From Thermoplasmata archaeon (GTDB lineage: Archaea; Thermoplasmatota; Thermoplasmata; Lutacidiplasmatales; UBA184): a stretch of 31,547 nt of DNA. Within the stretch, counting starts at the first letter, position 1, and each line of letters opens with the position of its first letter. Under the pieces are notes generated by a model. It made no database searches and had not been told where the DNA came from. It saw only the letters and a program-made list of their open reading frames with translations. This document shows positions 1 through 31,547 of the stretch, one piece after another. The translations under genes and the position numbers were made by a program. Where the stretch lies: positions 4,276-35,822 of the forward strand of contig JAJYUO010000001.1 in assembly GCA_021792485.1 (NCBI GenBank), in the 5' to 3' direction.

Positions 1-2
1 AC

Positions 3-947
3 GTCCGTGAGGGGATCGAACGTCCGTTCGCCGAGATCGAGAGGGCCGGGCGCGCGGACCTCGAGCGCAACCAACGCCGCCTCGAGCAGATTGCTCGGGA
101 AAGTCACACGACGATCCCCGGACTCCTCGAGCAGCTCAAGGCCGACCACCCGACCGCCGCGAACCTGATCCCGACGGCCCGATCCCTGGTGGAGGGAGCG
201 CGACGCTTCGTCGAGGAACACGCCCTGGTGACGATCCCCGAAGGAGCTCGCGTCCGTGTCGAGGAGACCCCGGCGTGGGGCCGCTCTCTTTCCACGGCCA
301 GCATGGAGTCCCCGGGTCCGTTCGAGACGTCAAGCGGCGACGGAATCTACTATGTGACTCCGGTCGACCCGGCGTGGACCCCGAAGCAGCAGGAGGAGTG
401 GCTGCGTTCGCTCAACCGCGAGATGCTCGCGAACATCACCGCACACGAGGTCTACCCCGGTCACTACCTCCAGTTCCTCCACCTTCGCCGGGCGACGGGC
501 TCTCTCGCGCGGAAGGTGTACCTGTCGCCGTCGTTCGTCGAAGGATGGGCCCACTACACCGAACAGCTCGTGATCGAGGAGGGGTTCGGAGCGCCGGGCG
601 TCCACGCCGAAGTTGCCCAACTCCATGATGCGCTATTGCGCGATTGCCGTCTGCTCGCCTCGATCGGATTGCACACCGCCGGCTGGACCGTGGCCCAGGC
701 GACGGCCCTGATCGAGAAGGAGGCGCACTTCGATCATCACCCCGCCGAGCGCGAAGCGATCCGCGGGACCTACAACCCCGAGTACTTCTGCTATACGTTG
801 GGAAAGCTCGCGATCTTGGAGGCACGTGGGAAGTTCCTTCGGGCAAAATTCGGCGGCGCGCTTCGGGGGTTCCACGACACCCTCCTCGGCTTCGGCGGCC
901 CCCCGCTCGGCCTCTTCGATCGCTTGTTCGCCCGTGCGGCGACGTAG
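3..947 (+). CDS. DUF885 family protein (5' partial, extends beyond window)
   Basis: The frame is open from position 3 (VREGIERPF...). Motifs HEVYPGHYLQ, FVEGWAHYTE and YFCYTLGKLAILE are typical of the DUF885 metallopeptidase-like family. Confidence 0.85.
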   Translation, partial: VREGIERPFAEIERAGRADLERNQRRLEQIARESHTTIPGLLEQLKADHPTAANLIPTARSLVEGARRFVEEHALVTIPEGARVRVEETPAWGRSLSTASMESPGPFETSSGDGIYYVTPVDPAWTPKQQEEWLRSLNREMLANITAHEVYPGHYLQFLHLRRATGSLARKVYLSPSFVEGWAHYTEQLVIEEGFGAPGVHAEVAQLHDALLRDCRLLASIGLHTAGWTVAQATALIEKEAHFDHHPAEREAIRGTYNPEYFCYTLGKLAILEARGKFLRAKFGGALRGFHDTLLGFGGPPLGLFDRLFARAAT

Positions 948-1006
948 GGGACCCCAAGCGCGTCGGCCGGAAAGACTCATGGGGGTTGCCGGTTCGTCCT
1001 GGACCG

Positions 1007-1645
1007 ATGACCCCACCCGCGCTACCCGCAGGCGGGCTCCAGGCGCCGGATCTGACGGGGCCCACCTCGATCCTCAATTGGCCGATCGCTGGCCCTCGGG
1101 CGCAGCGGCGGCGCCGACGACGCCCGTTCGCCCACGTCCACATCGAGATCGACCTACGGCCGGAGTCGCCCCCGCCGGGCCGGGGCCTCCTGGGAAAGAT
1201 CGAAAAGGTGCTCCGCGAGCGCGAGGTCGTGGAATCGCCGAATCTCTTGCGGTTCACCTTCGGCATACTGCACGCGTTCAGCGCCGCCGGGTTCGTCCGG
1301 ATCCATCATTGGGAGGTCCAGCCCGGCGGATGGCTCCCGCTTCCCGAAGACGCATCGGGCGCGAGAGACGAGGAGCCGCTCGGACACTTCCTCCGCGCGC
1401 TCCAGAGCGACGCCTGGTCCCGGCTGCGAACGGCCCGATCGTTCTCGATGCGGCTCGGCGCGATGGGCCACCTTCACGCCGACGTCGTGATCCGCCGCGC
1501 GCACCGGGAACGGAACCACACCGTGTCGGTCGACCTGCGCGGTCGATTCCCCGAGGAGGCGGTCGATGACCTCGTCGGAGCCATCCGATCCCGGATGCCG
1601 GTGCGTTCGACGAAGGTGACCGAGGCCTCGTACGTGCCGGCCTGA
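1007..1645 (+). CDS. hypothetical protein
   Basis: ATG at 1007 lies inside track ORF 644..1645. The product looks globular (HVHIEIDL...HTVSVDLRG), fills the gap between DUF885 and msrA, and stops 7 nt before msrA. I recognise no family. Confidence 0.7.
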   Translation: MTPPALPAGGLQAPDLTGPTSILNWPIAGPRAQRRRRRRPFAHVHIEIDLRPESPPPGRGLLGKIEKVLREREVVESPNLLRFTFGILHAFSAAGFVRIHHWEVQPGGWLPLPEDASGARDEEPLGHFLRALQSDAWSRLRTARSFSMRLGAMGHLHADVVIRRAHRERNHTVSVDLRGRFPEEAVDDLVGAIRSRMPVRSTKVTEASYVPA

Positions 1646-1652
1646 GGAGAGC

Positions 1653-2234
1653 ATGACCGACCTTCCCCCTCCGCACACCGCCAACCCCGGCGAATCGGTG
1701 GCGACGTTTGCCGGCGGGTGCTTCTGGTGCACGGAAGCGGTCTTCTCCGAGCTGAAGGGAGTTCGCCAGGTCCTTCCCGGTTACTCCGGCGGGACCGTTC
1801 CCGACCCATCGTACGAAGATGTCTGTACCGGCGCGACCGGTCACGCGGAGACGGTCGAGATCCTCTTCGATCCGAACGAGATCTCCTACCGAGATCTATT
1901 GACGGTTTTCTTCTCGACGCACGATCCCACGACCATGAACCGTCAAGGCGGGGACGTAGGGACGCAGTATCGTTCCGCGATCTTCTATCACGACGAATCA
2001 CAGCGCCGGGAGGCGAACGAGATCATCGCGGAACTCCAACGCGAGAAGATCTGGCGTCGGCCGATCGTCACCCAGGTAGTGCCGTTCCAGAAGTTCTATC
2101 CGGCCGAGGAGTACCACCGCGCCTACTTCCGCCGGAACCCCGAACGGGGGTACTGCCAGCTGGTCATCGCACCGAAGATGTCGAAGTTCCGGGCCAAGTA
2201 CGCGAAGCTCCTGGGACCGCGGCCCACCCCATAG
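1653..2234 (+). CDS. msrA: peptide-methionine (S)-S-oxide reductase MsrA
   Basis: Catalytic GCFWC motif, plus GYSGG, CTGATGHAE, QYRSAIF, FYPAEEYH and C-terminal GYC. GAGGAG precedes the ATG. Confidence 0.97.
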   Translation: MTDLPPPHTANPGESVATFAGGCFWCTEAVFSELKGVRQVLPGYSGGTVPDPSYEDVCTGATGHAETVEILFDPNEISYRDLLTVFFSTHDPTTMNRQGGDVGTQYRSAIFYHDESQRREANEIIAELQREKIWRRPIVTQVVPFQKFYPAEEYHRAYFRRNPERGYCQLVIAPKMSKFRAKYAKLLGPRPTP

Positions 2235-2380
2235 GCTCCGAGGGTGCGCCGTGCGAGTTCGTTGGGACGCACGGAACCGCCGTCGTCCGGGCCGGAGCGG
2301 ACGCATTCGCCGACGGGGGACCGCCCCGAACAGGCATGCGACGAGAGAGAGGGATCAGCACGCCCCGTAGCACCGGTCGA

Positions 2381-3466
2381 ATGTCGCCGTCGAAGCACGC
2401 AAGGTCCCGCCCCGGTCTCTCGTCGTTCTCTCAGTTCGCGCTGACGCGGGGCCTCCTCATCCCCGCCCAGCTCCTGCTCGTGCTGCTCATCGCCTACCTC
2501 TCGATCCAGGTCCCGAGCGACCTCACCCGCTTCGGCGCTCCGCCGCTCACCATCCTGTCGTTCTTCACGGGGTTCTGGGGCATGGTCGCTAACATCTTCA
2601 CCGGTCACTGGGGGATCGCGAGCGGGACGCTCACGTACGACGGCCATTCGTGGTTCCAGCTGTACAAGGACTTCCTTCCGAACTCCCTTCAGATCGCCCT
2701 GTTCGCCCTCCCGATCGCAGCCGCGCTCGCCTACGGGATCGGGCTCGCCTCCGGGTGGACGAAGCGGCCGGAGTACGACACCCCGAGCCGGATCACCACC
2801 CTCGGGTTCGGCCTCGTTCCCGCCTTCATCATCGCCCTACTGATCGAGTTCGCGCTCTTCTTCGCCTTCTACCATGCCTTCCACGACATTCCCGGCGACG
2901 GCATCATCCCCTCTCCTTCGTGGTACCCGAATGGCATCTTCCCGTCGTGGGTCACCGACGGTTGGGTCACGCATCCCACCGGCCTTCCCATGATCGATGG
3001 GATCGTCCACGAGGACTGGCCGTTCGAGGCGATCACTCTCGCGAAGACGCTCATGCAGGCGATCGTCGTCGCGATCGTCTACGTCGCGATCTTCATGCGG
3101 CATGCCCGCAACGTCGTCGCCTCGGCGAGCCAGGAGGCGTCGATCACCGCCGCCCGCTCCCGGGGGATCTCGGAGCATACCCTCCTTTGGCGGCATACGG
3201 CCGCCCAGGTGCGCCCGACGTTCCTCCTCTTGTTCGCGCTGACGATCCCCGCCTACCTCGCGACGCAGTTCGTGGTCGAGTCGGTGTTCGTCGATCCCGG
3301 CGTCGGCTATCTCACGCTCACCGTGCTGACCGCACCGAAGGGCAACGAGAACCTCGCCGGCATCGAAGGGATGGTCTTCGTGCTCGCGATCGTGGTGCTC
3401 GTCTGGGCGTTCGTGGTCGATCTCTTCGCGGCGAAATCGGACCCGCGGGGCGTGGTAGCCCGATGA
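2381..3466 (+). CDS. ABC transporter permease, DppB/OppB-like
   Basis: ATG at 2381 lies in track ORF 1718..3466. Multiple TM helices, PNSLQIAL, EAA-like loop EASITAARSRGISEHTLLWRH, and VESVF..PGVG. Confidence 0.85.
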   Translation: MSPSKHARSRPGLSSFSQFALTRGLLIPAQLLLVLLIAYLSIQVPSDLTRFGAPPLTILSFFTGFWGMVANIFTGHWGIASGTLTYDGHSWFQLYKDFLPNSLQIALFALPIAAALAYGIGLASGWTKRPEYDTPSRITTLGFGLVPAFIIALLIEFALFFAFYHAFHDIPGDGIIPSPSWYPNGIFPSWVTDGWVTHPTGLPMIDGIVHEDWPFEAITLAKTLMQAIVVAIVYVAIFMRHARNVVASASQEASITAARSRGISEHTLLWRHTAAQVRPTFLLLFALTIPAYLATQFVVESVFVDPGVGYLTLTVLTAPKGNENLAGIEGMVFVLAIVVLVWAFVVDLFAAKSDPRGVVAR

Positions 3467-4440
3467 GCGAGGACGCCGCTCGCCCCCGTCACCTCGCCGT
3501 CTACCGCCGGCATCCGTTCGGACCGCAGCTGTGGATCGGGATCGGCATGCTCGCCTTCTACGTCGCGGTCGCGGTCAGCGCGCTGATCGTCTTTCGAGGG
3601 TCGCTCGGCACCCTCTCGGAAAACTTCGCCTGGCAGTCCCCGCTGCCGCCGATCGGGCCGTCCTGGACCTACCCGTTCGGGATACTTCCGGGATTCGGGG
3701 TGAACCTGCTCGACGCGGTATGGCAGGCGACGCCGTGGGACCTCGCGATCGTCTTGGGGATCCTCGCCATCGATGGCGCGCTCGGCGCGCTGATCGGCGC
3801 AATCGCCGGCCTTCACGAGGGGAGCGCGATCGACCACGCCGTCACCTTCCTCAGCGATTCGTTGGGAGCGATCCCGGCCGTCATTCTCGTCGCCGTGATC
3901 TTCGCCGGGATCGTCCTCGCCGCCCCCGCGGATCGCTCGCTGTGGCTCTTCGTCGTCCTCTTCGGCCTCCTCCTCTGGCCGCCGAGCGCTCGCACGGTCC
4001 GCGAGCGCGTGCGGGAGCTCGCCCAGCGGCCGTACGTGGAGGCGTCACGGGCGAACGGAGCGTCCGACCGCCGCATTCTCTTCCGCCATCTCCTGCCGAA
4101 CTCGCTCGGGCCGGTGCTGGCGCAGATTCCGGTGGACGTCGCGGCGGTATTCTTCTTCCTCAGCGTGTACCCTTGGTTCTTCAACTGCGCGAGCCCGTAT
4201 CCCGGTCCCGGGGTCGGTTACCATGTCCCCGGTCTCCCGCCGTTCTCGCCGCTTCCGTCGACGATGTTTCCCGAATGGGGCTATCAGCTCGGGTTCAGCG
4301 CGTGCGACGCGTTCCTCGTCCCGGGCGGGCCGATCTACTGGTGGATGTTCCTCTTCCCGCTCCTCGCCATCGTGGGGCTGGGGATCGCGATCGCGTTCGC
4401 CTGCGACGGGCTCGAGAAGTGGCTGCGCTTCGGGGCGTAG
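3463..4440 (+). CDS. ABC transporter permease, DppC/OppC-like
   Basis: ATGA overlap with the upstream permease. PPIGPSWTYPFG, EAA loop YVEASRANGASDRRILFRHLLPNSL, PEWG, and WWMFLFP. Confidence 0.88.
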   Translation: MSEDAARPRHLAVYRRHPFGPQLWIGIGMLAFYVAVAVSALIVFRGSLGTLSENFAWQSPLPPIGPSWTYPFGILPGFGVNLLDAVWQATPWDLAIVLGILAIDGALGALIGAIAGLHEGSAIDHAVTFLSDSLGAIPAVILVAVIFAGIVLAAPADRSLWLFVVLFGLLLWPPSARTVRERVRELAQRPYVEASRANGASDRRILFRHLLPNSLGPVLAQIPVDVAAVFFFLSVYPWFFNCASPYPGPGVGYHVPGLPPFSPLPSTMFPEWGYQLGFSACDAFLVPGGPIYWWMFLFPLLAIVGLGIAIAFACDGLEKWLRFGA

Positions 4441-4496
4441 ACACGGGGCCGGCGCGCGACCGCAAACGTTCACTCCTCCGGAGCGGTCGGGAGACC

Positions 4497-5228
4497 GTGG
4501 CGGCACGAGAGAGGGTCGACCGGTTCCGGATCTCCGCGAAGGATCTGGGGCAGCTCGCGATGCCGGAGTTCTGCCCGCGATGCTTCTGGCTCGACCGGCA
4601 CTACGACCTCCCGTTCGGCGGGCCGTTTCCGGGGATCTTCTCGTCGCTCGATTCCTACTCGAAGAAGATCGTCCATGCGTCGTTCGACCAGCATGGAGTT
4701 CCGCCTTCGTGGCTCGGGTCCCTCGGCCCGTTTTCCTCCTACATCCCTCCCCCCTCGCCGCAGAAGTTCTACCTCGACGACGACGCGAACGGCCTCCGTC
4801 TCACGGGGGCGCCCGACGGGATCCTCGTGCGCGCCGACGGCCGCAAGGTGATCGTCGATTACAAGACCGCGAAGCGCACCGAATCCCAAGACGAGCTGCG
4901 GCCGATCTACGAGGTGCAACTGAACGGGTACGCCCTGATCGCCGAATCTCGAGGCTTGGGTCCGGTCGCCCGGCTCGCGCTCGTGTACACCGAGCCGATC
5001 ACCGACGGGCCCGAGGGCCTGTTCGAGAGCGCCCGAACCGAGGAAGGGTTCGCGATGGGCTTTCGGGCGACGATCGAAGAGGTTCCGCTCGACCCCGCCC
5101 TCCTCCCTCCGCTGATGCGACGCGCTCGGGAGATCTACGACGCTCCGAGTCCCCCCGAGGGCCGACCGGGGTGCGAAGATTGCGAGCGGTTCGAGGCGCT
5201 CGCCTCCGCCGCCCGGGAATGGACGTAG
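4497..5228 (+). CDS. PD-(D/E)XK nuclease family protein (RecB/Cas4-like)
   Basis: GTG at 4497. GAPDGIL...IVDYKT (PD...DxK) and YEVQLNGY (QxxxY) motifs, with cysteine pairs CPRC (N-terminal) and CEDC (C-terminal). Confidence 0.8.
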   Translation: MAARERVDRFRISAKDLGQLAMPEFCPRCFWLDRHYDLPFGGPFPGIFSSLDSYSKKIVHASFDQHGVPPSWLGSLGPFSSYIPPPSPQKFYLDDDANGLRLTGAPDGILVRADGRKVIVDYKTAKRTESQDELRPIYEVQLNGYALIAESRGLGPVARLALVYTEPITDGPEGLFESARTEEGFAMGFRATIEEVPLDPALLPPLMRRAREIYDAPSPPEGRPGCEDCERFEALASAAREWT

Positions 5229-5301
5229 CCGACGATTCCTTCCCCGCCCGCCTACCGCACATCGATTTAGAGCCGGCGTGCGTGGCTCCTTGGCGAGGGT
5301 C

Positions 5302-6021
5302 GTGACGAGCGAGTGGACCGACTGGCATCGGCAGTACGAGCCGGGTTCCCCGCTCACGAAGCGGCTCGAGGTCGTTCGCGCGTTGATCCGAGAGGAGCTC
5401 GATCGTCGGCCCCCCGGCCGTCTCCGTGCGATCAGCATGTGCGCGGGAGACGGGCGGGATCTCCTCGAGGTTCTCGCGACCCATCCTCGGCGGAGCGATG
5501 TCACCGCCCGTCTGGTCGAGCTCGACGCCGAGCTGGCCGAGGGAGCGCGGGCTCGAGCGACCCGCCGCGGTCTAACGGGGATCGAGGTCGTCGAAGGCGA
5601 CGCCGGGCTCGCGCAGACGTACGACGGCGCGGTGCCGGCCGACCTCCTCCTCGTCTGCGGCGTCTACGGCAACGTCTCCGACTCCGACATCCGTGCGACG
5701 ATCTCCCACCTTCCCGAGCTCGCCGCGCGCGGCGCGTGCGTCGTCTGGACCCGGGGTCGGTTCGAGCCGGATCTCACGCCCGCGATCCGCACCTGGTTTT
5801 GGGAGTCCGGGTTCGAGGAGATCGGGTTCGTGCCGGTTCCCGAGAGCACGATGTCGGCCGGAGCGAACCGCCTCGTCGCCCCCCCGCGTCCGTTCGATCC
5901 CTCGGTCCGCCTCTTCCAATTCCTCCCGGCGGGGGAGCGGCCGGCCGACCGGGCCCGGGCCCGCGCGAGGAGCGTGTTTGCCCCTTTGCCCCCGGCGGCG
6001 AGCGGGGGATCCCGCCGGTGA
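5302..6021 (+). CDS. class I SAM-dependent methyltransferase
   Basis: SMCAGDGRDLL (motif I variant), RLVELD (acidic residue at end of strand 2), GDAG, and LLLVCGVYGN. The start is GTG 5302, alternatively GTG 5278. Confidence 0.8.
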   Translation: MTSEWTDWHRQYEPGSPLTKRLEVVRALIREELDRRPPGRLRAISMCAGDGRDLLEVLATHPRRSDVTARLVELDAELAEGARARATRRGLTGIEVVEGDAGLAQTYDGAVPADLLLVCGVYGNVSDSDIRATISHLPELAARGACVVWTRGRFEPDLTPAIRTWFWESGFEEIGFVPVPESTMSAGANRLVAPPRPFDPSVRLFQFLPAGERPADRARARARSVFAPLPPAASGGSRR

Positions 6022-6079
6022 GCGGGAACGAGATCGCCCTCGGCCGGGGAACCGGGATCGGGCTAGCGAGGCGTCGGGG

Positions 6080-7177
6080 CTACAGGGGGATCGGCCGCCC
6101 GTCGACCTCGACGGTCGCGCCGGCGTCGATGGCATACCCGAAGAACGGAGACGGGTTGTTCCCTCCGAAAAAGCGGTTGGATCCGACGGAAACCATCACG
6201 GCACCGCGTTCCAGGTCCTCCACCTGCGGGGTGTCCTTGAGCTTGGGGTTGAGCCCGATCCCGAGCATGCCGGGACGGTCGCGTCCCCGGCCGCCCGTCC
6301 GGTACGGCCGATCGAAGAACCGCTGTCCCCGGTCGAACTCCGCACTGACGAGCCGGCCGGACCGGAACCGCAGCACTCCGCCGGCCGCCTTCCCCGAGTC
6401 GTAGTAGCAGCTTCGATTCGCGACGATCGTGCCCTCCGCGACGGACTCGTCCAGAGCGACGCGGACCGATCCCGCCGGTAGGTTGGTCAGGAAGTCGAAC
6501 GGCCGGCGCTTGTCACCGACCCTCGGTCGCCCGATCGATGCGGTCGCTCGCCGATGAGCGAGGCCCAGGGTGAGATCGGTCCCCCCTCGGCTACGGATCC
6601 GCAGCGTGCGACCGTGCTCAAGCGCCCGGACGATCGGCGTCGCCGTGCGCTGGAGCTCGTCCGGACCTACGAGGGTGGCCTGTACCAGCTGGTCCGTCCA
6701 TGTCCCAAGATCGGCGCCGTAGGCGCGTGCGAGCGTGGGATACGGTCGCCCCAGCTCCATCCGGGCTCCGCGGAGCCCGGCCCTGCGGGCTGCTTCGTAC
6801 CATCCCATGTTGAAGGCGAACAGGCGATCCCGATCCGCGCTCCGCATCGCATCGAGCCGCACCCGGTCGCCCGGCCCCCAGAAGTGCAGGTACGCGTTCG
6901 TTTGCCCGAGGGCAGCCCACTCGTGGCGGGCCCGGACGCCGAGCACGTCGAGCTTACCCTCGCTCACGAGGTCCCAGTATGCCTCCTCGTCTTCGTAGAA
7001 CACGATCGGGTAGGCGCCGATCCGACGCGCTTCGCGCGCGAACGCGACGGCCCATGGGAGGGTATGCGTCCACGCTTCCACGACGACGCGCTCACCGGGG
7101 CGCAAGCGGATGTTGCGGGAGAGGACGGAACGGGCGACCTTCGAACGCGTGGCCGGAGAGATCGCGGGCCCGGGCAT
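6080..7177 (-). CDS. M29 (thermophilic metalloprotease/aminopeptidase T)-like protein with degenerate metal ligands
   Basis: Scaffold motifs RPGERVVV, GTDLTL, NLPAG, EG.IVA, LGIGLNP and GSN.FFGG match M29, but the ligand positions are substituted. Start is ATG 7177 or GTG 7183. Confidence 0.8.
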   Translation of the reverse strand: MPGPAISPATRSKVARSVLSRNIRLRPGERVVVEAWTHTLPWAVAFAREARRIGAYPIVFYEDEEAYWDLVSEGKLDVLGVRARHEWAALGQTNAYLHFWGPGDRVRLDAMRSADRDRLFAFNMGWYEAARRAGLRGARMELGRPYPTLARAYGADLGTWTDQLVQATLVGPDELQRTATPIVRALEHGRTLRIRSRGGTDLTLGLAHRRATASIGRPRVGDKRRPFDFLTNLPAGSVRVALDESVAEGTIVANRSCYYDSGKAAGGVLRFRSGRLVSAEFDRGQRFFDRPYRTGGRGRDRPGMLGIGLNPKLKDTPQVEDLERGAVMVSVGSNRFFGGNNPSPFFGYAIDAGATVEVDGRPIPL

Positions 7178-7219
7178 CGCCACCGTACGCCGATCGGCGA
7201 TTTAGCTCCGAGGGCGGCG

Positions 7220-8338
7220 CTACCCGGTGGACGGGTTCGCAACGCTGACGGAGTGAATCCCGGGGAAACCAAACGGGACCTGCCGCCAGGAAGAGCCGCC
7301 GTCCGAACTTACGAAGAGATGACCGGTGGTCGTGCCCACGTAGATCCCCGGCTCCTCCCGGTTGTCGGTCGCCATCCCCTCACGGTGAACCGCATAGTGG
7401 CCCGGGAACGCATTCGGGTGGACGAGGGTCCGCCACTTCTGCCTCTCGTCGTTCCATTCCTGGACCTGGAAGTGCCCTATCCCCGTCGTTCGGTCGCGCC
7501 CATCGAGCCGGACGAAGTACGCCCTCCCGGGCGCCGCCGACGGGCTCGCGACGCAGAAGCCGAAATCGTCCCCCAGCGGCCGACCGATCCGAATCCACCG
7601 ATCCATCCGGTCGTGGGAGACGTACATCCCACCGTGGTCCTGGCGGTAGAACGTATCGGGGTTCGCCGCGTCCGGCACGACGTGGTGCACGCACTGGCCG
7701 GTCTCAGGGTGTTTGTTCGGTAGAAAAGGGGCGAGGACGCCCTTGTTCGTGGGGGTCCAACTGCGACCCCCGTTCTCGGTGCGGAACGTCCCGACCGCCG
7801 ATAGGCCGACGTACATCCGCTTCGGATCGCGGGGATCGATGAGGATCGTGTGGAGGCACGCGCCGCCGGCCCCGGGGGCCCAATCCTTTCGCGCCGGGTG
7901 CTCGTTAATGCTATCGACGGACTCCCAACTCCTGCCTAGGTCGTCGCTACGGAACAGGAGGTGCGGGTCGGCACCGAGGAAGAGCACGTTCGGCTCGCGA
8001 GGATGACCGGGCTCGATGTGCCAGAGGTTGGCGACCGGCGCGGAGGGGTGCGTGCGGTTCCGCCGGGCCTTCGTGCGCGGGAGGAGCGGGGTCGCGATCT
8101 CCTTCCACGTGCGGCCTCCGTCCTGGGACCGATGAACGGCGGGTCCCCAGAACCCGTTGTTGACGGCGGCGTACCGGCTTCCGGGGTGGCGGGGATCGGC
8201 GACGACGTGGTAGACCTCGTCCCCCTCGTGCGCCCGCCGACCGACCCTCCATGAGTGCCGGCGCGTGTCACCCTCGACGACGAAGGTTCCCTTCCGGGTG
8301 CCGAGCAGGATCTGGATTCGACTTCTTCGTTCCGGCAT
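7220..8338 (-). CDS. BNR/Asp-box beta-propeller protein (sialidase-like family of unknown function)
   Basis: Repeated Asp-boxes SQDGGRTW, SDDLGRSW, TENGGRSW, SHDRMDRW and SSDGGSSW, with N-terminal LLGTRKG. Confidence 0.88.
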   Translation of the reverse strand: MPERRSRIQILLGTRKGTFVVEGDTRRHSWRVGRRAHEGDEVYHVVADPRHPGSRYAAVNNGFWGPAVHRSQDGGRTWKEIATPLLPRTKARRNRTHPSAPVANLWHIEPGHPREPNVLFLGADPHLLFRSDDLGRSWESVDSINEHPARKDWAPGAGGACLHTILIDPRDPKRMYVGLSAVGTFRTENGGRSWTPTNKGVLAPFLPNKHPETGQCVHHVVPDAANPDTFYRQDHGGMYVSHDRMDRWIRIGRPLGDDFGFCVASPSAAPGRAYFVRLDGRDRTTGIGHFQVQEWNDERQKWRTLVHPNAFPGHYAVHREGMATDNREEPGIYVGTTTGHLFVSSDGGSSWRQVPFGFPGIHSVSVANPSTG

Positions 8339-8346
8339 GCCGCCGT

Positions 8347-8625
8347 CTATCCTCCGGCGATCGAGTGCAGGATGTCGACGACCCCGGCCCCCGAGAGGGG
8401 TGTCGATCCCGCAGTCGTTCCACTCACATCCTCCCCATCGATGAACACGCGCACGTGCCGGCGGAGGTGGCCAGTCTCGTCGCGCAGTTTGAACCTGAGG
8501 CGGGGGTACCGCTCTTCGAGACTATCGATCAGGTGATCGACCGAATCGGCTTCCACCGATTCGCGGGGCTTCGGACCGAACTGGCGGAGCCAACCGTCGA
8601 GTCGGACCTCGATGGTCGGGCCCAT
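8347..8625 (-). CDS. MoaD/ThiS/SAMP ubiquitin-like small protein
   Basis: 92 aa beta-grasp pattern (LEERYPRL...VRVFIDGEDV...) ending in the di-glycine SIAGG. Confidence 0.92.
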   Translation of the reverse strand: MGPTIEVRLDGWLRQFGPKPRESVEADSVDHLIDSLEERYPRLRFKLRDETGHLRRHVRVFIDGEDVSGTTAGSTPLSGAGVVDILHSIAGG

Positions 8626-8646
8626 GGCGGGGAGAACGGGCCGGGG

Positions 8647-8654
8647 TATTCATA
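8647..8654 (-). promoter_or_regulatory. putative TATA box for the leaderless Ubl operon
   Basis: TATGAATA on the minus strand, centred about 25 nt upstream of ATG 8625, in a GC-rich background. Confidence 0.5.
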
Positions 8655-8754
8655 GTCGTCGGCAGGAAGCGGGCGAGGGCCGGGCTACGGTGGCCGTACC
8701 TGCGCGAAGATCCCGAAGGGAAGGCAGGCGAATTCGTTTGCGTTGAGCGATAGG

Positions 8755-8763
8755 TTTGAAATA
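8755..8763 (+). promoter_or_regulatory. putative TATA box for the membrane protein gene
   Basis: TTTGAAATA centred about 26 nt upstream of ATG 8785. Confidence 0.5.
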
Positions 8764-8784
8764 CAGGACATCATCCGGGAATCT

Positions 8785-9177
8785 ATGCAAGGCGCCGAGT
8801 CGTACCCGAGGACAGCCTATCTTCTGTCTCTGGTTGGTGGCATCTTGGTGCTCTTCCTGAGCATCATCCTGGCGATCCTGTATGCCGTTCTCGCGTCGGT
8901 CAGCCTATCGTTCGGCTTCGGCTTCGCCGCGGGGATTGCCATCGGGTTGGCGGTATTGGCGCTCCTGATGGGGGTCCTGATACTGGTCTTCGCCCTTCGG
9001 ATGAAGAACCACCCCGAGAGCGCTCAGATGGCAGGAGTCGTTGTTCTCATCTGCGCGATCATCAGCTTCGTCGGAGGCGGAGGGTTCTACATCGGAGCCA
9101 TCCTCGCCATCGTCGGCGGGATCCTCGCGCTCATCTGGAAGCGGCCCGCCGCGACGACGTCGGCGCCATCGGCGTAA
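8785..9177 (+). CDS. small integral membrane protein (about 4 TM helices; DUF4064/DUF6114-like)
   Basis: Hydrophobic helices with YPRTAYLLSLVGGIL and GGGFYIGAILAIVGGILAL. The ATG fits the TATA spacing. Confidence 0.8.
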   Translation: MQGAESYPRTAYLLSLVGGILVLFLSIILAILYAVLASVSLSFGFGFAAGIAIGLAVLALLMGVLILVFALRMKNHPESAQMAGVVVLICAIISFVGGGGFYIGAILAIVGGILALIWKRPAATTSAPSA

Positions 9178-9235
9178 ATCGGGTGCCGACCGCTCGACCG
9201 GGACGGGCCCTCCCGACGGACGTACCGTTCCCTCC

Positions 9236-9269
9236 GGGCGACGCGACCGCCCTCGCTCGCGCGTCGCCC
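9236..9269. other. 10-bp inverted repeat (possible hairpin)
   Basis: GGGCGACGCG (9236-9245) and CGCGTCGCCC (9260-9269), downstream of the membrane protein gene. Confidence 0.45.
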
Positions 9270-9636
9270 CTAGCATAGCCGAATCCCCATTCCGAAAGAG
9301 CTGGCACATCCCTACGCGCATGAGGTGACAACCGGCACGAGCTGCGAGTGGGGGCCCGCGAGGGGGCGCAGGTTCGCCCTCCACTACGGCCCGGTGGCGT
9401 TCGGATCCGTACGCGGTTGGAGGAGTACGCCCAAGCGATGGAAGGAACCGTCGCGGGCAACGGACGGCACGACTCTTTGCTCCCTCGCCGCGGGGTGAGC
9501 TCGGATCGCCCCGCGCGCGAACGATCGGTATCGCGAACTCACCGATCGCGAGGTTCCGCACGAGCGGGAAATGCGCTGGTGGGCGTTCCCGTTCATCCAT
9601 TTGTATCTCTCCCTCCTATCGACGATGGGTTCTATC

Positions 9637-10236
9637 ATGTCCAAGCCGAAGATCGCCATCATCGGCCGCGGTCACGTGGCCAACGCCATTCAGCAGGGCG
9701 CCGAACGAGCCGGATACGAAGTTCGAACGACGGGCCACGATGCGAAGGACGTTTCCCTCGCAGCATCGTGGGGCGACGTCCTCATCCTCGCAGTGCCGGG
9801 ACCGGCCCGAAGGGCGACGGTGCAGGAGCTCGGCGACGTTCGCGGGAAGGTTCTGGTCGATCCGACGAATCTGCTGAGTCCCGACTACTCGTCCTATACG
9901 GGGGACCCGAGCAAAAGCGGCGCAGAGGAACTCCAAGAATGGGCGGCCGGCGCTCGCGTGGTCAAAGCATTCAATACGGTGTTCGCGGTGCACATGTCGA
10001 CGGGGAAGATTCAAGGCGAGCCGATCAGCCTCTTCGTGGCCGCGGACGATCCGGAAGCGAAGGCCCAGGTCCTCCGGCTCGGCAAGGATATCGGTTTCCA
10101 CGCGGTCGATGCGGGACCTCTGAGGAACGCCCGCATGCTCGAGCCGCTTGGGGTGCTCAACATCCAGCTCTCGAGGGGTCCGTCGCACTACGGTCCTGGC
10201 ATCGGGTTCAGACTGATCGGTGCCCCGTCCAAATAG
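9637..10236 (+). CDS. NADPH-dependent F420 reductase-like oxidoreductase (F420_oxidored family)
   Basis: KIAIIGRGHVA Rossmann motif, DVLILAVP, GKVLVDPTN, SGAEELQ, VVKAFNT, and DAGPL.NAR.LEP. Confidence 0.88.
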   Translation: MSKPKIAIIGRGHVANAIQQGAERAGYEVRTTGHDAKDVSLAASWGDVLILAVPGPARRATVQELGDVRGKVLVDPTNLLSPDYSSYTGDPSKSGAEELQEWAAGARVVKAFNTVFAVHMSTGKIQGEPISLFVAADDPEAKAQVLRLGKDIGFHAVDAGPLRNARMLEPLGVLNIQLSRGPSHYGPGIGFRLIGAPSK

Positions 10237-10349
10237 CCGGCTCTGCCGCCGCCTCGCGACCCCCGGACGGGACGGCGGTTCCGAGCCCCCGCCCTCCCAC
10301 CGAAGCGCTCAAGGGAATCCGCCGTATGCATGCGCGACAGGATTCCCGC

Positions 10350-10544
10350 ATGCCGCGGCCGGCTCCCGGCTCCGAATCAGTCCTCCCGAACCCGTTTCCC
10401 TCCCGCTGCCCGGTCTGTGAAGGGCTCCTGAGCCCTCCGGTCAGCGGGGACGTCCATTGCTACGTCTACTGCCTTCGGTGCGGCACGGAGTTTCAACTAG
10501 ATGACCCTCGCCTGACCGTTCCAAGGACCGACACGCCGGGATAG
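10350..10544 (+). CDS. small zinc-finger protein (CPxC...CxxCG)
   Basis: 64 aa with CPVCEG and CLRCG knuckles, filling an intergenic gap on the same strand as its neighbours. Confidence 0.7.
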   Translation: MPRPAPGSESVLPNPFPSRCPVCEGLLSPPVSGDVHCYVYCLRCGTEFQLDDPRLTVPRTDTPG

Positions 10545-10595
10545 CCACGAGCCGAACGGACAAGCTCATCAGCCGTCCGGCTCGTGGTCGATCGG

Positions 10596-11336
10596 ATGCC
10601 GAGGCGCGGGCCGCTCATGTTCCACGAACTCGCCGCGATCTACGACCTAACCTACGCGGCGAAAGACTACCGCCACGAATGCCGGGCGTTGAAGGACCTT
10701 GCCGGCGCGTCGGCCCACGGGCCGGTCGAACGCTGGCTCGATGTGGCGTGCGGCACCGGTCGTCATCTCGAGTTCCTCCGGCGCGACTACGAGGTTGTGG
10801 GCGTCGACCTGAGCCCCCAGATGTTGCGCATCGCCCGGCGTCGACTGCCGGGGATCCGACTCGTGACAGGCGACATGCGCACGTTCGATCTCGGAGAACG
10901 GTTCGACGTTCTCAGTTGCCTATTCAGCGCCATCGGCCACCTTTCGTCCGAGCGGGAGCTGGCAAGGACGTTCGCGAACTTCGCGCGTCACCTCCGGCCC
11001 GGTGGGGTCGCGATCGTGGAACCGTGGATCGATCCTCGCGATTGGAAGCCCGGACACATCCATCTGGTGACGCAACAGAACTCCGAGCGAACGTTCGTGC
11101 GTTTGGCCACGTCGCGCCGCCGGAGGAACCGGTCGTTGATCCATTACCACTACCTTTTAGCCGAGCCGGGGAAAGAGGTTCGTTACCGGGACGATATCGA
11201 CGTGGGCCTCATGGTACCGCGTGAACGAATCGCCGAGATCCTGCGACAGGCCGGGTTCCGGGTTCGGTTTGTGCGACCTCCCGAATTTTCGACCGGCCGC
11301 GGTCTGATCGTGGGCCGCCGATCGCGCGATGGGTGA
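10596..11336 (+). CDS. class I SAM-dependent methyltransferase (TylM1/DesVI-like architecture)
   Basis: WLDVACGTGRH, GVDLS, GDMRTFDLGERFDVLSCLFSAIG, VEPW and C-terminal GRGLIVG. Start is ATG 10596 or 10617. Confidence 0.9.
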   Translation: MPRRGPLMFHELAAIYDLTYAAKDYRHECRALKDLAGASAHGPVERWLDVACGTGRHLEFLRRDYEVVGVDLSPQMLRIARRRLPGIRLVTGDMRTFDLGERFDVLSCLFSAIGHLSSERELARTFANFARHLRPGGVAIVEPWIDPRDWKPGHIHLVTQQNSERTFVRLATSRRRRNRSLIHYHYLLAEPGKEVRYRDDIDVGLMVPRERIAEILRQAGFRVRFVRPPEFSTGRGLIVGRRSRDG

Positions 11337-11487
11337 TCGGCGGGAGGACGATTGAAGTCGGGCGACCCGGATCCGATCGCTCGATCCGAGCGCGGGAGGA
11401 TGGACGGGGGGAAGCCCCCCATCCATTCGAGGACACGTTTTCCCGTTGATGGCCGACGGGATGGACCTTCCGGGCGTCGGTCCCGAG

Positions 11488-11590
11488 TGTCGGAGGGGGG
11501 ATTTGAACCCCCGGCCCCAGGATCTCTCCCGCGGTGCGCCCGCGCACCGCGCTATGAGTCCCGTGCTCTACCAGGCTGAGCCACTCCGAC
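11488..11590 (-). tRNA. tRNA-Met(CAT), probably elongator, with a 29-nt intron (11524-11552) at position 37/38
   Basis: Acceptor stem GTCGGAG/CTCCGAC, D-arm GCTCAGCCTGGTAGAGC, anticodon stem CGGGA/TCCTG with loop CT-CAT-A|A, and T-arm GGGGG-TTCAAAT-CCCCC. The intron is GCGCGGTGCGCGGGCGCACCGCGGGAGAG. No CCA is encoded. Confidence 0.95.
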
Positions 11591-11636
11591 AGGAAACCGA
11601 CCGGTGGACCGGGCCATCGCCCCCTCCGACCCGTAT

Positions 11637-12350
11637 CTACGCCGACGGAGCCGGAGCATCCGCGGCGGTCGGCATCGCGTCGCTGTCGGAAGGGGCGCCG
11701 ACCTCCGCCGCCTCTGAAGACGGAAGTTCCTCCGCGATCTGTCCGAGCACGTCGGAGCGACGGATCTCGATCTTCTTGAGTGGATACAACGGCTTCACAC
11801 CGTGAGCGAGGAGCTTCGTGAGCTCCCCCCCGAGCACCTCCCGGACGAGCTCGACGGCCGAGCGCTGGGCGGCCTCCTCGACGAGGATCTCCTCGATCCG
11901 GTGGCGCAGCTCGGCGCGCAGACGGGTCTGCAGGCGTTGCTCCCCGACGGCGACCGGCTTGAGCACCATCTTGACGGCATCGCGGGTAGTCACCTCGACC
12001 GAGAGGTCGATCTTCGACCGCTTTCGGCGGGCGAGGCGGCGCACGTAGTCGCTCGTGAGCTCGTGCCCGATGAACTGGGTCTGGGCGACCTGATCGGCGC
12101 CTACCTGCGTGATCTGGAAACGGAGCTTGACATGGGCCTTGGCGAGATCGGCCCCGCCCGAAACCTCCTCGAGGGTCGTCTCTAGCGTGCGCCCGGCCAA
12201 CTGCTCCGGTTCGTTGGCCGGTGTCTCGCCGAGGAGCGCGTGCTGGAAGAGACCGGGGGCCTGGACTCGGTACCAGATCTTGGACCGCCACTTGTCCTTG
12301 ACCGTCCGCGCTGCGGCCGCCTTGCGAGTGGGGGTCTCTTTCTCGGGCAT
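11637..12350 (-). CDS. rps3ae: 30S ribosomal protein S3Ae
   Basis: VKDKWRSKIWYRVQAP, GRTLETTL, HELTSDYVRRLARRKRSKID and YPLKKIEIRRS. ATG at 12350. Confidence 0.97.
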   Translation of the reverse strand: MPEKETPTRKAAAARTVKDKWRSKIWYRVQAPGLFQHALLGETPANEPEQLAGRTLETTLEEVSGGADLAKAHVKLRFQITQVGADQVAQTQFIGHELTSDYVRRLARRKRSKIDLSVEVTTRDAVKMVLKPVAVGEQRLQTRLRAELRHRIEEILVEEAAQRSAVELVREVLGGELTKLLAHGVKPLYPLKKIEIRRSDVLGQIAEELPSSEAAEVGAPSDSDAMPTAADAPAPSA

Positions 12351-12379
12351 TTTCGAGGGGCCGACCGAGCGGGGTGCCG

Positions 12380-12386
12380 TACTTAA
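12380..12386 (-). promoter_or_regulatory. putative TATA box of rps3ae
   Basis: TTAAGTA on the minus strand about 30 nt upstream of the ATG. The same TTAAGTAC occurs upstream of tusA at 29051-29058. Confidence 0.55.
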
Positions 12387-12506
12387 TGCTGGCGACGGGC
12401 AGGCATCCCGTTTCGATCGGGGCTTCCCTCCGGGCGGTCCTCCCTTGCTCGGGCGAATCGATGGTCGCTCGGCAAACGAGATAACCGCATCCCAGCTCCG
12501 CGCCGC

Positions 12507-14045
12507 ATGGCCGCGGCCGCCCGCCCAGAGTCGATTCCTGTCGGATCTCGCGCGAGCGCTCAGGACCTGAGGGCGGCAGGCGAGGTCGCGGTACGTTCGG
12601 CGGAACGCCTGCGCGCTCGCATTCTCGAGCGGCTCAGCGCCTCTCAGAAGGCCGGGGCCGCTCGGACCGAAGCGCTCGCCGCGCTCTTCCCGCACACGGT
12701 CCTACCGGCCCAGACCTACGAGGACCTGACCGCCGCCCTCCTCTCGGGAGCCCATGTCCTCTTCTTCGGCCCTTCCGGTGCGGGCAAGACGAGCCTCGCG
12801 AAGGACCTGTGGGAGCTGTTCCCAAAGGAGGCGTGGGCCGTCCAGGGCTGCCCGGTGCTCGACCATCCGCTGAGCATCGTCGATCCGGATACCGCGGACC
12901 GCTTCCCTCCCTGCCCGATCTGCCGTCGGCGGTTCGCGCCGGAACACGACGCGACCCGTTTCGATCCACGATCGATCGACGCATCGGCGGTCCCCGCCGA
13001 GCTCGTTCGGCTGCACGAGGGCTTCGGCTTCGCCCGCCTCCAGGGGAGTTCCGAGGTCTTCCCCGACCACCTCACGGGAAACATCAATCTCCGCCGTCTC
13101 GAAGAGATCGGCGACCCGATGAGCCCCCTCGTCCTCGAGCCCGGCAAGCTGCTCCAAGCGAACCGCGGCATGCTCCTCGTCGACGAGATCGGGAAGCTGC
13201 CGCTGGGCACGCAGAACGTACTGCTCCAAGCGCTGCAGGAGGGGACCGTCACTCCGGCCAAGACCCGCGAGAGCTTCCCCGCCGAGTTCCTCGCCGTCTG
13301 CACGTCGAACCTCTCCGATCTCGACAACATCAACGACCCGCTTTCCGACCGACTCTCGAGCCTCCACGTCGGCTACAACCGCCATCATGCGGACAACCGG
13401 CGGATCGTGACCGTAGGGGGAGGGGACCGTCCCTTCGGCTTCGTACCCGAGATTCTCACGGACGCGGGAATCCGCGTGATCGAGGCCTGGCGCTTGCGGA
13501 ACTCGGACGACAATCCCGATATCGGGGAGGTCGGCTCGAACCGAACGCTCATCGACGTTGCGGCGCGCACGAGCGCGATCGCGTTGCTCCAGGGGCGTTC
13601 GATCCCGAACCCGGACGACCTCAAGTGCGGGCTGATCCACGCGATGCGCGGGCGCATCCGGGCGCGCAGCGGCGAGTCGTTCCAACAGAACGAGAAGCGT
13701 GTCGCCGAGTTCGTCGGGCAGTACCTCGAGCCGGCGCTGAAGCGCAGCGCCGGGGTCTACTGGTGCCGGTTCTTTCGCGGGCCCCTCAAGGAGAGGGACC
13801 CGGACGCCCAGAGCCTGATCGGGGAAGGGCGACGGCTCACCTCCGATCCGAAGCTCGCCGCCCAGCTCCACAACGAGGGAGAGCTGTTCCCGCAGTTCCG
13901 CGGATTCGCCGCATGGGTAGGCTCCATCGAGCACCCGCCCGCGAGCCTCGGGAACCACGCCGTGGCGCTCGAGGAGTTCCGGTTGCTCGAGCAGTTCTCG
14001 CTCTTCTCCTGCCCGGAGGGCGTGGACGACGACGCCAGCCTCTGA
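12507..14045 (+). CDS. AAA+ ATPase, ChlI/MoxR-like, with a Cys-rich insertion
   Basis: Walker A GPSGAGKT, Walker B LLVDE, RLQGS, PGKLLQANRG and sensor-1 TSN...LSDRL. Insertion CPVLDHP...CPIC. Confidence 0.88.
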   Translation: MAAAARPESIPVGSRASAQDLRAAGEVAVRSAERLRARILERLSASQKAGAARTEALAALFPHTVLPAQTYEDLTAALLSGAHVLFFGPSGAGKTSLAKDLWELFPKEAWAVQGCPVLDHPLSIVDPDTADRFPPCPICRRRFAPEHDATRFDPRSIDASAVPAELVRLHEGFGFARLQGSSEVFPDHLTGNINLRRLEEIGDPMSPLVLEPGKLLQANRGMLLVDEIGKLPLGTQNVLLQALQEGTVTPAKTRESFPAEFLAVCTSNLSDLDNINDPLSDRLSSLHVGYNRHHADNRRIVTVGGGDRPFGFVPEILTDAGIRVIEAWRLRNSDDNPDIGEVGSNRTLIDVAARTSAIALLQGRSIPNPDDLKCGLIHAMRGRIRARSGESFQQNEKRVAEFVGQYLEPALKRSAGVYWCRFFRGPLKERDPDAQSLIGEGRRLTSDPKLAAQLHNEGELFPQFRGFAAWVGSIEHPPASLGNHAVALEEFRLLEQFSLFSCPEGVDDDASL

Positions 14046-15834
14046 CGCCGAGATCCACCTGCCCGACTGCGCGGGGTACCCGGACGACGTCCGCTCCGCC
14101 GACCTTCTCGACACGCTGGATCCCGCCGCGCTCGTACGGGCCGTCGCCGAGAACGGCGCATTGGGCGCGCACGCGCTGGTCCGGGAACGCGCCCGCGAGG
14201 ACGCCGAACTGGAGCGGCGCCTCGCCGCCCTGCGCGAGCGGGTCCGCCGGCAGGCGGAGCGTGACATCGTGCGCTCGGCCGAAGGGTACGATCGGCGCCT
14301 AGAGGAGCTCTCGATCGCGGAACGCCGCACGAAGGAGGAGATCGACCGGGAGATCGCCCAGTTGGAAGAGAAGCTGCGCGCGAGCCGGGCCCGGGGGCGC
14401 GCGGCCTTCGCTTTACCCGAACTGGCGCCCGAGGTTACCGCCGCCCTCCTGCTCCCGACCGCCTCCTGGAACCAACCTCCCCACCTCTCGCTGTGGCAGC
14501 GCCTGCGGGCCTGGTTCTCCCGTCTCTTCGCCCGCCTCTTCCACCGACGATCGGCCGGGGCGAGGCCCGAGCCCGAAGCCGGCCGCCGCCTCCCGATCGC
14601 CGCTCTCTCGGTGGACGGCCGGACCTTGGGACCTTCCGCGCTCGGAGAAGCGCTCGCCCGACTCTCGGCGGACCAAGAGACGGAACTCTCCGAGCGCGTC
14701 GGTCAGCAGATCCGAACGAGCGAGAGCGACCTTCGGAGGCAGGCCGAGCAGAAGCGACGCGACGCCGAGGCCCAGCGTCGCCGGCTGGAAGAGGAGAAGC
14801 ACGCTGCCCTCGCGCGTGACCAGACAGAGATCGAACGAAAAGTCCGGGAGGCCGAGGACCGTCGGATCGATCGCGAACTGCGGGAGCGCGGGATGGTGGT
14901 GACGACTCCTCAGGGCCTCGCGGTCACCTACGCCCTGGTCGAGCGATTCGCCCGCCTCTTGTTGGCGGAGGAGGAGCACCGAGTCCCGGCGGAAGTGCGG
15001 TTCGCCCTCCGAGGCGGTGCCGCCACGGGGATCTACGAGAAGGCGCGCCTCCGTCAGCCGGACGAGGTCGCCCGCCTCGACGTTCCGAGTTCGCTGATCG
15101 CGGCCCGGCTCGTAGGGCAGAAGCACTTGGACGAGTCGACGAGCTACATTTACCGCGAGGCGACGGGCGAGACCGTCCAAGTCGTGCTCGCCCTCGATCG
15201 CTCGGGCAGCATGGCCGAGGACGGCAAGCTCGAGGCGGCGAAGAAGGCCTTGCTCGCGCTCTACGTCGCGATCCGTCGCAAATACCCGACCGCGACGATC
15301 GACGTTCTCGCCTTCGATAACGTCGTCCAGGTGATGGATCTTGCGGAGCTCTGGAGCTCTTCCCCCGGCGCCTTCACGAACACGGCCGAGGCGCTTCGGA
15401 CCGCGGCCCACCTCTTCGGTAGCGCGCGGGCGGTGAGCCGACGGGAGTTCTTCCTCATCACCGACGGCCTTCCCGAGGCCTACACCGATACGGACGGCAT
15501 CGTCCGGGCCGGTCAGCTGGACTCCGCGATGAGCGCGGCCCTCGACCGCGCTAGGGAGCTCGCCAAGGTCCGGCCCCTCCGCTTCTCGATGATTCTCCTG
15601 AAATCGCCGCACGCCGAGTACGAAACGGCCGCGCGGGCGATCGCGCGCACGATCGGCGGCGAGCTCGTGGTGACGGATCCGTCCCGACTGGGCGTCGAAC
15701 TTTTGGTACGGTGGGCCCACGACACCGAGGTCGTGCACCGCCCGGTCGCCGCAGCCCCCCTGGCAGTGCCGAAGCCCTCGGCGGCCGCGGGCGCGGGCCG
15801 ACGTCGGCGCGCCGATCGCCGCATGGGGGGCTGA
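14026..15834 (+). CDS. vWA domain protein with N-terminal coiled coil (start uncertain: ACG 14026 proposed, TTG 14161 in track)
   Basis: Intact MIDAS motif DRSGS...T(FTNT)...ITDG. The frame is open from 13921, and a GGAGG lies 6 nt before ACG 14026. Confidence 0.85.
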   Translation, partial: TTTPASDAEIHLPDCAGYPDDVRSADLLDTLDPAALVRAVAENGALGAHALVRERAREDAELERRLAALRERVRRQAERDIVRSAEGYDRRLEELSIAERRTKEEIDREIAQLEEKLRASRARGRAAFALPELAPEVTAALLLPTASWNQPPHLSLWQRLRAWFSRLFARLFHRRSAGARPEPEAGRRLPIAALSVDGRTLGPSALGEALARLSADQETELSERVGQQIRTSESDLRRQAEQKRRDAEAQRRRLEEEKHAALARDQTEIERKVREAEDRRIDRELRERGMVVTTPQGLAVTYALVERFARLLLAEEEHRVPAEVRFALRGGAATGIYEKARLRQPDEVARLDVPSSLIAARLVGQKHLDESTSYIYREATGETVQVVLALDRSGSMAEDGKLEAAKKALLALYVAIRRKYPTATIDVLAFDNVVQVMDLAELWSSSPGAFTNTAEALRTAAHLFGSARAVSRREFFLITDGLPEAYTDTDGIVRAGQLDSAMSAALDRARELAKVRPLRFSMILLKSPHAEYETAARAIARTIGGELVVTDPSRLGVELLVRWAHDTEVVHRPVAAAPLAVPKPSAAAGAGRRRRADRRMGG

Positions 15835-15925
15835 CCGCCCGCTCCGAGCCGACCGGCGGATTCGTCTCCGAGCCGGCTCAATCTTTATCCGCTGCCCCGG
15901 ACCTAGCGCGTTGGGTCGATCGATC

Positions 15926-16360
15926 ATGGCCGACAACCGCGAGCAGTCTCAGCTGCGCACGCACCTTAATCAGATCAAAGAGGCCGTCAAGGGGATCGGC
16001 CACGACTTCTCGGTGGAGATCGAGAGGCTCGACCGGAAGATCAGCCGGCTGAGCGACGAGACCGGCGCCGAGGCCGAACGCTCGATCGCCGACATCCGCC
16101 GCGACATGAACCACCTCCGGATCGATGTCGAGGACGAGCTGCGGGGGCTGCCGTCGGCGCTCACGGACGCCGGATTCGCGATCGGATCGAAGACCCGTGG
16201 CGCCGCGATCGCGGCCAAAGACGTCCTCTATAGCGCGACGCACAGCGCGAAGCGGGGGACGAAGAACCTGCTCGCGCGCGCCGGTGGCGTCAAGAAGGGG
16301 CCGATGCGCGAGTGGAGCCCGCCGCCGGACGAGAACGACCCGGGCCGCTCGAAGAACTGA
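15926..16360 (+). CDS. hypothetical coiled-coil protein
   Basis: ATG 15926, helical heptad-like composition, and TTTAT at 15884-15888 upstream. Confidence 0.75.
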   Translation: MADNREQSQLRTHLNQIKEAVKGIGHDFSVEIERLDRKISRLSDETGAEAERSIADIRRDMNHLRIDVEDELRGLPSALTDAGFAIGSKTRGAAIAAKDVLYSATHSAKRGTKNLLARAGGVKKGPMREWSPPPDENDPGRSKN

Positions 16361-17249
16361 ACCCTCCCTCGCCGCGCTCGAGCGCGGCTCGGACCCGGTC
16401 CCGTGCCACCGCCAGATACGCTGCATCGATGTCGAACCCGAGGAATGGCCGCCCGGTCCGGACCGCGGCCACCGCGCTCGACCCGATCCCGACGAACGGG
16501 TCGGCCCACCGTCGTACCCGCAAGCGACCATGGAGCCGGATACACCACTCCGCGAGCTCCGGCGGGAACGAGGCCGGGTGGGGGCGGTCCCGGCTTCTCC
16601 GCTGGATCGTGGCGTACGGCAGGAACCAGGTGTTTCCCCGGCACCGAAGCCGGTCCCGTCCCGACCTCCAGCGATGCACGTTCGACGGGTCCTGGTAGGC
16701 GACGCCCAGGGCGAGCCGGTCGATCGACACGTCTCCGCGCCGGGTGAAATGGAAGATGTACTCGTGGGCGCCGTGGACGTACCGGGAGGAGGCGATCGGG
16801 CGGTAGTGTCCCAAGGCGACGTCCCGGCCGAGGCCGGCGGCCCGCCCGGCGAACCGTCGCTCGATGGCGATCGACTTCACCCAATGCAGGACGTTCTGAA
16901 GGACGAAGGTCTTGCCGACCTCCCGGGCCACGTCCCAGGCGAGCCAGGGGTCCCGTGGAGGGCTCCCGACGTTGAGGAAGAACGAACCCCGGCCGGAGAG
17001 CGCGCGATCGACGGCCGCGGCGAGGTCGCCGATCCAGCGGAGGTACTCGTTCCGAGGCCGGCGGTCCCGGTAGGTCGTGTACGGTTGGCCCAGATTGTAC
17101 GGAGGAGACGTGACGATCACGTCCAGCGACCGCGGTTTCGCTCGCCGCCCGAGTCCGACCAACCCGTCCTCGCGGTAGAGTTCGATCGATCCCCGCGTAC
17201 CCGGAAGTCGAAAGCGCGCGTACGGGGCACCGCGCGAGACCCCGGTCAC
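16290..17249 (-). CDS. site-specific DNA methyltransferase, beta-class amino (N4C/N6A) type, orphan
   Basis: Motif IV TSPPY precedes HPASFP and motif I DPFVGIGSS...GFDID (beta order). GTG 17249 overlaps the TGA of the upstream ATPase. Confidence 0.9.
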   Translation of the reverse strand: MTGVSRGAPYARFRLPGTRGSIELYREDGLVGLGRRAKPRSLDVIVTSPPYNLGQPYTTYRDRRPRNEYLRWIGDLAAAVDRALSGRGSFFLNVGSPPRDPWLAWDVAREVGKTFVLQNVLHWVKSIAIERRFAGRAAGLGRDVALGHYRPIASSRYVHGAHEYIFHFTRRGDVSIDRLALGVAYQDPSNVHRWRSGRDRLRCRGNTWFLPYATIQRRSRDRPHPASFPPELAEWCIRLHGRLRVRRWADPFVGIGSSAVAAVRTGRPFLGFDIDAAYLAVARDRVRAALERGEGGFSSSSGPGRSRPAAGSTRASAPS

Positions 17250-18766
17250 GGAGTACCGCCGACGCGAGGCGAGAAGGGACCCTCCTCTCTTCGGAGGGCC
17301 GCGGAGAGCGCACTCTCCGGATCCCGGGCGTACGCCGCCGCATCTCGCAGGAACGAGTCGGGCGCCACCGGGTCCTCCCCGTTCGATCCAGCCCATCGCT
17401 CGAGGAGCCATCGCCGACGTTCGACTTCCCGTTGGATCGCGTCGATCCCGACGCCCCGCTCGCGGGCGAGTTGCTCCAGCAGCCGGGACTGGCCGCTGGT
17501 CCTGAACCGGTCGCTCGCCGCGTCCCAACGATAGATCGTGCTCGCCACGACCTCCTCGGTCTCGGGGTCGAGCCCGTCGATCTCGACGACCGATCGAACG
17601 CGCCGGGCCGGCGTGTCGCCGACCCGCACCAGCGCTTGGACGAGGACGAGGGGCAGGGCCCCCAGAAGCGCGCGGGGGAGCGAGATGGGGGGGTTCTCCA
17701 TCCGCTGGACCATCGCCCGGAGATTTTCCGCGTGGAACGTAGCGCAGCAGGTCCGACCGGTCGACATCGCCTGAAAGACCGTGTAGGCCTCCCGTCCCCG
17801 AACCTCGCCGACTACGAGATACTGCGGGCGCTGACGGAGCGCGGCGCTGAGCAGGTCGTACATGTCGACAGCGCCCGCCGGCCGGCTCCCCGCCTCCTCG
17901 GCCCAGGGCGCGGCGTCGCGGGTCACGAGCGGCACCCAGTTCTCCTGGGGAAGGTAGAGCTCTCGCGTGTCTTCGATCGACACGATCTTGCGCTCGGCCG
18001 GAACGAAATGGAGGAGGGCGTTGAGCGTCGTCGTCTTTCCGCTCGCCGTACCCCCGATGACGACGAACGATCGGCCGGCTTCTATCGCGAGCCACAGGTA
18101 GGCCATCGTCTGCGCGTCGATCGTTCCCGAGCGGACAAGGTCGGTGGGCGAGAGCGCCCGCTCTCGGAACCGACGGATGGTGAACGTCGATCCGCGGGTC
18201 GTGACCTGCGCCCCGAGACTGGCTTGGAGCCGAGCGCCCCCGGGGAGCGTTCCTTCCACGAGCGGCTCGGCGATCGAGAGGTGGCGGCCCGCGCGCTGCG
18301 CGAGATTCCCGACGAAGAGGTCCAGTTCGTGCGGATCCGAAAAGCAGACGTTGGTGACCAGCGAGCCCCAGCGGCGGTGCTGAACGAACAGCGGGATCCC
18401 CACGCCGTCGCACGAGATATCCTCGACATCGGGATCGCGCATCGGCACGTCGATCCGCCCGAACCCGACCAAGTCCCGGATGAGGTAGTAGGTGAGGCGA
18501 TCCTGAAGATCCGGATCCTTGAGTTGAAGGTCCGCGCGTGCGACGGTCGCGATCCGCTCGCGCAGGCAGGCTTCCGCGTCCGCCCCGTTCTTCGGTCGGA
18601 GGAGATCCCTCGCGAACAGCCGCCGCCGTATCTCACCGAGCCATCGCCGTTCCTCCGCCGATAGCGCGGGTTCGACGATGCGGTAGGAGGGGTCGCCCGA
18701 ACCTTCCCCCGGGCCAACCTCCGCGGCCGCTCGGACGCCGGGCCCGGGCGCGAGCCGCGCGGACAC
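17246..18766 (-). CDS. type II/IV secretion (archaeal pilus) ATPase, copy 2
   Basis: DVEDISCDG, Walker A GGTASGKTT, SIEDTREL, LRQRPQYLVVGEVRG, and His-box variant TGRTCCATFHA. Confidence 0.92.
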   Translation of the reverse strand: MSARLAPGPGVRAAAEVGPGEGSGDPSYRIVEPALSAEERRWLGEIRRRLFARDLLRPKNGADAEACLRERIATVARADLQLKDPDLQDRLTYYLIRDLVGFGRIDVPMRDPDVEDISCDGVGIPLFVQHRRWGSLVTNVCFSDPHELDLFVGNLAQRAGRHLSIAEPLVEGTLPGGARLQASLGAQVTTRGSTFTIRRFRERALSPTDLVRSGTIDAQTMAYLWLAIEAGRSFVVIGGTASGKTTTLNALLHFVPAERKIVSIEDTRELYLPQENWVPLVTRDAAPWAEEAGSRPAGAVDMYDLLSAALRQRPQYLVVGEVRGREAYTVFQAMSTGRTCCATFHAENLRAMVQRMENPPISLPRALLGALPLVLVQALVRVGDTPARRVRSVVEIDGLDPETEEVVASTIYRWDAASDRFRTSGQSRLLEQLARERGVGIDAIQREVERRRWLLERWAGSNGEDPVAPDSFLRDAAAYARDPESALSAALRREEGPFSPRVGGTP

Positions 18767-18769
18767 GGG

Positions 18770-19729
18770 TTACCCGCCTCCGGCGATCGGAGCCACCGCG
18801 AAGCGCAAGACCACCCACCCGACGATCAGGAGTCCGGCGGAGAGCGTCAACCCTTCCGCGAATCGACCGCGGTAGAGAAACCCGGCGACAATCCCGTCGC
18901 CGACGCCGTGGGCGATCACCGCGACGAACAACGCGAGGAACAAGCTCGCGACGACCGAGGCCCCCACGAGGTAGCTCACCGAGCCGAATCCGGAGGAGGC
19001 GCCGGCGGTCAGGAGTTCGGGGAGATAGACCGCGGCGAGGACATAGACGGTCAGGAGGAAGACGGCATAGGCGAGCGTCACCACGGCGACGTAGGTGCGC
19101 ATCATGTCGCGTCGGCGCGTTCGCATGAGCTGCGTCGCGCGGAGGTCGTGGGCCACCCGGCGCAGGACCTCGGGGTAGCGGCCGCCGGTCGCCTGGGCCC
19201 GGCCCACAACGGCGAACGCTTCCGCCACGAGCGGTGTCGCGAGCCGGTCTCGTAGGCCGGCGAGGGCTTCTTCGGTAGGGACGCCCCAGTTGAGCTCGGT
19301 CGCCATGCGCCGGATCTCTGGGGTGAGAGGCCCGTACTGTCCGCGCGCGGCGGTGCGAATCGCATCGGCGAGCGTAAGCCCCTGGGAACCGGACTCTGCC
19401 ACATCGGCCAGGAAATCCGGAAGGCGCTGCTCGATTGCCTCCACAGCGCGGAGATGGCGGGCGCGGACAATCCCGTACGGTAGCAACAGGGCGACGAATC
19501 CGAGAACGACGAAGTCGAGCGCCGGGTTCCATCCGGCGCCTTCGCCCGGCCGGACCTCGATGGCGACCGCTCCCGCGGCATTGAGTCCGGCGACGACCCA
19601 CAGCGCGAGGGCGGCAACCATCGAGCCGGTGAGCGCCGCGCGATCGCGGCGCCGGGCCCGCTCGTGCGAATATCCCGCCCGAAACCCGTCGACGCGGCTC
19701 GACGTCGGGGCCGTCTTCGATGCGTTCAT
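18770..19729 (-). CDS. TadC/FlaJ-like (T2SSF) pilus membrane platform protein
   Basis: IEQRLPDFLADVAESGSQGLTLADAI...YGPLTPEIRRM...WG, followed by TM helices. ATG 19729 has GGAGG and an ATGA overlap. Confidence 0.88.
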   Translation of the reverse strand: MNASKTAPTSSRVDGFRAGYSHERARRRDRAALTGSMVAALALWVVAGLNAAGAVAIEVRPGEGAGWNPALDFVVLGFVALLLPYGIVRARHLRAVEAIEQRLPDFLADVAESGSQGLTLADAIRTAARGQYGPLTPEIRRMATELNWGVPTEEALAGLRDRLATPLVAEAFAVVGRAQATGGRYPEVLRRVAHDLRATQLMRTRRRDMMRTYVAVVTLAYAVFLLTVYVLAAVYLPELLTAGASSGFGSVSYLVGASVVASLFLALFVAVIAHGVGDGIVAGFLYRGRFAEGLTLSAGLLIVGWVVLRFAVAPIAGGG

Positions 19730-20637
19730 GCGTCCTCCCCCAGCCGCCGGAACAATACTCCGAAGGCGATCTCGGCGGCCGGGATGATCCCGAGCGCGGT
19801 GAGCCAAACGAGTGTGAGGAGGTGGTCCGCCGTTCCCTCGATGAGGGTGAAGACCGTCAGGATCACGAGCAAGAAGAGCGGGAAGGCGACCGCGACCGTC
19901 ACGTACGCCTCGGCGTAGGTGCCGAGCCGCTCGAGCTGGCTCTGGACGCGCACCGCGCCGTCGCGCTCGTACCGATCCGCCTGAGCGAGAAAGTACGAGC
20001 GCAGGTCGCCCCCGCTCTCGGCGGTGGTCACGAGCCCCTGGAGGAACTCCTCCCATCCGGGCGACGGACTGCGACGCACCGCGGCTCGAACCGCCGACAG
20101 GATGTCCTGTCCCAGGAGGTCCGTGTCCCGGACGATCCATGCCGCCTCGTTCGCGACCTCGCCGTAGATCGCCTGGCCAGCGAGGTCGCGGAAGATCTCA
20201 TCGAGAGGGACGTCGGCGCAACTCATGGCCGCCACGAAGCCGAGCGCTCTCGGGAGGTGGCGATCGATCCCTTGCCGTCGGGCCAGCGCTCGGGAGTTCG
20301 GTAGATCCGAGACGAACGCGTAGCCGAGCCCGCCGGCGACACCGGCGCAGCCGAGTGCGACCCCGACGATACCCAGCGGGCTCATCCACCGGAAGAGAAG
20401 GTCCGCGACCACGCCCGCAACGGCCGCCGCGGCCAGGGAGATCACGACGGTCAGGAGGAGCGCGTACGCCCGGAACTCTCCCGGCGTCCGGAGCCAGTGC
20501 GCCCGGGTCAGCGCATCGTACGCGGCACCGGCATCCTCCTCCTTCCGCCCGAATATCTTCCAGGCCCATCGATCGAAGACCGTGAGCCTCGACCCGCCCC
20601 CGGCCCGACCGAGTCGCTCGGCGGTCCCGCCCGTCAC
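19726..20637 (-). CDS. TadC/FlaJ-like (T2SSF) pilus membrane platform protein
   Basis: IDRHLPRALGFVAAMS...YGEVANEA..IVRDTDLLG.D...SPSPGWEEFLQGL. GTG 20637 has GGAGG and a GTGA overlap. Confidence 0.88.
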   Translation of the reverse strand: MTGGTAERLGRAGGGSRLTVFDRWAWKIFGRKEEDAGAAYDALTRAHWLRTPGEFRAYALLLTVVISLAAAAVAGVVADLLFRWMSPLGIVGVALGCAGVAGGLGYAFVSDLPNSRALARRQGIDRHLPRALGFVAAMSCADVPLDEIFRDLAGQAIYGEVANEAAWIVRDTDLLGQDILSAVRAAVRRSPSPGWEEFLQGLVTTAESGGDLRSYFLAQADRYERDGAVRVQSQLERLGTYAEAYVTVAVAFPLFLLVILTVFTLIEGTADHLLTLVWLTALGIIPAAEIAFGVLFRRLGEDA

Positions 20638-22196
20638 GGTGCCTCCGCGGGGCCGGTCGCCCACCGACGGTTCTCGCGGATCCACTGCCACACGTCATTC
20701 GGATCCATCGGCCGGCCCGCCTCCGCCAGGGCACGGACCGCCTCGGTGCGGCGACGGAACTCCGCGTCGACCGCCTCGATCGAGCGGCCGGTCGACGCCG
20801 CGATCCGTTCGAACAAATAGGAATGCCCGAGGTAGTGGAAGGTGTCGGTCGCCTCATCCCATGTGAAGACCGGCGTGCTCACGACCTCGCCCGTGTCGTC
20901 ATCCACTCCCCGTACCTCGAACAGCTCCCGCAGGCGACGCGCGGGTCCCGACGGGGTGCGGGTCACCGTCTCGATCAGCACCTCCCGGAGCGCGGAGAGC
21001 AACGCGCGCGGCACCTGGATGGGCGGGCTCTCCAACCGCTGGACCAGCGCTCGGAGCGAGTCCGCGTGCATGGTAGCGTACGTGGCGTGGCCGGTATTCA
21101 TCGCCTGGAACATCGTGTGGGCTTCGCGGCCTCGTACCTCGCCGACGACAATGTGGCTCGGCCGCTGGCGAAGCGCCGCGCTCAGGAGGTCGAAGAGGTC
21201 GATATCCCGGGCCCGCCCGGTTCCGACCTCGAGGGCCGAGGCGCCGGTGCGCGTCGTCGAAGGAACCCAGTTCGGGTGGGGGAGATTGATCTCACGCGTA
21301 TCCTCGATCGAGACGATCTTGGCCGACGGCGGAACGAAGAGGGCGATCGCGTTGAGCGTGCTCGTCTTCCCGGCGCCGGGCCCTCCCGCGACGATCATCG
21401 AATCGCCGTGCTCGGCTGCCAGCCACAGATACGCGACGGTCTCGGCACTCAGAGTCCCGCTCCGGACGAGGTCGATCGGGGTGAAGGGCCGGTCGCGGAA
21501 GCGCCGCAGCGTGAAGGTCGAACCGTGGCCGCTGACCGTGCGGCCGTAGGTGAGCTGGACGCGGTGGCCCTCGGGGGTCGACGCGTCCAGGAGCGGTCGT
21601 GCCCCACTCACCGAACGAGCGCATCGTTGGGCGAGACGGACGACGTATCCGTTGAGGGCGCTCTCATCGGCGAAGACGACGTTCGTGCGCATCGACTCAA
21701 ACCGCGCGTGATAGACATAGACTGCCGAGCCGACCCCGTCACACGACACGTCCTCGATCTCCGGGTCCCGCAGGATCGCATCGATCGGCCCGTAACCGAT
21801 CGCGTCGCGTCGCCGGAAGTACAGGATGCGCTCTCGGGACGCCCGCGACAGGGTGGGATACCGCGCGGTCAGGAAGTCGTTCACCGCACGGTCGAGGTGG
21901 TTCGCCCGCTGCTCGGGACTCGCATGTCCCGCGAGAGGGGGAAGGATCCGGGGCAACGCGCAGTCGAGCGCGTCGCTCGCCTCCCGCTCTTCCCCGGTGA
22001 GCGTGGGTTCGTGGACTTCGTAGCGCAGGGACGCCGAGCTTGGATCGAAGGTGACCTCGACGCGGGCGAACGGAGGCGCGACCTCGCGGCGGTACGGGTA
22101 GGTCGACCGGTCCGGGCGATCCGGTGCGACCGCGACCGGCGGCACGAACGGGCGTACCCGGGCCGGCTCCCACGCGGGTTCCATCCGTCCCTTCAC
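20634..22196 (-). CDS. type II/IV secretion (archaeal pilus) ATPase, copy 1
   Basis: GYGPIDAILRDPEIEDVSCDG, Walker A GGPGAGKTS, LRQRPSHIVVGEVRG, and an intact His box TGHATYATMHA. Confidence 0.93.
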   Translation of the reverse strand: MKGRMEPAWEPARVRPFVPPVAVAPDRPDRSTYPYRREVAPPFARVEVTFDPSSASLRYEVHEPTLTGEEREASDALDCALPRILPPLAGHASPEQRANHLDRAVNDFLTARYPTLSRASRERILYFRRRDAIGYGPIDAILRDPEIEDVSCDGVGSAVYVYHARFESMRTNVVFADESALNGYVVRLAQRCARSVSGARPLLDASTPEGHRVQLTYGRTVSGHGSTFTLRRFRDRPFTPIDLVRSGTLSAETVAYLWLAAEHGDSMIVAGGPGAGKTSTLNAIALFVPPSAKIVSIEDTREINLPHPNWVPSTTRTGASALEVGTGRARDIDLFDLLSAALRQRPSHIVVGEVRGREAHTMFQAMNTGHATYATMHADSLRALVQRLESPPIQVPRALLSALREVLIETVTRTPSGPARRLRELFEVRGVDDDTGEVVSTPVFTWDEATDTFHYLGHSYLFERIAASTGRSIEAVDAEFRRRTEAVRALAEAGRPMDPNDVWQWIRENRRWATGPAEAP

Positions 22197-23125
22197 CCCG
22201 TGCCCGCCGCGAACGAGATCGCGACATCACCGACGGTGAGACTCATCGACGCGATGGCGTGGATCGACAGCGACACGACACCGAACGACGGTTGGGGTCC
22301 CGCGCAGCTGGTGGGGCCGCTGAGCGTGAACTCGGACGGGGTCAATCCTGCTCCCGAAGCGATCCCGGAGAGGTAGCTGCCCCACGCGCACGCGAACGCG
22401 TTGCCGATCACGAACGTGAACCCGTCCGGTAGGGCGGAAGAAGCGCTCGAGGCTTCGTGGAACGTCGCGGATCCGGTGAGCGTGTCCACGATCTCCTGAG
22501 TGCCGGGGCCGCTGACGCTCTCCGCGATTCCCGTCATCGAAACCAGAGTGAGGGCGACCGAAGGACCGCGGGCGCCGGGGAGGATCGCGAGCGCGGGGGG
22601 ATAGGCGACCGTCGTCGGCGCGGTTCCTTCCGAGGCGAGGACCGCCCCGTCCTCCATCGTAAGCGTTTGCGGGGTGGTGTAGCGGTTCGGGAGGCTCACC
22701 TCGACGGCTCCGAGCGAGACGTTCTCGAACTGCACCGTGCCGGTCGTCGCGTTCGTCCAGGTGACGTTGATGAAGCCGGTCGGGACGCCCGAGAGGAACT
22801 CGGCGAAGCCCACCGTGGGAACAGCGAGGACCGGCACCGACCCGGATCCGAGGGGAATCGGCGTGAAGGCCGTACGCGGAGCGCCGGTCGACGCCTGAAC
22901 GACGAGGGTGGCCTGGAGGTTGGTGAGCGCGCTCGTCGCTCCGCGGGAGAGCGCGATCTCATCCTGGGCCATCCATACGGGGACCGCCTCGGTCAGGACG
23001 AGACCGAACGCCACGAGGAAGATCAGAAGGGCGAGGAGGGCCCCGATGATCGATGCGACCCCCCGCCGGGACCGAGAGCTCCGACGCCGACGCCGCACCG
23101 TTCCGATAGTTCCGTGGCCCCGCAT
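22193..23125 (-). CDS. large pilin-like protein with class III signal peptide
   Basis: Arg-rich leader then RRG|VASIIGALLALLIFLVAFGLVL (class III signal pattern), followed by a Ser/Thr/Gly-rich beta-like domain. Start is ATG 23125 or GTG 23146. Confidence 0.8.
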   Translation of the reverse strand: MRGHGTIGTVRRRRRSSRSRRGVASIIGALLALLIFLVAFGLVLTEAVPVWMAQDEIALSRGATSALTNLQATLVVQASTGAPRTAFTPIPLGSGSVPVLAVPTVGFAEFLSGVPTGFINVTWTNATTGTVQFENVSLGAVEVSLPNRYTTPQTLTMEDGAVLASEGTAPTTVAYPPALAILPGARGPSVALTLVSMTGIAESVSGPGTQEIVDTLTGSATFHEASSASSALPDGFTFVIGNAFACAWGSYLSGIASGAGLTPSEFTLSGPTSCAGPQPSFGVVSLSIHAIASMSLTVGDVAISFAAGTG

Positions 23126-23180
23126 GGGGCGTGCCCGCTCGGTCACCTGACCCCGAGCACCGTTTCGACCTGAGGCCGGA

Positions 23181-23188
23181 TATAAATA
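23181..23188. promoter_or_regulatory. TATA element between the divergent pilus operon and ACT gene
   Basis: TATAAATA on plus reads TATTTATA on minus. It is the only strong AT-rich element in the 23126-23257 gap. Confidence 0.55.
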
Positions 23189-23257
23189 CGCGCGGCGCCA
23201 AAGGAAGCCCGTCGAGCGTAGCCCGTCATCATTTTCTGGGACCGGGGGAGTGGGTCG

Positions 23258-23752
23258 ATGCCGATGACCCTGCACGAGATCTCCCTCTCACTGCCGAACC
23301 GGCCCGGCATGCTCGCGGAGGTCGCGCGACTCCTCGCCAAGGAACGCATCAACCTAGCGGCGATCAGCGTCGATTCCACGCCGACCCGCGGCCGCATTCG
23401 GATGATCGTGAGCGATCCCGAGCGCGCCGAAGGACTCCTCGCGTTGCGCGGCTACACGGTCGAGAAGCGGGAGATGATCGCCGTCCGCCTTGAGGATCGG
23501 GCCGGAAGCTTCCTCAAGGTTCTCGAAGCGCTCGCGCGCGCGAAGGTGAACATCACGAGCGTCGCAATCCTCGTCACGAGGGACGGAGGGCGGGCCCTCG
23601 TCGCCCTTTCCTCGGACGATCCGACCCGGGCCCGTAAGGTACTCCAGCAGTCCGGGTTCGTCTCGCAGTCCGCCGAGCGCCTGATCTCCAACGCGGATCT
23701 CATCGCCGTCTCTCCCTCCATCCCCTCCGAGTCGGTGGGGTTCCTATTCTGA
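23258..23752 (+). CDS. tandem ACT domain protein
   Basis: Two ACT repeats: LPNRPGMLAEVARLLAKERINL and LEDRAGSFLKVLEALARAKVNI. Confidence 0.9.
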   Translation: MPMTLHEISLSLPNRPGMLAEVARLLAKERINLAAISVDSTPTRGRIRMIVSDPERAEGLLALRGYTVEKREMIAVRLEDRAGSFLKVLEALARAKVNITSVAILVTRDGGRALVALSSDDPTRARKVLQQSGFVSQSAERLISNADLIAVSPSIPSESVGFLF

Positions 23753-23771
23753 GGGAGCACGCCGTGCTCCC
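23753..23771. terminator. hairpin immediately after the ACT stop codon
   Basis: GGGAGCAC-gcc-GTGCTCCC. There is no U-tract, so terminator function is uncertain. Confidence 0.3.
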
Positions 23772-23814
23772 GCGTCCAAAGCCTAATCTCACCCCCCCTC
23801 TCCGGGGCATTCGC

Positions 23815-23886
23815 GCGGTTGTGGTCTAGTGGTTAGGACGGTAGCTTCCCAAGCTACCTACTCGGGTTCAAATCCCGACAACCGCA
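23815..23886 (+). tRNA. tRNA-Gly(CCC)
   Basis: Acceptor GCGGTTG/CAACCGC, anticodon stem GTAGC/GCTAC with loop TT-CCC-AA, and T-arm with TTCAAAT. No intron and no encoded CCA. Confidence 0.96.
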
Positions 23887-24264
23887 CTTGCCCGAATCGG
23901 CCCCTCGGCGTGCGTTTCGCTCGCGCCGGCGGAGGCGACGCACCCCCATCCCGGCAACGACGTGGGAGGTGGGCCGGAGTCCGAAGCATCCTTGGCGAGG
24001 ATCTCGTAGATTCAAGCGATACTCTTCGGCTTGAGGGGGTCCCGTATCGTGGACAGTTCCCTTCGGCCCATGATCGCGCGATCCCCGCTCCCCGCCTCCT
24101 GCGGCCGCGGACAGCCGGGCAGGCGCGTCTCCCAACCCCACCGCCCGATCCCGAGACCCGGCCCTCGTCCATCCCCTCGCCATTTGCGTGGCGTGGCCCG
24201 CCGACAAGAATACCGCTTCGGCGGTCCGACGACCGCCGAGGACGGATCCGGCGACGCGCGCGTC

Positions 24265-25278
24265 TCAGTGAAGCGGGAGCAACCCACGAAGCCGACCGTC
24301 GAGTTCCATCGCGTCGGCGGAGTGTGGAGGAAGGAGACGGGGACGATCGTTCCCACCGATCGATACGGTGTAGCGTTCGCGAATTACGTCCCCGTCCACG
24401 ATGGCGGCGAGGAGCCCTTCGCCATCAGCGGCGCGGAGAACGAGCAGGCCGTGAGGGCCTGCGACTCGGATGCGGCGCAGGGGATCCTCCGATCGCCGCG
24501 GGATGGGCGGCAGCTCCCGCCACTGGGGATCCGCGTGGCGGGCGAGCGTCTCCGTGCGGAACCGTATCTCCTCCCGGTCGGTGGGATCTCCGACACGAAC
24601 GCGGAAGAGCCGTTCGCGTTCGAGGGCGCTGACCAGGGCGTTGCGCATCGACTCCGGGCTCGGAACGTGGCCCCGTTCCGAGCGCCATGAGGTGATCCAC
24701 CGACCAATCTCGCGGCGGAGGAGGGAACGAAGGGCCGGATCGGGCAACCGAAGGACATCCGTCATCGAACGCACGTCGGCCCGACCGAGGAAGCCCCCGA
24801 CGATCACGCGGGCTCCCTCCCAGTCTCCTCCGGCATTGCCCGAGATCTTCCGTTCGCGAACCACCAAGTCGCTGGGGGGGCGAAACGAGGCGAAGAGGCC
24901 CAAGTCCCGGGCCGCCCGGACCGGTGCCCGCAGGAACTTCTGGAGATCCGCGCTGCCCCCTCGGTCGCCTTTCTCCTCCCGATAGACGAACTGGTAGAAC
25001 CACTGATTCTCATCGAGGTAGGTCGTGCCGCCTCCCGTCACGCGACGCAGCACCGGCATCGGCCGTCGCGCGAGGAACGCCGGGTCGAGCTCATCGAGAA
25101 ACGACTGATGGAACCCGAGCGAGACGTACGGTGCGGCCGGCCGCGCGACGAGCAGCGTGTTCGGGACCTCGCCGTCCGCGACGGAGGGCGCCACCGCCTC
25201 GACGAACGCCTGAGCGCGCTCGGGAGCGCAGGCTCCGAGGTCAATGAGGCGCCAGACCGGCAGCTTCTCTTCCGACAG
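24265..25278 (-). CDS. lipoate-protein ligase A family protein (probable CTG start at 25278)
   Basis: YVSLGFHQ, VLRRVTGGGTTYLD and RKISGNA (conserved Lys). The family-like N-terminus WRLIDLG...AQAFVEAVA lies upstream of the track start 25194, in frame. Confidence 0.88.
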   Translation of the reverse strand: MSEEKLPVWRLIDLGACAPERAQAFVEAVAPSVADGEVPNTLLVARPAAPYVSLGFHQSFLDELDPAFLARRPMPVLRRVTGGGTTYLDENQWFYQFVYREEKGDRGGSADLQKFLRAPVRAARDLGLFASFRPPSDLVVRERKISGNAGGDWEGARVIVGGFLGRADVRSMTDVLRLPDPALRSLLRREIGRWITSWRSERGHVPSPESMRNALVSALERERLFRVRVGDPTDREEIRFRTETLARHADPQWRELPPIPRRSEDPLRRIRVAGPHGLLVLRAADGEGLLAAIVDGDVIRERYTVSIGGNDRPRLLPPHSADAMELDGRLRGLLPLH

Positions 25279-25303
25279 ACCGCCTCCCGATTGGGCCTGC
25301 CGT

Positions 25304-25702
25304 TCAGCCGCGGCCGGTTCTTTCCCTACGGCCTCGGGCCTCGAGAGCGCCTGGGTCCTCCGGCCTCATCCGGTAGAGCCAGCCGTCGCCGTACGGATCC
25401 CGGTTGATGGGCGAAGGGTCGGTCTCGAGCGCGCCATTCGTATCGACTACCGTACCCGACGCCGGGAGCGACAGGTGCCCTACCCACTTGGCGGACTCGA
25501 GGCTCAGCGCGGGCTCCATCGCACCGTAGCGACGGCCCGCGACGGGGCCCCGATAGTAGGCGATCGGGCCCATACGATGCTGGGCCGCCTCGGTCAGGCC
25601 GATCACATACGACCCATCGATATCCCGCCGGAACCACAGATCCCGTCCGAGGGCACAAACGGGACCGGGGTCTCTGCCGACGGCGTCTTCGGCCGACCGC
25701 AT
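25304..25702 (-). CDS. GcvH-like lipoyl-carrier protein, LbpA-like
   Basis: IGLTEAAQ, lipoylation motif ESAKWVG, P.SGTVVDTN and INRDPYGDGW. Confidence 0.88.
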   Translation of the reverse strand: MRSAEDAVGRDPGPVCALGRDLWFRRDIDGSYVIGLTEAAQHRMGPIAYYRGPVAGRRYGAMEPALSLESAKWVGHLSLPASGTVVDTNGALETDPSPINRDPYGDGWLYRMRPEDPGALEARGRRERTGRG

Positions 25703-25708
25703 CCGAGT

Positions 25709-26404
25709 TCAGGGAGGCCCGGAGGCGCCCGCCGAAGTGCGGCCGAGCTGCTTGAGCAGGGCCAACAGGACCTTTGCGCCCCGTTGAATGTCGGGATCGC
25801 GCAGAGCCCGACTCAGAGCGAATACTCCCGAGATAGTCGGGACCTGATCAAGCTCCCGTTCCCGGCGAGAGGGATCGGCGAGGAATGCGGACGACTCCGA
25901 AAGAAGCGAGAGCGCCGGCGCCGCCTTCACAGCGGCGTGCACGAGCGGCTCGATCTCCTCCTTCGGAGGCAGCGACTCGACGAAGTGCATCCATCCGACC
26001 GCCGAGGATCCCGCATGAGCGACCATCCCGTCGGTCGTCGCCTGAGCCACCCCGACCAGCCCCTCGGCGAGGGTGAACAGAGTGTCGAGCGCCCCCGTTT
26101 CCTTCCACTCGGCGAGCCGGTCGATGAGGAGGAGAACCGCGTCCCGCCGCCGCTCATCCTGAGCGATCCAGTCCAACAACGACAGCGCCCCGACGAGGGT
26201 CGAACCGGCTGAGCCGAGCATCCGGTCCGTCATGGCGTCGCTCGCGCCGACCACGCCCTCCGCCAGCGAGAAGAGCCGGTCCAGAGTGCCGTCCGCCTGC
26301 CAGCGGGCGAGCCGCTCGCCCAGGGCTCGGAGCGCCACTGCCGAATCGTCCGGAGAAGCCGGAGGCGATGCCGCGGGAGAGGAGGCGGGCGAAGGAGAGG
26401 ACAT
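25709..26404 (-). CDS. DUF1641 domain-containing protein
   Basis: C-terminal ALSRALRDPDIQRGAKVLLALLKQLG. It lies directly downstream of the SQR-like gene. ATG 26404. Confidence 0.8.
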   Translation of the reverse strand: MSSPSPASSPAASPPASPDDSAVALRALGERLARWQADGTLDRLFSLAEGVVGASDAMTDRMLGSAGSTLVGALSLLDWIAQDERRRDAVLLLIDRLAEWKETGALDTLFTLAEGLVGVAQATTDGMVAHAGSSAVGWMHFVESLPPKEEIEPLVHAAVKAAPALSLLSESSAFLADPSRRERELDQVPTISGVFALSRALRDPDIQRGAKVLLALLKQLGRTSAGASGPP

Positions 26405-26415
26405 ATGGGTTCTCC

Positions 26416-27564
26416 CTAGAAGAGCGCGCGCGCCGTAAGGTCCCAGTACGTTCGGTTGTAGATCACCTTGTTCCAGTAGTGCGCGAACGAGGGTGTGGGC
26501 GGGTGCGGCGGGTGGAGATAGTCGAACTTGATGTACGTCGCCTGTGCGAGCCCGGTCATGATCCAGCAGTAAACGCGACCCTCGTAGCGCGCCGTCGGAG
26601 ACTCCCCGCGGGCGAGCGCTGCCACGTTCTGCGTGACCACCTCGGCCTCGTAGTCGGCGGTCGATCCCGCCTTCGAGATCGGGATGTTGGTGGCGTCGCC
26701 CAGGACGAAGACGTTCTCCTTTCCCTCCGCTCGGAGGCTGAACTTGTCGGTCGGGATCCAGTTGCCCTTGTCTCCTAGGCCTGAGGCCCCCACAAAGTCC
26801 GCACCGCGATGCGGTGGAATGGCGATGAGAAGGTCGTAGGGAAGGGCCTCGCCCTCCACCGCGCTGATAGTCTTGGCAGCGGGGTCGATTTTGTCTACGT
26901 TGAACGGGACGTGCACCGAGACGCCCCGCTCGCCCATGAGCCGCTGCATGGGTTGCGCTACGGTATCGATCCCGAAGACCTTGGGGATCGGATAGGTGTA
27001 GTGGATCTCCGACTTTTCCCGGAGGCCGCGGCTCCGCAGGTAGTCGTCCAGCATGAACGTCACCTCGAGCGGGGCGACCGGACACTTGTAGGGCATGCCG
27101 GCAACGGAGACCACGATACGGCCGCCCTGGAACGCGTGGAGCGCGGAGCGGAGCTTGATCGCGTTCGAGAGATCGTAGAAGCTGTGGGCCCCTTCGGGGA
27201 ACCCCGGGATGAGCTCCGGGTGGATCACCGAGCCGCTGGCGATGACGAGAACATCGTACGGAACGAGCTTTCCTCCTTTCAGGACGATCTGGTTGGCCGT
27301 CGAGTCGATCTTCTCCACTTCGCCTTTGACGAGCTGGATCGAGCGATGGAGGAGTTGGCTCTCGTCACGTCGGGTCTCTTCAGGCCGCATCTTCTCGAAG
27401 ACGACCATGAGATACCCGGGCTGGTAGGCATGGATCCCCTCCCGATCGACGAGTTGGATCTGGACCTGTCCGCCCGCCACCTCCGATTCCAGGGCTCGGC
27501 GAATCCGGTTCGCCACCGTCGTTCCCCCAATCCCGCCTCCCACCACTACGACGCGCTTTGCCAT
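26416..27564 (-). CDS. sqr: sulfide:quinone oxidoreductase-like flavoprotein (type III-like)
   Basis: VVVVGGGIGG, YQPG, YDVLVIASGS, YKCPVAPLE (Cys), VLGDATN...SKAGS and VYCW (second Cys). RBS GAGGAGG. Confidence 0.85.
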   Translation of the reverse strand: MAKRVVVVGGGIGGTTVANRIRRALESEVAGGQVQIQLVDREGIHAYQPGYLMVVFEKMRPEETRRDESQLLHRSIQLVKGEVEKIDSTANQIVLKGGKLVPYDVLVIASGSVIHPELIPGFPEGAHSFYDLSNAIKLRSALHAFQGGRIVVSVAGMPYKCPVAPLEVTFMLDDYLRSRGLREKSEIHYTYPIPKVFGIDTVAQPMQRLMGERGVSVHVPFNVDKIDPAAKTISAVEGEALPYDLLIAIPPHRGADFVGASGLGDKGNWIPTDKFSLRAEGKENVFVLGDATNIPISKAGSTADYEAEVVTQNVAALARGESPTARYEGRVYCWIMTGLAQATYIKFDYLHPPHPPTPSFAHYWNKVIYNRTYWDLTARALF

Positions 27565-27578
27565 CGCTGAATTCCTCC

Positions 27579-27857
27579 TCAACCGTGCTTCTTACGGATC
27601 GTGTACCGGTCGTATCCCTCTTCCCGGGTCATGCCCAGGAGCTCGTGTCCCGCCTTCTCGAGCCAGAGCGGGACGTCGTTCCGGGAGCCTTCGTCGCTCG
27701 ACCACAGCTCGAACTCGGTGCCAACCGGCTCCTCCTGGATCACCCGGACGAGCTCCATCAGAGGACCCGGGCACCAACTCCCCCGGGCATCGACGACCAT
27801 GCGTCGCGGCCCGTTCGGGGATTCCGCGGTTCCGGGCGATGCTCCGGTGCCGCTCAC
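27579..27857 (-). CDS. tusA: sulfurtransferase TusA family protein
   Basis: VDARGSWCPGPLMEL...SSDEGSRNDVPLWLEKAGH. GTGA overlap with the upstream gene. Confidence 0.92.
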   Translation of the reverse strand: MSGTGASPGTAESPNGPRRMVVDARGSWCPGPLMELVRVIQEEPVGTEFELWSSDEGSRNDVPLWLEKAGHELLGMTREEGYDRYTIRKKHG

Positions 27858-28291
27858 ACGAAGTACGCCACGCGAGCGTCCCTGGTCCGATCGACGAACG
27901 TCGCGATGCCGGTCACCCCCTCGACCAAGGGGTCGAGATCGTCCTTACGGAGCCCGAGGATCTCCATCGACTGCGAGCACGCGTAGATGTGGAGGTCGCC
28001 GAGCGACCTGGCCATCTCCAAGATCGATCGCCACGACGGGGCTCCCTTTCCTTTGAGCGCGGTTTCGAGGCGCGCGCCGTCGTCTCCGTGGCCCGGTGCG
28101 ATCCGAACGGAAGCTCCGGCGGGCCTCGCGCGGAACGCCATGAGTCCCCAGTAGCTCGCAAAGACGTCCACGCGCATCCCCATCGCGACCGCCCCGCTCA
28201 CCAAGGTCGCGAACGGCAGCAACTTGTCGGTGGAGTCCTCCGTGAGGACGATGGCCATCTGCGGCACGGTGGGAGCTGATGTGCTCTCCAC
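27854..28291 (-). CDS. DsrE2-like (DsrE/DsrF/DrsH-like) sulfurtransferase family protein
   Basis: ATLVSGAVAMGMRVDVFASYWGL and YACSQSMEILG (conserved Cys). Confidence 0.85.
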   Translation of the reverse strand: MESTSAPTVPQMAIVLTEDSTDKLLPFATLVSGAVAMGMRVDVFASYWGLMAFRARPAGASVRIAPGHGDDGARLETALKGKGAPSWRSILEMARSLGDLHIYACSQSMEILGLRKDDLDPLVEGVTGIATFVDRTRDARVAYFV

Positions 28292-28311
28292 GGGCCGCTC
28301 CCGCCCCGCGC

Positions 28312-28767
28312 CTAGATGAACAAGGTGAGGGCGTCCGGACGGGACGCGAACTCGAGGTACGTGCTCGCGCCGATGACGTCATCGACCTCGCTAACGAGGT
28401 TTGCCTTCGTCAGGCCGAAGGCGTCCATGGTCGGTGAACAGGCGTGGATGTGCACGCCCGCTTGCTTGGCCTGCTGCATGAACTGCTCGACCGAAGGGAA
28501 CTTCTTCTCGAGCGCCCCGCGGATGTCCGGGGGAAAGACATCCATGGCCTTCTTCCGCCCCTCCGGGGTCAATAGTTGCATGCCCCAGAATGTGAAGTAG
28601 ACATGCGCATCCATTCCCAAGGCACGCGCCGTCGTCGCGAGGATGAGCGCGGGGTACGCCATGTCCGCCCCGCCCTTCGACAACACCAGGAAGAGCGACT
28701 TCTTCCCTTCCTGCTTCGCATGCTCGATCGCCGCCGTCCCCTTCGTGGCCGCCGCGTCTGCTACCAT
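28312..28767 (-). CDS. DsrE2-like (DsrE/DsrF/DrsH-like) sulfurtransferase family protein
   Basis: AYPALILATTARALGMDAHVYFTFWG, HACSPTM (Cys) and VIGASTYL. Confidence 0.9.
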   Translation of the reverse strand: MVADAAATKGTAAIEHAKQEGKKSLFLVLSKGGADMAYPALILATTARALGMDAHVYFTFWGMQLLTPEGRKKAMDVFPPDIRGALEKKFPSVEQFMQQAKQAGVHIHACSPTMDAFGLTKANLVSEVDDVIGASTYLEFASRPDALTLFI

Positions 28768-28780
28768 GTGTTTTCCCCTC

Positions 28781-29017
28781 TCACTTGTGTTCCAGCACGA
28801 ATCGGAAGGTCCCTCCCGATTCCGAGTTCTCGCACAGCGGGTGTCCTGTCCGCTTCGAGAATGCCACGAAGTCCGAAGGCGCGGCCGGGTCGTCCGCGAG
28901 CACTTCCAGCCGCTCTCCCGGATTCAATGACTCAATCGCTTGGCTCGCCTTAAGGATCGGCATCGGGCAAAAGAGCCCCCGCGCATCCAGATGCGCCTTC
29001 GCGTCGCTGGCGGACAC
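28781..29017 (-). CDS. tusA: sulfurtransferase TusA family protein
   Basis: LDARGLFCPMPILKA...LEVLADDPAAPSDF. GTG 29017 fits the promoter and a GAGG. ATG 29035 is the alternative. Confidence 0.93.
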   Translation of the reverse strand: MSASDAKAHLDARGLFCPMPILKASQAIESLNPGERLEVLADDPAAPSDFVAFSKRTGHPLCENSESGGTFRFVLEHK

Positions 29018-29051
29018 CGTGACAGAGCCTCGCATACGCAACGCGCTTCGG

Positions 29052-29062
29052 TACTTAACTTT
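29052..29062 (-). promoter_or_regulatory. putative BRE/TATA promoter of the tusA-dsrE2-sqr-lbpA-lpl operon
   Basis: AAAG-TTAAGTA on the minus strand, in the 221-nt gap that separates the two sulfur-relay gene runs. Confidence 0.55.
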
Positions 29063-29238
29063 ACGTTTGTCCAGATGGGCCTCGGCGGTTCTGGCCGGGA
29101 TCGACATCCGTCTTGAGATGCACTTCCCCGAGGTCGCCCCGGGGCTGGGTACCCGAAATCACGGACCCCGCCCCGTCCGAAGGGGCGCAGAGCGTAATCG
29201 GACCTAGCTGGTCACCGGCCGCGCGGCGGATCCTCCGA

Positions 29239-29637
29239 TCATCCCGGCGAGGACGAGCGCGACGGCACCTCGATCCGAAAGTCCCGCCGCTCGAGGACCG
29301 ACTCTTTGGGCACGGTGAGCACGTTTCGGTAGGCCGGGAACATGTCGGCGCCGTACCGACCGGCGAGAGGTATGTTCTCTTCCCCGAACGCGACCTCTCC
29401 GAGGGCAAGGAACCGTTCGTCCTCGCGAAGAAGCACTCCGGCGGCATGGAAGACCGGCCCCGTAAGCCGGGTGGCTCGCTCCGGAAACTCGAGGGCGTTC
29501 GGATCGCGGTAGCGGATATAGGTCACGCGGACCTCCTTCGGGGCGGTTTCGGTTCGGGGCTCCGACGGTTCCGCCGGACCTGCCGGGTGCATGGGCAGCG
29601 GGGACAGGGGGCCAACGGGCCTTCCTCCCTCGCTCAT
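29239..29637 (-). CDS. hypothetical protein
   Basis: ATGA overlap with the dsrH-like gene. A Pro-rich leader precedes a globular beta-rich segment (TYIRYRD...AAGVLLREDERFLAL). Confidence 0.7.
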   Translation of the reverse strand: MSEGGRPVGPLSPLPMHPAGPAEPSEPRTETAPKEVRVTYIRYRDPNALEFPERATRLTGPVFHAAGVLLREDERFLALGEVAFGEENIPLAGRYGADMFPAYRNVLTVPKESVLERRDFRIEVPSRSSSPG

Positions 29638-29960
29638 GAGAGGCCGATCACCTTCTCCGAACTCATGAGCTCAGCGACGAGTTCGTCCGAGCTTACGACC
29701 CGGACGGACCGATCCCGGTCGATCCTCAGTCCCCGTCCTCGAACATCGTCCTCCAGCACCCAGCACGATCGGGATGCCGTCGACCGAAGGTCCGCGCTCT
29801 CCGCGGCGGTGCTCGCGCTGCCGAACAACACGTCGATGACCTCGATCCCTTCTCGCTCGAGGCGATGCCGTAGCGCCTCGAGGACGGCCGCCTCCTCCTC
29901 GTGCAGCTCTTGGGATCGAACGAACATCCAGCGGCGTGGACGGGCGACCGGCTCGGTCAG
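29634..29960 (-). CDS. dsrH: DsrH/TusB-like protein (CTG 29960 or ATG 29927 start)
   Basis: WVLEDDVRGRGL...VRVVSSDELVAELM matches the DsrH/TusB pattern (L.EDV.ARG). It is third in a dsrE-dsrF run. Confidence 0.72.
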   Translation of the reverse strand: MTEPVARPRRWMFVRSQELHEEEAAVLEALRHRLEREGIEVIDVLFGSASTAAESADLRSTASRSCWVLEDDVRGRGLRIDRDRSVRVVSSDELVAELMSSEKVIGLS

Positions 29961-30325
29961 AACGCCACCACCGTGTCCGCTCGATAGATCTGGTCGGCGG
30001 CTCGCGCGTCGTCCACCTCTTCGACCGGGAGCTCGGGCACAAGGGATTCGAATGTCATACGGCGACGGGCGAGCGACGGGCCATGGACGAGCGCGGGCGC
30101 CTCCCGGGTCACGATTCCCCCGAGCATCTTCTCGATCGGGGGGCCGTACCGATACGGTTCCTGCCCGCGGACCAACGATCGAACCCCATCCCCGATGAAG
30201 AGGAGTCGGGCCGTCGACCCGAGAGCGGTGGCCATCGCGGCGACCCGGATCGCTTCCGCGAGATGGACGGTCGAGTGGGGGCAGTGACGCACCCACACCA
30301 ATCGGTACCGGTCCTGCTCGGTCAT
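29957..30325 (-). CDS. dsrF: DsrF/TusC-like protein
   Basis: EAIRVAAMA...LLFIGDGVRSLVRGQEP...ADTVVAF. ATGA overlap with dsrE. Confidence 0.8.
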   Translation of the reverse strand: MTEQDRYRLVWVRHCPHSTVHLAEAIRVAAMATALGSTARLLFIGDGVRSLVRGQEPYRYGPPIEKMLGGIVTREAPALVHGPSLARRRMTFESLVPELPVEEVDDARAADQIYRADTVVAF

Positions 30326-30678
30326 GCCTCTCCGGTAAAGGCGATGAATCGATCCGAGCGATCGATCATCTCCACCAGATCCTCGAGCGTCCCGTTGCGG
30401 GCATTGGGGAGCACGTCGCCGTCCCCGAGTCCGCGGAAGCGCGCGCAGGTCGAGCAGTTCGTCAGCTCCACGCTGGAGGGTAGCCTCGCGATGCGGTGAA
30501 CCACCGTCTCCTCCGGCGCCGACAGCAGCGCACGGCTCGTCGCATAGACGGCATCGGCGAGAAAGAACACCGACACCGCGTGGCCGAGGCGGTTCGCGGC
30601 CTCGGCAAGGCCAATCGCAGTCTCCACCCCGCGATGTTGCACCGGGGAGGAGAAGAGGAGAAGGCCGAGCCGTCCCAT
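30322..30678 (-). CDS. dsrE: DsrE/TusD-like sulfurtransferase
   Basis: SSPVQ...VFFLADAVY, NCSTCARFRG (active-site Cys region), and GTLEDLVEMIDRSDRFIAF. Confidence 0.85.
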   Translation of the reverse strand: MGRLGLLLFSSPVQHRGVETAIGLAEAANRLGHAVSVFFLADAVYATSRALLSAPEETVVHRIARLPSSVELTNCSTCARFRGLGDGDVLPNARNGTLEDLVEMIDRSDRFIAFTGEA

Positions 30679-30920
30679 CAGCGCCCCGATCCCCGGTCGA
30701 TCACCCGCCACCCCGACTTGGTGCAGAGATACGTCCGATCATCGATGCGGACGAGCGCTCCCAAGTCCACTTGGCTGTCGTAGAAGAGCCGGTTGAGGAT
30801 CGCCACATGATCGGCTTCCTCCGCCGGTGGAGCGGACTCTGCCCCCTCGGCTTCGAACGGGTCGCCGATGCGCCGGAGGATCGTCGCCGACGCAGCGCGG
30901 CCGCCGCGGGGAGGGATCAT
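30678..30920 (-). CDS. small hypothetical protein
   Basis: ATG 30920 overlaps the mrp stop and has GGAGG upstream. Its TGA overlaps the dsrE ATG. 80 aa. Confidence 0.7.
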   Translation of the reverse strand: MIPPRGGRAASATILRRIGDPFEAEGAESAPPAEEADHVAILNRLFYDSQVDLGALVRIDDRTYLCTKSGWRVIDRGSGR

Positions 30921-31547
30921 CCGCCTCCCTTGGGCGGGGCGGGACCGGGACGGACCGTCGGCGGCTCTCCCCGGGCCTTTCGAAGCCGGTCGAGCAGAAG
31001 TCGCACTCGCTGCCCCACGAGCGAGAGCACGGGGGATCTCAGCTCCTCTATGCGGCCCTCGTCCGCGAGCCCGGGCAGTCCGGGAAAGATGGGCAGACTG
31101 CCGAGGTACGGGATTCCCATGCGGCTCGCGAACTCCGGACCCCGGGAGGGGCCGAAGAGATCGATGCGATCGCCATGCGGGCACGTGAGATAGGCCATGT
31201 TCTCGACCAGGCCGAGGATCGGAACCTCGAATGTCTTCGCCATGGCCGAGGCTTTCGCCACGACCTCGGCCGAGAGCTCGGTGGGGGCGGTGACGATGAC
31301 GACGCCGTCGGGGGCCAACGACTGGAAGATGGTCAAGGGCGCGTCACTCGTTCCCGGAGGCAAGTCCACGATGAGGTAGTCCAACTCCGGCCAATCCGTA
31401 TCCTTGAAGAGGCCCCGGATGGCGCTGTTGACCATCGGCCCCCGCCAGATGAGCGGGATCTGGGAGGCGGCGGTCACCGACGCCATGGACATCAAGTACA
31501 CGCCGCCGGGGCTCGTGAGCGGCACGATGCGCTCCCTATCCTTCGTG
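30917..31547 (-). CDS. mrp: Mrp/NBP35 (ApbC) Fe-S carrier ATPase, 5' partial
   Basis: LIWRGPM, LDYLIVDLPPGTSD and LGLVENMAYLTCPHG. The frame runs off the window end. Confidence 0.93.
   Translation of the reverse strand, partial: TKDRERIVPLTSPGGVYLMSMASVTAASQIPLIWRGPMVNSAIRGLFKDTDWPELDYLIVDLPPGTSDAPLTIFQSLAPDGVVIVTAPTELSAEVVAKASAMAKTFEVPILGLVENMAYLTCPHGDRIDLFGPSRGPEFASRMGIPYLGSLPIFPGLPGLADEGRIEELRSPVLSLVGQRVRLLLDRLRKARGEPPTVRPGPAPPKGGG

Follow-up and report, generated by a model that had tools for sequence, protein, structure and literature searches.

Type II sHdr-LbpA clusters, in which shdrC1B1AHB3-etfAB-emo occurs with lbpA, sLpl(AB), dsrE, and tusA, have been reported in Thermoplasmatota (Tanabe et al. 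2024, PMC11094781), and the 'Hdr cluster II' of Sulfobacillus is an example of the same type (PMC4378227). The lipoyl carriers LbpA1 and LbpA2 and the sLpl(AB) ligases also have been described (Cao et al. 2018; Tanabe et al. 2023; Kumpel et al. 2026 preprint). According to the literature, the transferases most often linked to shdr are TusA and DsrE2, and DsrE3B was the only transferase that a published survey recorded in type II Thermoplasmatota (PMC11094781). Among Sulfolobales, dsrE3A-dsrE2B-tusA lies beside a type I shdr cluster (Metallosphaera cuprina, Liu et al. 2014). In addition, DUF1641 proteins recently have been shown to serve as quinone-conduit scaffolds, namely HucM with the Huc hydrogenase, ForE with the ForCE formate dehydrogenase, and Ncp/YjlC with NDH-2 in Bacillota, the only group in which that study reports Ndh-Ncp (PMC13524794).

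The window analyzed here is a stretch of 31,547 nucleotides from an uncultured, high-GC Thermoplasmata lineage found in acid-mine-drainage sediments. It carries an operon that is likely an accessory arm of a dissimilatory sulfur-oxidation island, of the type II sHdr-LbpA kind, in Thermoplasmata. Relatives of this organism resemble the described type II systems in carrying shdrC1, B1, a short (345 aa) sHdrA, H, a fused B3, etfAB, an ETF-QO-like emo, a two-Cys LbpA, DsrE3, and sLpl(AB). Unlike the surveyed type II clusters, they add a convergent arm of 12-13 genes with two TusA, two DsrE2B-like proteins, a DsrEFH-like trio, SQR, a DUF1641 protein, and a second LbpA with a second ligase. In the genome studied here, this arm is detached from shdr, and the lipoyl synthase found is canonical LipA, with no LipS1/S2 identified.

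Layout of the array and its sulfur carriers

All eight genes of the operon are confirmed as genuine and lie on the minus strand, and the identities proposed for them in an initial annotation were correct according to Pfam and NCBIfam profiles. From the promoter, the order begins with tusA1 (CPMP; 28781..29017; Pfam TusA 2.1e-23), dsrE2a (28312..28767; Pfam DrsE_2 1.3e-27), dsrE2b (27854..28291; Pfam DrsE_2 2.3e-16), and tusA2 (CPGP; 27579..27857; Pfam TusA 5.7e-17). These are followed by genes for a type III-like SQR, a DUF1641 protein, a GcvH-like protein (lbpA'), and an LplA-type ligase (lpl'). The start of tusA1 was set by alignment of the start region at GTG 29017, which has an SD-like GCGAGG 9 nt upstream, with ATG 29035 as an alternative.

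Gaps of 25 nt or less had been claimed throughout. This holds for the first six, which from tusA1 through the GcvH-like gene measure 13, 20, -4, -4, 11, and 6 nt, but the seventh measures 25 nt only with lpl' (24265..25278) beginning at CTG 25278, and becomes 109 nt with GTG 25194. The latter is the first canonical start, as no ATG, GTG, or TTG occurs earlier in frame. Nevertheless, the longer gene starting at CTG 25278 is likely, because the frame upstream of 25194 encodes an N-terminus conserved in orthologues; a GGGAGG precedes this CTG.

A BRE/TATA element had been read ahead of tusA1, and a 22-nt AT-rich, promoter-like motif, TGGACAAACGTAAAGTTAAGTA (29052..29073, minus strand), is indeed present there. 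In an alignment of 19 loci it is the sole conserved block of the upstream spacer, and its retention while the remaining spacer varies supports a promoter at this position. The conserved, co-directional array nonetheless extends upstream past 29017. It continues with orf132 (29239..29637), which is syntenic in all full arrays and had no match in a Pfam search, and then with DsrH-like (about 29634-29957; a weak DsrH match of 22.4 bits against a cut-off of 24.4), DsrF-like (29957-30325; Pfam DsrE), and DsrE-like (CSTC; 30322-30711; Pfam DsrE) genes. A small ORF (30678-30920) and a gene for an Mrp/NUBPL-type Fe-S P-loop ATPase (30917-31547; Pfam ParA/NUBPL 1.2e-50), both syntenic in relatives, complete the visible part. 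All of these lie on the minus strand, and the Mrp gene is cut by the contig end that forms the right edge of the window (31547). The downstream limit of the array in this genome is a plus-strand tRNA-Gly(CCC) (23815..23887; ARAGORN). The path from lpl' to this tRNA is unbroken in Logan contigs, and the tRNA itself forms a graph node of high depth. The locus was present in none of the RNA runs.

The cysteines of the carriers are fully conserved in alignments: Cys17 of TusA1 and Cys110 of DsrE2a (18/18 each), Cys105 of DsrE2b and Cys29 of TusA2 (14/14 each), and C86 and C89 of the DsrE-like protein (17/17). The nearest solved structure to DsrE2a is 2QS7 (also matched by DsrE2b at 5.3e-22), which is DsrE2B of S. 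solfataricus (PMC11094781). As in Sulfolobales, an archaeal shdr cluster is associated with TusA and with DsrE2B-like proteins. Here, however, the sHdr is type II rather than type I, both carriers are duplicated, and SQR and a lipoyl carrier share their transcription unit.

SQR-DUF1641 and LbpA'-Lpl' as new elements

The SQR-DUF1641 pair is a new element of the array. The sqr gene (26416..27582, minus strand) encodes a 388-aa protein that scores 354 bits against the NCBIfam type III SQR model and matches human SQOR at 1e-41, and its two redox cysteines (C167 and C339) do not vary in the alignment. The DUF1641 gene (25709..26404, minus strand; Pfam DUF1641 3.6e-10) adjoins sqr at every sqr-bearing locus, and pairs of an SQR-like and a DUF1641 gene are also present in another Thermoplasmata family. 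As with the described scaffolds, a protein with a C-terminal DUF1641 domain is encoded directly downstream of a quinone-reducing flavoprotein with two dinucleotide-binding domains. By this analogy, the protein is presumed to be a quinone-conduit scaffold that couples to SQR. Unlike HucM, ForE, and Ncp, its candidate partner is SQR rather than a hydrogenase, formate dehydrogenase, or NDH-2, and its host is archaeal.

The second new element is a lineage-restricted LbpA'/Lpl' pair. The divergent H-like protein LbpA' (ESAKW; 25304..25702, minus strand; Pfam GCV_H 1e-23) resembles LbpA1 and LbpA2 in its H-protein fold, its lipoyl lysine (Lys72, kept in 17/17 aligned sequences), its N-terminal cysteine (Cys16, 15/15), a pI above that of GcvH, and a neighboring gene for a dedicated ligase. 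It differs from them in having no C-terminal Cys pair and in forming its own clade. The ligase of the pair, a shorter paralogue of sLpl(AB) (minus strand; Pfam LplA-B_cat 2.9e-23), retains the catalytic lysine motif, with K144 invariant within RKxSxN, but shares only 26-30% identity with the shdr-linked sLpl(AB). The accessory C-terminal domain is truncated, and Pfam gave no Lip_prot_lig_C match in Lpl'. Two carrier-ligase pairs per island also set these genomes apart from described LbpA/sLpl(AB) systems.

A model of the Lpl'-LbpA' complex scored 0.87, against 0.00 for the best of three controls. Of 78 solved complexes, 51 attained the mark of this model, as did 2 of 108 mismatched pairs. The predicted interface, which takes in the K72 loop and the active-site motifs of the ligase, is regarded with confidence, although the model may succeed through memory of the solved LplA-GcvH complex.

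Linkage to shdr and competing explanations

The source assembly is a MAG that is 80% complete. Its contig C153 carries shdrC1-B1-A beside ATP sulfurylase, cut by the contig end, and these HdrC/HdrB/HdrA-like genes are 76-80% identical to shdrC1B1A of a relative. A search of this incomplete assembly recovered neither the C-terminus of shdrA nor shdrH, shdrB3, shdr-linked lbpA, dsrE3, sLpl(AB), emo, or orthologous etfAB, and we therefore infer, rather than see, that the organism has a complete sHdr system. The array lies tail-to-tail with a complete type II cluster, shdrC1B1AHB3-lbpA-dsrE3-sLpl(AB), in no fewer than 16 related genomes of Thermoplasmata, among them that of the closest relative, YF1.bin60, and the closed chromosome OY970259. 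One relative (G002) has etfB-etfA, emo, shdrC1-B1-A-H-B3, lbpA, dsrE3, and sLpl(AB), then the convergent lpl'-lbpA' end of the array, with an AprA-like gene and sat nearby; the closed genome has etfBA/emo and TauE 3 kb past mrp. More generally, etfAB/emo, sat, an AprA-like gene, or TauE occurs near the array in the relatives whose flanks were examined.

The initial annotation had favored a self-contained module, independent of sHdr, in which sulfane sulfur from SQR passes through TusA/DsrE2 to lipoylated LbpA' acting as a persulfide or redox shuttle. In its favor, rhodanese classically uses free dihydrolipoate as a sulfane acceptor, LbpA' has its own clade and ligase, and the array is physically separate from shdr in this genome and in one other (G152). 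The absence of adjacent sHdr, LipS1/S2, GcvT/P, and 2-oxoacid dehydrogenase genes is true within the window, whose right edge is the contig end. However, sHdrB1 is present in 22 of 151 genomes surveyed in the family, and an lpl' orthologue in 19 of these 22; the two lpl'-positive genomes with no B1 match are both assembly-limited, so that none is clearly devoid of shdr. The linkage of lbpA'/lpl' to sqr is conserved, at least 14 relatives having the full array, but lbpA' and lpl' are also retained with shdr in six sqr-less genomes (G002, G041, G053, G047, G004, and G133), which indicates that the carrier tracks sHdr rather than SQR. Together with the C153 genes and the abutting shdr clusters of relatives, these data make an sHdr-independent module very unlikely and favor the other suggestion made at that time, a split sHdr-type pathway. 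Reportedly, sulfur is not transferred from TusA or DsrE3C to LbpA, and LbpA' may thus not accept sulfur.

Alternatively, the array might serve sulfide or sulfane detoxification or homeostasis, or a biosynthetic sulfur or Fe-S relay, and be merely parked beside shdr. The operon would then be cst-like, and its Mrp and DsrEFH would act in cofactor or tRNA thiolation. Staphylococcus detoxifies by means of SQR and TusA-type operons, Mrp/NUBPL and TusBCD-like genes classically act in biosynthesis, and the habitat is sulfidic mine drainage. We consider this very unlikely in view of the tight synteny and co-occurrence with the dissimilatory shdr/etf/emo/sat island and the lack of a persulfide dioxygenase in the array, and we know of no role for a lipoyl carrier and ligase in detoxification relays. 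That LbpA' is a spare glycine-cleavage H protein, with a general lipoate-salvage ligase and an incidental operon position, is extremely improbable. Public records do name its orthologues 'glycine cleavage system protein H', and the Pfam GCV_H match is clear. Yet LbpA' scores 69.9 bits, below the 115.85 cut-off of the GcvH equivalog TIGR00527, whereas a bona fide GcvH elsewhere in the genome (on C166) passes with 148 bits. A gcvT gene lies on C80, and lbpA' never adjoins gcvT/P. LbpA', GcvH, and shdr-linked LbpA form three well-supported separate clades, so the earlier view, in which the H-like protein is no true GcvH, stands, although, as sampled in the tree, it falls outside the LbpA clade too. 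Its pI is near neutral (6.7, versus about 4.9 for GcvH), its N-terminal cysteine is absent from GcvH, and its family, with about 15 clusters among 5.8 billion proteins, is a very rare one that occurs in shdr-bearing Thermoplasmata alone.

A proposed route for sulfur and electrons

For an accessory arm of the type II island, a flow can be proposed in which every step draws on family functions and synteny. The type III-like SQR would oxidize H2S to sulfane sulfur and pass electrons to quinone, probably via the adjoining DUF1641 scaffold. TusA1/TusA2, the two DsrE2B-like proteins, and the DsrEFH-like trio would then ferry the sulfane sulfur, bound as cysteine persulfides, to the sHdr complex of the cytoplasm, encoded on C153 here and directly adjacent in relatives. 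This complex, with lipoylated LbpA, would convert the sulfur to sulfite, and the electrons would exit through EtfAB/EMO and the sulfite be processed by the AprA-like protein/Sat or TauE, as the gene sets of relatives suggest. LbpA' may act as a second, lineage-specific lipoyl carrier with Lpl' as its cognate ligase, and LipA would complete the octanoyl/lipoyl group. The array would accordingly represent a side arm of a known system, providing sulfur feeding and a lipoyl carrier, rather than a new stand-alone pathway.

Composition and boundaries of the array

The assembly that holds the window (C5:4276-35822) is a 1.26-Mb metagenome-assembled genome (MAG) of 184 contigs, with 80% completeness and 68% GC, and the right edge of the window is a contig end. 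The initial annotation described eight same-strand genes at 24265-29017, and matches to Pfam and NCBIfam models bear out both the genes and the families assigned to them. In 5' to 3' order on the minus strand, these are tusA1 (28781-29017; TusA with CPMP), dsrE2a (28312-28767; DrsE_2/DsrE), dsrE2b (27854-28291; DrsE_2), tusA2 (27579-27857; TusA with CPGP), sqr (26416-27582; SQR-type flavoprotein), a DUF1641 gene (25709-26404), lbpA' (25304-25702; GCV_H with ESAKW), and lpl' (24265 to 25194 or 25278; LplA-B catalytic domain).

The spacing of these genes had been described as 25 nt or less throughout, which holds for the first six intergenic gaps (13, 20, -4, -4, 11, and 6 nt from tusA1 to lbpA', as calculated from the coordinates). 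The gap between lbpA' and lpl' is 25 nt only if a CTG codon at 25278 is taken as the lpl' start. No ATG, GTG, or TTG occurs in the lpl' frame ahead of the GTG at 25194, and the frame upstream of 25194 encodes an N-terminus common to all orthologs (PVWRLIDLG...AQAFVEAVA). The candidate CTG, located 4 nt past GGGAGG, is the only plausible start for this conserved segment. Ahead of tusA1, the sole conserved part of the spacer among 19 loci is an AT-rich stretch of 22 nt (29073-29052). It is consistent with an archaeal BRE/TATA element and supports the putative promoter proposed for the array.

Upstream of tusA1, a co-directional and syntenic array continues with a 132-aa open reading frame (ORF), a DsrH/F/E-like trio, a small ORF, and an Mrp/NUBPL ATPase gene that is interrupted by the contig end. 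No Pfam family matches the 132-aa ORF (29239-29637), flanked by tusA1 and the DsrH-like gene, or the 80-aa ORF (30678-30920), flanked by the DsrE-like gene and mrp; both conserved ORFs hold syntenic positions in every full array. A 94-nt tRNA-Gly(GCC) call made by ARAGORN at 30547-30640 is probably a false positive, as it is located inside the conserved DsrE-like coding sequence.

Relationship of the array to type II sHdr genes

The loci drawn from public genomes all belong to MAGs named 'Thermoplasmata archaeon', many of which carry acid-mine-drainage site codes, and to the closed chromosome OY970259. Similarly, the sequencing runs that hold the window are mine-drainage and sediment metagenomes, with no RNA run among them. 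In relative G002, Pfam matches resolve a textbook type II sHdr cluster comprising an electron-transfer part (etfB, etfA, and an ETF-QO-like emo), a core (shdrC1, shdrB1, a 345-aa shdrA, shdrH, and a 526-aa fused shdrB3), and the genes for a 149-aa LbpA, a DsrE3-type protein, and a 385-aa sLpl(AB) with an LplA C-terminal domain. The homolog of the window's array is directly convergent on this cluster. When 21 loci were mapped with tblastn, at least 16 genomes showed this tail-to-tail layout, among them the closed chromosome and YF1.bin60, the closest relative, whose SQR is 90% identical. The full array including sqr is present in at least 14 genomes. The sqr-tusA2-dsrE2b segment is absent in four (G002, G041, G053, and G047), and only tusA1-lbpA'-lpl' remains in two (G004 and G133).

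Among 151 sampled genomes of the family, 22 carry sHdrB1, and an lpl' ortholog is present in 19 of them. The two lpl'-positive genomes that yield no B1 match are both limited by their assemblies, with one contig stopping inside the shdr cluster (G047) and the other within lpl' itself (G144). Therefore, the arm tracks sHdr rather than SQR.

Additional sulfur genes are encountered around the island in relatives. An AprA-like flavoprotein gene is located ahead of sat in G002 (L037:2863-5019), and a gene for a TauE/SafE sulfite exporter adjoins etfBA in G172 (L088:1471-2325), and both genes flank the island in these relatives. The TauE and etfBA/emo genes of the closed genome are found 3 kb past mrp.

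The initial annotation favored a stand-alone module that functions without sHdr, and offered a split sHdr-type pathway as the alternative. In this genome, the array and the shdr genes are indeed not adjacent. At the position taken by sLpl(AB) in relatives, the gene that follows lpl' after 376 nt is a tRNA-Gly(CCC) gene (23815-23887). Independent Logan contigs span lbpA'/lpl' and this 376-nt spacer without a break and extend into the tRNA. Thus, sLpl(AB) does not come next after lpl' in this genome. The tRNA is also a high-depth node in the assembly graph. In four metagenome runs, its depth exceeds that of its flanks 7- to 45-fold, and it has alternative continuations. Depth is equal on its two sides. 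On C5, the pilus/ACT and sulfur parts are joined through this shared repeat, and the sequence beyond it depends on the path that the MAG takes through the node. In tblastx comparisons with G152 and G085, the left flank of the window shows no synteny and yields only the low-scoring noise typical of high-GC DNA.

A genome-wide search for sHdr and gcvT genes, which had been proposed along with these readings, located shdrC1-B1-A on contig C153 and a GcvT gene on C80; a bona fide GcvH is encoded on C166 (148 bits versus the TIGR00527 cut-off of 115.85). Three successive genes on C153 encode a 4Fe-4S (Fer4) protein, a protein with a CCG domain, and a short HdrA-like FAD flavoprotein of which 222 N-terminal residues precede the contig end; these products are 76-80% identical to G002 sHdrC1, sHdrB1, and sHdrA. 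A divergent ATP sulfurylase gene lies beside them. This genome therefore carries the type II core shdrC1-shdrB1-shdrA, the last gene being partial. In the 80%-complete assembly, shdrH, shdrB3, shdr-linked lbpA, dsrE3, sLpl(AB), emo, and orthologous etfAB were not found; its only ETF proteins are paralogs with 30-40% identity, and no AprA-like gene was found in it. Given the core genes on C153 and an array that abuts shdr in at least 16 relatives, the stand-alone module is unsupported, and the split pathway is supported by the same C153 genes together with the adjacent type II cluster of relatives. Judged from gene content and neighborhood, the operon is probably the accessory arm of the known type II sHdr-LbpA system, with the mechanistic steps of sulfur flow through it being proposed from family functions and synteny.

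Two candidates for missing sHdr components were considered and rejected. A CCG protein on contig C30 shares only 33% identity with sHdrB3, and therefore is not the missing subunit. An H-like gene on C44 (L010:1181-1900, minus strand) is not the shdr-linked lbpA, since Arg replaces the lipoyl Lys in this third H-like domain (MVESVRFTG). This domain forms an in-frame fusion with a TusA-like domain devoid of the CPxP cysteine motif, and the gene is convergent to one for a two-domain rhodanese (CRIGERS). The fusion may represent a degenerate carrier or adaptor that is not lipoylated.

The LbpA' carrier and the Lpl' ligase

The product of lbpA' matches the H-protein fold (Pfam GCV_H) and carries its lipoyl lysine in ESAK72W, a residue that is Lys in 17 of 17 sequences. 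Several features separate it from GcvH. It scores 69.9 bits with the GcvH equivalog model TIGR00527 (cut-off 115.85), falls in its own clade, and is encoded apart from gcvT, which resides on C80. A phylogeny of the H-like protein and GcvH, as the initial annotation had suggested, places LbpA' in a clade separate from both GcvH and shdr-linked LbpA. In this maximum-likelihood tree, which took in context-labeled Thermoplasmata sequences and a few metagenomic and bacterial matches but no named bacterial LbpA1/LbpA2, all three clades are well supported (LbpA' 100/98; GcvH 100/97; shdr-linked LbpA with bacterial relatives 98/90). In a set of 5.8 billion proteins, orthologs of LbpA' amount to only about 15 clusters, compared to >150 for shdr-linked LbpA. 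When LbpA' was compared by sequence with solved structures, all matches were GcvH entries, so this search does not discriminate LbpA from GcvH.

Cysteine content and charge also differ among the three groups. LbpA' has only the N-terminal Cys16 (15 of 15 sequences) and is missing the C-terminal pair; the shdr-linked LbpA proteins of relatives have C7, C144, and C147, matching the two-Cys signature described for LbpA, and GcvH has no cysteine. Median pI values are 6.1 for the LbpA' clade, 6.8 for shdr-linked LbpA, and 4.9 for GcvH, and the window's LbpA' has a pI of 6.74. The values for LbpA' and shdr-linked LbpA agree with the charge rule of a 2026 preprint (Kumpel et al.), wherein LbpA is less acidic than GcvH, with a pI above about 4.5 and basic patches.

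The ligase Lpl' has a catalytic domain (Pfam LplA-B_cat, 2.9e-23) in which K144, in the motif RK(I/V/F/L)S(G/A)N, is invariant across Lpl' and sLpl(AB). The two ligases are 26-30% identical, and the C-terminal domain of Lpl' is shortened in the alignment. Unlike shdr-linked sLpl(AB), Lpl' gives no Lip_prot_lig_C match, and thus no LplB-type accessory domain is recognized. A model of the Lpl'-LbpA' complex scores 0.87, a value that 51 of 78 solved complexes and two of 108 mismatched pairs attain, and the best of three controls scores 0.00. Its interface includes LbpA' residues 69-76, the K72 loop, and the ligase motifs, such that Lpl' would bind LbpA' with the lysine loop in its active site. 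A similar LplA-GcvH complex has already been solved and the model may reflect it, so this score speaks to likeness only.

In bacterial sHdr organisms, sLpl(AB) is typically paired with LipS1/LipS2. Here, a canonical LipA is encoded in the closed relative (343 bits versus 310; L082:4471-5385) and in this genome (C179:7390-8289). Neither LipS1 nor LipS2 was recognized among nine of the 11 radical-SAM matches in the closed relative (the two longer ones were left out) in an NCBIfam scan that had no LipS model. The nine include one canonical LipA and two proteins with no NCBIfam name.

The putative SQR, the DUF1641 protein, and the role of the arm

The window's flavoprotein is a putative type III-like SQR. 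Its best NCBIfam match is the type III SQR model (354 bits, short of the 525 bits that this model, built for a selenoprotein subtype, sets as its cut-off), it matches human SQOR at 1e-41, and its redox cysteines C167 and C339 are invariant. For both DsrE2a and DsrE2b, the best solved match is 2QS7, which is S. solfataricus DsrE2B (Tanabe et al. 2024; PMC11094781), and the active Cys is invariant. Their scores of 71.7 and 28.5 bits fall below the 210-bit cut-off of the NCBIfam DsrE2 equivalog model, so the proteins are DsrE2B-like rather than equivalogs.

The DUF1641 domain is C-terminal in its protein (residues 185-222; Pfam 3.6e-10), the gene follows sqr in every locus that has sqr, and the sequence match to ForE1 is weak (E 0.96). 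The DUF1641 proteins HucM, ForE, and Ncp form tetrameric hydrophobic tubes, which carry quinone and on which quinone-reducing enzymes dock, and Ndh-Ncp has been reported from Bacillota only (PMC13524794). In another Thermoplasmata family (L090-L119), all 18 sampled genomes have one to three DUF1641 genes, most of which are directly downstream of genes for SQR/NDH-2-family flavoproteins that are 21-39% identical to the window's SQR. This archaeal gene pair is widespread and is analogous to Ndh-Ncp. From the adjacency to sqr and the pairs in the second family, we infer that the window's SQR and DUF1641 protein may form a complex.

No description of the present Thermoplasmata arm was found in the literature searched. 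Novel aspects are a second carrier-ligase pair (LbpA'/Lpl'), the larger set of transferases, the SQR-DUF1641 pair embedded in the array, and the presence of LipA with no LipS1/LipS2 identified. A tentative and somewhat doubtful joint reading combines an orthogonal second lipoyl carrier/ligase pair, LbpA'/Lpl', with docking of an archaeal SQR to a quinone-conduit scaffold of the DUF1641 type. LbpA' would then represent a third H-protein clade that acts alongside sHdr, or at a point between sHdr and the TusA/DsrE relay, and would perform a step that canonical two-Cys LbpA does not. If this is true, both devices are undescribed, and the principle of Huc, ForCE, and Ndh-Ncp would extend to sulfide oxidation and to archaea.

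The arm reveals no new pathway. The transferase set is richer than that listed for type II sHdr in Thermoplasmatota, and archaeal type II systems thus have many more sulfur transferases than the published survey gives (PMC11094781). Furthermore, the paralogous couples LbpA/sLpl(AB) and LbpA'/Lpl' are a natural pair that could serve to test how lipoate ligases select targets, and SQR-DUF1641 is a concrete candidate for a quinone-conduit complex. With the arm, a nearly complete sulfide-to-sulfite/sulfate oxidation island, consisting of the putative SQR, a persulfide relay, type II sHdr, Etf/EMO, and AprA-like protein/Sat or TauE, is placed in a Thermoplasmata lineage that is uncultured and occurs in acid-mine-drainage sediments.
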